This document shows, in pieces, positions 1 to 64,000 of a stretch of DNA of 64,000 nucleotides (position 1 is the first letter of the stretch; every line of letters starts with the position of its first letter). The stretch is from Candidatus Culexmicrobium cathedralense. Its GTDB lineage: Archaea; Thermoproteota; Methanomethylicia; Culexarchaeales; Culexmicrobiaceae. The notes below the pieces were generated by a model. The model made no database searches. It saw only the letters and a list, made by a program, of their open reading frames with translations, and was not told where the DNA came from. The position numbers were made by a program, and so were the translations under genes. The stretch lies in NCBI GenBank assembly GCA_025061115.1, contig JANZKC010000004.1:64001-128000 (forward strand), given 5' to 3'.

Positions 1-360
1 AAGCTTTGGGGCCACGTGTATTCCATTGAACGGGTTCCAAGACTTGCAGTTTTCGCCAGGAACAATTTAGAGAGAACAGGGTATAGCGATAAAGTTACAG
101 TTATTGTCGGCGATGGGACATTAGGTTATTCACCGGCCGCTCCTTACGATAGAATTCTCGTCACAGCAGCAGCACCAAACATACCTAAACCGCTTATTGA
201 GCAGCTTGCACTTAATGGCAGGATAGTCATTCCTGTTGGTGGCACTTACTACCAAGAGTTAATTGTCGGAGTTAAAATTTCTGACAGCGAAATTAAGACT
301 TATAGTGCAGGCGGCTGCGTTTTCGTGCCATTAATTGGCAGATATGGATGGCGCTTCTAG
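1..360 (+). CDS. pcm: Protein-L-isoaspartate O-methyltransferase, C-terminal part (5' end outside window)
   Basis: GDGTLGY..APYDRILVTAAAP..L.EQL..GGRIVIPVG and CVFVPLIG motifs; frame open to position 1. Confidence 0.93.
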   Translation, partial: KLWGHVYSIERVPRLAVFARNNLERTGYSDKVTVIVGDGTLGYSPAAPYDRILVTAAAPNIPKPLIEQLALNGRIVIPVGGTYYQELIVGVKISDSEIKTYSAGGCVFVPLIGRYGWRF

Positions 361-372
361 CCATTCTAGGTG

Positions 373-1422
373 TTAGCGCACCTTAAACCAGAGCTCTAAG
401 CTAGCTTGCTTATGATGTTCTTCAAACGCCTTTAAAGCTCTTCCTACAGCTTTCTTAACTCTCTCGGGTGAAAAATCATGTTCTTTACATAAAATGTCCA
501 TTATTGCTTCTTCATCAGGTTTCCTCCACTTTAACTTATAGTTTCCAGATACCTGAGGCTTCAAGAATATCTCCCTTATCGCGCTTGGTTCAACTGGAAA
601 TGCGGCTTCCCTTAATTGTTTTAGCGCATTTTCAAGCGATCCGTGCATTTTAATTAGTCGTAGTGCGGTTTTAGGTCCAACTCCTTTAATTCCTTCTGGA
701 TTATAATCTGTTCCGATGAGTATTGCAATATCTATTAATTGCTCTCTTGATATCCCTAAGCCGCTAAGCACCTTATCGAGTCGGATGACTTCAGGGTTTA
801 TTTCGATGTACTCCCTCTTCCTAGGCAGCTTCCTCCTGCCTGAAATTGTTAAGTTTCTAACTAAGCGGGGGGCTCCGAAAAGTAGTGAATCATAATCTTG
901 GCTGGCAGTCCCCCATACATCTCCTTTCTGAGCCATGTATGCTGCTTGAGCCTCTCCCTCCGAGGGAGCCTGAACCCAAGGTATTCCTAGGGCGTCAAGC
1001 AGTTTCTTTGCGTCATCAACCATTTCCTCAGTTAGCCTTGCCGTTTGCTGGGCATAAATTCTGGCGTCCTCTAAATCTCCTCGCCTTAGAGCTTCTTCAT
1101 ATTTCACTGCAGCTTCTTCCTTGAGCTTCTTGCGCCTCATGATCTCCATTTCTTTAATTTCTGGCGGCGTCCCATCAAAAACGTAAACTGGCTTTATTCC
1201 CAGTTCTATGAAGTTCACCGTCCTGTAAAAAAGCCCGCTTAAGTGACTTGTAATTCTACCACGGGAGTCCTTTAAAGGTGTTCCATCGGGTTGCCTAATT
1301 ATTGCTAAGAACTGGTAAAGCGCGTTATAAGCATCAATTGCGAGTTTCTTCCCTTTAAAGAAGCTCATGTCAACTTGCTCTACAGCTTTTTCGGGGATGA
1401 TGTCTCTTAAGTTTACCCCCAA
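373..1422 (-). CDS. fen: Flap endonuclease 1
   Basis: IDAYNALYQFL, APSEGEAQAA, SQDYDSLLFGAP, GTDYN; C-terminal PIP box QASLELWF. Confidence 0.98.
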   Translation of the reverse strand: MGVNLRDIIPEKAVEQVDMSFFKGKKLAIDAYNALYQFLAIIRQPDGTPLKDSRGRITSHLSGLFYRTVNFIELGIKPVYVFDGTPPEIKEMEIMRRKKLKEEAAVKYEEALRRGDLEDARIYAQQTARLTEEMVDDAKKLLDALGIPWVQAPSEGEAQAAYMAQKGDVWGTASQDYDSLLFGAPRLVRNLTISGRRKLPRKREYIEINPEVIRLDKVLSGLGISREQLIDIAILIGTDYNPEGIKGVGPKTALRLIKMHGSLENALKQLREAAFPVEPSAIREIFLKPQVSGNYKLKWRKPDEEAIMDILCKEHDFSPERVKKAVGRALKAFEEHHKQASLELWFKVR

Positions 1423-1426
1423 AAAA

Positions 1427-1666
1427 TTAACCTCCAGTTGTTAGTAGGCTGACATTTCTTAAGCCCTTTTTCGTGGCCGTGACCATGATTACCCCCCAGA
1501 TTTCCAGCTTCATTAATGCTTTATTGAATTCCCTGAGGGAAACGCTGTTAAACCTTTGTTTCAAGCTTTCAAAAAGTTCATCCTCTCTCATAGCTTTTCT
1601 TCTCTGCAATATTGTGATTATGGCTGTCTCTAGGGGCTCCGGGGTCCAAATATCGTTCTTCACCAT
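1427..1666 (-). CDS. Small winged-helix protein
   Basis: 79 aa, three helices plus wing pattern (FNKALMKLEIWGVIMV); tightly packed between cdc48 and fen. Confidence 0.7.
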   Translation of the reverse strand: MVKNDIWTPEPLETAIITILQRRKAMREDELFESLKQRFNSVSLREFNKALMKLEIWGVIMVTATKKGLRNVSLLTTGG

Positions 1667-1674
1667 GTTTTCAC

Positions 1675-3897
<2,223 letters not shown>

Positions 3898-3952
3898 CTA
3901 CTTTAAACTTCTCTGCTTGATGTATATACTTTGTGGGGACAAGAGCTCTCAA

Positions 3953-4225
3953 TTACATCATCCTAGTCACATATTCGACATCGACTTGGCTCACTGATGG
4001 CACACTCAGTATTGCCTCCTCTATGGCCGTCGTGCCCCCCTCGCTCTGCTCTGGCATAACTATCGCCATTTTCAGCGCTTTTAGCCCGAAGGCTATGGGT
4101 TCTTCGGCTGTTTGAGCAACTTTGACGCCTTCTGGAAGCGCGGCGGCTATTTCCTTAGCCATATCTTCTAGGTTGACTTCAACTTCCTTGGGATATACTT
4201 TTACTATGACTAGCACCTTTCCCAT
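3953..4225 (-). CDS. ef1b: Elongation factor 1-beta
   Basis: EEPIAFGLKAL motif, 90 aa, usual neighbour of the zinc-ribbon gene. Confidence 0.96.
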   Translation of the reverse strand: MGKVLVIVKVYPKEVEVNLEDMAKEIAAALPEGVKVAQTAEEPIAFGLKALKMAIVMPEQSEGGTTAIEEAILSVPSVSQVDVEYVTRMM

Positions 4226-4237
4226 AAGCTTCCCTCC

Positions 4238-4420
4238 TTAGGGCCCCACGAACCCACACTTAGGGCACTTGTACGCATTTGCTATGGATCTACAGCGCTT
4301 GCATCTCCACATTATGATTTCTCCACAGTTGGGGCATGGAAAGTTAACGCCCTTTTCTCCAGGCACAATTGGGCTTTTGCATGATATGCATATTGGCAGT
4401 TTTAGCTCCTCTGCAGCCAT
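4238..4420 (-). CDS. Zinc-ribbon small protein (DUF1610/HVO_2753 family)
   Basis: CISC..FPCPNCGE..RCKRCR..YKCPKCGFVGP. Confidence 0.93.
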   Translation of the reverse strand: MAAEELKLPICISCKSPIVPGEKGVNFPCPNCGEIIMWRCKRCRSIANAYKCPKCGFVGP

Positions 4421-4572
4421 TCTCTTAGGACCTCCAAGTCTTGATTCAGTTTATAAATCCAAAATAAAAGCTTTCTCTTTCAAATACTGAAATGAACGTG
4501 CAAGAGGTCGCTGCAAACCATGGGTGAGGAAGCAATGTTCTTTAATTCAAGTTGGCAATATCACTAGTAGTT

Positions 4573-4932
4573 ATGATCGAGGAGATTAAGCAGGTCATAG
4601 TGGTTAGAAGTGACATTAGCATGAGTAAGGGAAAACTTGCAGCTCAAGTTGCGCATGCAGCCGTAAGTGCTGCTGAAGAAGCGCGTATTAGACATCCCTT
4701 CTGGTGGAGGCTGTGGTTTTCTACGGGGCAGAAGAAAGTGGTTTTAAAGGTAAAAGGTAAGGAAGAGCTTTTAGAAATACTACGTCAAGCTTATTCTTTG
4801 AATATCCCTGCAGCATTAATTAGAGATAGGGGGTTAACTGAGCTTCCTCCCGGAACTATAACATGCGTTGGAATTGGACCGGCTCCTTCCAAGATTATTG
4901 ATAAGATAACGGGCAACTTATCACTACTTTGA
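4573..4932 (+). CDS. pth2: Peptidyl-tRNA hydrolase Pth2
   Basis: KQVIVVRSDISMSKGKLAAQVAHAA, DRGLTEL, GIGPAP; start moved to ATG 4573. Confidence 0.96.
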   Translation: MIEEIKQVIVVRSDISMSKGKLAAQVAHAAVSAAEEARIRHPFWWRLWFSTGQKKVVLKVKGKEELLEILRQAYSLNIPAALIRDRGLTELPPGTITCVGIGPAPSKIIDKITGNLSLL

Positions 4933-4942
4933 GGTAAGAGAC

Positions 4943-6271
4943 TTGTTTACTAAGACTCTCTCAGATTTAGAACGAGAGCTAGGATTAAAGTATTACTTGA
5001 CAAATGTCCCTCCAATTGGCGGGAAGATTCGATTACATTATGAGGACTTCATTGTTGAGGAAGTCTTAAGAGATGGGACTGTAATTTCTGCAGATTCACG
5101 TAAAAAGGTAAGGATTCCCATCGGCGGCGAAGGCGATTATGTCCGAGCAATTTTGGTTAAACGAGGCTGCGATACGCTATCAGCAATATACCTCCTAGCA
5201 AGAACCTGTAATGTGCCTCTCCATGCAATCTCATATTTAGGATTGAAGGACGCAAGAGCTGTGTCCGCACAACTCATAAGCATTAAAAATTGCGAAGTAC
5301 CGTTAATGCGTTTTGAAGATAAGAGAAAGCGGGTGGCGATTACTCAATATGTCCGCTCTCCTTTTCCAGTAAAGCGCCATGAGCTATATGGAAACGTGTT
5401 CACTATAACTATACGGAGAATTCCTCTACCTCCAGAAGAAATATCCTCCAGATTAAATGAATTTCTAAGGCAAGTACGTTCTTTTGGAGGTCTTCCAGCC
5501 TACTTTGGACATCAGCGATTTGGAACTATAAAGCCAGTGTCACATAAAGTTGGTAAAGCTCTTCTGCTAAATGATTTTGAAGGTGCCGTAAAGCACATCT
5601 TAACGAATTCTCAAGATGATTTTTTACGTAAAAGGCGAGGAATCACAGCTAAGGCGCTGAATTATGAAGTTTTAATTATTAATCATCTATTGAAGAAGCG
5701 AGGGGACTTTGCTGGCGCACTTAGGAAGGTTCCAACAATACTTCTGAGGTTATTTATCCATGCATACCAATCGTACTTATTCAATAAAATGTTGAGCAAA
5801 CGCATAGACCTTGGCTTACCTCTAAATCGCGCAGTCATAGGTGATGTAGTGGGCTTTCCAAAGGCTGGCAGCATTGATCCGTCACGCGTCTTCCTGGTTG
5901 AGAAGCACAACCTTGAGAAGATTAACAAGCTTATTGAGAAGGGCTTAATGTCTGTGGTCTTGCCAGTTGTTGGATTTAAGACGAAAGTTTTTCCCAAGTA
6001 TAATGCTGCGGAGCCAGTACTATCCATTCTCGAAGAAGAGGGGATATTAAGGGGTTCATTTGCTGTCCCTCATTCTCCCAAACTCAAATGTCCTGGAACC
6101 TATCGCCCAACAACCTTTAATTTTGAAAATTTCAAAATTGTTCAACTTTCATCAGATAGGGATGGCAGTTCCAAGCTCGTACTGCGCTTCCAATTGAGGC
6201 GCGGTTTTTATGCGACGGTAGTTTTGAGAGAGATCATTAAGCCCAGCAATGTCTTGGAATGTGGCTTTTAA
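4943..6271 (+). CDS. truD: tRNA pseudouridine(13) synthase TruD
   Basis: EDFIVEE, GLKDARAV, YFGHQRFG, HAYQSYLFN, GFYATVVLRE. Confidence 0.95.
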   Translation: MFTKTLSDLERELGLKYYLTNVPPIGGKIRLHYEDFIVEEVLRDGTVISADSRKKVRIPIGGEGDYVRAILVKRGCDTLSAIYLLARTCNVPLHAISYLGLKDARAVSAQLISIKNCEVPLMRFEDKRKRVAITQYVRSPFPVKRHELYGNVFTITIRRIPLPPEEISSRLNEFLRQVRSFGGLPAYFGHQRFGTIKPVSHKVGKALLLNDFEGAVKHILTNSQDDFLRKRRGITAKALNYEVLIINHLLKKRGDFAGALRKVPTILLRLFIHAYQSYLFNKMLSKRIDLGLPLNRAVIGDVVGFPKAGSIDPSRVFLVEKHNLEKINKLIEKGLMSVVLPVVGFKTKVFPKYNAAEPVLSILEEEGILRGSFAVPHSPKLKCPGTYRPTTFNFENFKIVQLSSDRDGSSKLVLRFQLRRGFYATVVLREIIKPSNVLECGF

Positions 6272-6275
6272 GGAA

Positions 6276-7610
6276 TTAAGGCACAAGTCTATTTTTGTCT
6301 CGCGGAAATAGCGTTACTTCCCTTATGTTTCTCATGCCCGTCATGATCATTAGAAGTCTTTGAAACCCTAGTCCCCAACCTGCATGTGGAGGCATTCCAT
6401 ATTCAAAGTATGTTAGGAAGGGCTCGAATTTTTCTGGGTTCAAGTTTTGCTCTTTCATCCGTTCAATAAGCAATTCCTTTATATGAATTCTTGTTCCACC
6501 GCTAGCTAGTTCAAGCCAGGACCAGTTTAAGTCGAAGGAGTCTGTAATTTCCGGCTTATCCTCTTTTGGTTTTATGTAGAATGGCTTCAATATTCTGGGC
6601 CAATCAACAATAAAGTATGGCTCATCAAATATTTCTCCTAGCTTTCTATTAGCTGCGGTGGGTAAATCCTCTCCCCAATTTATCTCGAATCCCTGTTCTC
6701 TAAGTATTTCAAGCGCCTCATCATATGTTATTCTTTTAAATGGCGTTCTAGGAACTTCAATCTTGCGATTTAATAACTTGAGCTCCGCTGCGCATCGTTT
6801 TTTAACCTCTTTAATTACGCTCACTATTAGTCTCTCCAAGACGTCCATAACGTCTTTGGCATCAGCGAATGCAACCTCAATATCCACTGATATGAATTCA
6901 TTCAAGTGATAAGTCGTATCCGACTCTTCAGCTCTATAAAATTGAGCAATTTCAAATACCTTCTCGAATGCTGACGTCAATACTTCCTTGTATAGTTGAG
7001 GGCTTTGAGCTAGAAAAGCCTCTTTTTCAAAGTAGGCAACGGGAAAAAGCGCTGCTCCTCCTTCAGTGGCAGTTGCCAGTATCTTAGGCGTGACAACTTC
7101 CATGAAGCCTTCTCCTATCAAGAACTTCCTTATGGCATTGAGTGCAGTGTGGTGTACTTTGAATATGGCTAGGTTTTTCGGAATGCGCAAGTCAAGTATG
7201 CGCGCATTCAATCTAGTATCTAGATCTGCAGGTACTCTTCCAGTAGTATCTATTGGAAGGGGCGATTTAGCGACATTTAGTATTTTTATTTCAGATGGAA
7301 TTAGCTCCACTCCTCTAGGAGCTGTAGGCATAGCTCGTACCTTTCCCTTAATTCCGATAACGCTCTCCCTCTTCAACTTCTTTACTTTCTTGAGAATTTC
7401 CTTTGAAACCAACTTCTTAGGCATTGTCACTTGGATGGCTCCCTCTCTATCTCTCAGTATTAGGAATTTTATTCCGCCAAGATCCCTTACTTCTAATACC
7501 CATCCAAATACAACTACTTCCTTTCCGTCTATTTCAGGGGTGATTTGGCTAGTGTAATGCGTTCTTCTCCAGCTTCCCAAGTCGTCTAGGAGCATCTTCA
7601 GAGGCCTCAC
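6276..7610 (-). CDS. aspS: Aspartyl-tRNA synthetase (archaeal type, possibly non-discriminating)
   Basis: N-terminal OB fold, LAQSPQLYK, YRAE, YGMPPHAGWGLG, LFPRD; Pro in L1 loop (TAPRG). Confidence 0.96.
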   Translation of the reverse strand: MRPLKMLLDDLGSWRRTHYTSQITPEIDGKEVVVFGWVLEVRDLGGIKFLILRDREGAIQVTMPKKLVSKEILKKVKKLKRESVIGIKGKVRAMPTAPRGVELIPSEIKILNVAKSPLPIDTTGRVPADLDTRLNARILDLRIPKNLAIFKVHHTALNAIRKFLIGEGFMEVVTPKILATATEGGAALFPVAYFEKEAFLAQSPQLYKEVLTSAFEKVFEIAQFYRAEESDTTYHLNEFISVDIEVAFADAKDVMDVLERLIVSVIKEVKKRCAAELKLLNRKIEVPRTPFKRITYDEALEILREQGFEINWGEDLPTAANRKLGEIFDEPYFIVDWPRILKPFYIKPKEDKPEITDSFDLNWSWLELASGGTRIHIKELLIERMKEQNLNPEKFEPFLTYFEYGMPPHAGWGLGFQRLLMIMTGMRNIREVTLFPRDKNRLVP

Positions 7611-8110
7611 TCTGCTAGTATACGTACAGTCTCTTTAGTAAATTCGGAAATTACTCTTTCTGCCTGCTCCTTTCCAATGCTTAGCCTTCTCAGATCTGAC
7701 TTAAGTACTCTGATGTAATTCTCTCTACTGCCATCCGGCAGCCAAACAATATTAACGCCCAAAACTCTGGCTGGGGCAAGAACTTGCTCAGCTATTTGGC
7801 GTATACTTGCGGTTTTCTCAATTATTCTCACGGGCTTACCAATTTTACTGGTTAACACTCTTGAAATTCTATTCCATAATGGTCGAAGGGACCTTCCATC
7901 ACTTTTAACTAATACTATAAGCATTTTCTCCGTATCTACAGCCTTAAAGAAGGTGGCATCCTTTAATGCGGGGAACCTATTCTCTAATTCAAGAAAGTGC
8001 TTCCCAATTTCAATATCTAAAGAAGTTATTTCTCCTCTATCTAATTTCTCTTGGCAACTTGGACATAATATTCCGCTTTTTATGCACACGAGGCATATAG
8101 GTAGTTTCAC
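7607..8110 (-). CDS. NusA-like KH protein with N-terminal Cys cluster (archaeal NusA paralog)
   Basis: PICLVCIKSGILCPSC, LAPARVLGVNIVWLPDGS. Confidence 0.8.
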   Translation of the reverse strand: MKLPICLVCIKSGILCPSCQEKLDRGEITSLDIEIGKHFLELENRFPALKDATFFKAVDTEKMLIVLVKSDGRSLRPLWNRISRVLTSKIGKPVRIIEKTASIRQIAEQVLAPARVLGVNIVWLPDGSRENYIRVLKSDLRRLSIGKEQAERVISEFTKETVRILAE

Positions 8111-8173
8111 GAAAGTTTAACCCCCAGCTATTAAAGAAATAAGGAATAATTGTATGTTGGCAAAGCGCTTGAT

Positions 8174-8455
8174 CTACTTCTTGCCTCTTGTTAGTACGAC
8201 TGATATTGTGCTGGTGTTTATTGTTCTTCCGTCCTGGGTGGTTATCTGCTCTGTTCCTATTTCGATGTTCTTAATTTTAACGTCCGTTAGGAACCTATTC
8301 CTAACGATTTCAACTATGTCAACAGCTTTGCTTATAGCTCTGCCCCTAGCTTTTACACTTATTTCCTTTGCTCCTTGGTGAAATAGCGTCAAACATGCTA
8401 GGACATAGTTCATTATTGGCTTGTTTCCTACTAGCACAGCGTTTTCCTGAGCCAT
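8174..8455 (-). CDS. albA: DNA/RNA-binding protein Alba
   Basis: [24 protein letters not shown]. Confidence 0.97.
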
Positions 8456-8613
8456 TCAACTCCCTCCCTTATGTTTTCTAGATATAGGCTTAGAGATAGT
8501 TCTACTTGGACCTTTATAAGATTTAGGCTGTCTTGTTGGAAGTTCGTCCTCCAGTTTTCTTTGAGCGAAACATATTAGAGGAGGTCTTTTACATATGTCA
8601 CAAGGGTTTACTT

Positions 8614-9099
8614 ATGACAAGTAATGCGCAATCAGATTTCATGTTGACAGAGCGACAGCGCTTCTTACTTATGAAGCTATACGAGAGCTCGAAAAGCATG
8701 AACGTTTATACCGTCACTAAATCTCAAAGCGAACTTGCAAGAGAGCTAGGCATCACTCGCCAAGCACTTAGCATACATCTAAGGAAGTTCAAGGAGGAAG
8801 GATTGATACGAACGGGGAGGGGGTTCATCGACTTAACTGAAAAGGCGCTTAAAGCATTGCAGATCAGATCAGCGGACGCTTTCGTATTTATCAAGGTTCA
8901 GCCTCAATTGCGAAATGAAGCTTATAGAAAAATCAGTAAATTGCAAGCAATAAACAAACTATTTAGAGTTACTGGAGATATAGATCTGATAGCAGTTGTA
9001 GATCAGTCCACTCTGGATAAATTTCTTAAAGATGTATCTAAAGTTGAAGGAGTAGTTTTGACTTCAGCTCACATCGTAATCGAACCATTAAAGGAGTAG
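8614..9099 (+). CDS. Lrp/AsnC-family transcriptional regulator
   Basis: HTH SQSELARELGITRQALS plus C-terminal VTGDIDLIAVV ligand-binding domain; start moved to ATG 8614. Confidence 0.88.
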   Translation: MTSNAQSDFMLTERQRFLLMKLYESSKSMNVYTVTKSQSELARELGITRQALSIHLRKFKEEGLIRTGRGFIDLTEKALKALQIRSADAFVFIKVQPQLRNEAYRKISKLQAINKLFRVTGDIDLIAVVDQSTLDKFLKDVSKVEGVVLTSAHIVIEPLKE

Positions 9100-9112
9100 G
9101 GGGTCTACTGAC

Positions 9113-10252
9113 GTGAAGTTCTTTGAATATGAGGCAAAGGAAGTTTTTAAAGCATATGGAATTCCAACACCAGAGGGTCGTGTTGCGTTTACGCCTGCTG
9201 AGGCTAGGGAAATTGCTGCGGAGTTAAATAAACCAGTTGCAATTAAGGTTCAAGTGCTCGTCGGCGGAAGAGGGAAAGCTGGCGGAATTCGCTTTGCAAA
9301 CACGCCTGAAGAAGCTGAAAAAATCGCCGCTAACCTTCTTGGAAGCACTTTTAAGGGGCTTAAAGTTGATGCCGTTCTCGTCGAGGAAAAACTATCCATT
9401 GGGAGAGAATTTTACCTGGGCATTACCATCGACCGGGCAGCTAAGAGGCTCGTAGCTATTGCGAGTGCAAAGGGCGGAGTAGACATTGAGGAAATAGCTA
9501 GGCAATATCCCAACTTGATAGTTAAAGAGCACATCGATCCTCTAGTTGGGTTCTATCCCTTTATGGCACGGCGAATGCTTAAAGCCCTAAACTTTGAGGG
9601 CTCTCTCCTCACGGCAATGTCTCAAATTATGAAGAAGCTATATGACATAGCTATTGATTATGATGCAGAGCTAGTCGAGATAAACCCTCTAGTTTTAACA
9701 GAAGATGGCCGCCTCATGGCGGCAGATGCAAAGTTAAACGTTGATTCAGATGCACTATTTCGCCATCCGAACATAAAGAGCAAAGCAATTTCACATGAAA
9801 TCTCCTCTATTGAGGCTGAAGCTAAGGCAGCTGGCCTATCGTATGTTGAGCTAAATGGGGATATTGGAATTATAGGTAATGGAGCTGGACTAGTTATGAC
9901 GACGTTGGACCTCGTAAAGATATACGGCGGTTCTCCAGCAAACTTCCTAGATGTCGGAGGCGGCGCGGAAGAGAAGGTCATAGCAACTGCCCTTAAAATA
10001 TTAATAAACCACCCCCGGGTTAAGGTTATTCTAGTGAATATTTTCGGCGGCATAACTCGATGCGACGTTGTTGCAAGAGGAATTGTTTCAGCTTTAAAAT
10101 CCATTGAAAAGAGAAAGCCCATAGTAATAAGGCTTATAGGGACCAATGATGCAGAAGGCAGAGCCATTCTAGAGAATGAGGGTCTCTTAGCTTTATCGTC
10201 CATGGAGGAAGCCGCGAAAGCAGCTGTTGATGCAGCTCGCCGGGAGGTGTGA
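9113..10252 (+). CDS. sucC: Succinyl-CoA ligase (ADP-forming) beta subunit
   Basis: EYEAKE, GGRGKAGGI, EINPL, GNGAGL, ANFLDVGGG, NIFGGITRCD. Confidence 0.97.
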   Translation: MKFFEYEAKEVFKAYGIPTPEGRVAFTPAEAREIAAELNKPVAIKVQVLVGGRGKAGGIRFANTPEEAEKIAANLLGSTFKGLKVDAVLVEEKLSIGREFYLGITIDRAAKRLVAIASAKGGVDIEEIARQYPNLIVKEHIDPLVGFYPFMARRMLKALNFEGSLLTAMSQIMKKLYDIAIDYDAELVEINPLVLTEDGRLMAADAKLNVDSDALFRHPNIKSKAISHEISSIEAEAKAAGLSYVELNGDIGIIGNGAGLVMTTLDLVKIYGGSPANFLDVGGGAEEKVIATALKILINHPRVKVILVNIFGGITRCDVVARGIVSALKSIEKRKPIVIRLIGTNDAEGRAILENEGLLALSSMEEAAKAAVDAARREV

Positions 10253-11124
10253 TTTTGGGGATAATTGTAGATGAGAAATCAAGAGTTATTGTTCAGGGTA
10301 TAACTGGTAGGCAGGGAAGATTCCACACCAAGCTCATGCTCGATTATGGAACGAAAATTGTAGCAGGAGTAACTCCCGGAAAGGGAGGGCAAAGCGTTCA
10401 CGGCGTTCCAGTGTATGATACCATTGCTGAAGCAATGGAGAAATCTCCTGCAGATACATCAATAGTATTCGTGCCAGCTCCATCTGCCCTAGATGCAGTA
10501 TCCGAAGCAATAATGTCTGGAATTAAAAACATCGTAGTTATTACTGAACACGTTCCCGTTCACGACGCCATAAAAATGATGGCGCTAGCGCGATTAAAAG
10601 GAGCAAGAATTGTAGGTCCAAACACGCCGGGCATAATAACTCCAGGAAAATGCAAAGTAGGCATCATGCCAGGCAACGTTTTCACCCCTGGAACCATTGG
10701 AATAGTTTCTCGAAGTGGAACTTTAACTTACGAGATAGCCCTAAATCTCACTAACGCTAATTTGGGCCAATCAACATGCATAGGAATCGGCGGCGACCCG
10801 GTAGTTGGGTTAAGCTTCATAGATGTTCTTGAACTATTCAGGGAAGATGAGCATACCAAAGCAGTTGTAATTATAGGCGAAATTGGAGGAGATGCGGAGG
10901 AAAAAGCTGCGGAGTACATCAAGCGAACCAACTATCCAAAGCCAGTGGTAGCCTTCATTGCTGGCAGAACCGCTCCTCCAGGCAAGAGAATGGGACATGC
11001 AGGCGCAATAATAACCGGCACATCAGGAACAGCTGAAAGCAAAATAAAAGCCTTCAACAATGCGGGAGTTCCCGTTGCTGAAAAACCCTCTGACGTCCCA
11101 AAGCTACTCAAGTCAGTAATGTGA
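10249..11124 (+). CDS. sucD: Succinyl-CoA ligase (ADP-forming) alpha subunit
   Basis: [32 protein letters not shown] (phospho-His). Confidence 0.97.
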
Positions 11125-11772
11125 CATATACGTCTTCAATTGCTTAATCGCTTCCCTCACTTTCCTTTCTATTTCTCCTTTCCCGACATGCCTTATGATC
11201 TTTTTCACTTCTGTGCTTACAATGCCTTCCCTCATGATTTCGCGCTTCCTCTCAAGCGCTGCACGCCCTGCATTCACAGCTTCATTAAGCCTTCTCAATT
11301 GACTATCCAGCCTGATTAAACCAATCATAATAAAATGCATATTTCTCATAACTCTCCCAAATGCCTTTACATCCACTTCTTTTATAAGAGTTAAATCCAA
11401 ATTCTTTTTTAAAGTATTAATTACCTTCTCGACATTGTCTAATATGCTCGATACTCTTTCTACTTTTTCTTTTATCCTCTTTGAAGCTTCCGCAAGCTCG
11501 TTCATTAACACTTTCTGAACTTCCGCTAAAATTAAGATTTCCTCAGCCAAATCCCCCCTATTTCTCTCAAGTGCTAAGAATGCTTTAACTCTACCATCCA
11601 AAACTTCCTTTGACATTCTTTCTAATTCATCCTCTATCCACCTAATCACTTTACGTGCAGCCTCGCAATCTCTTCTAGCTTCCCTAACCACTTGCTCAAA
11701 ATTCTTTGCCTTCCTTTCAAAATCCCGCAATAGCGACTCTACAACGGCCTTCACGCTAATCCTACCACTCAT
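11113..11772 (-). CDS. Coiled-coil protein, probable PspA/IM30 (ESCRT-III superfamily) homolog
   Basis: 219 aa all-helical; [18 protein letters not shown] resembles the PspA hairpin-tip motif; C-terminal IKQLK. Confidence 0.6.
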
Positions 11773-11875
11773 ATCAAATTTCTCCTCTTAATTCCAATAC
11801 CTCTAATACATAGTATGATGCAGCAAAAGCTTTATAATTCTGCTCATAATGATTTTCGCAAGCAGGTGAACAAGC

Positions 11876-12037
11876 ATGCCAATACACGACCCTGAAAAAC
11901 TCAAGATCGCACAGCAACGAAGACTATTTGTAAAAATATGCAGAAGATGCGGCGCAAGAAACGCTCCATCCGCAGAGAAGTGCAGACGATGCAGAAGCAA
12001 AAATCTGCGATGGAAGAGAAGAGAGCGCTCACGCTAA
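11876..12037 (+). CDS. rpl40e: 50S ribosomal protein L40e (below ORF-track cutoff)
   Basis: Translated by hand: [53 protein letters not shown]. Confidence 0.97.
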
Positions 12038-12135
12038 ACTCCAAGACAATAAATAACTACATTATTCTGATCACCTTAACCAACTAAAAGTAGATTTAAT
12101 AGTAAATTTTTAAGGTGCAATCCAATATTTTAACT

Positions 12136-12212
12136 GGGCGGGTGGTCTAGCTGGCTAGGATTCCGCCCTCACACGGCGGAGGTCGTGGGTTCGAATCCCA
12201 CCCCGCCCACCA
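12136..12212 (+). tRNA. tRNA-Val(CAC)
   Basis: GGGCGGG/CCCGCCC acceptor stem, CCGCC-CTCACAC-GGCGG anticodon arm, GTTCGAATC, encoded CCA. Confidence 0.97.
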
Positions 12213-12322
12213 CTACCATCAAATTGATGATTGTAATTATTGCTCTATGCTCCACATTTATTACACATATTCTTGATATAATGCCCTGCAATTCTGCTTT
12301 AATAGAGAAATGAATCATTACC

Positions 12323-12889
12323 TCATTGAACAACTCTCAAATTAATTTTATATTCAACAGTTTGCAATGGAAAATAACCTACAAACATTAATGCATATAT
12401 CCTAAATCTTAGCGTTATGGTTAAAACATAATTTTTAGGAGGAATCTGATATTTGACTAGATGCATATTAATAATTATGTGATCGCCCATATTCCACCAA
12501 TAATCACCAATGTTAAAAATGGTGAAGTATTTATCAAAACATATCAAATCAATTATTTCAATAGTAAACCCAGTTATAATTGGAATAGTAATGTTTTCAG
12601 AAATTTTTCCAATAATTATTTTAAATAAATGTGGCACTCCCTGCGCAAGTTTAGAAGCATTAACATAAATTGGATGTATGCCTACGAGCAATTTTAATGA
12701 GCCAAAATTTGATTTAATTAGTATATACTCAAAGTGCCATGGATATGTCGAGTTCATTTCTAATAACTTATTAACAGTATTCTCTTCAATTGTGTTTAAT
12801 TTTTTAGGAGAAAAATAATTATATATGAAGATTGATGATATAAATAGAAATATAATAAATATAAAGAAAAATTTCTTATATCTTTTCAT
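12323..12889 (-). CDS. Hypothetical membrane-anchored protein in AT-rich island
   Basis: N-terminal basic residues then a hydrophobic helix; beta-rich body; very AT-rich. Confidence 0.7.
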   Translation of the reverse strand: MKRYKKFFFIFIIFLFISSIFIYNYFSPKKLNTIEENTVNKLLEMNSTYPWHFEYILIKSNFGSLKLLVGIHPIYVNASKLAQGVPHLFKIIIGKISENITIPIITGFTIEIIDLICFDKYFTIFNIGDYWWNMGDHIIINMHLVKYQIPPKNYVLTITLRFRIYALMFVGYFPLQTVEYKINLRVVQ

Positions 12890-12916
12890 TTTTTATCACC
12901 GATTCTATCTTAATAG

Positions 12917-13714
12917 TCATGGTGGTATAACATTTACTATTATTTGAAAGCTTATTTGATAAGTGCCGATGTATATGTTCCTAAGTGTCAGGGGTTGAAT
13001 TATCTCCGAAGATCTTCCTGAAGGCGATATTGAGTCTAGCCATCCAGGATCATTTGTCTCAAGGTATATGCTGGCTTCAGCAGTTATCGTAACAACATAT
13101 TGTCCTTCATAATCAAAAGCAGTAAACATTTTTGAAGCAGCTGTAACTGAATGATCATTCATTGTAAATTGAATCCAATGACCACCTGAACCTATAGTGA
13201 GAGAAACTGGCGATGGATAATATTTTAGTAGCATTTCTATAACCCCCAATATGTCAAGTAGCGTTTCAAGTAACTCCCTATACTCAAAAGTCCCCTCATC
13301 ACCACTACCTAAGTTAGTTTCGATATATTCTACGTGCGAACTAAATACGCAATGCTCCCCGCCATCTATCTTTACCCACATACTGCCGACATAAGGTTTA
13401 TAATAATACGTTTCACCACTTGGAGTAGTTCTAGTCCATTCATCTTCTAGTCTAACTGCTAATGAGACTTTCCATAGCCAATCATCCCCTTGCGGGACAT
13501 CCGTATAATACTCAATAGCGACAGCAAATCCTTTTGAGACAACGTGACTGCCAGAGCCATCATCATAGTAATAATAGAACCACGTTGTATCTCCGCTACT
13601 TTCACGTTTAAGTGTTGGAGCATATGCTTTCAATGTTATTAATGGGACCATCATTAATAGTATCAAAATTATTATTAATATTTTTACTTTGAAATTTTCC
13701 ATATTTTCACCCAC
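12917..13714 (-). CDS. Hypothetical secreted protein in AT-rich island
   Basis: Signal peptide ending AYA; beta-strand-rich body with one central amphipathic helix. Confidence 0.75.
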   Translation of the reverse strand: MGENMENFKVKILIIILILLMMVPLITLKAYAPTLKRESSGDTTWFYYYYDDGSGSHVVSKGFAVAIEYYTDVPQGDDWLWKVSLAVRLEDEWTRTTPSGETYYYKPYVGSMWVKIDGGEHCVFSSHVEYIETNLGSGDEGTFEYRELLETLLDILGVIEMLLKYYPSPVSLTIGSGGHWIQFTMNDHSVTAASKMFTAFDYEGQYVVTITAEASIYLETNDPGWLDSISPSGRSSEIIQPLTLRNIYIGTYQISFQIIVNVIPP

Positions 13715-14025
13715 TTTTATTTTAATTTTTTCCTATATATATATTTTTTAAACTTCATAATAATAGAAAATTTTAAACTATTATCATTTTCTTGGGAAAA
13801 TTAAGAGCAATTTAAGGTGAACTAAGAACCTCAAGGAAAGCTGATGAGCGTTCATAATTATAATATTTGATTTTGGTGTGGATTTAGGCATTGATGGAAC
13901 TGAATTAATAAGCTTTTCTTATTTGAGATTCTAGGAGAATAGTTGAAAACTCATGATTATTTGGACTAGATCTGATATGCCATTTCAGTGTTCTGAAGAT
14001 GAGTTGTGATTATGCAGATTTATAC

Positions 14026-15294
14026 TTATATTTCAATTTCTTCTTCGTTTGATGGAGTTATTACTTCTATTCCAAGAGCGTCTTTTACTTCGTTTACAAA
14101 TGATTTTGCGCTATCTTCTTCGCTGTGGACCATGATTATTTTCGTATTTTTCTTCATTTTGCTAATTATGTTTAATAGGTCTTTTTTGCCGCAGTGTGAT
14201 GAGAAATCGAACCACCGTACTTCTGCTTTCACTCTTTCCACTCTTTTTCCAAAGTTGAATACTCCGCTTTCTAGTAGTATGTGTCCTGGTGTTCCGGGAA
14301 TTTGATAGGAGACTAAGATCACTGCGTTCTTTTCATTTCTGGCTATCTTTTTCATGTAGAATACTGCCGTTCCTCCCTTCAGCATTCCTGCTGGAGAGAC
14401 TATTATTCCCGGTTTTTTGCATGCTTTTCTTCTGTCGGACCACCCAGACACCCACTTTGCCTTTTCAAGTGCCTTGGTCAGTAATTTGTAATTTCTGAAG
14501 TATCTTGGATGTTTGAACATGATCTTGCTTGCCTTTCTAGCCATTCCATCAAGCGTTACTGGATATTTCAATTTATGCGCAGTAAGCACGCATAGAATTT
14601 CTTGGGATCTGCCTACTGAGAACGCGGGGACTAATGCTATTCCGCCTCTTTCAACAACTTCCGTGACTGCGGCGATGAACTCTTTTTCAGTTTCAGCTCT
14701 ATCTGGGTGGTCTACCGTTGCATAGGTTCCTTCAATGATAAGCGCGTCGAGTTTTGGAACTTTCATTGAAGCTCCTTTTAGCAGCCTGGTGTTTACAGTG
14801 TTTAGGTCGCCCGTGTAAAGTATTCGCTTTCCATCAGCTTCGACCATTATCATCATGCTTCCGGGTATGTGACCTGCATTTAAAATCTTGATTTTAGCCT
14901 TTCCAACTTTGAGCTCGTCTCCGTAGAAGACGGGGTTTAGCGCTTTCATCATGGTTTTCAGCTCTAGATTTTCGTATGGGAGATAGTAGCCTGTTAGATG
15001 AATGAAGTCTTGGATTAGAAGCTCCGTTATTTCGGCCGTTAGTCTAGTAGCGATGAATTTAGGTTTTTCAGTTATGTAGAGTAGTGGTATTCCTCCGGAG
15101 TGGTCTAGGTGGGCGTGACTTAGAATTACTGCGTCTAGATCTTTAGGTGAAACGTGTGATGGAAATTCGGGTTCACCATTTGTCAGCATTACTCCGTAAT
15201 CGAGTAGCAGTTGCTTGTTTTCCCCGAAGTTCACTAGTATTCCTGACCTTCCAACCTCTAATCCACCACCAAGTATTTTCACTTTCATCGTCAA
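14026..15294 (-). CDS. Beta-CASP MBL-fold ribonuclease (aCPSF2 type)
   Basis: GGGLEVGRS, SHAHLDHSG, AGHIPGS, YTGD, FSSHC; lacks the KH domains of aCPSF1. Confidence 0.9.
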   Translation of the reverse strand: MTMKVKILGGGLEVGRSGILVNFGENKQLLLDYGVMLTNGEPEFPSHVSPKDLDAVILSHAHLDHSGGIPLLYITEKPKFIATRLTAEITELLIQDFIHLTGYYLPYENLELKTMMKALNPVFYGDELKVGKAKIKILNAGHIPGSMMIMVEADGKRILYTGDLNTVNTRLLKGASMKVPKLDALIIEGTYATVDHPDRAETEKEFIAAVTEVVERGGIALVPAFSVGRSQEILCVLTAHKLKYPVTLDGMARKASKIMFKHPRYFRNYKLLTKALEKAKWVSGWSDRRKACKKPGIIVSPAGMLKGGTAVFYMKKIARNEKNAVILVSYQIPGTPGHILLESGVFNFGKRVERVKAEVRWFDFSSHCGKKDLLNIISKMKKNTKIIMVHSEEDSAKSFVNEVKDALGIEVITPSNEEEIEI

Positions 15295-15365
15295 TTTTTC
15301 CTCTCCGCTACTTATTTTGCAAGTTAACTTTAAATTCTATTTATCAAAGTTGTTTGAGGGGGTTA

Positions 15366-16091
15366 ATGTTGTCCATTAGGATCGTGCTGAATAAAAATGT
15401 TTCTTTCGATGGCTGCACTTTCATCTCTGGCTTTCATGGCATTGGATTGACTGGCTTTATTGCGGTTAAGCATATGGTTAAGCAGCTTGATGCTGAAAAG
15501 ATAGGTTTCATTGAAACTAAGCTGCTTCCACCATTCGTATCTATGGATGGAGATGAAATTGTAACTCCATTCGAGTTTTTCAGGCACTCCAACTTTGTTT
15601 TTCTTGTAGTTGAAGCTCCCCCACATGCTCGTGAGCAATATCTCTTTTCCACGTTTTTGGCTGATTGGATAGTGAAAAGCAATTTTTCAAAGGCAATACT
15701 GATTGGCGGCTTGGATAAGAGGTTTAAGCGTAATGAAGATTTGCTGTACAAATTTGCGATGACTCGCGCCTTTAAGAGGAAGTTTTCTTCTCAGAGCTTT
15801 CCTCCGCTTGAAAAGGAGCTTCATGCATTTGGACTATTAGCACTTCTTCTAGCTCGGCTTGAAATTAGGGATTTCCCTGCATTGGCTGTTTTGCCCTATG
15901 CTGATGCTTCCAGGCCGGATCCATTTGCAGCGGCAATGGCCATAAAATTTGTCAATAAATTCTGCAACTTGGATGTCGACGTTTCTGAATTAATTGAAGA
16001 GGCTGAGCGCATTGAATCTGAAGTTAACAAGCTGATCCAGCAATGGGCTGAAAGGGCTAAGCTAGATCAAAGAAGGACTTTGTACATGTAG
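15366..16091 (+). CDS. PAC2-family proteasome assembly chaperone
   Basis: GFHGIGLTGFIA, IGGLD, PDPFAAA; start moved to ATG 15366. Confidence 0.88.
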   Translation: MLSIRIVLNKNVSFDGCTFISGFHGIGLTGFIAVKHMVKQLDAEKIGFIETKLLPPFVSMDGDEIVTPFEFFRHSNFVFLVVEAPPHAREQYLFSTFLADWIVKSNFSKAILIGGLDKRFKRNEDLLYKFAMTRAFKRKFSSQSFPPLEKELHAFGLLALLLARLEIRDFPALAVLPYADASRPDPFAAAMAIKFVNKFCNLDVDVSELIEEAERIESEVNKLIQQWAERAKLDQRRTLYM

Positions 16092-16102
16092 ATAAATGGA
16101 CG

Positions 16103-17719
16103 CTAATCAGCCCTTAATGTTTCACTTAAAACCTCTCTTATCCTTTTCCAATCATTATGCCATATCACTTTTATTTCTCTATTTAGCTTCTTGCACTCTC
16201 TCATTATCTCCATCTTTAATTGGTTGCTCCAGTCATCTGATTTTTCGAAGAATATCACCGTTTTATAATCGTTATTCTTGATAAGCTCATTGAGCGCTTC
16301 CAATACGATGCTTTCTGCATTAAGATCCTTAAATATGCTCTTTTCATACTGCGATAGCGGGTAAACTTCATCAAGCTCTAGTGGTACGATGCCAAATGGT
16401 AAACAGTATATGCATTCATGCACTTCGCCGCTTTTTTCCTTCGCTATCTCCTCGATAATTCTGAGGACTTTAACTACGTAATTGCTTTCGTGAAATGGTC
16501 TTTCATGAGGGTCGGGTAGGAGAAGAAGCACTCGCTTACCTGGAAATCTGACGTTTTCGCTTAGCCTCTTCACGTGCCTAGTGACTTCGGGGCGTATTAA
16601 TCCTTCACTTGTGGTATAGAATATTCCTCTTACTTTGCTTTTTACTACTGGATCGAATTTCTCCAAATAATGCTTATATTTTTTCAATCTAAGCACCGCT
16701 TGGTAGAGTTGCGGATGAGCTTTTGCGCGCATTTCAATTAATTCCCAAAGAGTGCCCTCATGGATGGCCTGCCTAATGTTATTCATCTCCTGCAACACTA
16801 CTGCCAAGTTGTGCTCTGCCAAGTAACGTATGCGCATTTCCCTGCTCATTTCCTTTAAGTCCTCTACATCCATTTTTCTGCATACGTCGCAGCTGCATGG
16901 TAGTGAATGAAGCCTAGAAAGCTTAATTGTCCCTCTCGATGTCATGTACCTTTCATCTCGCGCGTAAATGGCGTAAGCAGCTGAATCAAACGTATCGCAT
17001 CCAAGTGCGACGAGGAGTGGGAGCGTAATTGGGTGCCCTGCACCGAAAAGGTGTATTGGGCGCTCTAGGGGGAGTGCCTTCTTGGCTGTTACTACTAGAT
17101 CTACAAGCTCGTCGAACTTGTACTTCTCCATGAACTGCGTTGGACCTCCAATTCCATGCATTTGAAAGTTCATCTCGCCGATTTTCTTCGCACAGTATTC
17201 GACTAAATCTAAGAATTTGCCTCCTTGAACTGGACCCACCCAAATAATGTCTTCACGGGTTGCTGCCTTTAGACTTATTTCTGCGTTCTTCAAAGTCTCC
17301 TTCACTCTTTTCAGCGCCTCATTGTATGCTGCCGCTCTGGGTGTCGGTATGTCGAGGATTACGGCAATATCACTGTTCAAGGCTTCTTGAACTCGTATGA
17401 CTTCATCCGGCCCGATAGATACAGCGCCATATACAAGTATTTGGTAAGCTCCTGAATCCGTCATTATGGTATATGGGAAGTTGAACATTTCATGAATATC
17501 CCTTATTGGTGAAGATGACTCATTTAAAAATTTCTTCACTAAATATGCATTTGTTATTATTGTCCTTAATCCGTACTTCTCCTTGATAACTTCTACTGGT
17601 ATCACATTTTTATGTGGACTAATCACAGGGAAAAAAGCTGGAGTTTCTATAGTTCCACTTTTCGTCCTCAGCCTTCCTATTCTACCTGCCAAGTCTCGGT
17701 CTAATATTTCAAAGATCAT
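16103..17719 (-). CDS. tgtA: Archaeosine tRNA-guanine(15) transglycosylase
   Basis: ETPAFFPV, MTDSGAYQ, HLFGAGHP, DTFDSAAY, CSCDVC..HNL zinc site. Confidence 0.96.
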   Translation of the reverse strand: MIFEILDRDLAGRIGRLRTKSGTIETPAFFPVISPHKNVIPVEVIKEKYGLRTIITNAYLVKKFLNESSSPIRDIHEMFNFPYTIMTDSGAYQILVYGAVSIGPDEVIRVQEALNSDIAVILDIPTPRAAAYNEALKRVKETLKNAEISLKAATREDIIWVGPVQGGKFLDLVEYCAKKIGEMNFQMHGIGGPTQFMEKYKFDELVDLVVTAKKALPLERPIHLFGAGHPITLPLLVALGCDTFDSAAYAIYARDERYMTSRGTIKLSRLHSLPCSCDVCRKMDVEDLKEMSREMRIRYLAEHNLAVVLQEMNNIRQAIHEGTLWELIEMRAKAHPQLYQAVLRLKKYKHYLEKFDPVVKSKVRGIFYTTSEGLIRPEVTRHVKRLSENVRFPGKRVLLLLPDPHERPFHESNYVVKVLRIIEEIAKEKSGEVHECIYCLPFGIVPLELDEVYPLSQYEKSIFKDLNAESIVLEALNELIKNNDYKTVIFFEKSDDWSNQLKMEIMRECKKLNREIKVIWHNDWKRIREVLSETLRAD

Positions 17720-18169
17720 TTAAGCTTCACTTGGCTTCTTCTTCTCGGACACGAACTGCTCGTAAATGCGCTTAACTCTCTCCGCTACAGGGCCCGTGCC
17801 CTCAACAACACCTTCCTCTGTGACTCGCACTCTGTCCATAACTACAATTACCCCTGCTTCTTCATACAACTTAACCATGTTCGGAAACACTTTCTCAAGC
17901 CTTTCTGCTAATCCTCTTAAATCGAAAGGCTCCTCCTGTCTAATTATCTCGGAGACGACATCTCCTCGAATAAAAACTCTAGCATAAGTCGCTCCACTTT
18001 CATCCTTAGCACTAGACAAGCATAGGCTCAATGTATTGGGATCATATCCAATTAATCGCCCTGAATAGGTTCTTCCCAAGGTGGTCCTAACACTAACCAT
18101 TTTATCCAGCAACAAAGTTAGCTCTCTCAAGAACCTCGAGCTTCCAGTTGCAGTCAAACTACTAATCAT
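17720..18169 (-). CDS. Lsm protein with C-terminal domain (SmAP3 type)
   Basis: Sm1/Sm2 motifs (YSGRLIGYDP, FIRGDVV) plus C-terminal domain; start moved to ATG 18169. Confidence 0.88.
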   Translation of the reverse strand: MISSLTATGSSRFLRELTLLLDKMVSVRTTLGRTYSGRLIGYDPNTLSLCLSSAKDESGATYARVFIRGDVVSEIIRQEEPFDLRGLAERLEKVFPNMVKLYEEAGVIVVMDRVRVTEEGVVEGTGPVAERVKRIYEQFVSEKKKPSEA

Positions 18170-18255
18170 TATTTTTCCTCCAACCGAATTTGGATTAGGC
18201 AGAAGCATTTATTTGCTTTTTCATTTAATAGACTTGCTGGTTGGTGGTGCAACTC

Positions 18256-18648
18256 ATGAACTTGTCACTTAAAGCTCGAATTGACAGAATTGAGCCTTCT
18301 GAAGTTAAGGGAATCAGGACTTACCACTTTTCCGTATACGATGAAAAGGTAAGCATTGTAGGAGAGCTTCCAGATAGGCTTGTAGATGAAAAAATGAAGA
18401 AAGGCGATGAAGTAATCTTCCTAATATCCGATGAAGACATCTCTTTATCAGATCTCTCACAGTTTGGCTCTCCAATCACAATGTTCGAAGGCGTACTTTT
18501 TAAAAAGTCAACTTTGGAAACTGAAGGCGCAATCAAGTACTGGATATCTGTTTACGGCTTACAATTCAGAATTTCAAGCGAAAAGGATTTGCTCCCGAAC
18601 GTTCGTAAAATTCAAATTGCAATTTGTAAGACACCTCCACGCGATTAA
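18256..18648 (+). CDS. rpo8: Probable RNA polymerase subunit Rpo8 (RpoG)
   Basis: OB-fold pattern with ISVYGLQFRISS, matching the Rpo8/RPB8 IS(F/L)GGL-like motif; divergent from the SmAP3 gene. Confidence 0.65.
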   Translation: MNLSLKARIDRIEPSEVKGIRTYHFSVYDEKVSIVGELPDRLVDEKMKKGDEVIFLISDEDISLSDLSQFGSPITMFEGVLFKKSTLETEGAIKYWISVYGLQFRISSEKDLLPNVRKIQIAICKTPPRD

Positions 18649-18797
18649 ATACACTTTCACTTATCTCTCCTCTACCTAACTAATTGTTTAAAAATATTAT
18701 ATGTAAACTGAATGGTACTAATTGTTCTATTAAAAGTATTTAGATATAAGAAAAAGTTTAATAATTAAAACTAAATAATTTTATACTTGGTGTCTAC

Positions 18798-19787
18798 ATG
18801 ATTAACAAGAACATGCGATGCAAAGAGTGTGGAGGTCCCTTGGTTTTATCGAAGTATGGTGAATGGGTTTGTGCAAGATGTGGGCTTGTCGATGACCAAT
18901 TGCTTTTACCGCCGCTTTTCGAAATAGAGCCTTTATCAGACTTTTCGGCTTCATTTAAAATTTATGTTAGTCCAGATGGGAAGCCGATTAAGCGGGATGG
19001 CCTTGGATCAGTAATTCTAAGGTGTAAAGGCCAATTTAAAGATAGTAAGGGTAATGTTCTCAGCTATAAGCGCTTTTCAAAGTTGCAACGCACTCACACG
19101 CTTTACTCTCGCTCAGCAAGTATGAAGGTAGGGAGCAATGCGATGGACTCGCTTCGCAGGGCATGTGCATCTATGGATGTTCCAGCTCACGTGTATGAAA
19201 GATCATGCTATATTTACTTGAAGGCTTTGAAGTGCGTGAAGAGTAAGGGTTCAAGCTACTCTTTAGCTGCTGCTTCACTGCTAATTGCTTCAAGAGAGTT
19301 GAAATACCCCCTCACGTTAAGAGAAGTTGTCCACCTATTCTCGAGCATGGGTCATCGCGTAGTTCCTAGAACAGTTTCAAGACTTGCGGCTGAAATACTG
19401 AATAAGCTTGGAATTAAGCACGTCTCAAGAAGTCCTGAAGACTATCTGCCCAAAATTATCAATGAGCTTAGGAATGTGAAGCGCGTGAAGAGGCAGCTCG
19501 AGGATCTAGGTCTTGACGGCGATAAATATTTCGTGCTGCTCTCCCAAAAGGCATACTTCGTTTTTAACCTTTTAGGCAACCGCATAAAAGTAGGTAAAAA
19601 TCCATATCTACTTGCTGTCTCAGTGATTTACGTCGCTGATAAATTAGTTGCCAAAGAATTGAATTGTAAGCCTCTTCTTTCGCAAAAGCTACTTGCGGTA
19701 CACTTAAACTCAACGGAGTACACTATTAGGCAGCATTATAAGATTATCCGAAGCTGCTTGTCAAATGCTGATAAAAGGCAGGCGTGA
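18798..19787 (+). CDS. tfb: Divergent transcription initiation factor IIB paralog
   Basis: Zinc ribbon CKECGG..VCARCGLV, two cyclin repeats (LAAASLLIASR, GKNPYLLAVSVIY), HTH STEYTIRQHYK. Confidence 0.88.
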   Translation: MINKNMRCKECGGPLVLSKYGEWVCARCGLVDDQLLLPPLFEIEPLSDFSASFKIYVSPDGKPIKRDGLGSVILRCKGQFKDSKGNVLSYKRFSKLQRTHTLYSRSASMKVGSNAMDSLRRACASMDVPAHVYERSCYIYLKALKCVKSKGSSYSLAAASLLIASRELKYPLTLREVVHLFSSMGHRVVPRTVSRLAAEILNKLGIKHVSRSPEDYLPKIINELRNVKRVKRQLEDLGLDGDKYFVLLSQKAYFVFNLLGNRIKVGKNPYLLAVSVIYVADKLVAKELNCKPLLSQKLLAVHLNSTEYTIRQHYKIIRSCLSNADKRQA

Positions 19788-19831
19788 TGCGAGGTTTAAA
19801 ATACCTTAATAGCTTCGCCAATTAAGGAGCA

Positions 19832-21901
19832 ATGAGCAATCTATGCCTACTGTCTTCAGTAATTAGGCGAAGCGCAGGAAAGGTTAAGGTGGCTTTTCTC
19901 TGCCCCAATAAATGCCGTGCTAGAAGTTCTCTCGGATTCAGTTTATGCATTTCATCTTACGTGTGTGCTACTGCTCCTCTTTTAAAAAGTGGTGCGAGTA
20001 CATTTTCTCTCTCCTTTAATTTTGCTCATAACGCTCACTTCTCCCAATACATTCTATCACTTGCAAAAGCTGTATACTTTCTTCGCTTTAAGAATTTTAG
20101 AAAGTTTAGAGAACTGTATGACTACCTATCTGAAGTTGACTCTCCCTTTAATTCTCTTAAGGATGCGCTTCTACTTCATCCAAGAGTGGGCTTCATTTAT
20201 TTTGACTTATCTCAAGCAATTAGCTGTTTAAATGACTTCATAAGAAGTGAAAGGCGCTTTCCCGGCCGTTTGATGTCCTACTTAAAATCATTACGGAAGG
20301 AATTGTTAGGTGCGTCAAAGCTGAAAGATTATGCTATTCCACTCTCTCTATCAGGTGAAAGCATTGCTGGTTTAGATAGCCCTATAGGTAAGGTTCTTGA
20401 GCGCTACCAGCTTGCTGCATTTCTAATTGAAGTAATTTCTACCTCAGAATTTTCCGAGCCAATTTACAAGGTGAATTACCTTGAAGAGTTAACACGTCTA
20501 TTGCCGGTTGTCTGGTCTGTAAGCACACTTATACGGCTAAAGAGATTTGGAAGTTTTTCTGCTGGGCATGGATACATATCAGCTCTGCTGGCTTCAAGGT
20601 TTCGCAAAGCTTTGAGAGCAGTGAAAACGTTTTTCCCGGAAGTTGATGACTGCCACGCTTCTCCTATTGCTCTTTTAGCTGCGTTTGATTCCATTGGCTT
20701 CATGAAGCTACTGCCCTTCCTCATCGACGACATGGTTGAAGAGTTCTTCATCGACAGTCCCGGCACCGGCATATACTTGGACCATTCTAGGTGGGGCCGC
20801 TGTAAATCCAATGTTTCAACAACCAATATCGATGTTAAGAGGATACTTACTCAACTTAGGGCAGAAAGCAGCCTTAGGCTAGATTACTCTTCCCCATCTT
20901 TGAAAACTGACGTAATTACGAAGTTCTTTCATGTTAGAGTTTCAGTTGATGCTCCACCGCTAACGGTTGAGGGGCCTTCTCTGATATTTAGAAGGTTTAG
21001 ACGGAGGCCGTGGACGATTGTCGACTTGATTAGAAATGGAACTATTTCAAGTGAGGCTGCAGCGTACTTGATTTTCTGCCTATTCAGAAGAAGGAACATT
21101 ATTGTAATTGGCGAGCCAGCCACTGGGAAGACTACATTAATAAATGCTCTTGACATACTGTCGCCGCCTCATTGGAGGAAAATCACGATAGAATCAATTG
21201 TTGAGAGCGTGGGTCAGTTAGATTTGGGGAAGCATCAAGTTCGATTTAGAGTTGACCCATTTGAAAGGTTAGCTCCCATGCGTCGAAAGTACTTAGAAGT
21301 TATAAGGCTTCTGCATAGATCTCCAAACTACCTCTACTTAGGGGAGATCTTAACGAAGGAGCATGTTAAAGCTCTGCTCTATGCGCTTTCATCTGGACTG
21401 CGGGGATTACAGACGTGCCATGCAAGTTCACCTGAATCCCTACTTGTAAAGTGGGTTATTCACTATGGCGTGCCTGCTTTCTGTCTAAGCGACTTAGATA
21501 CGATAGTCCTTATGAGGAGGAAGTTAACTTCCCACGTCAACCGCAGATATGTAGCAAGAATTACTGAGCCAGTTCTCACTAAGTTAGATAGCTCCTTGAA
21601 TTCAGTTAAGCTAATAGATGTTTTCAGGAGAAATTCTTACTTTGAACCTCTAAGATTGGTTATCGACTTGTACGAGTCTCCCACGTTGCAAAGGATTAGA
21701 GATGAAGATCCCATCGACAAGGATTCCTTCACTAGAGAGCTCCTATTCTATAAAAAGCTACTGGAGCTTCTCTGCAGCTTGGAAATTACTTCTCCTAAAG
21801 CTATTAGCCGCGTGTTTTTAAAGGCGTTTCTCCTTTCGCAAAATGGCGTTTTTGATGTTGAAGAGGTGATTGATGGTGTCAGCTTTTTTGAGTGTTTATA
21901 A
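19832..21901 (+). CDS. Type IV pilus/Tad secretion ATPase (VirB11/TadA family)
   Basis: Walker A GEPATGKTT, Asp box KITIE, Walker B RSPNYLYLGEI, His box TCHASSP. Confidence 0.88.
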   Translation: MSNLCLLSSVIRRSAGKVKVAFLCPNKCRARSSLGFSLCISSYVCATAPLLKSGASTFSLSFNFAHNAHFSQYILSLAKAVYFLRFKNFRKFRELYDYLSEVDSPFNSLKDALLLHPRVGFIYFDLSQAISCLNDFIRSERRFPGRLMSYLKSLRKELLGASKLKDYAIPLSLSGESIAGLDSPIGKVLERYQLAAFLIEVISTSEFSEPIYKVNYLEELTRLLPVVWSVSTLIRLKRFGSFSAGHGYISALLASRFRKALRAVKTFFPEVDDCHASPIALLAAFDSIGFMKLLPFLIDDMVEEFFIDSPGTGIYLDHSRWGRCKSNVSTTNIDVKRILTQLRAESSLRLDYSSPSLKTDVITKFFHVRVSVDAPPLTVEGPSLIFRRFRRRPWTIVDLIRNGTISSEAAAYLIFCLFRRRNIIVIGEPATGKTTLINALDILSPPHWRKITIESIVESVGQLDLGKHQVRFRVDPFERLAPMRRKYLEVIRLLHRSPNYLYLGEILTKEHVKALLYALSSGLRGLQTCHASSPESLLVKWVIHYGVPAFCLSDLDTIVLMRRKLTSHVNRRYVARITEPVLTKLDSSLNSVKLIDVFRRNSYFEPLRLVIDLYESPTLQRIRDEDPIDKDSFTRELLFYKKLLELLCSLEITSPKAISRVFLKAFLLSQNGVFDVEEVIDGVSFFECL

Positions 21902-22712
21902 GATCTTTAATGCTTGTTTGCCTAGCAAGCTGTTTTCCAAGTTTGTTTCTCATGACTATAGAACGGCCATAAACTACCTTTCTATGAAGTATGGATTTTT
22001 CAACCTCTCTCCTGAAGATTTCCTTTCTTCAGCTGTTTCATTAGCGCTTATTTCTGGAGTGCTTTCATGTGCAATCCTAACCTACGTTCTTCAAGTAAAC
22101 CTTCTTTCTAGCTTGGCATTTTCAATTTTGTTGTTTATCGCCACTTACTTTTTCACGGCGTCATATCCCTTAAGAATATATCAGTATGAGCGCTCCATAT
22201 ACTCTCGCTATGCATACTTTGTGTTGAAAGAGCTGAATCTAGTTCTATTATCGACTAACTCTATTTTTGAAGCGATTAACTTCATAAAGTCTGGAGGCTA
22301 CCCTCTAATATCGCGGGACTTCGATGAAATTATAATGAATTGCGTTAATGGCTTCACTCCAGAAGAACTACTCCAAGAATATGCCCTTAATCAACCTTCA
22401 ACAACACTGAGGCAAGGTTTAATGGCGATTGAAAGTACGTCTGAAATTTCCGCATCTACTTTGAAGATCTTCTCTAGGTTTTCTTCCTCCGAGATAAGGA
22501 GGATTTACAAGGAGCAAAGTGTAAAAATGGAGATGTATTGTTTGCTCATCATAGTTTTGGGGCTGCTGTTCCCATTTACATATACATTCCTACTTTCGTA
22601 TCTTGGCTTCTCATCCTCTCCACTAGCGTTTCTTATGGCCCCCATTCAGCTGTTTTTCCTGATAATTACTTCCAAAGCTCTACTTGGTCGCGTTGCTGAG
22701 CCATTGGGGTGA
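21870..22712 (+). CDS. TadB/TadC-like (T2SSF) membrane platform protein
   Basis: Two N-terminal TM helices, soluble EAI.FI...GYPLISRDF domain, two C-terminal TM helices; overlaps ATPase end. Confidence 0.72.
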   Translation: MMVSAFLSVYKIFNACLPSKLFSKFVSHDYRTAINYLSMKYGFFNLSPEDFLSSAVSLALISGVLSCAILTYVLQVNLLSSLAFSILLFIATYFFTASYPLRIYQYERSIYSRYAYFVLKELNLVLLSTNSIFEAINFIKSGGYPLISRDFDEIIMNCVNGFTPEELLQEYALNQPSTTLRQGLMAIESTSEISASTLKIFSRFSSSEIRRIYKEQSVKMEMYCLLIIVLGLLFPFTYTFLLSYLGFSSSPLAFLMAPIQLFFLIITSKALLGRVAEPLG

Positions 22713-22718
22713 AAGCTT

Positions 22719-23570
22719 ATGCGTAGATCATTTTCCTTTAAGCTTTTCCCTATCGCCTTAATTCTTTCCCTTTCAATTAGCTTTTTCATAGTTAAGTTTT
22801 TCACACTGCCTCGGCTTCTCCTTCCCTTCATAACTGCTTTAATCGCTTTGCCATTGATTTTTCTCAGTTCCTCGCTGCTTCCCAGCTGGAAGGTGGAGGA
22901 TAATGAGTTTAAGCGTCAGGAAATTGTGGAGCTAGAGAATTTCTTAACGCTTTTTAGCTCCTACCTTAAGCTTGGTTTGAGCCCGGAGGCGTCATTGTTA
23001 AAGGCTTGCAATCAGTACTCTGGAGCGTTAAAGTCCTTATTTACTTCAGTTATTCAGTCAGCAATTACTACGGGTGGATCTGCATCCGATACATTAATCT
23101 ATTTAAGTAGAAAGCTAAGATGCCCTGAAAGTAGGCGCATATTAATTCTCTTTTCTAGAGCCTTGAAAATGGACTCCAAACGTTTTGGTAATTCAGCTAT
23201 GGCTATTATTTCTTGCCTTAAGGAGAATAGAGCTCTTAAAGAGTATGTCGACCTGCTTTTCTCCAAAATGAGGCTGAGAGCTTCGCTCTTAGCAGTGGTG
23301 TCATCAGCTGTATTAGCTGTTATGACAAGATTGGCTCCGCTTTTTTCAATTTTGAGAATTGCAGCATCTAGTACGGAGCTACCCTCAGCTTTTCCTCAAT
23401 CACCTGCAAGCTCTACTTTATTTATGGCATTATCAATGTTGGCTTTCATGAACTCCTACTTTGTTTCACTAATTGTTCATCATAGGCATCCACTTCTGCT
23501 ATCTGCTGCTTCAATCGTAGTGTATGCTTTAGTGTATCTCCTCTTTCCTCAGCTCCTACTTAGCTTTTAA
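22719..23570 (+). CDS. TadB/TadC-like (T2SSF) membrane platform protein
   Basis: FLTLFSSYLKLGLSPEASL signature of T2SSF domains; multiple TM helices. Confidence 0.75.
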   Translation: MRRSFSFKLFPIALILSLSISFFIVKFFTLPRLLLPFITALIALPLIFLSSSLLPSWKVEDNEFKRQEIVELENFLTLFSSYLKLGLSPEASLLKACNQYSGALKSLFTSVIQSAITTGGSASDTLIYLSRKLRCPESRRILILFSRALKMDSKRFGNSAMAIISCLKENRALKEYVDLLFSKMRLRASLLAVVSSAVLAVMTRLAPLFSILRIAASSTELPSAFPQSPASSTLFMALSMLAFMNSYFVSLIVHHRHPLLLSAASIVVYALVYLLFPQLLLSF

Positions 23571-23603
23571 ATATGTTCTTTCTCAGTAGTCTGGCGGGAG
23601 CAA

Positions 23604-23849
23604 TTGAAGAAACTGTATTATGCATTTAGTAATTTGCTCAAGAATCGGAAGGGATCTCCCTTACTTGAGGAAGGGATGCTTATTGCTCTCGCCATAATGA
23701 CGCTTGCAGTAATTTTTTCGATAGCTCTCGGCATATTGGGTGAAGTTCAGGAGATTGTTGAGAATATGGGCTTCACAACAGACAACTTCGTGAATTCGTT
23801 GGATGCACTATGGAATAAGATATTAGCGTTTCTCGGTCTCCAAAGCTGA
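23604..23849 (+). CDS. Small class III signal peptide pilin (Flp-like)
   Basis: KNRKG/SPLLEEG then a 20-aa hydrophobic helix; Glu at +5; 64-aa mature form. Confidence 0.8.
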   Translation: MKKLYYAFSNLLKNRKGSPLLEEGMLIALAIMTLAVIFSIALGILGEVQEIVENMGFTTDNFVNSLDALWNKILAFLGLQS

Positions 23850-24434
23850 GTAAGTGCGCAGGAAGTCGTCGAGAATGCCTTCATCGCTCAACTTCTTAAT
23901 CCAATTAATTCTTCCAGGCTTATACTGATCGCCATCACTTATCGCTTTCAGTATTTCATTAACGATTTCATCCGAGTTTTTGCCAGTAGCATCTATTTCT
24001 CTAACCATATCCTCTCCATAGGCTTGTATTGCCCTTATCAAGCATTCATCCAGCACTTCAGCCAAAACGTTTTCTCGCACCTTCTTTATCGGCCATTTGC
24101 GCTTAATCAGCCTTTTTTCAAGCTCTCTAGGGTCGACTCTTAGAACTATTGCGCACTTGATGAGCTTCCTTGGCACTATGTCGGCAAAGTGCCCTTCTAC
24201 CACCACATCTCTATCGCTGCTTTCAATGATTTCTACAAGCTTTTTCAGCAGCCTTCTTTTATCTGCAATTTTCGCTCCACTTCGCCTTTCATCTATTCCA
24301 ACATAGAGCTTCTCATCCTCAATTAATCTAGAAATGTCAATGTGAGTTGCATTGAGAACGGAGGTCAGCTTTTTCGCAACCGTGGACTTCCCCGTTCCGG
24401 GTGATCCTTGTATAACTATAACCTTTTTCATCAT
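23823..24434 (-). CDS. Adenylate kinase AK6/Fap7 family
   Basis: GSPGTGKST, VVEGH, RENVLAE. Confidence 0.92.
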   Translation of the reverse strand: MMKKVIVIQGSPGTGKSTVAKKLTSVLNATHIDISRLIEDEKLYVGIDERRSGAKIADKRRLLKKLVEIIESSDRDVVVEGHFADIVPRKLIKCAIVLRVDPRELEKRLIKRKWPIKKVRENVLAEVLDECLIRAIQAYGEDMVREIDATGKNSDEIVNEILKAISDGDQYKPGRINWIKKLSDEGILDDFLRTYSALETEKR

Positions 24435-24489
24435 TTAATCCCATCTACTTATTTATTTGAAGACATAATAATTTGTTGAGGTTAACTAA

Positions 24490-24774
24490 ATGAGCAGAAT
24501 TAGAGAAATTCTCAACCGCATATTCTGGCACCCTAATGAAGACCCCAAAAAATATGAAATCGTATTTGTGCATAGGGGGGCTCCGAACAATCTAAAGGTG
24601 ATACCTGCGTGGTGCATAGTTAAGGTTAATCCTGGAAGCTTCGAGTACTCGATTGGTGGGGAATATGCCAGAATTCCTTTCCACCGCATTGTAGTGATTA
24701 GGGATGTTAAGTCCGGTAAAATCGTGTGGAGGTCGCGGAGGCATGGTGCAGCAGCCTTTCTCGAAGGTGCCTGA
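24490..24774 (+). CDS. DUF504 / MJ1316-type RNA repair domain protein
   Basis: IREILNRIFW, HRGAP, IPFHRI. Confidence 0.88.
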   Translation: MSRIREILNRIFWHPNEDPKKYEIVFVHRGAPNNLKVIPAWCIVKVNPGSFEYSIGGEYARIPFHRIVVIRDVKSGKIVWRSRRHGAAAFLEGA

Positions 24775-25783
24775 AATTCCCTCGGCTGAATCCCTAATTG
24801 ACGTAGCGGTCCGACGAAGTTTGAAAGCTTCTCCCTCCGTACCCTTACAGGCTCCCCGAATATTGAAGGTTAAGCGTATTGCGGAGGCGAGAATCAGGTC
24901 CTTGGGAGACATCTTATGTAGCAAGCTTAATTCAATTTACGCTGCGCTGCCGAGCTTGAGGGATTTACACTCCTTTTACAAGTCTCTTTTAGGTTTGGTG
25001 GTAGAATATGAGGACTACAGTAAGGCTAGAAATAGGTTGAAAGCTTCTCAGAGAATTATAAGGAAGCTGATTAAGGAGTACTCTAATAAAGTAAGGGGAG
25101 CAGCAACTCCTGAGGATGTCACCAGAATTCGAAGGGAAGCTTACGGTAGAATACTTTCAGTTATTAGGAGAATTAAAAAGCAATTGGACCTCCTGGAAGA
25201 AGTCAGAAAGGCTCTGCACAAGGTTCCTTCAGTAGATCCTCAAGGCGTGATAGTGGTTGTTGCAGGCTACCCAAATGTGGGTAAGTCTACTTTTGTCAGT
25301 AAGGTCTCCACGGCAAAGCCCAAGATCGCGGAGTATCCTTTTACGACAACTGAGATAATTGTAGGTCACTTAACTCTAAATAACTTTAGAGTTCAAGTTA
25401 TAGATACTCCTGGGCTGCTTGATCGCCCAATCTACAAGCGAAATAGAATTGAGAGAATGGCAATTGCCGCCATCGAGCACTTGGCGGACTCCATAGTCTT
25501 CATCATAGATCCCTCAGAAACGAGTGGTTACACCATTGAAGAGCAGCTTTCGCTTCTCAACGAAATTAAAAGTACCTTCAAAAATACGCCTATCATACTG
25601 GCATTAAATAAGGTGGATGTATCTTCTCCAAGTCAGATTAAAGCATGTGAAGATGCTTTAGGCGCACCCCTATTCAAGATGGTGGCGAAGGATGGCGTTG
25701 GCATACGGGAAGTTCTAAATGAGGCGATAAAATTGGCTAAAGCTTCTGATCGGTTAACCGTGATAGGGGTTAATCAGTCCTAG
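24743..25783 (+). CDS. NOG1-family GTPase
   Basis: GYPNVGKS, YPFTT, DTPGLLDRP, NKVD; start moved to ATG 24743. Confidence 0.93.
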   Translation: MVQQPFSKVPEIPSAESLIDVAVRRSLKASPSVPLQAPRILKVKRIAEARIRSLGDILCSKLNSIYAALPSLRDLHSFYKSLLGLVVEYEDYSKARNRLKASQRIIRKLIKEYSNKVRGAATPEDVTRIRREAYGRILSVIRRIKKQLDLLEEVRKALHKVPSVDPQGVIVVVAGYPNVGKSTFVSKVSTAKPKIAEYPFTTTEIIVGHLTLNNFRVQVIDTPGLLDRPIYKRNRIERMAIAAIEHLADSIVFIIDPSETSGYTIEEQLSLLNEIKSTFKNTPIILALNKVDVSSPSQIKACEDALGAPLFKMVAKDGVGIREVLNEAIKLAKASDRLTVIGVNQS

Positions 25784-26848
25784 TCCATGTACTTTAATTT
25801 TCGCTCTGCCATTCCGGTGCTTTTCGACCTGGAATTTCACGCCTAAAATTTTCTCGATGATGGCAATATTAGTCTCAGCGTGCAATGTTAATTCTGTAAC
25901 CAGTATCTCTGAAAGTCCACTTGCTATTGCCATGTATGGGGGGAGCATATCTCCGAGATGTCTGTCGATGGGAGCTCTCTTTGAAATTTCACTTACAAGT
26001 TTCCTAGCTGCCTCCACGCCTACATTTTCAGCTCTTTTCCCCCGCTCGCCGAGAGCATCTGATCCCAGAATTGCTCCTCTATTGCTGCTAGCCCAAAGCA
26101 CTATCCCGCTGCCAGGCCCTAAGTGCCTATCTTCTTCAGGCTTGTACCACTCTACGCCTATGTTTACATTGGTAAATCCTGCTTTCTCGAGGAATGAACG
26201 GGCTGCATTAGCTTGCCTTTCAGCGACGTGCCTAGGCAGCCTGACGCAGTGGGATATTCCCTCTATTTTAACGATTTCTCCCAGCTCAACTGCTCTAATG
26301 GGATTTATTTTCCTAACCGGTTTCGCAATGACGCGTACTTTTCCTCCACCCTTAGGGTAGTGACCTCTTCTTAAAACATGAACTTCTACGTGATAGCCCA
26401 TTCTTGTTAAATGCGGTAGGAATACGTGCTTGATATAGTCTATTGGGGGGCTCCACTTAACGTCGGTTCCTCCAGTAATTTCAATCTCCGTTTTCTCCGG
26501 CGAAAATGCGAGTGCAGGCAGGATTGCTTGTAATACGAGTGAAATGCTTCCTGCCGTACCTATATTTACTTTGATTTTGCCTGAAGCTCTAGTTTTCGGA
26601 TGAAATGTTAGAGTTGTTGATCCTGGCTTTAATCCTTCAACCTTCGCTCTCGTCAGTGTGGCTAGTGCCCTTACTCCCTCCATGTGCTGCGGCCTTAGAC
26701 CTGGATTTGGCCGCTTAGCTCTAATGTTGTAAATTTTAACCGGCTTCATGCTTAGTGCCGAGAGGGCAATGGCAGTGCGAAGCACTTGCCCTCCGCCCTC
26801 TCCAATTGAACCGTCAATTTCAATTATTTCCAAATTAACTCCCTCCAC
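25754..26848 (-). CDS. rtcA: RNA 3'-terminal phosphate cyclase
   Basis: DGSIGEGGGQVLR, RPNPGLRPQH, GGTDV, RGHYPKGGG, catalytic His (TLHAET). Confidence 0.96.
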   Translation of the reverse strand: MEGVNLEIIEIDGSIGEGGGQVLRTAIALSALSMKPVKIYNIRAKRPNPGLRPQHMEGVRALATLTRAKVEGLKPGSTTLTFHPKTRASGKIKVNIGTAGSISLVLQAILPALAFSPEKTEIEITGGTDVKWSPPIDYIKHVFLPHLTRMGYHVEVHVLRRGHYPKGGGKVRVIAKPVRKINPIRAVELGEIVKIEGISHCVRLPRHVAERQANAARSFLEKAGFTNVNIGVEWYKPEEDRHLGPGSGIVLWASSNRGAILGSDALGERGKRAENVGVEAARKLVSEISKRAPIDRHLGDMLPPYMAIASGLSEILVTELTLHAETNIAIIEKILGVKFQVEKHRNGRAKIKVHGLGLINPYHG

Positions 26849-26953
26849 TCCGAATGCTACTTACAAGGTGGAGCGCGCTGCATATATTTATCTTCCATCA
26901 ATTTCTTAAAGTTAAAATACTTGGCTACAATCAACATTTGTGGGGTTAGTCAA

Positions 26954-27505
26954 TTGAGCAGGTGGCATAGAGGCGCTTACGTCGGGAAGTTTCAGCCCTT
27001 CCATAAAGGACACTTGAAGTGCGTAAAGTATGTGCTTGACAGGGTTGAGGAGTTGATAATTGTTCTTGGAAGTTCCCAGTACAGCCATAGTTTAGAGAAT
27101 CCATTTACAGCTGGTGAGCGAATTGAAATGATACGCCTAGCTCTTAGGGAGGCTGGAATTCCCTGCGACCGCTACATGATTGTTCCCGTACCTGACACGA
27201 ATTGCGTACATGCTTTATGGGTTGCGCGCGTGGTCAGCTACACCCCCAAGTTTGAGGTCGTTTTTTCCAATGAACCATTAACTCGGCGCCTATTCTATGA
27301 ATCTGGCTTTGAGGTTCAGAACATCCCATTCTTTGACAGAGAGGTTCTTTCAGCAACGGAAGTTAGGCGTAGAATGATTAGCGGCGAAAATTGGGAAGAG
27401 CTTGTGCCTCCAATTGTGGCTAAGTATATCAAGTCCATTAAGGGCGTGGAGCGGCTAAAATCTCTAGCAATAAAAGATAAGCCTCCATTTAAAGTTCAAC
27501 TATGA
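26954..27505 (+). CDS. nadM: Nicotinamide-nucleotide adenylyltransferase
   Basis: GKFQPFHKGH, NPFTAGER, SATEVRRRM; start uncertain (26921 or 26954). Confidence 0.93.
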   Translation: MSRWHRGAYVGKFQPFHKGHLKCVKYVLDRVEELIIVLGSSQYSHSLENPFTAGERIEMIRLALREAGIPCDRYMIVPVPDTNCVHALWVARVVSYTPKFEVVFSNEPLTRRLFYESGFEVQNIPFFDREVLSATEVRRRMISGENWEELVPPIVAKYIKSIKGVERLKSLAIKDKPPFKVQL

Positions 27506-28286
27506 TCTCATCGCCAACTTTCACGCTGTACATTTTTGCTGCACTTCCCATGTTTACTGCTATTTCGAGTAGATTGAAGCTGTCTACTACGGCTAAAGTG
27601 CTGCCGGCTGAAGCATCTCCATACGCTCTGCTCAGTCTAACTTCCATCTTAACTTGCCCCTTCACATAGACGCTAATCTTATCGCCAAACTTCACGCCCT
27701 TCTTCCATAAGATCTCTTCAGGTATGTTTGTGACTATGTTGCCAAAGCCATCTATGTAAACAACTTCACCCACAACTCTTCCATCGGCAATCCTGGGCTC
27801 AGGAAATGGGCTTCTAATATAATCTGAAATTTCTACACCCACTTCTTCAGGGTCAACCCCTATGGCTATATGTGCTGCTACGGGTGCGAATATGTCTCTG
27901 CCGTGAAATGTTGACGATACCTCCTTAAGCATGTACTTGGGGTTGCTAATTTCAAGCACCTTTACAATTTCCTCGTTATGCGCAGCCAGCATTAAAAGCC
28001 CGTTATCAGGCCCGACAAATATGCTTCGCTTTGTGACTACAATTATTGGGCGCCTTGATGTGCCAACTCCAGGATCTACAACCCCAACGTGCACTGTCCC
28101 CTCCGGAAAGTAGGGGGTAACTGCCGCTAAAATGAATGCCCCCTCTCTCACATTGAACTTATCCACCTCATGCGTGATGTCAATGATTTTAGCGTTTGGA
28201 GCGATGCTTAAAATCACGCCTTTCATTGCCGCAACGTACGGATCCTTAACCCCAAAGTCGGTTAGCAATGTTATGATTCTGCTCAT
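27489..28286 (-). CDS. SAM hydroxide adenosyltransferase (DUF62)
   Basis: TLLTDFG, VVDPGVGT, GPDNGL, STFHGRDIFAP, IDGFGN. Confidence 0.94.
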   Translation of the reverse strand: MSRIITLLTDFGVKDPYVAAMKGVILSIAPNAKIIDITHEVDKFNVREGAFILAAVTPYFPEGTVHVGVVDPGVGTSRRPIIVVTKRSIFVGPDNGLLMLAAHNEEIVKVLEISNPKYMLKEVSSTFHGRDIFAPVAAHIAIGVDPEEVGVEISDYIRSPFPEPRIADGRVVGEVVYIDGFGNIVTNIPEEILWKKGVKFGDKISVYVKGQVKMEVRLSRAYGDASAGSTLAVVDSFNLLEIAVNMGSAAKMYSVKVGDEIIVEL

Positions 28287-28348
28287 TTCCTTCTCACAAT
28301 AAGCTTTTAGTATTATTAAGTAGATAAGCTTGGTGACGAGGTGATGCT

Positions 28349-29485
28349 ATGTTAATCATGCTTCCTGGCCCCACAAATGTGCCGTCTAGAGTGCTTCAAG
28401 CAATGGTTAAACCGATAATCAGCCATAGGGGACCCGAATTTCACGAGCTTTATGAGAGAATTTCGGAAAACTTGAAGTACGTATTTCAAACAGGCAATGA
28501 CGTCTTTGTACTGACTTCTTCGGGGACTGGCGGCGTAGAGTGCGCTGTAAGCAATTTAATTGCCCCCAACGACAAAGTGGTAGTTCCCGTGAACGGCGTT
28601 TTTTCGAAGCGTTTAAGCGACGCCATTAGAGTCTATGGAGGTAAGCCGATAGAGGTAAGCTTAAAGTGGGGATCAGCTCCTTCCTACGATGATGTGAAGA
28701 GAGTTTTGGAAGAGGAGGAAGACGTCAAAGCTATAGCTGTTGTTTACAATGAAACTTCAACTGGAGCTAAGTGCATCGACTTGGGAAGAATCGGCGAGCT
28801 GGCAAGAAGCTACGGCTTACTCCTCATAGTTGATGCAATTTCAATTCTAGGTGGAGATGAGCTGCCCGTAGATAAGTGGAATATTGACGTATGTGTAACT
28901 GGTAGTCAAAAGTGCTTAGCTTGTCCCCCAGGCCTAGCCCTCATCTCCGTAAGTGAGCGTGCCCTAAAAGCGGCAGAGAAGAATTCTGCAAGAAAAGCTT
29001 ACTACTTCGACTTCGTAAAGTTGAAGAATTTTCATGAAAAAAGTGAAACCCCATTTACTCCAGCCCTACCGCTGCTATATGCCTTGGATGAAGCCCTAAA
29101 AGTGATAGTAGAGGAAGGGTTGAAAGCTCGAATTGAAAGGCATAGGCGATGTGCGAGTGCTTTCTACTCTGCACTTGAAGCTCTAGGTTTAGAAATTTTC
29201 CCTGAAAGGGATGTTCGATCTAACACCGTAATAGTTGCTAAAGTTGCAGGCAGAGTTGATGATGCTGAGTTGAGGCGCTACCTGAAAGAAGTTCATGGGA
29301 TAGTCATAGCTGGAGGAATGGGCGCTCTTAAAGGGAAGGTCGTAAGGATTGGCTGCATGGGGATGATCTCGCAGGACATGGTGCTGCAAACGGTGTCAGC
29401 ATTAGAGGATGCTTTGATGTCTCTTGGGTGCAATATAAAGCGAGGTCAAGCTGTCAATGCAGCTAAGGAAGCATTGGCTAAGTAG
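28349..29485 (+). CDS. Class V aminotransferase (serine-pyruvate/alanine-glyoxylate type)
   Basis: PGPT, NETSTG, VDAIS, GSQKCLACPPG, TPFTP. Confidence 0.93.
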   Translation: MLIMLPGPTNVPSRVLQAMVKPIISHRGPEFHELYERISENLKYVFQTGNDVFVLTSSGTGGVECAVSNLIAPNDKVVVPVNGVFSKRLSDAIRVYGGKPIEVSLKWGSAPSYDDVKRVLEEEEDVKAIAVVYNETSTGAKCIDLGRIGELARSYGLLLIVDAISILGGDELPVDKWNIDVCVTGSQKCLACPPGLALISVSERALKAAEKNSARKAYYFDFVKLKNFHEKSETPFTPALPLLYALDEALKVIVEEGLKARIERHRRCASAFYSALEALGLEIFPERDVRSNTVIVAKVAGRVDDAELRRYLKEVHGIVIAGGMGALKGKVVRIGCMGMISQDMVLQTVSALEDALMSLGCNIKRGQAVNAAKEALAK

Positions 29486-29546
29486 CGTGTCAGAGCTTTT
29501 AACTTTCCTCATCATTTTAAGCGCTCAGCCAGCTCATCATCCACGC
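29485..29546 (-). ncRNA. Box C/D methylation guide sRNA (predicted target tRNA-Lys UUU)
   Basis: Minus strand: GCGTG-G-ATGATGA(C)-GCTGGCTGAGCG-CTTA(D')-AA-ATGATGA(C')-GGAAAGTTAAAAGCT-CTGA(D)-CACGC, with a 5-bp terminal stem and AAAACTATATAA about 25 nt upstream. Confidence 0.9.
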
Positions 29547-29590
29547 GAAAGAGTTATGATTTGCTGAGTTATATAGTTTTGCGATAGCAT

Positions 29591-30166
29591 ATGAAGGCGC
29601 TCGTCATAGGGGACTTCCACATACCTACTAGGGCTAAGTCCATACCTAAGCAGTTCTTACCACTAATTAATGAAGGCAACTTCGACTTAATTCTATCAAC
29701 AGGGGACTTCGTTGAGAGAAAGGTGCTCTCGTACTTAGAGAACATAGCAACTACAGTGTGGGTAGTGGGTAACATGGATTTTTTCGCGTATGAGCCGAGG
29801 GAGAGGGTAGTGGCATTGGAGGGCTTCCGCGTGGGATTGACGCATGGAGCTCAAATATACCCTAGGGGGGATCCCCGCAAACTTCACAGTTTAGCTTTAA
29901 CTTTGGGTGTGGACGTTCTGATTTCAGGTCACACGCATATTGCCTCTACGAAGCTGGTAAATGGCATTTTACTGCTAAATCCAGGAAGCGCTACTGGGTG
30001 TTGGAGTGGAACTGGGGGCTCCCTAGTTCCCAGCTTCATGATCCTAAGCGTTGAAGGAAGCAAAATTTCAGTTTCAGTTTATGAGCTCGTGAAGTCTGAA
30101 GTCCGCGTAACCGCCAAGACATTCATGAAGTCGAGCGGCGGTAAAATCGTACTAAGAGCTACTTAG
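29591..30166 (+). CDS. Metallophosphoesterase, Vps29/YfcE family
   Basis: GDFHIP, TGD, GNMD, THG, ISGHTH, NPGSATG, PSFMIL. Confidence 0.92.
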   Translation: MKALVIGDFHIPTRAKSIPKQFLPLINEGNFDLILSTGDFVERKVLSYLENIATTVWVVGNMDFFAYEPRERVVALEGFRVGLTHGAQIYPRGDPRKLHSLALTLGVDVLISGHTHIASTKLVNGILLLNPGSATGCWSGTGGSLVPSFMILSVEGSKISVSVYELVKSEVRVTAKTFMKSSGGKIVLRAT

Positions 30167-30379
30167 AATTTCCTCCCAAAGCTTAAGCATTGACACTGCA
30201 GTTTCTTCATCGAGCTTTTGAATAGCAAAGCCAGCATGAACTATGACGTAATCTCCAGGTAAAACTTCATCCTCAATTAGCGTGAGCAGTATTTCTCTCT
30301 GTACTCCGCCAAAGTCTACAGTTGCTCTATCTCCATTAACCGATACAACTTTTGCGGGGACTGCGAGGCACATGTTCAC
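30152..30379 (-). CDS. hypC: Hydrogenase maturation chaperone HypC
   Basis: MCLAVPAKV, VDFGGV, GDYVIVHAGFAI; true start probably 30373. Confidence 0.95.
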   Translation of the reverse strand: MNMCLAVPAKVVSVNGDRATVDFGGVQREILLTLIEDEVLPGDYVIVHAGFAIQKLDEETAVSMLKLWEEILSSS

Positions 30380-30454
30380 TCGCTATTCTGTTCACCAAAA
30401 AAGTAATTTAACTGTTATGTTAAATGTTGTCGCGCGCCTAAGTGGTGAGGGAGC

Positions 30455-31204
30455 ATGCCTCTGAACAAAGGGGACTTCATACTAATCGACTTCGTAGCCA
30501 AAGTGAAGGACACCGGCGAAATATTCGATTTAACTATTGAGGAGGTTGCGAAGAAGGAGAACATCTACCGTGAAGATGAAATTTATGAGCCGATGCTAGT
30601 GGTAATAGGGGAAGGCTGGATTCTCCCTGGGCTTGAAGAAGAACTGATGAAGATGAAGCCGGGCGAGCAAAAGGTAATTGAGCTCCCCCCGGAAAAGGCC
30701 TTTGGAGCAAGAGATCCATCCAAAGTTAAGATTGTTCCAGCTAGGGAGCTAACTAAAAGAGGCATAACCCCGCGCCCGGGAACACGAGTCGAAATCAACG
30801 GCAACTTTGCAGTAATTAGGAGTGTTGGCGGAGGGCGAGTTGTACTCGACTTCAACCACCCCCTAGCCGGTAAGACGCTAGTGTATGATGTTAAGATAGT
30901 TAAGAAGCTGAAGAGTGCGAAGGAGAAGATTCTGGCCTTAATTCACAGGAGAATTCCGCGCGTACCTGAGGAGAAATTCGAAGTTAAGGTTAGAGGCGAA
31001 GATGTCACCATAGAGCTGCCGGAGGAGGCGTACTTCGTAGATGGACTTCAATTCGCCAAGCGGGGAATCGCAAGGGACATTGAAAAGTTTTTCTCAAACA
31101 TAAAGTCGGTGAAGTTCGTTGAGAAGTACGTTTTTAAGCGCGAAGCCGAAAAGGCGGCGGCTACTAAGAAAGAATCGGCCGAAGAACAGCCTTCAAAAGC
31201 TTGA
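30455..31204 (+). CDS. Long-type FKBP peptidyl-prolyl isomerase (SlyD-like)
   Basis: LPPEKAFG.RD, DFNHPLAGKTL, archaeal C-terminal domain. Confidence 0.94.
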   Translation: MPLNKGDFILIDFVAKVKDTGEIFDLTIEEVAKKENIYREDEIYEPMLVVIGEGWILPGLEEELMKMKPGEQKVIELPPEKAFGARDPSKVKIVPARELTKRGITPRPGTRVEINGNFAVIRSVGGGRVVLDFNHPLAGKTLVYDVKIVKKLKSAKEKILALIHRRIPRVPEEKFEVKVRGEDVTIELPEEAYFVDGLQFAKRGIARDIEKFFSNIKSVKFVEKYVFKREAEKAAATKKESAEEQPSKA

Positions 31205-31625
31205 AATTCAATGGGCAGTTGATTTCATCTAGGAGCTTCTCGATTTTAACTTTATCTCCATCCCTTAGGCCCTGTGGCTGGCAAAGCAACTTAAACGCGC
31301 ATGTTTCTTGGCATAGTATGGGGTAATACGCTATGATTACTCCCTCAACAGCCAGCCGCTTCTCAATCGCTGCTTCAACAGCTGCCTCCACAACCTCTAC
31401 GACAACCACTCTTTCTTCATGTAGTGGGCATATGTGGCTTTTCCTTCTAACGCCTACAACTTCATATACTCTGCCAACCTTCAAGTTCTCTATACAAACT
31501 TTTCGCAGTGAGCAGTTGGTGCACTCCTCAGCTCCTCCCTCATGAATAAACTTGTAGCCAATTCTCGCGCATTTTTCGCTGAGCAATGTTATCTTCCTAC
31601 TCGATAACCCCTGTGATCCTTGCAA
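31164..31625 (-). CDS. UPF0179 family protein
   Basis: KITL, C..C.LR..C..NL..GRVYEV, H.CPLHE; usual neighbour of egsA. Confidence 0.88.
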   Translation of the reverse strand: MQGSQGLSSRKITLLSEKCARIGYKFIHEGGAEECTNCSLRKVCIENLKVGRVYEVVGVRRKSHICPLHEERVVVVEVVEAAVEAAIEKRLAVEGVIIAYYPILCQETCAFKLLCQPQGLRDGDKVKIEKLLDEINCPLNFKLLKAVLRPILS

Positions 31626-32649
31626 CTTTCTCGGCAGCCTCCCATGAGAGTCCAGATTCCCCTAATATAGTATATCTATCAGGCCTTATTTTATGAGCTA
31701 TCGTTAGGGCTTTGATGATTTCGTAGTCGCTGACGCCAAGCTCCTTAGCAGTCGTTGGTGCACCTATGATCTTTAAGGTTTTTCTTATTTTCCTCCAATT
31801 TCCTCCATGAAGGTACATCATCATGATAGCTCCTACACCGCACTGCTCTCCATGCAGCGCTGGCTTCTTGGCTATCAGGTCGAGTGCGTGGCTGAAGAGG
31901 TGTTCCGATCCGCTGCAGGGCCTGCTACTTCCTGCTATGCACATTGCAATTCCACAGCTTATGAGTGCTTCAACAATTGTCCTCAAGCTTTCCGGCATCC
32001 GCCTAGAAATGTACTCTGCATGCTTAACCACTATGTTCGCTGAGAGAACTGCCAGTGACGCAGCGTAATCTCCGTAGTACTCTCCCCTAAGCTTATGGGC
32101 TAGCCTCCAGTCTCTAACCGCCGTGAATTTAGCAATGATGTCGCCGCATCCGCTGGCGAGCAGCCTGTATGGCGCTTGAATTATGAGGTCCACGTCTGCT
32201 ATGATGGCAACTGGAGGTTTTGCCGGCATAGAGGTGGGGCCGTTCAGCCCCCTTAGCGATGCACGTGGAGAAGCTATTCCATCATGGCTTGCTGCCGTTG
32301 GCATGCTTATAAATGGAATGTTTTCCTTGAATGCGGAGAGCTTCGCGATGTCTATTGCCTTTCCTCCTCCAACTCCTATAACTGCTCTAGCTTTAACTTC
32401 CCTAACCAGCTCTCTAACCTTATTGACTTCAGCTATTGACGACTCAGCCGAAACGTGGATTGTGGCATTTATCTTTGATTCTTCAAGGATTTCTTTCACC
32501 CTATCGCCTGCAATTCTCCTAACTTTAGGTCCAGTTACGATTACTGCAGACTCGCCTATTCCAAGACGTTTACAGACTTGAGCAATTAAATTCAGCGTTC
32601 CTGAGCCAACTACGATATCCTGGGGGAGCTTTATTTCGTGAATTCTCAT
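31597..32649 (-). CDS. egsA: Glycerol-1-phosphate dehydrogenase
   Basis: GVGGGKAID, PTAASHDGIAS, SRPCSGSEHLFSHA, HGEQCG. Confidence 0.97.
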   Translation of the reverse strand: MRIHEIKLPQDIVVGSGTLNLIAQVCKRLGIGESAVIVTGPKVRRIAGDRVKEILEESKINATIHVSAESSIAEVNKVRELVREVKARAVIGVGGGKAIDIAKLSAFKENIPFISMPTAASHDGIASPRASLRGLNGPTSMPAKPPVAIIADVDLIIQAPYRLLASGCGDIIAKFTAVRDWRLAHKLRGEYYGDYAASLAVLSANIVVKHAEYISRRMPESLRTIVEALISCGIAMCIAGSSRPCSGSEHLFSHALDLIAKKPALHGEQCGVGAIMMMYLHGGNWRKIRKTLKIIGAPTTAKELGVSDYEIIKALTIAHKIRPDRYTILGESGLSWEAAEKVARITGVIE

Positions 32650-32773
32650 TTAATCACAGCCTTAAGGCTCTTCAAACTACTTACTAAAATTTAAAGTAAC
32701 ACTTAAATAGTCGTCGCTATTCACTTTATGCGAAGCTTTTACGCGCAGCTACTTTTCGCTGGAGGAGCACTTC

Positions 32774-33421
32774 ATGATGCATCCTAATTTCACAGGAGGG
32801 CAAGTTGATTCTTCGCTGAAGATTGCGGTTACTGGGACAACTACAGTTGGTGTAATTTGCCGTGATGGCGTGATCCTTGGAGCTGATCGAAGGGTCACCG
32901 CAGGGCACTACATCGTTCACAAGAAAGTTAAGAAGATATTCAAGCTCGATGAGCATCTGGCTGCGACGATGGCCGGAGTGGTTGCGGATGCCCAGCAGAT
33001 AATGGAGGTGGCGAGCTCCAACATTAAGCTTTATAGGTACTCGACTGGAGTGCCAATTAAAGTTAAGTCAGCAGCAACTCTATTGTCCAACATCTTGGCC
33101 GGCGCGAGGCTGCTGCCCTACATAGTTCAAGTGCTAGTTGGAGGAGTGGATGTCACTGGGCCAAGGCTATTCTCATTGGATCCCTTCGGATCTCTAACTG
33201 AGGAGACTTTCATAGCGACTGGCTCCGGCTCGCCGGCTGCATTAGGGGTGTTGGAGGATGCCTATAAGCCTGAAATGAGCGTTGATGAAGCTCTAAAAGT
33301 GGTAGTTAGAGCGATTAAGGCTGCTATGAAGAGGGACCCCGCAAGTGGAGAGGGTTTCGACTTAGTTGTGATTACTCGTGAAGGCTGCCGAGAGCTGCCT
33401 TGCGAGCAGATTGAAGGGTAG
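32774..33421 (+). CDS. psmB: Proteasome subunit beta
   Basis: Propeptide then TG/TTTVG, ATGSGS, RDPASG. Confidence 0.97.
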   Translation: MMHPNFTGGQVDSSLKIAVTGTTTVGVICRDGVILGADRRVTAGHYIVHKKVKKIFKLDEHLAATMAGVVADAQQIMEVASSNIKLYRYSTGVPIKVKSAATLLSNILAGARLLPYIVQVLVGGVDVTGPRLFSLDPFGSLTEETFIATGSGSPAALGVLEDAYKPEMSVDEALKVVVRAIKAAMKRDPASGEGFDLVVITREGCRELPCEQIEG

Positions 33422-33459
33422 TGCAATAATCGTAAAGGCGGTATAGGTGGAGGTTCAAC

Positions 33460-35373
33460 ATGGTGATTGAAGATACGTTAGTGATGATTAGAGAGGTTAT
33501 CTTGAAAACGGTTCCGCTTGATGCGCGCATCACTAGAATTGAATTTGAAGGCCCTGAAATAGCAATATACTCGGCGAACCCTAAAGTCCTAATTGAAGAC
33601 GAGTCCATAGTCCGCAAAATAGCTAAGGTAATTAAAAAGAGGATTATTGTTAGAAGCGACCCGAAGGTTAGAGCACCTCAAGATAGAGTTGTTGAAGTTG
33701 TAAAGGAGAAGATTCCACCTGAAATTCAAGTTGGAGAAATATACTTCGATGACTCTTTTGGCGAAGTGATCATAGAGGTCGACAAGCCAGGCCTAGTTAT
33801 AGTTAAGCACGGTGATGCTCTAAGGCAAATAGCCTTAGAAACCAATTGGCGGCCGAGAGTTATTAGAAAGCCTCCCATGAATTCGATAACCTTGGATTGG
33901 GTTAAAAGCCTCACTCTCCAGGAAAGTAATTACAGGAAGAAAATTTTGCGAAACGTCGGCTCCCGCATTCACCGCCCAATTGTGTTTAAGTCAGGCGACA
34001 TACGCATAACATGCCTGGGAGGCTTCAGGGAGGTTGGCCGCTCAGCAATACTCGTAGAGACACCTGAAAGCATGATTCTGCTGGACTGCGGCGTGAAAAC
34101 AGGAGTTTCATACTCCATAAACGAGTTTCCGCGGCTTGACGCGCCTGAATTTGACATTGAGCGGCTTGATGCAGTCGTAATTTCTCATGCCCACCTAGAT
34201 CACTGCGGCTTCCTTCCCTTCCTATTCAAGTACGGTTATGATGGGCCGGTTTACTGCACTAAGCCCACGAGGGATTTGATGGCCCTCCTCCAAGTAGATT
34301 ACCTGGAAGTAGCAGCGAGAGAGGGCGGATTGACGCCATATACCATGAGGGAAGTGCGTGAAGCACTGCTACATACTATCCCTCTGGACTTTGGAGAGGT
34401 AACGGATATAGCGCCTGATGTCAGATTAACCTTCCATAACTCAGGCCACATATTGGGCTCAGCCATGGTTCACCTGCATATAGGTGAAGGAGCACACAAC
34501 CTCGTGTACACCGGCGATTTCAAGTTTGGCAGAACGCGTCTGCTGGAGCCTGCCACCTACGTCTTTCCTAGAGTTGAGACGTTAATTATTGAGAGCACTT
34601 ACGGTGCTCCATCCGACGTTCTTCCACAGCGAATTGAAGCTGAGCATCAGCTAATAGAAATCGTCAGCCAAACAATAAGCCGAGGAGGGAAGGTGCTCAT
34701 TCCAGTATTATCTGTTGGAAGAGCTCAGGAGATAATGCTTGTGTTAAATGAAGCTTTCACTATGAAGTACCTGCCAAAGGTGCCAGTTTACGTTGAAGGG
34801 ATGGTTCAGGAAGCAACAGCCATTCACATGGCATATCCTGAAAACCTTTCAAAGTCATTGAGAGAGAAGATGCTTCACAAGAATGAGAACCCATTCATGG
34901 GAGAAGAATTTCACCTCGTCTCTCCAAGAACTAATAGGGAGGAGCTCGTGGAAGGTGACCCCTGCATAATAATTGCCACTTCAGGAATGCTCACAGGCGG
35001 CCCAGCACTAGAATACTTCAGACTCATGGCTTCGGACGAGAAGAACTCAATCGTATTCGTTTCATATCAAATTTCGGGGACACTTGGACGCAGAGTTCTA
35101 AGCGGAGTGAAGGAAATTCCAATAGTAACTCGAGGAGGTAAAAGCGAAATAATTCAAGTGAAACTTCGAGTGCATTCAATTCAAGGATTCTCAGGGCATA
35201 GCGATAGGCGGCAGCTACTTGGCTTCATGAAGAGAGTTACTCCAAGGCCGGAGAAAGTCATAGTGTGCCATGGAGAGGAGGCTAAAGCTGTAAATCTAGC
35301 AGAAACATTTCAGCAAATATTTAAGGTAAATGCTTACGCTCCACACAACTTGGAAACCATTCGCCTAAAGTAG
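33460..35373 (+). CDS. fttA: aCPSF1 / transcription termination factor FttA
   Basis: Two KH domains (EFEGPEI) plus MBL (SHAHLDH) and beta-CASP (GFSGHSD); follows psmB. Confidence 0.96.
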   Translation: MVIEDTLVMIREVILKTVPLDARITRIEFEGPEIAIYSANPKVLIEDESIVRKIAKVIKKRIIVRSDPKVRAPQDRVVEVVKEKIPPEIQVGEIYFDDSFGEVIIEVDKPGLVIVKHGDALRQIALETNWRPRVIRKPPMNSITLDWVKSLTLQESNYRKKILRNVGSRIHRPIVFKSGDIRITCLGGFREVGRSAILVETPESMILLDCGVKTGVSYSINEFPRLDAPEFDIERLDAVVISHAHLDHCGFLPFLFKYGYDGPVYCTKPTRDLMALLQVDYLEVAAREGGLTPYTMREVREALLHTIPLDFGEVTDIAPDVRLTFHNSGHILGSAMVHLHIGEGAHNLVYTGDFKFGRTRLLEPATYVFPRVETLIIESTYGAPSDVLPQRIEAEHQLIEIVSQTISRGGKVLIPVLSVGRAQEIMLVLNEAFTMKYLPKVPVYVEGMVQEATAIHMAYPENLSKSLREKMLHKNENPFMGEEFHLVSPRTNREELVEGDPCIIIATSGMLTGGPALEYFRLMASDEKNSIVFVSYQISGTLGRRVLSGVKEIPIVTRGGKSEIIQVKLRVHSIQGFSGHSDRRQLLGFMKRVTPRPEKVIVCHGEEAKAVNLAETFQQIFKVNAYAPHNLETIRLK

Positions 35374-35381
35374 TAGGGGTC

Positions 35382-35933
35382 TCACCTATACACTTCACGA
35401 AGTAGCCTCCACAGCCTATCGCCGACATAGTGCAGGTTTTTGACGACCTTGCCCTTCTTGATGTTCTTCAATTCGGCTGAAGATGTGAGCGCAATGCCGA
35501 TTGCTATAACTTTTTGATACATTTCATCGACGATAGCCACTGGATCTCCAGTTTCAAATGCTCCTTCAGTTCGAACCACTCCAGGAGCCATCACGTCAGC
35601 TCCATTAGCAATATGGGGGATTGCTCCTCGATCAACGACTATTTTGGGGAGGTCCTCGGAGCAAACATGCATTGCAGTTATTGTAGGTATAAGCGTGTTC
35701 TCATTGAGCTTGATTAGCACCGGGCGCCCATCTATGGAGTAGATTTCATGTCCCTTATTCGTAACCATGTACTCGACATTAACTCTTTTGGAGCTAATCG
35801 CCAATGAAGCATAGAGCTTCGGGTACAGCTTGCTCAACATGTGCAAAATACTTTTTGTTTCTCTCCCCCTTAAAGGGTGTCTGTGCTTCACTTTCAACGC
35901 TGCCCCTCCCGAAACCTGATTAACAGCTAGCAA
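35382..35933 (-). CDS. PUA-domain RNA-binding protein (DUF1947, Tma20/MCT-1-like)
   Basis: VVDRGAIPHIANGADVMAPG, NLHYVGD. Confidence 0.9.
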   Translation of the reverse strand: MLAVNQVSGGAALKVKHRHPLRGRETKSILHMLSKLYPKLYASLAISSKRVNVEYMVTNKGHEIYSIDGRPVLIKLNENTLIPTITAMHVCSEDLPKIVVDRGAIPHIANGADVMAPGVVRTEGAFETGDPVAIVDEMYQKVIAIGIALTSSAELKNIKKGKVVKNLHYVGDRLWRLLREVYR

Positions 35934-35982
35934 CCGTTATTTTTAAATTGTAGCGATTATTTTACCATGACAGCAGACACTG

Positions 35983-36222
35983 GTGATGTCAATGGCAGAG
36001 TCTACGACTATTGAAGTCCTATCCAAGGCTCTTGGAGGCCTTGTTCTAGTTAAGCTTAAGGGCGGTAGAGCTCTTAGAGGAATTTTAAAGAGCTTTGATC
36101 AACACTTAAACCTCGTGTTGGAGGACGCTGAGGAAATAGTTGAAAGTGGAGAGCCGAAGAAGCTTGGAACACTTATTATTAGAGGCGACAACGTCGTTTT
36201 AATATCGCCCTCCGAAACGTGA
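35983..36222 (+). CDS. Sm-like archaeal protein (SmAP1/Lsm)
   Basis: [21 protein letters not shown]; upstream of rpl37e. Confidence 0.95.
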
Positions 36223-36236
36223 TGGGGGAATAGTAA

Positions 36237-36425
36237 ATGACTAAAGGAACACCGTCATTTGGCAAGAGAGGTAGGCGTAAAACGCACATACGCTGCAGGC
36301 GATGTGGAAGGCACTCTTATCACATTAGGAAGAAGTACTGTGCAGCATGCGGATTTGGAAGATCCAGTCGCATAAGAAGATATTCTTGGGCTAACAAGAA
36401 GGTCAATAGAGTTCGAGTGAGGTAA
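36237..36425 (+). CDS. rpl37e: 50S ribosomal protein L37e
   Basis: [26 protein letters not shown]. Confidence 0.98.
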
Positions 36426-36569
36426 ATAACTTAAATTGGATTCTACAACTTAAGCATTTGAGCCGACAATTTAATGGGCGGAAAGCCTATTCAATTATGT
36501 GCGCTAAGTGCTCATGAGAACTTTCAGCTTTCACTAAAAGCCGTAGCTGAAGCAGCTAAAAGTAGTTGT

Positions 36570-36646
36570 TGGTGGACCGGGCGGGATTTGAACCCGCGCC
36601 CTCCCGCATGCCAAGCGGGCGCTCTTCCAGTCTGAGCTACCGGCCC
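36570..36646 (-). tRNA. tRNA-Ala(GGC)
   Basis: CCCGC-TTGGCAT-GCGGG anticodon arm, G3:U70 pair, encoded CCA. Confidence 0.97.
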
Positions 36647-36749
36647 ACTAAAAATCGTGGATGGTTAAGATTTAAACTTTGCCTATATTGCCTTGCAGCT
36701 ATTCAGCACTCCGCAAGTGCACTTCTTTGCCAGTCCCTTATCACCTAAG

Positions 36750-37121
36750 TCAACTTAAAATTTCATTTAGGGCTTCCTCAACAGTCACTTCTCGCTTTAC
36801 CTTAAATATCAATATGCCGTGCTGCTCCAGTATGGATGTAACGGTCGGCCCAATTTCCCGGGCAATTACAGCATTTATCCCCGAGTCTATGAGCATCTTA
36901 GCTACTATTGGCCCAACGCCATGGGAGTAGGAAAGCACGGGGTTCCTAAGCACTTTAACTTCCTTCACTTCTCCCTCCTTAACTTCGACTATGGTGAATG
37001 ATGGAGCTCTTCCGAAGACATTTGAAACCTTATCCTCCAATCCGCCCTCCCCAAATGATGGGATTGCAACAACCATTTTCCTACTCTTATCCAATCTGAG
37101 CACCATTTTGTGCAATTGCAC
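36750..37121 (-). CDS. NifB/NifX-family (dinitrogenase FeMo-cofactor-binding-like) protein
   Basis: VFGRAPSFTIV, HGVG, IGP; true start probably nearer 37076. Confidence 0.88.
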   Translation of the reverse strand: MQLHKMVLRLDKSRKMVVAIPSFGEGGLEDKVSNVFGRAPSFTIVEVKEGEVKEVKVLRNPVLSYSHGVGPIVAKMLIDSGINAVIAREIGPTVTSILEQHGILIFKVKREVTVEEALNEILS

Positions 37122-37375
37122 TTAATTATTTAAGAATTTATCGCTAATTTGGAAATTGCTGTTGGAGCTCCCTGCCCAGATCTAAATGTCTTTTTAATTT
37201 TTTCATAAAAATCTTAAGATTATTTGTATAGTGGCCAGAATTTAGGGAGAAACGAGCTAACCCTTCTCTTCTTTTGAGTAACCGATTTCTACGAATCCGG
37301 TAACAATAGATATTATTGCTTCTAAAGAATGAATTCAGCTGTAGCAGTTCTATAGAGGAAACTTAAGATAATTTT

Positions 37376-37462
37376 TGGAGCCCCGGGCGGGATTTGAACC
37401 CGCGACCAACGGCTTTCCTGCATTGTTACAAGGCCGCCGCTCTACCGCTGAGCTACCGGGGC
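37376..37462 (-). tRNA. tRNA-Thr(TGT) with 12-nt intron at 37/38 (37415-37426)
   Basis: GCCCCGG acceptor, CT-TGT-A then intron ACAATGCAGGAA; CTTG/CAGG central helix; 75 nt after splicing. Confidence 0.95.
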
Positions 37463-37479
37463 TCCTCCAGCAATATAGG

Positions 37480-38076
37480 TTAATTGGAGTGGAATTTATT
37501 TTTTAAGGTGAAGTACGCGGGGGAAAGCCCCTTAGCTATGATGTTTGCAATTCTTAGAGGCTCCGGAGTTCTCCCCCAAACTGTGATTTTCCGCAAAAAT
37601 TCCTCTGCCTCACTCAGCGTCGTGCCGATAACTTCCACGTATAGGGGGTTTTCTTCAGGTTTAACTTGCACCATATGTATTCCCTTGGAAGCTTCAATTA
37701 CTCTCTCTATAATTCTCCACCTCACCCTCCAGTCGCTGAAGTGTTTTTGAAGGGCGCTTAGAACCTCCCTATTATTAGGCTTGTCCTTGCTTACGATCAC
37801 CAATGGGACTTTGAACTTCCTCCACAGCTTTACGGCATCTATTAGGTTGAATCCTGCGAATGATATTCCTCCGAGAAGTACGTAATCTATTGGAGCAGCC
37901 TTATCTAAGATTAGTGCGGCCTTTTCTGTGGCGTCGAGTCCATCCACTTCAATGCTCTCACTTACAATTTTCACTATTCTCATACCGCTCAACTTAACTC
38001 CTACGAGTAGAGTCTTCCCTCCTCTTTTCGGGCGCTTACTTGGAAGTTTTCCATCTTCAATTCCAAGAATTCTCAT
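37480..38076 (-). CDS. DUF99 family protein (endonuclease V-like fold)
   Basis: LGIEDG, VDGLDAT, GISFAGFN, PEPLRIA. Confidence 0.9.
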   Translation of the reverse strand: MRILGIEDGKLPSKRPKRGGKTLLVGVKLSGMRIVKIVSESIEVDGLDATEKAALILDKAAPIDYVLLGGISFAGFNLIDAVKLWRKFKVPLVIVSKDKPNNREVLSALQKHFSDWRVRWRIIERVIEASKGIHMVQVKPEENPLYVEVIGTTLSEAEEFLRKITVWGRTPEPLRIANIIAKGLSPAYFTLKNKFHSN

Positions 38077-39284
38077 TTCATCCCTGCCTGTCCAACGGCT
38101 TTAGCTAGAAATTCATCGCTTAGCAGTCCTTCCCTTAAGCTCTTCTCGCTTATGCTTAGCCTAATAACTTTAGTTCTTCCATATCTCCCTTTACTAACGA
38201 CCTTGGCATTCACTATTCCAAGCATGTCCAGCTCATTGATTAGATCGGTCACTCTTCTTTGAGTCAGCTCGTCTAAACTTAGTTGCTTGCACATTTCCCT
38301 ATAGGCATTGTACAGCTCTCCAGTAGTTGCCTCCTTCTTGCCTGAAGTGCTTAGTAAGTGTAAGGCCAGCACCACTATCTTTGAGTGGAGAGGCAGGGTT
38401 CTAAGCACTTCAACAACTCTATCCCTTTCAATTTCTCTATGTGCTTTGCGCACGTGCTCAACTCTAACTTTATCGCAGCCTTCTCGCTCAGCTATTTCGC
38501 CGGCAATTCTCAGTAGGTCAAGAGCCCTCCTTGCGTCTCCATGTTCCTTAGCGGCTAAGGCGGCGCAGAGCTCAATCACTCCCTCCTCAATCACCCCGGG
38601 CTTAAAGGCATCTCGTGCCCTCATCCTTAAGATATCTTCAAGCTCTGGAGCAGTATATGGCGGGAAGACGAGCTCTTCCTCGCCTAGGCTGCTTAGAACT
38701 CTAGCGCTTAGGTAGTCGGTGAACTTCAGGTCATTTGTTATTCCTATAATGCATACTTTAGACCTGCGTAGCTCGGTGTGAACTCTAGTTAGCTTGTATA
38801 GCAGGTCATCTCCACTTTTCTTTACTAGGGCGTCGACTTCGTCTAAAACTACAATTAATATTCCTCCACGCCTATCTATTCCTCCAATGAACCTCTTAAA
38901 GACCTCAGCTGTTGACAGCCCTGTGAAAGGCACTTGAACGCCAACTGCCTCGCATAACTTTGCAAGCACTCTGTAGTTGGTGTCTTCATGTCTGCAGTTG
39001 ACGTACACCGTAGATAGCTCTGTTTCAGCTCTCCTCCTCTTCTCCAAAGCCTTAAGCACGTGCTTTGTAACGGCAGTCTTTCCAGTTCCAGTTAACCCGT
39101 AAAGGAAGACGTTTGAAGGTCTCTCGCCTTGAAGGGCTGGAGCAAGTATCTTAGCTAGAGCTACAATTTGATTCTCCCTATGCGGAAGCTCATCTGGAAT
39201 GTAGTCTGGCCTCAAAAGCTCCCTATTCTTGAAGATCTTGGAGTATAGCACCCTCGAAAACAGCTCATCAAGTATCTTCGACAA
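38073..39284 (-). CDS. cdc6: ORC1/Cdc6 replication initiator
   Basis: GLTGTGKT, LDEVD, FPPY, GDARRALDLL, winged helix with GRYGRT. Confidence 0.97.
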   Translation of the reverse strand: MSKILDELFSRVLYSKIFKNRELLRPDYIPDELPHRENQIVALAKILAPALQGERPSNVFLYGLTGTGKTAVTKHVLKALEKRRRAETELSTVYVNCRHEDTNYRVLAKLCEAVGVQVPFTGLSTAEVFKRFIGGIDRRGGILIVVLDEVDALVKKSGDDLLYKLTRVHTELRRSKVCIIGITNDLKFTDYLSARVLSSLGEEELVFPPYTAPELEDILRMRARDAFKPGVIEEGVIELCAALAAKEHGDARRALDLLRIAGEIAEREGCDKVRVEHVRKAHREIERDRVVEVLRTLPLHSKIVVLALHLLSTSGKKEATTGELYNAYREMCKQLSLDELTQRRVTDLINELDMLGIVNAKVVSKGRYGRTKVIRLSISEKSLREGLLSDEFLAKAVGQAGMK

Positions 39285-39302
39285 ACTTTCACCAGCAGGT
39301 TA

Positions 39303-39320
39303 TTCCATTTGAAATATGGG
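39303..39320. promoter_or_regulatory. ORB-like Orc1/Cdc6 binding box immediately upstream of cdc6
   Basis: TTCCATTTGAAATATGGG resembles the ORB core TTCCAnTnGAAA plus G-string; about 20 bp from the start codon. Confidence 0.6.
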
Positions 39321-39402
39321 TATATAACCTTTCATGCAATTAAAATGCTTGCTCAGCCAAGCGAATATATACCTTCAATCAACGTATTATCATGGTGACG
39401 CC

Positions 39403-39744
39403 ATGGCTTTTAGAAGAGGATACAAAGCCGAAATCGAGCTAGTTGCAATGCTCAAATCCAATGGGTTCTATGCTGTTAGGCTTCCAATAAGTGGAGGGAG
39501 AAGTTTCCCATGCGACGTCTTAGCAGCTAAGGGAGACGATAGAAGAGCATACCAAGTTAAAGAAACGAAAGCTGACAGGGTTTACTTAAGCAAAGATGAG
39601 GTCGCGTTGCTCCTCAACTTCAGCAAAGCCTTCAACTTCAAAGCCTACGTGGCCGTAAAGTGGAAGGGGCGGAGAAAGAAGAAGTGGACCTTCATAGAAG
39701 TGAAAAGCGCTGAGCCGCTGAAAATAAAGTACGAAGAAACTTAA
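39403..39744 (+). CDS. Holliday junction resolvase Hjc-like nuclease
   Basis: G..AE.EL..ML...GFYAVR.P.SG, DVLA, YQVK in place of IEVK; start moved to ATG 39403. Confidence 0.82.
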   Translation: MAFRRGYKAEIELVAMLKSNGFYAVRLPISGGRSFPCDVLAAKGDDRRAYQVKETKADRVYLSKDEVALLLNFSKAFNFKAYVAVKWKGRRKKKWTFIEVKSAEPLKIKYEET

Positions 39745-39929
39745 ACCTCACCAATCGCCTTAGAAATCTCCTCAATAATTCCAGATATCTTCTCTTTAAG
39801 AGACCTATCATCAGTAACTTTCTCATAAAGCCTCAAGGCCATAATAACAACTTCAACATCACCCTTTCTGAGAGGAATGAAAACTTTTGCCTCGGTCAAC
39901 GCAAATCCCACCATACGGGCAGTGAACAC
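39741..39929 (-). CDS. Small hypothetical protein
   Basis: Short helical ORF with plausible composition, convergent with the hjc-like gene. Confidence 0.5.
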   Translation of the reverse strand: MFTARMVGFALTEAKVFIPLRKGDVEVVIMALRLYEKVTDDRSLKEKISGIIEEISKAIGEV

Positions 39930-40152
39930 TTAATTAATGATATATGCCCCTACCACTCTGAGTTCAAAGTGCTCCTACTAATATTTATAATTTTACAAAC
40001 GAAATCCTAAACCACCAACATAAACGCTTGAAAACCCAAGCAGAATACTCTAAAAATATTGAGTAAAAGTGAGTAGAAACCCTCTTACGTTGCCGTTATA
40101 CGTTCTTGGCTAGCATATCATCAAGCAGGGCGCTCAAGCTTAAGGTGCATTG

Positions 40153-40308
40153 TGGTGCGGGGGGTGGGATTCGAACCCACGCAGGCTTGCGCTGCCACCG
40201 GCATGATGCCAACCGGCAGCATCTACGCCACGGGATGGCTTATCTGGCCCCCGTGGTTGGGACTCGATCTTAAGTCCCGCGCCTTTGTCCTGACTCGGCC
40301 ACCCCCGC
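40153..40308 (-). tRNA. tRNA-Leu(TAA) with two introns: 32 nt at 37/38 (40237-40268) and 36 nt in the variable arm (40187-40222)
   Basis: Removing both gives an 88-nt class II tRNA with variable arm TGGCGTAGGCCTGC; both junctions form bulge-helix-bulge-type motifs. Confidence 0.92.
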
Positions 40309-40641
40309 GCTGTGCTATTTTAGTGTTATTTGTGGGTATTAATTTTTCTTTAATTTTGTTGTGTGGTGGAAGTGGGTGATTGCTACTTGCGGGTTTGGTG
40401 GGCTTTGTGCTTGTGGTATTTTGGATAGGTGATGGAAAGTTATGGGGTTGTTCTTAAGGGTTAGGCGCTTTAAAATGTGGACGGGCATCGGCTTTAGGGG
40501 AGTGTTATGCCTCTTGATGCTGAGCAATTATGTGAAGTGTTATGACGTAAATATGGTAATTGATACTAAGTCGGTTAAGTATTTATAATTATCATGTAAA
40601 GATTCCGTAATAGTAAAGCTGACTTAATTGAGAGGCGTAAT

Positions 40642-41279
40642 ATGAGTAATCTACATGGTTCCTCAGATTTTAGTGTTTCTGGGAAGGATGCGCTTATTGA
40701 AGGTCTTACGCTTCTTAAGGATGCTGCCCTATTGATGATTGTGTCGTCTCTTGCTGCGGGTTTAAGTGCGCTGACTGCTCTCTTTGGTTGGTGGGCTATG
40801 GTTCCCCATTTGCGCTTGATGCCGCTTATGCCGCTTGCAGGCTTTGGATGGGTCGTGATTATGGCTGTCGTTGCAGTAGTTGGAGCGATTATAGGTCTTT
40901 ATGCGTTGTTTGGTAAGCTCGTGCCTTCAACGGCGAAGCTTGCCGAGTATGATCCTGAATTCTCAATTAGTGCTACTCTTATCAAGGTGGGCTATGTGGG
41001 TGGCTTTATCCTTCTAGTATTGGGGTTCATCACTCTTATTCTGCTTATAGGGTTTTTCGTACTGATAGTGGCTGCAATATTTTTACTAATTGGAAGTATA
41101 GGGTTGCTCTACTATCCATTAAAATGCATAGCAAATTTGACTCAACAGTATTCTTAGTGGCGGGTATACTCTTCATTATAGGTATATTCATACCAGTAGT
41201 AAAGTTCATAGCGTGGATACTGGTGTATGCGGAATCAGGTACGTTAATAGGAAAACTACTTCATGGAAGCATTACTTAG
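40642..41279 (+). pseudogene. DUF973-like membrane protein with a frameshift near 41108
   Basis: Hydrophobic C-terminus (VFLVAGILFIIGIFIPVVKFIAWILVY) continues in the -1 frame to stop 41279. Confidence 0.75.
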
Positions 41280-41431
41280 AGTTAATCAGCTACTTCCTCA
41301 TAAACGCTTGGCTAGTGACTTTATTACGTTATTCTCCATGTTGTTAACCGGCGAACCTATGCCTTTAACAGATTCGCCTTGCTGGTAATTTGTTAGTTTT
41401 AGCCGATCTAGTGCAGGTGTAGTACGTGGTA

Positions 41432-41508
41432 TGGCGGGCCCGGTGGGATTCGAACCCACGACCTCTGGCTCCGAAGGCCAGCGCTCTATCCAGCTAAGCT
41501 ACGGGCCC
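41432..41508 (-). tRNA. tRNA-Arg(TCG)
   Basis: CTGGC-CTTCGGA-GCCAG anticodon arm, encoded CCA. Confidence 0.97.
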
Positions 41509-41560
41509 TACTTTTCACTGTTTGAGTGGATTGCTGGAGTTTAAAGTTTTCTTGTGGTTT

Positions 41561-42784
41561 TTAGATTTCTCCGACTGCTTCGTCTTCGTCTAGTATTAGT
41601 CTCATGGTGTCTGGGTCTGGGGGCATTAGGTCTAGGAATTGTTCTGCTGCTCTTCTTGGGTCTCTGCTTCTAATTATGTATCGCCCTACTACTATTATGT
41701 CTGCTCCTCCTTCTAGAGCTTTCTTGGCCGTTTTAGGCGTTATTCCCCCTGCTACTCCTACGAGGCATTTGAATTTCTCCTTTATCTCCCTGATGTTGCC
41801 CCACTCTGTTTCCCATGGTTTTCCTGCTTCTGCAGCTGCTCTTTCTGCATCTACGTTTCTGTGGAGTAGGACTATGTCGGGCTTGTAGTATAGGGTTTCT
41901 AGCCTTGCTATTGGGTCTGGGACTTCCATCATGTCTAGAATGGAGTATATTCCCTGCTTTTGGGCTTCCAGTATTGCTTTTTCTATTGTTGCTTTTGATG
42001 ATACTCCTAGAATGCATACTGCGTCTGCAGTTGAGTCCGCGGCTTTCTTAACTTCTATCCTCCCCACGTCCATCGTTTTCAAGTCTGCAATTATGAATGC
42101 TTCCGGCCTAACTTCCCTTATCTTCTCGATAACCTTTGTTCCATGAGCTTTTATCAGTGGAGTTCCAGCTTCTAGTATTAGTCTCTCCCTATTGGGGAGC
42201 TGCTCTACTATTTTTATTAGGTAGTCGAGCTTGTCTAGGTCTAGTGCCACTTGCAGGTAGGGCGGATTCCACAGTCTTTGAACTCTAAATCCCATTATTG
42301 GGTGGACGCCCCTATCCTTTTCCCTCAAAACTTTATCTACGCTTGGATAGCCTTTCAAGGCTCTTCTTATGGCTAGCTTGGTTGCTCCATAGTTGAACTG
42401 GTAAATTTTCCTGTAGTTTTTGGCGTTTGGGTGGACGAAGACTGATGCTATGATAACCCAGTCCTCGCACTTTTCCTTGGGAATTATTCCTTCAGCGACG
42501 GCGTCGGCTACCGCTCTGGCAACTGCGGTTTGAGCCGGCCCGAAAATCTTGTTTGCATCTTCAAGACTTCTTATGGTTACCTTCGGAATGACGATCGTGC
42601 TAGGCTTAACAGCTAAGTTTGGGCGAATAACCGCTAATAGGGGAGTGTGACCAGCAGATAATTGTGAGAGTGCATTTGCGAAGGCTATTCCAGCAGGCCC
42701 ATTCTTGCTGCCTATAATTAGATCTACGTGGGCAACCTCATCTCCAGAGCCGATTAGTGCTTCGCCAACATAAAATTCATCCAA
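41561..42784 (-). CDS. fae-hps: Bifunctional formaldehyde-activating enzyme / 3-hexulose-6-phosphate synthase
   Basis: Fae domain ([31 protein letters not shown]) fused to HPS domain ([20 protein letters not shown]). Confidence 0.95.
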
Positions 42785-42864
42785 ACTTTTAAACCCCCAA
42801 CATCATTTAAGGAAAAACATGTTAAATACTGTTTGCTAGTGCTTGAGAAGAGGATTATGGTGGG

Positions 42865-42998
42865 TGGTCCCGCCGGCCGGATTTGAACCGGCGACCCCCC
42901 GGTTTCTACAGCTGACGCGCGTTCACGCAGGGCATTCATGCCCAGTCACGCGCGCGCAAGTGCTACAGCCGGGTGCTCTACCACTGAGCTACGGCGGG
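42865..42998 (-). tRNA. tRNA-Tyr(GTA) with 59-nt intron at 37/38 (42904-42962)
   Basis: C1:G72 acceptor CCCGCCG, CT-GTA-G, hairpin-forming intron, 75 nt after splicing, encoded CCA. Confidence 0.95.
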
Positions 42999-43091
42999 CA
43001 GCTTTCCTCCTTTAAATTTGCTCTCAAGGGTTTAAATTTTTCTCAATAACCTAATGTATATTAGCTTAATAGTATTTAGGTCGGTGAACCT

Positions 43092-44477
43092 ATGGGTAGT
43101 CGGCTAGATGCGTTCTTCTACGCTGAAAGCGTAGCGGTTATTGGAGCTTCTAGGGAGCCTGGAAAAATAGGTCATGAAATTTTGAGAAGCCTAATTGAAA
43201 GCGGATTTAAGGGGAAAGTGTACCCTGTAAATCCAAAGTACGATGAAGTTTTGGGTTTGAAGTGCTATGGAAGTGTGCTTGAAATTCCAGATAAAGTGGA
43301 TTTGGCCGTTTTCGCAATACCTGCCCGGCTTGTCCCTAGAGTTGCTGATGAGTGCGGCCGAAAGGGAGTGAAGGCAATGGTAGTTGTTTCTGGAGGATTT
43401 AGGGAAGCTGGAGATAAGGGGGAGAAGCTTCAGGAACAACTCGTATCTACGGCGGAGAAGTATGGAATGAGAGTTATAGGGCCAAACTGCATTGGAATCT
43501 ACAATCCATATACTGGAATAGACACGTTCTTCCAATCTCACGAGAGAATGATTAGGCCTCCGCCAGGAAGCATAGCCTTCCTAACTCAAAGCGGAACTTA
43601 TGGCTGCACGGTTTTAGAGTGGCTTGCTCAGGAGGGTATAGGTGTTAGTAAATTTGTAAGCTATGGCAACATGGCGGATGTGGATGAAGCTGAGCTCATA
43701 AGCTACCTTGCTGAGGATCCCAAGACAAGCCTAATAGCATTCTACATGGAAAGCATTAAGAGCGGAAGGAGATTCATAGAGGCTGCAGCCAAGGCATCTG
43801 CTAAAAAGCCAATCGTGGTTTTGAAGTCGGGGAGAACTCGCGCAGGAATTAAAGCAGCATTATTCCATACGGGCAGAATGGCTGGGCGCTACGAGATTGT
43901 TAAGGCAGCGCTAAGAAAAGCCAAGGTCATCCAGGTGGAGACCATAGAGGAGCTCTACGACGCAATGAAGATTCTGGCCATGGCTCCACCTCCGAGAGGT
44001 GAGGGAATGGCGATGATAACTAATGGGGCAGGCCCATGCGTTATGGCGGCGGACGCAGCGGAGCAATATGGCGTCAAGCTGGCAACATATGCTGAAGAGA
44101 CCATTGAGAAGTTGAGGAGTAGGCTGCCGCCATACGCGCTAATAGGGAATCCAGTAGACTTGACGGGGAGCGCAACCACCAAAGACTACCTGAATGCAGG
44201 TGAAGCTCTTCTGGAGGATCCAAACGTGAACATACTGGCGCTGTTCTTCGTATTTCAAGACACTCCGCTTGAAGACGAAGTGGTTTATGAGGTCGCCAAG
44301 CTCAGGAAGTATGGGAAGCCCATAGTGGCCATGGCGGCTGGAGGGCCGTACACGCACCGGCAAATTAAAAAGCTGCAGGAAAACGGCATTCCAACATTTC
44401 CGACACCGGAAAGACTTGTAAAAGCAGTAAAGCACTTCACAACTTATCACTTAAAAATAAAACAAATAACAAGGTAA
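43092..44477 (+). CDS. Acetate-CoA ligase (ADP-forming) alpha subunit family
   Basis: VAVIGAS, GPNCIG, QSG, KSGRT..G..AA..HTG, NPVDL. Confidence 0.92.
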   Translation: MGSRLDAFFYAESVAVIGASREPGKIGHEILRSLIESGFKGKVYPVNPKYDEVLGLKCYGSVLEIPDKVDLAVFAIPARLVPRVADECGRKGVKAMVVVSGGFREAGDKGEKLQEQLVSTAEKYGMRVIGPNCIGIYNPYTGIDTFFQSHERMIRPPPGSIAFLTQSGTYGCTVLEWLAQEGIGVSKFVSYGNMADVDEAELISYLAEDPKTSLIAFYMESIKSGRRFIEAAAKASAKKPIVVLKSGRTRAGIKAALFHTGRMAGRYEIVKAALRKAKVIQVETIEELYDAMKILAMAPPPRGEGMAMITNGAGPCVMAADAAEQYGVKLATYAEETIEKLRSRLPPYALIGNPVDLTGSATTKDYLNAGEALLEDPNVNILALFFVFQDTPLEDEVVYEVAKLRKYGKPIVAMAAGGPYTHRQIKKLQENGIPTFPTPERLVKAVKHFTTYHLKIKQITR

Positions 44478-44512
44478 AAATAAGAATTAAAGCATAAGTG
44501 AAGTGAGAAACC

Positions 44513-44707
44513 ATGACCGCGCAGGAAAAGGAAGCTCACTATAAGTTGAGCATAATTCTACTCTTATTTGGAGGATTCATACTTCTTTCATCAAAAATAC
44601 TTGAGTGGAAGACATGGTTTCACTTCACGCTCGCTTTAGGCCTGACATGCTTAATAGCGGGGCTAATAATTGGGATATCAAGCACCTACCCTGCGAAGGA
44701 GAGGTAG
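44513..44707 (+). CDS. Small two-TM membrane protein
   Basis: Two hydrophobic helices in 64 aa. Confidence 0.6.
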   Translation: MTAQEKEAHYKLSIILLLFGGFILLSSKILEWKTWFHFTLALGLTCLIAGLIIGISSTYPAKER

Positions 44708-44803
44708 CTGCAACTTAGCAAGCAAACCTCAATTGGTAGCAATCCTAAAATTACTGCTTAAAGGCGCGTTTAGCAGGCATTCACTTAAATTTAATTGATT
44801 TGT

Positions 44804-44880
<77 letters not shown>

Positions 44881-44973
44881 GCACCCTAAAACCATAAGTC
44901 GCTTGACACTTATATTTTTCACTTATCCATCGCTTATAATGTAGTTCCTCGATTTTGATTCCGATACTTACTT

Positions 44974-45306
44974 GTAATTCTAGCATTACGCGCCGCTTCG
45001 CTCGAAAGGTATCATGGACATCCAATTGCTAAGGGCATTGCTAGGAAAGCTCAGGAAATGTCCCTTAATCTTCTCGATGTTGATGGCTTCAAAGCATTGC
45101 TCGGCAGGGGAATTCGGGGCGTCATTGGCGGTAGAGAGGTGAAGGTTGTAGGTCCAGGGTACTTGAGAGAGCTCAAATTGAAAGTGGAGCTGGAAGAGGT
45201 TAGGAGAATTTTGGAGGAAGGTAAAACCATAGTCTTCCTATTGGTGTATGATGAGTTGGCTGCGCTTTTAGTCATGGATGCAAGGCTTGGCATTCAAGGT
45301 TCTTAG
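44974..45306 (+). pseudogene. Remnant of a P1B heavy-metal (CopA/CopB-like) ATPase nucleotide-binding domain
   Basis: In-frame AASLERYHGHPIAKGI..GRGIRG..VVGPGYL..GKTIVF; rest of the gene absent. Confidence 0.8.
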
Positions 45307-45311
45307 CGAAT

Positions 45312-45821
45312 TTGATAATTATCCCTGCATGCCTACTTCTGGAGTTCCATTTCTTGTGGCAGCTTGTAAATTGGGCTTTAAATTTGACCTTGAAGCCGAG
45401 GGATTTGCTCGTGCCGGCATTCGTTTTGATCGGCGGATTGACGACGATGGTGAGCATGACGGTAATTTCCTGGATCTCCACCGGGGAACCTCCTTGGCGC
45501 AGCGGGGCATATAGTAGGTTTAAAGGAGCTTTGATTGCGCTTTCAATATCATTGATCATGTTTGGCGCAGCTTTGTTTACGGCTTTTGTTTGCCTCCGCT
45601 ATGAACTTTATTTGGCTGATAGGCAAGACTTCCAGGAGCTATATGTTGAGGATCCATTTGGAGCGGATGAGATTAAGAAGAGAGCTCTCCTCTACGTTTC
45701 GGCTCCTCTAACTTTATTGAGCAGTACGACTATGGTTGTGCTTGCAATTGCATTCCAGCTATTATATTTCTCACCTAAAATTTTGGATGCCATATGGAGA
45801 TCATTGAACTTTCGAATTTAA
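45312..45821 (+). CDS. Hypothetical membrane protein
   Basis: Three to four hydrophobic segments; start uncertain. Confidence 0.55.
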   Translation: MIIIPACLLLEFHFLWQLVNWALNLTLKPRDLLVPAFVLIGGLTTMVSMTVISWISTGEPPWRSGAYSRFKGALIALSISLIMFGAALFTAFVCLRYELYLADRQDFQELYVEDPFGADEIKKRALLYVSAPLTLLSSTTMVVLAIAFQLLYFSPKILDAIWRSLNFRI

Positions 45822-45884
45822 ATGCGGTTCAGCGCTTCAAATCCACTAGGTTTAAGAATTTCAGTATGAGTATTTCATGAGACC

Positions 45885-46198
45885 ATGAAGATTAGAAATG
45901 GGCATATCGCTTTACTGGGAATAGCTTCTCAGTTAATTGTAGGGTTTTTGCTGCTTATTGGAGGAAGAGAATTAGGCGGTTGGGGAGGCTTCGCACTTAT
46001 TCTTGAAGGCAGCGTCTTAAGGGTTGCATCGCTCATGGGGGTTTTACCGGCAGTTCTCCTATACTATGAGAGGACGAGGATGTTGGGCGCAATAATAAGT
46101 ATTGTACTTGGCATTTTAGGTATGGCGTTTAGCGTGGGTTCATTGTTGGAATATTCATGGTTGTAGCTGGAATACTGAACCTATCAATGGGGATGTAG
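45885..46198 (+). pseudogene. Small membrane protein with probable frameshift near 46138
   Basis: Final TM helix GFIVGIFMVVAGILNLSMGM continues in the -1 frame after a G run. Confidence 0.6.
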
Positions 46199-46227
46199 CA
46201 ATTAAGTCATGGCAATTAACTTTATTA

Positions 46228-47406
46228 TTGCATTTGAGTGATAGTTTTAGCGTGTCGATTGAGAGGTTTGCTAGGAAGGAGCTTCTCGCTATTCCGAGTA
46301 GAGCTAGGGTTCCATTAACTTCTGAAGTTATTAACTTGGGGGCAGGTGACCCGGACTTCAATCAGCCTAAATTTATAGCTGACGCCGTGGCTAAGGCGAT
46401 TTTGGAGGGCTACACTCACTACGTCTTTGGCGGTGATCCTGAATTTAAATGCGCGATAGCCAACTACTATGCAAAGTACGGCGTTGAGGTGGATCCTCAA
46501 AGGCAAATTCTGTTGACTTCTGGAGCTTCCCAAGCTATTTTCCGAGTTTTAGCTGCAATAATAAATCCTGGAGATCAAGTTGTGCTTCTGAATCCGACGT
46601 TTATGGGATACCTCAATCGAGTAAAGTACTTTGGCGGGGAAGTGGTTAGAGCTCCAATGAGGAAGACTGAAGATGGCTACTTCAGGCCGAGCATAGAGAG
46701 CATTGAAGAGGCGATTACAAGTAGAACTAAGCTTCTAATAATATGCAATCCAGATAATCCAACTGGCTGCGTATACTCTAGGGAGGAGCTTGAGGAGATT
46801 GCTAAGCTGGCAGTTGAGCATGACCTCCTTGTAATGTCAGATGAAATATATACTGAATTTATTTGGTGCGATAGAAGCCACACCACAATAATGTCAATTC
46901 CAGGCATGGAGGAGCGCTCAATCGTGGTGATGAGCTTCTCAAAAATGTTCGCGTGGACTGGCTTAAGAGTTGGCTTCATAATTTCAAGCCCGGAGCTGAT
47001 AAGCTTAATCAAGCGGGTGCCCATAGGCATATGCTCAATACCCGTGCCATTTCAGAGGGCAGGGATAGTGGCGCTAAAGGAGGGCTGGGGCTTCGTGGAC
47101 ATGATGAGAAGTGAATACTTGAAGCGAATAGATTATTGCGTAAAAAGGCTGAATGAAATGCCTGGGGCACAGTGCGTAAAGCCGGAAGCAACATTCTACC
47201 TATTCCCCGACATTTCAGCTACAGGATTGAGCTCCAAGGAGTACTGTGAAAAGCTGCTTAGGGAGGAGAAGGTCCTAGTAACTCCTGGCTCAAATTATGG
47301 GGAAATGGGGGAAGGACATGTAAGAATAGCGCTCGTCAAGCCAATGAGCATCCTTGAAGATGCAATGAACAGAATTGAGAGATTTACGCGCAAATACTGC
47401 AGTTGA
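46228..47406 (+). CDS. Class I/II PLP aminotransferase
   Basis: GDPDF, NPDNPTG, SDEIY, SFSKMFAWTGLRVG. Confidence 0.95.
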   Translation: MHLSDSFSVSIERFARKELLAIPSRARVPLTSEVINLGAGDPDFNQPKFIADAVAKAILEGYTHYVFGGDPEFKCAIANYYAKYGVEVDPQRQILLTSGASQAIFRVLAAIINPGDQVVLLNPTFMGYLNRVKYFGGEVVRAPMRKTEDGYFRPSIESIEEAITSRTKLLIICNPDNPTGCVYSREELEEIAKLAVEHDLLVMSDEIYTEFIWCDRSHTTIMSIPGMEERSIVVMSFSKMFAWTGLRVGFIISSPELISLIKRVPIGICSIPVPFQRAGIVALKEGWGFVDMMRSEYLKRIDYCVKRLNEMPGAQCVKPEATFYLFPDISATGLSSKEYCEKLLREEKVLVTPGSNYGEMGEGHVRIALVKPMSILEDAMNRIERFTRKYCS

Positions 47407-47575
47407 AGCCATTGCTATAGGTGGTAAAAGTTCCTAGCGAGCTCAGCTTAGGTTAAGGCACATGTTTTTAGGCCTCAATGCTCAATTATTCAGCCTCAAT
47501 ATTATGGACTTGAAGCCTCCTTTCATCTAACTCTCATGTTGGGAAACTTTATTTTACAACAAGATCCAATGTAGT

Positions 47576-49240
47576 TTGAGGTCCTTTGCGGAGGCATTTT
47601 ACTTGGGTGCTCATGAATCCAAGAAAAATTTGTCGCGTTGGATTAAAACGTCAGTACTGCTTTTAATAGTATTCTCCATTGGAATTGCCTTGGGATTATG
47701 CTTCTCCACCCAAATCCCCCAGATATTTAAGCCAGCCGCCGCCAAGGAGCCCATTATTGGGATAATCAGTATTTACGGATACATGATTACTGATGCTGAA
47801 AGAGATCTATACGTGAATTCCATTCTCTACGCCTATAGAAATGAGTCCGTAGCTGGAATTGTTCTTAGAGTCGATTCGCCTGGAGGATATGCCTCAATCG
47901 TCGAGGACATCTATAATGCACTTAGACTTCTCGACGCTAAAAAGCCTGTCATTGCAATAGTTGAAGGCATTGCAGCTTCAGGCGGATATTACGTTTGCCT
48001 TGGAGCTAGGGAAATCTACTCTCTTCCAACAGCTTTTATCGGTAATATTGGAGTTATAATGAGGCAGCCCTACCTGGTGATTCCATCCGAGGATGTCATT
48101 GAAACTGGCCCCTACAAGTATACTGGCCTATCCTTAAAGGAGACGCCTTTCATTGTGAAAAGAGCGCTGGACAATTTTATGGGAGCCGTGGTTGAAGGTA
48201 GGGGCGACAGGTTAAATGCAACCCTTGGGGAATTGTCTTTAGGTAAGCTCTATTTGGGCGATGACGCAACTAAACTTGGGCTGATCGATGGGTATGGATC
48301 TCTCCTGGATGTTATCAATAGGGTTTCGAGCTTAGCTAATGTTACCAAGTACAGAACTGTTGACTTAACTGCCCTTCTAAGGGCTAACGTATCTTCACTT
48401 TTAGGCCGGACGCTATGGGGGGAGGGAAAGCTAATTTCCATCGAATTAATGGGTAAATTGCAGCCTGAACCATTGGGCGTCTATTACATCTCGCCATACT
48501 ACGTTAAGGCGTACGGCTTCATTGGTGAAGAGCTGGGCTACATGTCATCCAGAGTTTTCACCTCAAGCTTGCAAGCTAATTTCAGCTTTGTTGAGGGGAA
48601 TTTTGCTTTAGTGGACGTGTCGCATGGAAATCTATTCACATATGAAATTTTAGGAACGCTTTGGGGTAAACTGGTTTCAAATGGCCTGAAAATACTGTTT
48701 GCCGATATAATATCGCTGGGGGAGATGATGGCTCAGCAAATTCCCAAGGCGCTAATAGTGATCTGTCCAAGTACGAGCTATGACTCGTATGAAATCAGCA
48801 TTGTCAGGAATTACGTTGACCTTGGAGGTAAGCTAATATTGATTTACGACCCTTCGATGGTGTCGTCAATGTTTATTAACAGTTTAGCTCAAGAGTTCGG
48901 CATCTACTTTTCAGACGGCTACCTATATGATCTCAAGAACAATTATGGAGTTTACAGAAACATCGTATTGAGAAGATTCGCGGAGCACAGCTTAGTTTCA
49001 AACGTAAATGAATTGACGCTTTTCACTGCGGCTCACATATATGGAGGAAAATTGAAGATCGCGACAACATCCAATGATTCATACTTATCCCTAACTGAAA
49101 TGGCGGGCAGCTACTCCCCAATAGTTGCAGCTGATAATGTAATAGCAATTGGAGATTTAACTTTCCTACTAGACCCATTCCACGATATTAGCGATAACGA
49201 CATGTTCCTTGATAACTTGGTGAAATTCATTAAGGCGTAA
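47576..49240 (+). CDS. S49 (SppA-like) peptidase fused to a C-terminal DUF4350/GATase-like domain
   Basis: TM anchor, DSPGG, AASGGYY, GNIGV, TGPYK; C-terminal DVSHGN..YVDLGGKLIL. Confidence 0.85.
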   Translation: MRSFAEAFYLGAHESKKNLSRWIKTSVLLLIVFSIGIALGLCFSTQIPQIFKPAAAKEPIIGIISIYGYMITDAERDLYVNSILYAYRNESVAGIVLRVDSPGGYASIVEDIYNALRLLDAKKPVIAIVEGIAASGGYYVCLGAREIYSLPTAFIGNIGVIMRQPYLVIPSEDVIETGPYKYTGLSLKETPFIVKRALDNFMGAVVEGRGDRLNATLGELSLGKLYLGDDATKLGLIDGYGSLLDVINRVSSLANVTKYRTVDLTALLRANVSSLLGRTLWGEGKLISIELMGKLQPEPLGVYYISPYYVKAYGFIGEELGYMSSRVFTSSLQANFSFVEGNFALVDVSHGNLFTYEILGTLWGKLVSNGLKILFADIISLGEMMAQQIPKALIVICPSTSYDSYEISIVRNYVDLGGKLILIYDPSMVSSMFINSLAQEFGIYFSDGYLYDLKNNYGVYRNIVLRRFAEHSLVSNVNELTLFTAAHIYGGKLKIATTSNDSYLSLTEMAGSYSPIVAADNVIAIGDLTFLLDPFHDISDNDMFLDNLVKFIKA

Positions 49241-49448
49241 TTTCAATTTATTTTCATGCTTTAATATGCTGCTTTGCCTATCGAATGCTATGAAGTGCAG
49301 TGGATAGGAGATTGCTTAACTGAAATATGGATTGTGACGTGATGAATTGCATGTGGCATAATGTAGAATTGCCCATTTGAACTGCACTACGCCCCTCACT
49401 GAAAAATATATTAAATCTGGAATGACAGAATTCACTTGGTGTATATAA

Positions 49449-50165
49449 ATGAGTTTTCTAAGGAAGAATCTTAAAGAAGCATTAAAAAACCTATATGAAA
49501 TACCTATTTCAAAAGGTGAAGTAGCGCTTCTATACTTAAAATATTCTGGAGTTATTGTGAGAACTGAAAGTAGCGTATTTGCATTTGATCCAGCAGACCT
49601 GCTGGGTAAAGATGAGGTAGATTTGCTGCTCAAACTTGATGCATTAATTTACACTCATGGACACACCGACCACTACAATAAAATTGTTGCAAAGCTAATT
49701 CACTCAAAAACTGGAGCTCACGTAATTGCAGAGCCACTGGTCGCCAGGGATTTAATGGATGTAATTCCAAGTGGAAAGTTGATTTTGGCATCCCCGGGAA
49801 ATGTTTACGATTTAGGCAAGTTCAAGGTAACCCCGATTAAGGGACTGCATAGGGGACCCATAAACCTATACTTGATCGAGGGTGAAGACTTAACAATATT
49901 TCATGGAGGAGATTCAGCCTACGTTCCACTTGAAAGTTATAGGGCTGACCTAGCCATGGTCCCAACTGGAACTCCATCTCCAACGGCTTCTCCTCAAGAC
50001 GCTTTCAAAATGGTATCAGCATTAAAGCCAAAAGCTGCGGCGGCATTCCACGGATCCAAACATGAACACCAGGAATTCATAGATCTGGTCAAGAGAAATC
50101 TACCTCAAGTCAAAGCTATTGCACTAGAAGAGAAGAAGCTCATGAAATTACAGGTAGGGCAGTGA
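49449..50165 (+). CDS. MBL-fold metallo-hydrolase
   Basis: THGHTDH, FHGGDS. Confidence 0.88.
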   Translation: MSFLRKNLKEALKNLYEIPISKGEVALLYLKYSGVIVRTESSVFAFDPADLLGKDEVDLLLKLDALIYTHGHTDHYNKIVAKLIHSKTGAHVIAEPLVARDLMDVIPSGKLILASPGNVYDLGKFKVTPIKGLHRGPINLYLIEGEDLTIFHGGDSAYVPLESYRADLAMVPTGTPSPTASPQDAFKMVSALKPKAAAAFHGSKHEHQEFIDLVKRNLPQVKAIALEEKKLMKLQVGQ

Positions 50166-50288
50166 GGGCTAAGTAACTGATCAAAGTGAATAATCAATTA
50201 AGCGGCTATTGAAAGCGTTAACTAGAGCGTCATCGAAAAGTCAATCAGAATATATTAACTACAGCAAAGCATATGGAGATGGTGGAAA

Positions 50289-50756
50289 TTGATAATAATT
50301 AAGTATGGAGAGGAAAGATTCAGCCCTCTACACGTGGCACTAATTTTAGCGCTCAAAAGAGGCCCCATGAAAACCTCTCAACTACTCAAATTCATGAGGA
50401 GCTTAGGATTTCACGCTAGAAGCTCATTCTACGCGGCATTATCAGAGCTCGAAAGAAGAGGGTATATATCTAGGGAGAGGATGCCAGGAGCCACCGTAAG
50501 TTGCACTTTAACTCGGAAGGGTGCAATAGCAGCTGCCGAGCTTCCCAGAATTTTGAAGGATAGGATTGAGCCCATGTTGAGGTACATTTCACTAATAGCG
50601 CAGGTTTGTGAGCCGATGCTGGACTTTAAGGGGATGTCCATTGCGGAGGAACTTGAAGATTTGGATGACATGTTAAGCTATAGGGAGTTTTTAGTGAGGG
50701 AGCTCAATATTATTGAGAGGAAACTGAAAAGATGGAAGAAAATTGAGATTGAATAA
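50289..50756 (+). CDS. PadR-like winged-helix regulator
   Basis: SSFYAALSELERRGYI, LTRKG, C-terminal coiled helix. Confidence 0.78.
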   Translation: MIIIKYGEERFSPLHVALILALKRGPMKTSQLLKFMRSLGFHARSSFYAALSELERRGYISRERMPGATVSCTLTRKGAIAAAELPRILKDRIEPMLRYISLIAQVCEPMLDFKGMSIAEELEDLDDMLSYREFLVRELNIIERKLKRWKKIEIE

Positions 50757-50832
50757 ATAATTGCTATTCATTAGTTGGATGTCCAATAGTAAACTTTTTA
50801 TACATTTTTGGACTAATTGTACATGATGAGAC

Positions 50833-51237
50833 ATGGCGGTTGAGCGCTTCATGAAAGTTGTAAGGCTTCCGGGCTTGAAGTTTGTGTGCATGCCGGGAAT
50901 GTGCGTAGTAAAGGTGGACAGTGAATTTAGGGATGTTGAATTGACGAAGAGCACATGGAGCAGATTCCATATAGAAGAAAAGTTAGATGAATACATCATA
51001 ACGGTGGAGCTTCCTGGAGTAGAGAAGAAGAATATTCAATTGTACGTTTCAGAGAGAAGCATGTTTGTTAAGGCAAAACCCACAGTAAAATTGCCTTGGA
51101 CTCCCGAAGTATTCAAAGTTAAATTGCCTTTGAAAAGTGACGTTGAGGTCAGTGGTGTGAGAGCGAAGTATGAAAATGGAGTACTAACAATCACCTTGCC
51201 GAAGAAGGTGGCGCCCAAGAAAATTGAAGTAGAGTAG
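50833..51237 (+). CDS. Hsp20/alpha-crystallin small heat shock protein
   Basis: VELPGVEK, AKYENGVLTITLPK. Confidence 0.92.
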   Translation: MAVERFMKVVRLPGLKFVCMPGMCVVKVDSEFRDVELTKSTWSRFHIEEKLDEYIITVELPGVEKKNIQLYVSERSMFVKAKPTVKLPWTPEVFKVKLPLKSDVEVSGVRAKYENGVLTITLPKKVAPKKIEVE

Positions 51238-51329
51238 ATCACAAGCAAGCATCAGCACTACCACCGCAATTAGGGGATCAGATAGGCTAAGTAAATTTCA
51301 CTTCAATATTTTAGCAAAATTTCAGTTGT

Positions 51330-52505
51330 TCAATCCTCTCTAACTAACCCTACAATTATTGCTATTCCAGCTAGTAGTGAGGCTACACTCAACGCTACTA
51401 CACCTTGAAATAATGCATACTTGTAGAGTGGATATGCTGCTAATGGTGCTGATGCATAGCCTAAAAACCTTATGAAGCCATACATTGATGCTGCAATTCC
51501 CCTGTGCTGAGGATCCACCTCCACTATCAACGTGTTTATGGGCGTGAGGCTCATTGTCGATGCGAAGCCCAGCATTAACATGAGTATTGGCATGTGCTCG
51601 TGCCATGTTGGCATTAGGAACGCGCTGAGCACCATAATGTAGAGCGCAAATCCAATAATGCTCGTTCTTCTCCTTCCAACTTTATCTGCTAAAAATCCCG
51701 TTATGAACCCTGAAATTATTCCCCCTATTCCTGAAAGCGATAAGTATGCTCCTATAATTTCGCTTTTCAGGCTGTGCGGAGGCAATGTTAAGTAGTCCGA
51801 TAGATAGGTGAGGAATGATATTCTTGAGAAGAATAGTATGAAGCCCAGAGAACATAACATCATCACTTTTGCATTTAATGCGATTGCCTTGATTCGCCAA
51901 AGCATCTCCATCGCATTTCCTCCGCCTTTGCTCCTTGCTTTTGGCATTAATATATGGATGAGTGGGGCACATGCTCCAGATAATGTTGCTAGCAGAAGGT
52001 ATCCTAGCCTCCAATTTGTTGATGCAAAGTAGCCTCCAGCTAATGGGCCCAAGGACCCTCCAAGAGTTACTGAAACTGCCATTAAACCCATAATTCGACC
52101 TCGAACTTCTCTTGGATAAAGATCTCCTACCGTGGCCATTACCATTGGAGTTACCAGTGCATTTCCAACTCCCTGAATTAACCTTGAAGCTATGAAAGTC
52201 CATATGTTTCTTGAAGATGCTATTAAAAATGATCCTATGCAGTAGGTTGCCGTTCCAATCGTAATCGTCTTCTTCCTTCCCAATAGCAGGTCGCTGATGA
52301 AGCCAGCGAAAAGCTGGAATATGCTGAATGGAATCATGTAAAGCGTTATTGATAGGCTGAGAAGGAATATTTCAACTTGGAAGTCGCTTTTCAAGGCTTT
52401 AAACATTGGCATTATCATGTTTCCGCTAAATGGACCCATAAATTGGATCGTTAGCAGAATTGCTAGTACCGCTAATTCCCTTAGCTTCACAGTTAACCCC
52501 CTCAC
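51330..52505 (-). CDS. MFS transporter (DHA1-like)
   Basis: 12 TM pattern, motif A GFLADKVGRR, RLIQGVG; start may be the GTG at 52490. Confidence 0.92.
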   Translation of the reverse strand: MRGLTVKLRELAVLAILLTIQFMGPFSGNMIMPMFKALKSDFQVEIFLLSLSITLYMIPFSIFQLFAGFISDLLLGRKKTITIGTATYCIGSFLIASSRNIWTFIASRLIQGVGNALVTPMVMATVGDLYPREVRGRIMGLMAVSVTLGGSLGPLAGGYFASTNWRLGYLLLATLSGACAPLIHILMPKARSKGGGNAMEMLWRIKAIALNAKVMMLCSLGFILFFSRISFLTYLSDYLTLPPHSLKSEIIGAYLSLSGIGGIISGFITGFLADKVGRRRTSIIGFALYIMVLSAFLMPTWHEHMPILMLMLGFASTMSLTPINTLIVEVDPQHRGIAASMYGFIRFLGYASAPLAAYPLYKYALFQGVVALSVASLLAGIAIIVGLVRED

Positions 52506-52837
52506 CCACTTACAATGAAATAGCCGTTAGTGACTGGCGTGCAACGGCAATCTTAGTGAGGCGCTTCATTGCTTAATTTCTTTTCATTCAAGTTTATAAT
52601 GACAACTCTTTGCAATTTGGCTTTGATTGTGTAGTTCAACTTAAACTTTGAGGGGACTGAAGCTGCTAAGCTGGGGCGTTATGCTTCGAATTCTTTTATT
52701 GGCAATGCCTCCAATGGTAGTCAAAGCATGATGTTAAATTAATTTTATATGTAAAGAAAAATTTATATATGTCCTGCCAAAGACTTTTCGCAGGCAGCAT
52801 TCATGGAACTGTGATGAGAGGCTCTAGGTGACATGAT

Positions 52838-54667
52838 GTGATGAGTGAAGTTAAGTCTAAAATTGGGAGTTTGGGAAGTAGTGGGGGAGGATTAAAGGTT
52901 AGGGCAATAATTTTAGGCGCCCTTTTTGCGACGTTGTTTAGTGCTATTAATGGTTATTTGAACATTAATTTTGGAATGAGCTTTGGCTATGGCCCGCTGG
53001 CAGTGATTATCGCGTACGCCTTATTTCACAAGTTGGGTGGGGGCTCCAGTAAGAAGGAGCTTTCCTTCGTGCTTATTGCAAGCTCATCCTCCTATACCGT
53101 TTACTATGCTTTGGGTTTCGTGCTGTACTTGTTGGAGACTGAAGGCAATGTTCAATTGCCCTCCTGGCTTGCTCCGCCTAAGGAGATTGCTTCGATGAAG
53201 AGCTTGGATTTACAGTACTGGATAACTCCAATCCTATTCATAATTTTCACTTACGTGTTGAGCATTGCAGTGGGCTTCATATACACCTTGGTTTTGAAGA
53301 GCGAGTTCATTAGAAGTAGGAGGATGGTTTGGCCATACGCTGCTGCTTCTGCTTCACTGGTTGACACGTGCTTCGGCGGTGAAGGTAAGGCTAGGCTTGT
53401 CGGATTATCAGCAATTATTGGTTTAGTAGTAACGTTCCTCCAGTTCCTCCCATCGTTTTGGGGCTATGATTTGACGATGATCAATTTAACGCCCTACCTT
53501 CCTGAGGGAATTGTATTCGCAGTATCGCTAAGCATTGCATTTGCATCTATAGGGTACCTGATAAGCGTGAATACCTCGCTCAGCCTAATGGTTACAGGTT
53601 TAATACTGTACTTCATAATTTCACCGGTACTGGTTCAGATGGGCGTGGTTGAGTACTCCACCGATCCAATGACGTTCTATAATAGTCTTGCATTCAACTT
53701 CTCGATTTCACCCGCCCTCGGCATTCTCCTCCTAGGCGGAGTGATAATCTCAATCATGGTTTTCCTAAAGAGCTTGTTTAAGAAGTCTCCAGGCAAATTG
53801 CAACAAAGCAGTGAGGAGGCTAATTTAGGGTACCTCCACCTGTACAAGGTGTTGATGAGAGGTCTGCTTTCAAATAAATTGTACCTTTCGGTGGTTGCAT
53901 TCTCTGCAGTTGCCATATTGAGTCTTGCTTGGATATTGAATCCGTTCAGCCCCCTCCCCCCAATAGTCTCCGTTCTCTTTGCTGCATACATCTTCTTTAT
54001 TGGAAGCTTCATAGAGTTCGTGCTCCTTACGAAGATGTCTGGGGAAACGGGGATGTCCATGGGGGTTATGTCCATATTCCTCTATGACCTGCCGATATTC
54101 AGTCTTGGCTATAGGGGGTATGCTGGCTACTGGGCTTACCAGTACTTCAGACCTAGCCCATGGATTGGAAATGGCGTTTTGCCATACATTAAGTATAAGG
54201 ATCAATTCGACGTTTCGCTTAAGGACGTGATTAAAGCCAAGATTGTCGGCTGGATTCCATCGCTGCTCTTCAGCATATTCTTCACGATATTTCTTTGGAA
54301 GTACATAGGCTTCGGGACATCCATAATGCCTGCAATAAGCTTTCTTCAAAGCAAACTGTACTTGAAAATGCTAGCTACGGGTAATATTGCTGGCACCATT
54401 AATCCATGGCTATTCGTTTCAGCAGGTATTGTTGGCGCTCTTCTCGAATTCTTGACTCCCGTATCCATGATTGGAATGGCGCTAGGACTATTCCTGCCAC
54501 CACAGTACATCATTCCATTTGGAATTGGAGGGCTGATAAGGTGGTATACGGACAGGAAGTATGGCAAGAACTTCTACAATGAGAAGGGGAGATTGATAGT
54601 CACAGGGCTTATGGCAAGCTCACTAATAGTTCAAGTAATAATGACGACAGTTACGAGGCTATTATGA
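52838..54667 (+). CDS. OPT/YSL-family oligopeptide transporter-like protein
   Basis: Many TM helices; WPYAAASA, GETG and GLFLPP..PFGIGG segments resemble the OPT family. Confidence 0.72.
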   Translation: MMSEVKSKIGSLGSSGGGLKVRAIILGALFATLFSAINGYLNINFGMSFGYGPLAVIIAYALFHKLGGGSSKKELSFVLIASSSSYTVYYALGFVLYLLETEGNVQLPSWLAPPKEIASMKSLDLQYWITPILFIIFTYVLSIAVGFIYTLVLKSEFIRSRRMVWPYAAASASLVDTCFGGEGKARLVGLSAIIGLVVTFLQFLPSFWGYDLTMINLTPYLPEGIVFAVSLSIAFASIGYLISVNTSLSLMVTGLILYFIISPVLVQMGVVEYSTDPMTFYNSLAFNFSISPALGILLLGGVIISIMVFLKSLFKKSPGKLQQSSEEANLGYLHLYKVLMRGLLSNKLYLSVVAFSAVAILSLAWILNPFSPLPPIVSVLFAAYIFFIGSFIEFVLLTKMSGETGMSMGVMSIFLYDLPIFSLGYRGYAGYWAYQYFRPSPWIGNGVLPYIKYKDQFDVSLKDVIKAKIVGWIPSLLFSIFFTIFLWKYIGFGTSIMPAISFLQSKLYLKMLATGNIAGTINPWLFVSAGIVGALLEFLTPVSMIGMALGLFLPPQYIIPFGIGGLIRWYTDRKYGKNFYNEKGRLIVTGLMASSLIVQVIMTTVTRLL

Positions 54668-54751
54668 ATAAAGCAAAAACTACGCGTTTTGATTGATTTG
54701 CAAACGAATTTAGTTGCTAAAGCTATTTTTATTAAATCAACTATAGTTTAA

Positions 54752-55405
54752 GTGGCGATGAGCATGGTTGAAGTTAAATTAAAGTATTTAGGTCATGCAA
54801 GTTTCCAGGTCGAATTTGACGGTAAAATCATATACATAGACCCTTATGCTGGGGAGTACGTGGAGAAGGCTGACTTGATCCTAATAACTCACTCCCACAG
54901 GGATCACTGCGACCCTGAAAAGATCGAAGCTGTCACGAAGGAGGGCACTCTAATTTACGGCCCAAGCGCATGCGAAGCCATAGTTAGAAACTTAAGGGTC
55001 ATCAGGTCGGGCGATAAATTCGACTTCAATAATGCGGTTATTGAAGCCGTGCCTGCATATAATGTCAGGAGATTTAGGTCGCCTGGATTGCCATTCCACC
55101 CCAAGGAGTTTGGAGTCGGCTACCTAATCACCATCGGGGATAGAACCCTATATCACGCTGGGGACACGGACTTCATTCCGGAAATGAGGCAGCTTCAAAA
55201 CATCCATGCAGCTATGCTGCCTATTGGAGGCACTTACACCATGGATGTTGAAGAGGCAGTTCAAGCTGCAATTGCAATAAAGCCAAAAATTGCGATTCCA
55301 ATGCACATTAGAGATGAGAATCCACTGGAGTTCAAGGAGAAGGTTGAAGCGAAATCCAATGTTGAAGTTGTGGTTTTAAAGCCTGGAAGCGAATTGAAGT
55401 TGTAG
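54752..55405 (+). CDS. MBL-fold metallo-hydrolase (UPF0173-like)
   Basis: LGHASF, ITHSHRDH, YHAGDT, PIGGTYTM, IPMH. Confidence 0.92.
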   Translation: MAMSMVEVKLKYLGHASFQVEFDGKIIYIDPYAGEYVEKADLILITHSHRDHCDPEKIEAVTKEGTLIYGPSACEAIVRNLRVIRSGDKFDFNNAVIEAVPAYNVRRFRSPGLPFHPKEFGVGYLITIGDRTLYHAGDTDFIPEMRQLQNIHAAMLPIGGTYTMDVEEAVQAAIAIKPKIAIPMHIRDENPLEFKEKVEAKSNVEVVVLKPGSELKL

Positions 55406-55407
55406 CG

Positions 55408-56056
55408 CTAGCAACTGCAAGTCTTACATGGATGTAGAATTCCTCCACATTCTTTCATTAGCTTAAAATCAGCTTTTCCGCACCAGCTAATTACTGTCTT
55501 CCTCCTTGGATAGTCTGGATCTGGCAGGAATTCTCCTATCGCCAGCAATTCATCATCTGTCAAGACGCGCTTTATTTCAATTAATGCCTTCACTTTATCT
55601 GGGAGCTCCCCCATTACTGCAATCGTGAAAGTCCTGTCGAAAGCATTGCTTGGGAAGGGTAGGTTGTGAATTGAGGCAACTCTGGGGTCCACATTGCTTA
55701 TTCCCTTTCTTTTAAGATTGTCATTAAGCTTCAAGATTGCCGTGGGCTCGATATCTACGGCTAAAAGTCTGCTGCTCAGTCTGGTCCTTCCTGCAGCTTC
55801 AATGGTAACGTTCCTGGGCCGCAACCCACCTCTAAAATGCACATGCCACTTCTGATGTCCATCCAATCGATCACTTTTGATGGCGGTTGTAATTTCCTCC
55901 TCAATGGATTATCGATGAAGCGGGCGATTGGTGCAGGTATGGGAAAGTGGATGTATCTGCGCATAATTCTAACTACTACCTCCACAAGTAGAAACCATCC
56001 AATAAAAATGATGAGCGACCAGTAAATTAGTGCGAAATAGTGGATTCGGTTAGCAT
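55408..56056 (-). pseudogene. Class I SAM-dependent methyltransferase with frameshifts
   Basis: LEVGCGPGT and TIEAA..AVDI..LPFPSNAFD lie in different frames (break near 55808); probable second break near 56036. Confidence 0.82.
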
Positions 56057-56320
56057 GATATTACACCAATTATAGTAAATTACGCTTTAATACGTATAAT
56101 TTGTGGGTTCGCATTCTAGGTTGGCGGCGCACATTACTCTTAAGCTAGCTGAAGATATTGTGTATATTGCATTGGCTTGGGCTTTGCACCCGTAGCTAAT
56201 TAAGTTTAACTTAATTTTCGCTGTCCCGCCCATCATGCATTATTTGGGTCAATAGGTTGGGCATGGCCAGTTTTCTCTGATGCCAAGTCACGTAAATATT
56301 CAAGTTGTCCATACAGTTAA

Positions 56321-57043
56321 GTGCAGGAAAATTCGGGTGGAAGAATGTTAAGCGCAATTTCATTTGACTTTGGGGGTACGTTAGCTCGAGAATTGAAGGA
56401 GGAGCATCAAGTATTCCATGAGATTCTGATGGATTTAGGTTATTCGGTTGAAGTTGAATTAGTTAAGGAGGCGCTTTCAGCTGCATGGGATTGGTGGCTT
56501 CAAGAAAAAGCTAGAACTGGGAGGGTGTGGAGTGAGGAAGCTCTTAAAGATGTGATAAAGCTTATTTTGAGGCGAGTTGGAGCGCTGGACATTGAAAAGC
56601 TTGTGTTGAAGGCGGTGGAGCTTTATCCATACAAGTTGGAATTTGAAGTTTATCCCGACGTAGAGCCTGCTCTCAAGAAGCTTGAGCAGCTGAGATATAG
56701 GCTCACTGTGATTTCCAATGCATCTTCCCAGAGGAATGTGGAAATCTACCTTGAAAAGCTGGGATTGAAACGCTACTTCGACTTAGTAGTTGTTTCTGGA
56801 ACCATTGGCTATGAAAAGCCAAATCCCAAAATATTTCATGCAGCAGCTGAAATGCTTGGCGTTGAGCCTAGGGAAATACTGCACGTGGGGAATGATTATG
56901 AGGCGGACTACTTGGGTGCGAAGATGGCAGGGCTTAAAAGCATATTAATCGACAGGGATGGAGTTCATGGAAATAAGCAGTGCAATAGGATATCGAATCT
57001 CACCGAGTTGCTTGGAATTCTGGGGAAGCTGGAGCAAATTTAA
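56321..57043 (+). CDS. HAD-family hydrolase
   Basis: FDFGGTL, ISN, KPNPKIF, HVGNDYEAD; start probably 56345. Confidence 0.9.
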   Translation: MQENSGGRMLSAISFDFGGTLARELKEEHQVFHEILMDLGYSVEVELVKEALSAAWDWWLQEKARTGRVWSEEALKDVIKLILRRVGALDIEKLVLKAVELYPYKLEFEVYPDVEPALKKLEQLRYRLTVISNASSQRNVEIYLEKLGLKRYFDLVVVSGTIGYEKPNPKIFHAAAEMLGVEPREILHVGNDYEADYLGAKMAGLKSILIDRDGVHGNKQCNRISNLTELLGILGKLEQI

Positions 57044-57064
57044 TTGTAAACTCCATTCACTCCT

Positions 57065-57260
57065 CTACTCAGCAACTTTAACTGTGGATTCACAGACGTC
57101 ATTTATGCCGCGTCCCTCAGCTTTAACTCTGATGGAGTATGTTCCAATCTCCTTTGGAATGTCCTGAAGGATCACCTTCCATCTCCCTTGGAATTTGAGG
57201 TTTCAACAGTGACTTCGCCCCAAGCAGTTGACACCTTCACATTGACTCCGGCTGCCCACT
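57065..57260 (-). pseudogene. Remnant of an Ig-like domain of a surface protein
   Basis: AAGVNVKVSTAWGEVTVETSNSK then, after a frameshift, RWKVIL..GTYSIRVKAEG..STVKV. Confidence 0.45.
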
Positions 57261-57491
57261 CCAGTCAAAAATTTTGCCGCCGACGGTGATGGGCGCTGGA
57301 GATCTATGCAATCTAATTCTATTAGGAAAAGCTGCGCAAGTAATAGTCACAAAAACACCAAAGTTCATTCACAACACGCGTATTAAAACGTTCCCGCAGA
57401 ACCTTGGTGAGGAAACGAAACTATGTTTAATGCCTGGAACTTTGAAGCTGGACTAATATGAGCGTATTCAACAGTAGGTGCGAGGCAACTG

Positions 57492-58100
57492 TTATCCAAA
57501 TGGATTTCCCAGCAGAAAGAAAAGCGATAGAAGCATGCCATTTAGGGCAGTTGCAATGAATCTCAGAAATCTTCCTGTTGAAATGTAGTGGATTGCCCCG
57601 AAAAGGATGCTCGAAATAGTTGTGGCTGCGAATGCATTAAGTGAAGTGCACAGATGGGATATGAGGAATCCCCTAAACACTGTTTCCTCGGGCAATGCTA
57701 TGTAGTAGAGCTGATCTCCAGCCTTCCATGAATGTCTTTGAGGTTGCGGAGGCGTATTTCCAAGCAAGTTAAATTTTTACCATTCAATTTTGCCTCAGCT
57801 ATCTTCTCGATGAGAATGACTACTTCAGAAGCTATCCATGAAGTGACTGTGAGCATCAAAATTTTGTGGCTCTGGAATGCATATCCACCAGTTAATTCCA
57901 GATATGAGTAGCGAGTAGAGAACGGGCACTACAGTCCAAGTTAGGAATACGGGGTGCTTAGCTAAACCTAAATTTCTTCTCCTTTTATGCTGGTCGCTTA
58001 GTTTCAACGAGTACTGTACGAACAATGGTATTGCCAATGAAGTTGCAATCGCATATATGGTGGCGAGATGGGAAGCGAGGCTGCTCTCCTCAATAATCAA
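57492..58100 (-). pseudogene. Fragmented CPBP (CAAX/Abi) intramembrane metalloprotease
   Basis: LPEETVFRGFL and LFGAIH motifs in a short fragment; upstream hydrophobic fragment in a separate ORF. Confidence 0.7.
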
Positions 58101-58207
58101 GTAGATTTGCCTCCAATATCATTAAATGATTTAGCACTCAAATTAATGATTGGCTTCTCACTGCTATGTGCAAGTTACTGGAATTAATGTTGGCTGAAAA
58201 GCATCAG

Positions 58208-58897
58208 TTAATTCTTCAGGATGCCGCTTCTCTTGAGGAAGTCCATAAATTTCCTCCAAACCTTGGGGTGGCAGTATATCTCTGATGTGTTGTTGTCGTA
58301 GGAGACCTCCACGTTCAAGTTGGGCTCTTCGCTCAGCACAAAGTCGGTTACGTGCTTCTCAACAAGCTTGAGTTCATCGTAGCTTGGAAGGAAGAATGCT
58401 ATAACCCTCTCATAATTACCCTTATTCCTCTTGAAGAAGGAGTCGATAACAAGCTTCAACTTTGAATAGACCTTTTCAGCCACCTTGAAATCCCACTTGT
58501 AGCCGAACCTCTCTATCCATGGAAAGAATGGGCAGTCATAAATTAAGTTGTAGCCTCTCCACTGAAAACTCCAAAACTCCTCGGGCTCTAAGGCTAATGG
58601 CACTGAGACGGTGATGAACTTCGAATCAACCAGCCTCCCCCTCAACTCGTTTATTCTCCTATAGAATTCATCGTGGGGCGGATGGTAGGGCTTGTAGAAT
58701 GAGCATGGAATTAAAATTAAATTTCTAACTCTTCCCAATTCGTACTCGCTTGCCATGAAATTCAGCCAATCCCTTATTGGGCTTTGATCAAGCTTCTCCA
58801 GAACTTGCCTTGGATCTGGGAGGAAGAGCTCTGGATTAATTTTCGGATTAAGCTTCAAAGCATGTTCAAGAGTTATTTTCCCAAGGCTCATCAACAT
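58208..58897 (-). CDS. Stand-alone ArcS-like (DUF5591) domain protein
   Basis: LIPCSFYKPY, TVSVPLALEPEE, IYDCP resemble the ArcS PCSxxKPY..SPLGxVP.E..YD motifs; overlaps queT. Confidence 0.72.
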   Translation of the reverse strand: MLMSLGKITLEHALKLNPKINPELFLPDPRQVLEKLDQSPIRDWLNFMASEYELGRVRNLILIPCSFYKPYHPPHDEFYRRINELRGRLVDSKFITVSVPLALEPEEFWSFQWRGYNLIYDCPFFPWIERFGYKWDFKVAEKVYSKLKLVIDSFFKRNKGNYERVIAFFLPSYDELKLVEKHVTDFVLSEEPNLNVEVSYDNNTSEIYCHPKVWRKFMDFLKRSGILKN

Positions 58898-59397
58898 TCA
58901 CCCACGTACTTCAGCAGGGCATCCATTCTGCCTTCAAGAACCTTAACTAGGCAGTAACCAAGCATGTTTATGGCTATTATGGACCCGATTAATATTCCTA
59001 GAAATCCAATCTCGATGGGGACATCAAATAGTATTGCCAAGTAGGATCCAACTATGCCGGAGATGATCAATGTTTCGGCTAGCAGTGCTATTAGTAGGGA
59101 GCCCCTAAATTTCCTTTTAGCTATGATGAAGCCAATTGAGGCGGCCAATAGATTCGCTAAACTTCCTCCAACCACATCGATGATTCCATACCCGCAATAA
59201 ACGTTTGCTATGATGCATCCTAACGTTGTTCCCAAGATTACCGGCAAGCCCATGATGGTGGATAGTGCGAGCAGGGCGTCGGCAACTCTAACTTGATAAA
59301 TGTGGAAGGATATTGGAGCTAAAGCTACAACTCCAGCCGCATAAACTGCTGCGAACATTGCTATTGAAGCCAGCAGCCTAACCCTTTTCTCAACCAT
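58891..59397 (-). CDS. queT: QueT-family 7-deazaguanine precursor transporter
   Basis: AAVY....LAPISF..YQVRVAD, G.TLGC.IAN, DVVGGS. Confidence 0.9.
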   Translation of the reverse strand: MVEKRVRLLASIAMFAAVYAAGVVALAPISFHIYQVRVADALLALSTIMGLPVILGTTLGCIIANVYCGYGIIDVVGGSLANLLAASIGFIIAKRKFRGSLLIALLAETLIISGIVGSYLAILFDVPIEIGFLGILIGSIIAINMLGYCLVKVLEGRMDALLKYVGEC

Positions 59398-59657
59398 TCA
59401 CTTCCCTCCTCGAAGTGCGTCAGCTTTAGGGGCAATCGGGTTTTGTTGGGAACTGCAATTCTGCTGCTGTATTTGTCCATACTTTTCCGTAAAAATATTA
59501 CTTTATACGTATAAATAATTTCCTTCTTCCAACCCAATTCCCTAATGCATGTTTATTCATTTTGAGTTGCTTCGCTTGGATTTACTTGACTTTGGATTTG
59601 ATTTTAATGCTCCTTTTCCTCGATGCTTTACTATTTTATATTGTCTTCATGGATTAA

Positions 59658-60827
59658 TTGTTGGGATGGAAATTGATGAGAAACTTATCGGTGCTGCTTG
59701 CTGTAAGCTTGATTGCAGGCATCTACTGGAGCTTGATTAACCCAATTTATCAGCCATTCGCATTGAGCTTGGGGGTTTCCATGACTCTGCTTGGCTTGCT
59801 CGAAGCAGTTAGGGGTAGGCTGGGCTTGATTACGACTTTGACTCAGCTTTTCGGTGGGTTGCTGGCCGACAAGTATGGTAGGAAAATTATGATGTTGGCT
59901 TCAAGCATGCTAACTATGCTTTGCTTAGCGTTGCACTTGTTGGCTGCAAGCTTCAATAGCATTCCAATATTCATTGCAGGTTCAATTATGATGGGGTTGT
60001 CTTGGCTTGGCCTGCCTGCATGGAATGCATTGACGATGGAGTCGGCTGGCAAGGATAGGAGGGGCTTAGCTCTAAGCTTGACGATGTTCATGAACATTGT
60101 TCCAGGAATAATATTTTCGCCGATTGGTGGTTGGCTCTCCGAGCATTATGGCTACTGGTCCATATTCGCCATAGGCGTTGTGATGGAGGCTTCTTGCTTC
60201 ACGATAATGCTTCTATTCCTATCCGAAACGATTGGAAGGAGGATTGCTGAAATTAATTTTAAGGATTTTATTGGAAGTTTGCTTCCTAAGGGCGATAAGC
60301 TGAGGAACCTCTACTTGGTGATGACTGTCGATTCGTTTGCTTGGGGTTTGGGCTCGACGCTCCTATATGGATTTCTAGTGGAGTGCTATAATTTTACCAA
60401 TGTTGAGCTGGGGCTTCTTTCAAGCATATTCACTGCTTCATGGGCATTAGCGCAGATACCTGCTGGAAAGATTACTGATAAGTATGGGGCTAAGGCGACT
60501 CTGATCCTTTCGGAGCTATTTGGAGTACTAACTTTAACATTATGGCTTGTAGCGGGGGACTTCACGTCATTCGCAGTTTCACATGTAATTTTTGGCGTTT
60601 CACCTGCACTTTGGATTCCTGCTTTAAACACGTACGTTGCGGATAGGGCGCCTGAAGGTAAGGTTGCAAGCACAATTGGTGGATTAATGGCTTTTAGGGG
60701 GTTAATTGCCTTTCCAGCTCCATTCATTGGAGGATTGCTTTACGATTTAACTGGCTATCACTTGCCCATTGCATTGAATTTCATTGGGACGTTGACTGCT
60801 TTGATAGCCATAATTTTCCTCCTATAG
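59658..60827 (+). CDS. MFS transporter
   Basis: GGLLADKYGRK and GKITDKYG motifs, 12 TM pattern. Confidence 0.92.
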   Translation: MLGWKLMRNLSVLLAVSLIAGIYWSLINPIYQPFALSLGVSMTLLGLLEAVRGRLGLITTLTQLFGGLLADKYGRKIMMLASSMLTMLCLALHLLAASFNSIPIFIAGSIMMGLSWLGLPAWNALTMESAGKDRRGLALSLTMFMNIVPGIIFSPIGGWLSEHYGYWSIFAIGVVMEASCFTIMLLFLSETIGRRIAEINFKDFIGSLLPKGDKLRNLYLVMTVDSFAWGLGSTLLYGFLVECYNFTNVELGLLSSIFTASWALAQIPAGKITDKYGAKATLILSELFGVLTLTLWLVAGDFTSFAVSHVIFGVSPALWIPALNTYVADRAPEGKVASTIGGLMAFRGLIAFPAPFIGGLLYDLTGYHLPIALNFIGTLTALIAIIFLL

Positions 60828-60894
60828 CATTAGTTTTGCTTGCAGAATTTGGATGTAAAAGGTTAATTAAGCATGTTTCATTTTAAATTATATC

Positions 60895-63378
60895 ATGAGC
60901 GGTCCTGCCATTCCATCTCCAGAGGAGTTTCTGGGGTTTAAAGTCGGTGAGGATAGGAAGCTGGCTGATTGGAGTCAAATAGTCGAGTACTTCAAGAGGG
61001 TTGGAGAGCTTTCAGATAGGGTTAAGGTTGAGGTTTTGGGTTTAACGACTGAGGGCAATGAGTTTATACTGGCAGTAATTTCCTCTCCAGATACTTTAAG
61101 GGATTTGGAGAAGTATCGGCAGATTCAAATGAGGCTTCATAATCCGGAGGGGCTCAGCGATGAGGAGGAGAGGAGGCTAATTGAGGAGGGCAAAACGATT
61201 GTTCTCGTAACCTGCAGCATCCACTCCACTGAAATTGCTGCAAGTCAAATGTCGATGGAACTGCTGTATAGGCTTGCAACCGAGGAGTCTGAGGAAGTGC
61301 TGGAGATATTGAACAACGTCATTTTGCTCTTGGTTCCATCGCTAAATCCAGATGGAATAGTTAGGGTTGTTGATTGGTATAAGAGGACTTTGGGAACGAA
61401 GTATGAGGGCGTGTATCCTCCCTACATGTACCACAAGTACGTTGGCCATGACAATAATAGGGATTGGTTCATGTTCACTCAGGTTGAAACCAGATTGGCT
61501 GTGGAGAAGATCCATAATGTTTGGCATCCTCAGATAGTGTACGATTTGCATCAAATGGGATCCTATGGAGTTAGGTTTTGGCTTCCGCCATACATTGACC
61601 CCATAGATCCAAATGTGGATCCAATATTGCAGCAGGAGATAGTTTTCCTGGCTTCGTCCATGGCGAATGAGCTCATTGGCAGGGGCAAGAAGGGGGTGGC
61701 TTGCTACGCCATCTATGACGCGTATACTCCAGCTAGAGCTTATCAGCACTATCACGGTGGTGTTAGGATATTATCCGAGGCTGCGAGCGTTAAGATTGCA
61801 ACTCCAATTGAAATTAAGGAGGAGGAATTGAAGGTTAGAGGAGGCTTAGACCCTAAGGCTCAGAGGTGGAATAACCCCAATCCATGGCTGGGAGGCAAGT
61901 GGACTCTCAGAGACATAATAGACTATGAATTAATTGCAGTTATGGCTTGCCTCAGAAATGCAGCTAAATATAGGAGGATATGGCTTAAAAACACCCTACA
62001 GATATTTAAGAGGGCTTTGAAGCCCGAGTCCGGGCCATATGCCTTCCTAATACCTCCAAATCAAAGGGATCCATACAACATGTATTGGCTCCTAGAAATA
62101 TTGAGGACGGGCCAAGTTAGAATTCATCGAGCTAAAAGGGACTTTGAGGCTGAGGGGGCGGTTTACCCTGCAGGAACATACGTAATATATTACGCTCAGC
62201 CCTACGGCTGCTTCGCGAAGACGCTGCTTGAAGTGCAGAAGTACCCTGAGTTGAAGAGTGCGCCGGGAGAGCCCGTGAAAAAGCCCTACGACCTAACTGC
62301 TTGGACGCTTCCACTGCTCATGGATGTGAAGGTGGTCACCGTAAACAGGAAGTTTGAGGTTGAAGTTGAGGAGGTTCATGAAGTTAAGGCTCCGAGTGGG
62401 CGGATTATAGGCGGCGAGAAGGCTGAGTGCTACGTATTCACTCCCGAGTCAAATGCTTCGTACAAGTTGGCTGTAGCACTACTTAAAGAGGGATTCAAGG
62501 TTAGGAGGGCTGCCGAGCCCATAAGGGTGGGCGAAGATGGAGAGCTTCCTCCAGGGGCATTCATTGTTTTAGATCGGGATGGAGTTAAGCGTAAAATATC
62601 GCAATTGCTAGGGGAGTTACCATTAAAAGTGTATGGCTTAACTGAAATTCCCTCCGTAAAGGCGTTTGACGTTAAGCTTCCCAGAATAGCAATCTATCAG
62701 AGCTGGTTCCCAATAGCAGATGAAGGTTGGACGAGATTCATACTTGAAAAATTCGGCTACCCATATGAAACAGTTCACGACAAGGACATCAGAAGAGGGG
62801 GATTAAATGAGAGGTTCGACGTCATAATAATTCCAAGTCAAAAGCTCGAGGACATAATTAATGGTAGAAGCGAAAAGAATTATCCGCCGGAATACTGCGG
62901 AGGAATAGGTGAGGTAGGAGTAGAAAACCTGAACGAATTCGTAATTAATGGAGGAGTACTGGTAACCCTCAATCGAAGCTGCATGCTCCCAATAAAGAGG
63001 ATGTGGATACCGGTGAGCAATGCGCTGGAGGGATTAAGTGAGGAGGAATTCTACATTCCAGGAGCAATTCTGAGGGTAACCGTCAACACTAATCATCCAG
63101 TAGGGTATGGCATGCCCATCGATGCATCAGTGCTATTCGTCAATAGCCCGGCCTTCAAATGCCAGGAAAAGTACGTGGTGGCCAAGTATCCGCCGACAAA
63201 TCCACTCTTAAGCGGATATATCCTAGGCGAGCAGCACCTCCACAATTTAGCTGCAATAGCCGATGTTCCAAAGGGGAAGGGGAGAATAATATTGTTTGGG
63301 GCTCCAGTACAGTTCAGATGCCAAACGCCTGGAACATTCAAAATGCTATTCAACGCACTACTCTACCCTCAAACTTAG
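60895..63378 (+). CDS. M14-family zinc carboxypeptidase with C-terminal GATase-like domain
   Basis: IHSTE (HxxE), NPDG, DNNRDW, DLHQM; DEGWTRF; no signal peptide. Confidence 0.88.
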   Translation: MSGPAIPSPEEFLGFKVGEDRKLADWSQIVEYFKRVGELSDRVKVEVLGLTTEGNEFILAVISSPDTLRDLEKYRQIQMRLHNPEGLSDEEERRLIEEGKTIVLVTCSIHSTEIAASQMSMELLYRLATEESEEVLEILNNVILLLVPSLNPDGIVRVVDWYKRTLGTKYEGVYPPYMYHKYVGHDNNRDWFMFTQVETRLAVEKIHNVWHPQIVYDLHQMGSYGVRFWLPPYIDPIDPNVDPILQQEIVFLASSMANELIGRGKKGVACYAIYDAYTPARAYQHYHGGVRILSEAASVKIATPIEIKEEELKVRGGLDPKAQRWNNPNPWLGGKWTLRDIIDYELIAVMACLRNAAKYRRIWLKNTLQIFKRALKPESGPYAFLIPPNQRDPYNMYWLLEILRTGQVRIHRAKRDFEAEGAVYPAGTYVIYYAQPYGCFAKTLLEVQKYPELKSAPGEPVKKPYDLTAWTLPLLMDVKVVTVNRKFEVEVEEVHEVKAPSGRIIGGEKAECYVFTPESNASYKLAVALLKEGFKVRRAAEPIRVGEDGELPPGAFIVLDRDGVKRKISQLLGELPLKVYGLTEIPSVKAFDVKLPRIAIYQSWFPIADEGWTRFILEKFGYPYETVHDKDIRRGGLNERFDVIIIPSQKLEDIINGRSEKNYPPEYCGGIGEVGVENLNEFVINGGVLVTLNRSCMLPIKRMWIPVSNALEGLSEEEFYIPGAILRVTVNTNHPVGYGMPIDASVLFVNSPAFKCQEKYVVAKYPPTNPLLSGYILGEQHLHNLAAIADVPKGKGRIILFGAPVQFRCQTPGTFKMLFNALLYPQT

Positions 63379-63698
63379 CGTCACCCTCGCTTGAGAGAGC
63401 TACCTATTTGCCTTCAACCCATTTATATTGTTACTTGTACTATGTGAGCAGCCAACTTCCTGAGAGTAGCTGCGACATTAAATTGGAGAGCAGCTGGCTA
63501 TCAGAATGTAATCAGCTGGGTTAAGGGTTGAATCGGCGATGAATTTGCACCTATTAAGCCTGATGCAAACAGCCATTGCCTCATCGCCGACTTTGGTTGA
63601 GGCTCGAGGTTTTGGAGCAAGCGTAAGTGACTCGCGGATGATCGGCCAGACAATTTCAATGTCCAAGTGACGTTTCAGCACAACTTCATTTGAAGATC

Positions 63699-64000
63699 CT
63701 ACTGTGAAGGTACGCTTCTAACTTTTCTCTTGACAATTATGTCATACCCCTGAATTAGAGCGCCTAAAGCTAGTAGGATTTGGTGAGCGTGCCATTGATC
63801 CCTCAATACCTTCAGTAGGGGGTTTACTATTGGGACCTCATATTGGGTGTAGTTTTCAAAGTAGTTTATGGTGAGCTTCTCACCTTCAACTTTCAGCTCC
63901 CAGATCGTAATGGGCCTGGAGCCAAATTCAAACTCCTTACTGCGAGCATGAATATCGACCAATTCAGTTTCAATCTTGTATTCATACATAACTTTGCCGG
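63699..64000 (-). CDS. Hypothetical protein, C-terminal part (frame open to window end)
   Basis: No stop upstream of 63989 within the window; hydrophobic C-terminal segment. Confidence 0.5.
   Translation of the reverse strand, partial: GKVMYEYKIETELVDIHARSKEFEFGSRPITIWELKVEGEKLTINYFENYTQYEVPIVNPLLKVLRDQWHAHQILLALGALIQGYDIIVKRKVRSVPSQ

Follow-up and report, generated by a model that had tools for sequence, protein, structure and literature searches.

The window, that is, the whole 64,000-nucleotide stretch of Candidatus Culexmicrobium cathedralense DNA analysed here (contig JANZKC010000004.1), contains five plus-strand open reading frames (ORFs) at positions 18798-23849, with products of 329, 689, 280, 283 and 81 aa. 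In order, these are a divergent full-length TFB paralog with a Zn ribbon and two cyclin folds (18798..19787), a divergent secretion ATPase of the VirB11/FlaI superfamily (19832..21901), two half-size platform membrane proteins of the TadB/TadC- or GspF-like kind (21870..22712, with about 4 TM segments, and 22719..23570), and a candidate Flp-like prepilin (23604..23849). The successive spacings are 44 bp, -32 bp (an overlap), 6 bp and 33 bp, and the ORF listing thus reproduces exactly the arrangement described in an earlier note on this DNA, namely five co-oriented genes with gaps of at most 44 bp.

The cluster is embedded among core informational genes. Upstream lie an archaeosine tRNA-guanine transglycosylase (TGT; 16103..17719, minus strand; Pfam TGT 276.7 bits, with DUF5591), SmAP3 (17720..18208, minus strand; Lsm_C 81.9 bits, LSM 27.5 bits) and an RpoG/Rpo8-like RNA polymerase subunit (18241..18648, plus strand), whose match to RNA_pol_RpbG (25.0 bits, E 2.1e-5) is just short of the Pfam cut-off of 27. 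With this slight reservation for RpoG, the Pfam matches agree with the earlier assignment of the two genes directly upstream of the module. The RpoG-like ORF shares the strand of the module, and the TFB gene starts 149 bp downstream of it; inspected by eye, the AT-rich spacer between them (18649..18797, plus strand) shows a BRE/TATA-like stretch about 40 bp ahead of the TFB start, a putative promoter. The distal border is formed by a convergent AAA_18 nucleotide kinase-like gene (23823..24434, minus strand; 70.6 bits), which overlaps the 3' end of the pilin gene. As previously stated, the window contains no prepilin peptidase (Peptidase_A24), and the genome search for one recovered a single A24 match, located on a different contig.

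Components of the pilus-type machinery

The ATPase matches the Pfam T2SSE model over residues 363-571 (42.5 bits, cut-off 24.9), and its best PDB sequence matches are GspE2 (2oap), FlaI and CpaF, the last being one of six such matches. More specific family models score it far below their cut-offs (FlaI 76, BasE 66 and TadA 64.8 bits, the TadA cut-off being 373). The Walker A, Asp box, Walker B and His box motifs are retained in all 20 orthologs compared, and the enzyme is apparently active. Residues 1-280 matched no domain model; this unique N-terminal region of about 280 aa bears the cysteines C5, C24, C28, C39 and C45, and its structure model (pLDDT 84.5) found no fold match in the PDB.

The two platform proteins have T2SSF as their top Pfam family, with sub-cut-off matches in the window (E 0.045 and 0.0074). 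Among orthologs, 5 of 14 for the first protein match at E <= 1 (best 1.7e-5) and 5 of 16 for the second (best 3.1e-5); no member of either set reached the T2SSF cut-off. The pair shows weak paralogy (hhalign 48.6%, E 1.8e-4). For the AF2 model of the second protein (pLDDT 79.9), the highest-probability Foldseek matches in the PDB were GspF-type cytoplasmic domains (EpsF/OutF 0.93-0.99, SpoIIIAB 0.97, a PilC model 0.75), none of them with E <= 0.001.

The 81-aa ORF has a TTG start preceded at 4 nt by a GGAG Shine-Dalgarno sequence, and its product combines a basic leader, the motif RKG/SPLLEEG (the slash marking the predicted cleavage site), one TM helix and one amphipathic helix. The predicted mature N-terminus, S-P-L-L-E-E-G-M-L-I, resembles those of bacterial Flp pilins. 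The consensus across relatives is [KR][GA]/S-P-L-[LV]-E-E-G, with the residues L, E, E, G and L invariant in 18 orthologs; a motif-bearing ORF of 62-91 aa is found at the equivalent position in 43 loci, and the small ORF is kept in 27 of 30 loci with an ATPase ortholog. The earlier designation as a class III pilin stands as far as this conserved Flp-like motif goes, but is not borne out by Pfam: the Flp_Fap, Class_IIIsignal and Pilin_N models gave no match, Flp_Fap returning nothing at E <= 10. None of its 294 database relatives has a Pfam domain, and several carry the automatic JGI name 'Flp pilus assembly pilin Flp'; the proposed Flp likeness draws on the motif together with these names.

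The consensus of Flp pilins is G/xxxxEY, and Epd pili combine a single ATPase with a pair of half-size platform proteins and a very small pilin. The Tad-like parts list proposed earlier is supported: the module has one ATPase, two half-size T2SSF-like platform proteins, and a single pilin within the 60-90 aa range, with a G/xxxxE-type processing motif followed by G-[ML]-L-I. It differs from Tad in the low TadA score of its ATPase and in a pilin that misses Flp_Fap, and no secretin, TadZ, TadE/F or dedicated TadV was found in the window. This architecture would suit an ordinary Tad/Epd-type adhesion or aggregation pilus, with the TFB as a condition-specific regulator and any DNA-processing neighbors (see below) as unrelated passengers. 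In the same vein, some Bathyarchaeia versions of the locus resemble those of real pili in that the TFB is flanked by another 4-5 ORFs of pilin-like character and by a gene for an A24-like peptidase. However, across orders the pilin is better conserved (55-60% identity) than the platform proteins (25-30%), which is unusual for an exposed adhesive fibre, and the module belongs to a core-gene block that has been passed on vertically, whereas Makarova, Koonin and Albers (2016, Front Microbiol 7:667) describe typical archaeal T4P loci as patchily distributed. Taken with the gene neighborhoods discussed below, we consider an adhesion pilus unlikely.

Conservation of the module and its relationship to subclade 4D

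ATPase orthologs (E <= 1e-60; paralogs score about 1e-29) are present in 30 of 40 relatives. Of the 30 fetched loci, 21 have the TFB gene immediately upstream and in the same orientation, and 5 have it at a distance of a few kb, on the far side of TGT-SmAP3; in the other 4, contig ends or the edge of the fetched sequence prevent its position from being judged. TGT adjoins SmAP3 in nearly all examined loci and serves as a context anchor of the conserved block, and SmAP3 was used in the scan of named genomes as an anchor independent of the feature itself. The module ranges over Methanomethylicia, Bathyarchaeia and other Thermoproteota. The five-gene clustering is beyond chance and represents an anciently conserved archaeal module, and the linkage of TFB to the pilus genes, for which a synteny check had been proposed, extends across the class and beyond. 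Because the neighborhood consists of core informational genes, ancient frozen synteny, and not function, could account for some of its conservation.

The TFB itself matches Pfam TFIIB at 27.6 bits (cut-off 23.6) and aligns to the NCBIfam TFB model over residues 3-318, yet its score of 68 bits falls well short of the cut-off there (384). It is the third TFB of its genome, two canonical TFBs being encoded elsewhere. Among 19 orthologs the CxxC...CxxCG motif is invariant and a C-terminal EYTIR.H helix is shared, and the module TFBs form one clan (SH-aLRT 92). One might regard this protein as one more general TFB, the third, that serves the whole genome and is placed here through frozen synteny: the thermosome, kinase, SmAP3, TGT and RpoG genes constitute a deeply conserved housekeeping block, and in the Nezhaarchaeales SmAP3 and TGT stand between TFB and ATPase. 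Yet TFB and module are gained and lost together. In most Bathyarchaeia loci the AAA_18 kinase directly abuts SmAP3 with no module in between, and a Culexmicrobium record (L075) reads kinase-RpoG-SmAP3-TGT, the block being missing as a unit. A module-clade TFB is missing from all 4 of the examined genomes that lack the ATPase, and one genome (G005) is without ATPase, CedD-like gene and module-clade TFB alike. Furthermore, branch lengths point to a far higher rate of evolution in the TFBs of the module than in the two canonical ones. It is thus very improbable that the TFB is a mere neighbor.

Components of this kind have a precedent in the T4P-like system of Thermoproteales that Makarova et al. 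(2016) named subclade 4D. Their account of 4D lists an ATPase (arCOG05558), a membrane protein (arCOG05557/13890), a TFIIB homolog (arCOG05559) and RPB8; it describes a two-component system of unknown function, specific to Pyrobaculum-Thermoproteus, with 'no potential pilins', a TFIIB that has a single cyclin domain and an ATPase that lacks the C-terminal domain. Three loci in our set (L239-L241), recognised as 4D through gene arrangement rather than arCOG assignment, read thermosome, a protein with 4 TM segments, an ATPase of 342-525 aa whose N-terminus carries a Cys motif, a Zn-ribbon TFB-like protein of 157-275 aa, RpoG, SmAP3 and TGT. This arrangement corresponds to what is published for 4D and lies in the neighborhood of the window's genes, which points to a module of 4D type. 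RpoG positional counterparts adjoin the TFB in the window's own family, in L239-L241 and in a further locus (L175). The likeness extends to the secretion ATPase with an extra N-terminal cysteine region, encoded beside a TFIIB homolog and RpoG/RPB8 near SmAP3-TGT, and to phylogeny: 25 module ATPases and the 3 from L239-L241 form a single clade (SH-aLRT 95), whose sister comprises 13 other T4P ATPases, one labelled FlaI. In this quick-search tree, rooted on PINA-like ATPases, the module ATPase does not nest among the sampled FlaI-type or other T4P ATPases, a point that the earlier note had left to phylogeny.

By position and ATPase phylogeny, therefore, the window module is very probably of 4D type. 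It is not a new kind of locus, since the combination of TFIIB, RPB8, ATPase and membrane protein already figures in the published description of 4D. What sets the window apart from that description is its pair of platform proteins, the conserved Flp-like pilin, a TFB of full length and an ATPase of 689 aa. The locus is best explained as an ancient Thermoproteota module in its complete, Methanomethylicia-type form, 4D being the reduced form in Thermoproteales.

For 4D, Makarova et al. suggested a transcription-linked membrane device. Extended to the present module, the ATPase and platform would build no pilus and would regulate the TFB paralog or be regulated by it; in one version the TFB would be sequestered and released at the membrane in anti-sigma-like fashion, with the small protein as a sensor or stub. 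The tight packing of TFB and ATPase, whose genes overlap in L240, is consistent with such a device, as are the constant presence of RpoG, the unique and confidently modelled ATPase N-terminus, and the Thermoproteales-type loci, which retain TFB, ATPase and one membrane protein after losing the pilin and one platform protein. Against this, complete forms preserve both the invariant prepilin-type motif and the catalytic motifs of the ATPase; the Zn ribbon, the two cyclin folds and the C-terminal helix are all retained in the TFB, like a normal DNA-binding initiation factor; and a physical link between TFB and the complex is hypothetical. We regard the device as improbable.

CedD-like and XPD-like neighbors and the TFB3 connection

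In a phylum-wide sample of 401 genomes, 85 carry an ATPase ortholog (E <= 1e-50). By hand tally, 53 of these have their best match to the CedD model on the same contig and strand, 3-4 kb further downstream, and in another 5, from families f4 and f8, the pilin is directly followed by a second CedD-like subtype; at least 58 of the 85 thus have a CedD-like HerA/FtsK ATPase immediately behind the pilin. Families f4 and f8 show TM2-pilin-CedD-XPD as an uninterrupted series. Among NCBIfam models, the CedD-like proteins match best to 'DNA-translocating ATPase CedD' (203 and 190 bits, below the equivalog cut-off of 600). In family f5, 21 genomes possess both ATPase and CedD-like gene and 7 possess neither, the others being 3 with a CedD-like gene only, at contig edges, and 1 with a weak match; the two genes are co-lost in this family. 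Both this co-loss and the adjacency argue against an adhesion pilus. In its favor, the CedD-like gene is outside the locus in the window's own order and in Nezhaarchaeales: it was found in none of the 4 loci of family f1 and the 5 of f3 (both of the window's own order), and in none of the 7 of f7 (Nezhaarchaeales), and the DNA link for this genome therefore rests on its relatives. An XPD-like helicase gene comes after the own-type CedD-like gene in 22 of 23 loci, the remaining one being truncated. In the window's genome the order is uracil-DNA glycosylase (UDG)-CedD-like-XPD, away from the module and with no other module gene nearby; the best reading is that CedD-XPD has moved elsewhere. The protein scores 78 bits on the CedD model and is hence not an equivalog; no CedB or VirB4 was detected in this genome at E <= 0.001, leaving it without a T4SS-type partner there. 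Overall, functional coupling of the module to the CedD-like ATPase appears more likely than not.

The statement in the earlier note that Sulfolobus tfb3 lies near SmAP3 and rpoG is supported: in all 7 loci of the Sulfolobaceae-like family with equivalog CedD, a TFB3-like ORF (166-202 aa) lies between SmAP3/RpoG and cedD. Papers on Sulfolobales give tfb3 as Saci_0665 and cedD as saci_0667, report binding of TFB3, by ChIP, at the promoter of herA1/SiRe_1715, that is, cedD (PMC6101594), and describe CedD as essential for DNA import (PMC11823120). The TFB3-dependent DNA-damage regulon (Ups pili and the Ced importer) and the present module share a TFB paralog, a pilus system, a membrane HerA/FtsK DNA-moving ATPase and the TGT-SmAP3-RpoG ... 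TFB3 ... CedD neighborhood. In contrast, TFB3 is truncated whereas the window's TFB is full length, Ced employs VirB2-like pilins together with CedA and CedB, and genes for ATPase, platform and pilin are all missing from the site in the Sulfolobaceae-like loci, with an ATPase ortholog in 0 of 15 genomes of that family (f27). In the TFB tree the TFB3-like, module and canonical TFBs join at one node (support 84), and an origin of TFB3 by duplication of some other TFB within its family withstood an AU test (p = 0.106); the trees come from 'quick' searches and contain long branches. Orthology of the module TFB with TFB3 is positional only.

A possible DNA-transfer apparatus

Our preferred, though tentative, reading is that the module encodes a T4P-like DNA-transfer apparatus with a dedicated TFB3-type activator. 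Among the functions offered earlier, the CedD-like and XPD-like neighbors favor DNA exchange over adhesion. The single A24 prepilin peptidase of the genome would cut the pilin leader after G/A, and the ATPase and platform would assemble the subunit of about 64 aa into a short pilus or pseudopilus. This filament and the membrane-anchored CedD-like translocase might then move DNA across the envelope, most likely by import as in the Ced system, with an XPD-like helicase assisting in several lineages. The TFB paralog would act as the activator, probably under stress or DNA damage. In bacterial competence, the ComG pseudopilus works with the DNA translocase ComFA/ComEC. The analogy is one of proposed principle, a type IV filament machine coupled to a DNA motor of the cytoplasmic membrane; the motor here is of HerA/FtsK type, and no homology is claimed.

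Relative to 4D as described in the published account, what is new is the conserved Flp-like pilin and second platform protein, the range over Methanomethylicia, Bathyarchaeia and other Thermoproteota, and the CedD-like HerA/FtsK ATPase after the pilin in most module genomes, joined by an XPD-like helicase in some families. Also new is the occupation of the TGT-SmAP3-RpoG neighborhood by a TFB3-like gene and cedD in the CedD-equivalog family. As relatives of the locus usually carry a DNA-pumping ATPase, the module is tied to the DNA-damage and DNA-exchange system of Sulfolobus.

Components of the TFB-headed gene block

The earlier note had described five co-oriented ORFs at 18798-23849, and its coordinates match the ORF listing exactly. 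All on the plus strand, they encode a TFB-like protein of 329 aa (18798-19787) and an ATPase of 689 aa (19832-21901), both identified with Pfam, followed by two membrane proteins of 280 aa (21870-22712) and 283 aa (22719-23570) and a small ORF of 81 aa with a TTG start (23604-23849); neighbouring genes are 44 bp apart, then overlap by 32 bp, then stand 6 bp and 33 bp apart. A GGAG motif of Shine-Dalgarno type lies ahead of the ATPase and another ahead of the small ORF, and the TFB gene is preceded by an AT-rich 149-bp spacer with what, by eye, is a BRE/TATA-like stretch. We also considered the Sulfolobus A(N)TTTC promoter hexamer, of which one copy was seen by eye about 145 bp 5' of the TFB gene; the motif is too short for this to carry meaning. 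On its upstream side the block is bordered by an RpoG-like ORF on the plus strand (18241-18648), beyond which SmAP3 and arcTGT are encoded on the opposite, minus strand, and on its downstream side by a convergent AAA_18 kinase-like gene. Elsewhere in the window, the 2-kb bin 12001-14000 has a G+C of 0.327, far below the 0.40-0.47 of the remainder.

The TFB paralog scores above the Pfam TFIIB cut-off (27.6 bits) and aligns end to end with the NCBI TFB model (model positions 11-303 of 312), and both the Zn ribbon (CxxC...CxxCG) and the C-terminal EYTIR.H helix are kept in 19 orthologs. It is distinct from the canonical archaeal TFB (NF001658), reaching 68.4 bits against a curated cut-off of 384; the two canonical TFBs of the same genome are both encoded on its contig C1 and fall among the canonical TFBs of the tree.

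The ATPase lies above the Pfam T2SSE cut-off (42.5 bits), and 20/20 orthologs retain the Walker A, Asp box, Walker B and His box motifs. Against specific models it scores 76.4 (FlaI), 66.1 (BasE) and 64.8 bits (TadA), the last against a cut-off of 373.15, so that it falls short of the TadA family model (TIGR03819) and scores higher with the FlaI and BasE models; ordinary T4P ATPases from this and two other genomes reach 300-700 bits with the FlaI model. No family matched its first ~280 residues. This region contains cysteines at positions 5, 24, 28, 39 and 45, a pattern common to families f1, f4, f7 (Nezhaarchaeales) and f8 of the compared genomes and lost in f3 of the window's own order. Its structural model is confident (pLDDT 84.5, pTM 0.85), and a Foldseek comparison of it with the PDB matched no fold (best probability 0.25).

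The bacterial Tad/Flp pilus has two half-size T2SSF platform proteins, TadB and TadC; the two membrane proteins of the window, which are weakly related to each other, match T2SSF weakly, below the gathering score. T2SSF is the top Pfam family for 5/14 orthologs of the first protein (best E 1.7e-5) and 5/16 of the second (best E 3.1e-5), always under that score. For an AF2 model of the second (pLDDT 79.9), the PDB fold matches of highest probability are GspF-type cytoplasmic domains (probability 0.93-0.99), but their E values are 0.4-0.9 and none is <= 0.001.

The small ORF combines a basic leader, the motif RKG|SPLLEEGMLIALAI, one TM helix and one amphipathic helix. The L, E, E, G and L of the motif are invariant in 18 orthologs, and in 43 fetched loci, a number that includes duplicates of one genome, an ORF of 62-91 aa with [KR][GA][SGA]xL[LVI]EEG is found at this position. 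At E <= 0.001 its family counts 294 members in the database; none carries a Pfam domain, most are named hypothetical, and the automatic annotation of JGI calls several 'Flp pilus assembly pilin Flp'. Bacterial Flp pilins are processed at G|xxxxEY, and the small ORF resembles them by motif, G|SPLLEEGMLI, but leaves the Flp_Fap model (PF04964) unmatched, this model having no match anywhere in the genome at E <= 10. The ORF itself matched no Pfam family at E <= 0.1, and genome-wide searches with Class_IIIsignal (PF04021) and Pilin_N (PF07790) found matches at other loci, the small ORF not being among them. Of the label 'class III pilin' in the earlier note, the leader and the conserved [KR][GA] motif before the predicted cleavage site stand, whereas none of the three models recognises the protein. 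Its profile against PDB sequences gave designed helical bundles and other helix-only matches, which are uninformative, and the best match in the ESM Atlas (0.89, a Thorarchaeota hypothetical protein cluster) lay under the lead threshold of 0.9. The genome encodes one A24 prepilin peptidase (G000:C2:191477-191839, G000 being the genome of the window). Ordinary T4P loci with Pilin_N-type pilins are found at G000:C2:129600-133400 and C2:190000-195900, and the latter houses this peptidase beside an ATPase.

Kinship with subclade 4D and phyletic distribution

Makarova, Koonin & Albers (2016), in the passages cited here, describe a T4P-like system of Thermoproteales, 'subclade 4D', as comprising an ATPase with an extra N-terminal cysteine domain and one 4-5 TM protein, the operon also encoding a TFIIB homolog and RPB8 lying beside it; they report 'No potential pilins' and regard its function as unknown, possibly transcription-related. 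Moving along the contig from RpoG in four genomes (families f19 and f31), we found this arrangement in three (loci L239-L241), these being recognised by gene arrangement rather than by arCOG. Their order is thermosome, 4-TM protein, ATPase (342-525 aa, Cys motif), TFB-like protein (157-275 aa), RpoG, SmAP3 and TGT, and the neighbourhood is that of the window's genes, where too the ATPase adjoins a TFIIB homolog and RPB8/RpoG. In a quick-search tree of 44 rows rooted on PINA-like ATPases, 25 module ATPases and three 4D-type ATPases formed one clade (SH-aLRT 95), sister to 13 other T4P ATPases, one of which exceeds the FlaI cut-off. The possibility raised in the earlier note, that the ATPase might nest in a characterised clade, was not borne out among the FlaI-type and other T4P ATPases sampled. 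The 4D-type TFBs joined the module TFBs weakly (tree support 74).

Given this clade and the shared arrangement and neighbourhood, the window's system is a fuller relative of 4D and not a new kind of system; it falls in a published but unexplained class. The published 4D, as described in that source, has two structural components, no pilin or secreted protein and a TFIIB with a single cyclin domain, whereas the window has two platform proteins, a conserved prepilin-like ORF and a TFB aligned over the full-length model, and because of these additions we regard its locus as an expanded relative. A transcription-linked membrane device, as proposed by Makarova et al., is a less probable rival reading of the window's locus as well; the tight packing of TFB and ATPase genes and the constant RPB8/RpoG neighbour speak for it, and the invariant prepilin-type motif and intact catalytic motifs of the ATPase speak against it.

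ATPase orthologs occur in 30/40 relatives and, at E <= 1e-50, in 85/401 genomes sampled across the phylum, comprising every sampled Methanomethylicia family and some 15 families outside the class; at the same threshold there were none in, among others, f10 (0/56), f12 (0/16) and the Sulfolobaceae-like f27 (0/15). Six further matches near 1e-36 were ordinary paralogs where checked: those in f19 and f31 (G064 and G092, E ~1e-36) were rejected as modules, since their surroundings, with PilA-like pilins and a KaiC-like gene, are those of an ordinary T4P locus. The linkage to the TFB proposed earlier is conserved: among 30 fetched loci of relatives, the TFB lies directly upstream in 21 and a few kb off, beyond TGT-SmAP3, in five (Nezhaarchaeales), four not being assessable.

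A scan of named genomes, anchored on SmAP3 and not on module genes, recovered related records in Candidatus Methanomethylicia (Culexarchaeum, Nezhaarchaeales and Methanomethylicaceae). Bathyarchaeia loci mostly read kinase-SmAP3-TGT with no gene between, and a Culexmicrobium thermophilum record reads kinase-RpoG-SmAP3-TGT, the module missing; in carriers the entire TFB-to-pilin block sits between kinase and SmAP3. The module, including its TFB, therefore behaves as one insertion/deletion unit.

Several variants of the locus were seen alongside. Locus L242 of f31 (G092:C1:31000-48000) has TGT-SmAP3-RpoG-thermosome without TFB, ATPase or membrane-protein genes, an apparent clean loss of the whole module. 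Bathyarchaeia versions (L081:5612-8768, L130:5098-7631, L128:6646-8860) carry, in divergent orientation between TFB and ATPase, an A24 peptidase-like gene (Peptidase_A24 24.6 bits in L130, E 0.024 in L081) together with 4-5 minor-pilin-like small ORFs with an N-terminal hydrophobic helix that have no counterpart in the window. The Methanomethylicaceae-type locus L055 has two small opposite-strand ORFs between the same two genes (7257-7673 and 7745-8137), one of which starts like an archaeal pilin (…RGQASLIDALGALLVAI…). In f4 and f8 one or two small soluble alpha-helical proteins are found there (L040:4421-4762; L047:3691-3993, 3956-4402), for which no Pfam family rose above noise.

CedD-like translocases, XPD-like helicases and TFB3

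Directly 3' of the pilin gene lies a membrane-anchored HerA/DUF87 ATPase in 7/7 Methanomethylicaceae loci, 3/4 loci of f4, in f8 and f9, and in several families beyond the class. Among NCBIfam models it scores best with 'DNA-translocating ATPase CedD', at 203 and 190 bits (cut-off 600). By hand comparison of coordinates, the best CedD-model match follows the ATPase at a distance of 3-4 kb, on the same strand, in at least 53/85 module genomes, a lower bound taken from the best matches listed, and a second CedD-like subtype directly follows the pilin in five more genomes (f4, f8). In f5, ATPase and CedD-like gene occur together in 21 genomes and are both absent in seven, with the CedD-like gene alone at contig edges in three and a weak match in one; these kin are not independent, yet the absences span at least four genera.

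In the window's genome the CedD-like gene lies outside the module (G000:C1:451271-452956, 78 bits), flanked by a family-4 uracil-DNA glycosylase (UDG) and an XPD/Rad3 helicase. An XPD-like helicase follows CedD-like genes of this subtype in 22/23 loci, the remaining one being cut by a contig end, and in f4 and f8 the second platform protein, pilin, CedD-like and XPD-like genes are contiguous. A second XPD paralog is encoded at C1:137772-139550. The conserved UDG-CedD-like-XPD block consists of genes with overlapping ends for a 118-aa ORF, the UDG, the CedD-like and the XPD-like protein (G000:C1:450232-454763, equivalent to L144:7233-11767), and the 118-aa ORF accompanies the other three throughout the window's own order. 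As compared with the Ced DNA import system, the genome has no CedD equivalog (NF053655, cut-off 600), its own copy scoring 78 bits and the pilin-adjacent copies of relatives 190-203, and the partner ATPases CedB and VirB4 gave no match in it at E <= 0.001. In genomes of the Nezhaarchaeales type, a second, ordinary T4P ATPase paralog is encoded 5-6 kb from the CedD-like/XPD-like pair and on its strand (G026:C1:719504-726812, G018:C45:24799-32208, G024:C9:13520-21583, G020:C2:258952-266354, G036:C52:2208-9682), which suggests that another pilus locus may have become the partner of the translocase there.

In the portions of the literature cited here, CedD (saci_0667 / SiRe_1715) is described as a UV-induced ATPase that depends on TFB3 and is essential for DNA import (PMC11823120; bioRxiv 10.1101/2024.09.27.615246), TFB3 as located at the cedD promoter by ChIP (PMC6101594), and tfb3 as Saci_0665 (PMC6934391, PMC5817253). 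The CedD model cut-off was passed only by f27 (15/15 genomes) and likewise by the named control S. acidocaldarius. The statement of the earlier note that tfb3 lies near SmAP3 and rpoG is supported: in 7/7 fetched f27 loci the order is TGT-SmAP3-RpoG-like, then a TFB3-like ORF (166-202 aa), then CedD, and the thermosome gene, a flank of the module in other lineages, sits between TFB3 and CedD. Other Thermoprotei-like families have a CedD-like gene beside SmAP3-TGT or beside the kinase, without T4P genes and without TFB.

The Sulfolobales TFB3, which responds to DNA damage and activates pilus and DNA-import genes, is truncated, lacking the B-reader and second cyclin fold, whereas the window's TFB is full-length. 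A single node of the TFB tree joins module, TFB3-like and canonical TFBs, module and TFB3-like proteins falling on one side (support 84), and the AU test does not reject a constraint that unites TFB3 with another TFB from its own family (p-AU 0.106); the phylogeny neither proves nor rejects orthology of TFB3 with the module TFB. The simplest reading of the gene orders is one ancestral block, thermosome-kinase-CedD-pilin-platform-platform-ATPase-TFB-RpoG-SmAP3-TGT, of which lineages kept different parts.

A candidate apparatus for DNA exchange

Overall, what the earlier note observed is confirmed, and its interpretation is supported in part. At the level of sequence, the module comprises an ATPase that is conserved and apparently active, a pair of platform-like proteins and a prepilin-like subunit, likewise conserved, together with a TFB that is inherited along with them. 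We propose that the genome's only A24 peptidase would cleave the leader of the prepilin-like subunit, that a short filament or pseudopilus might then be assembled, and that this filament could act in DNA transfer jointly with the CedD-like translocase and the XPD-like helicase; the module may be switched on by its TFB paralog, in the manner of TFB3. A search for sequencing runs containing this DNA listed nine metagenomic DNA sets and no RNA run. Less probable rivals to this proposal are a plain adhesion pilus, whose parts list the module matches but against which the CedD-like gene next to the pilin in many relatives speaks, and mere synteny of the TFB with the pilus genes.

As far as our searches reach, what is new is the pilin, a second platform protein, the breadth of the distribution and the ties to CedD/XPD and TFB3; no earlier statement of a 4D-CedD-TFB3 connection was found in the main texts of the literature searched. 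Our broadest reading, which we put forward tentatively and consider less probable than not, is that the last common ancestor of much of Thermoproteota held one integrated operon for DNA uptake or exchange, with a dedicated TFB, a Tad-like mini-pilus made of ATPase, two platform proteins and Flp-like pilin, a CedD-type translocase and, in some lineages, also a helicase of XPD type; the Thermoproteales 4D and the Sulfolobales tfb3-cedD arrangement would then be two different remnants, and TFB3-controlled DNA import would predate Ced/Ups. The link would join three published puzzles, namely the function of 4D, the origin of TFB3 and the newly found CedD, and DNA uptake outside Sulfolobales.

All the features listed as new are experimentally testable. 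One record of the pilin family is named by NCBI as Ca. Methanosuratincola petrocarbonis, of which a strain is described as isolated in the cited part of PMC12244365; the module is therefore present in lineages with cultured members, and experiments on it are feasible. If the broader reading is true, the ancestral operon would survive almost intact in methanogenic Methanomethylicia and Bathyarchaeia and would be a candidate machine for archaeal natural competence. Should the link to DNA exchange be wrong, the module would still be a clean case of a general transcription factor paralog that is inherited and lost together with one membrane machine.
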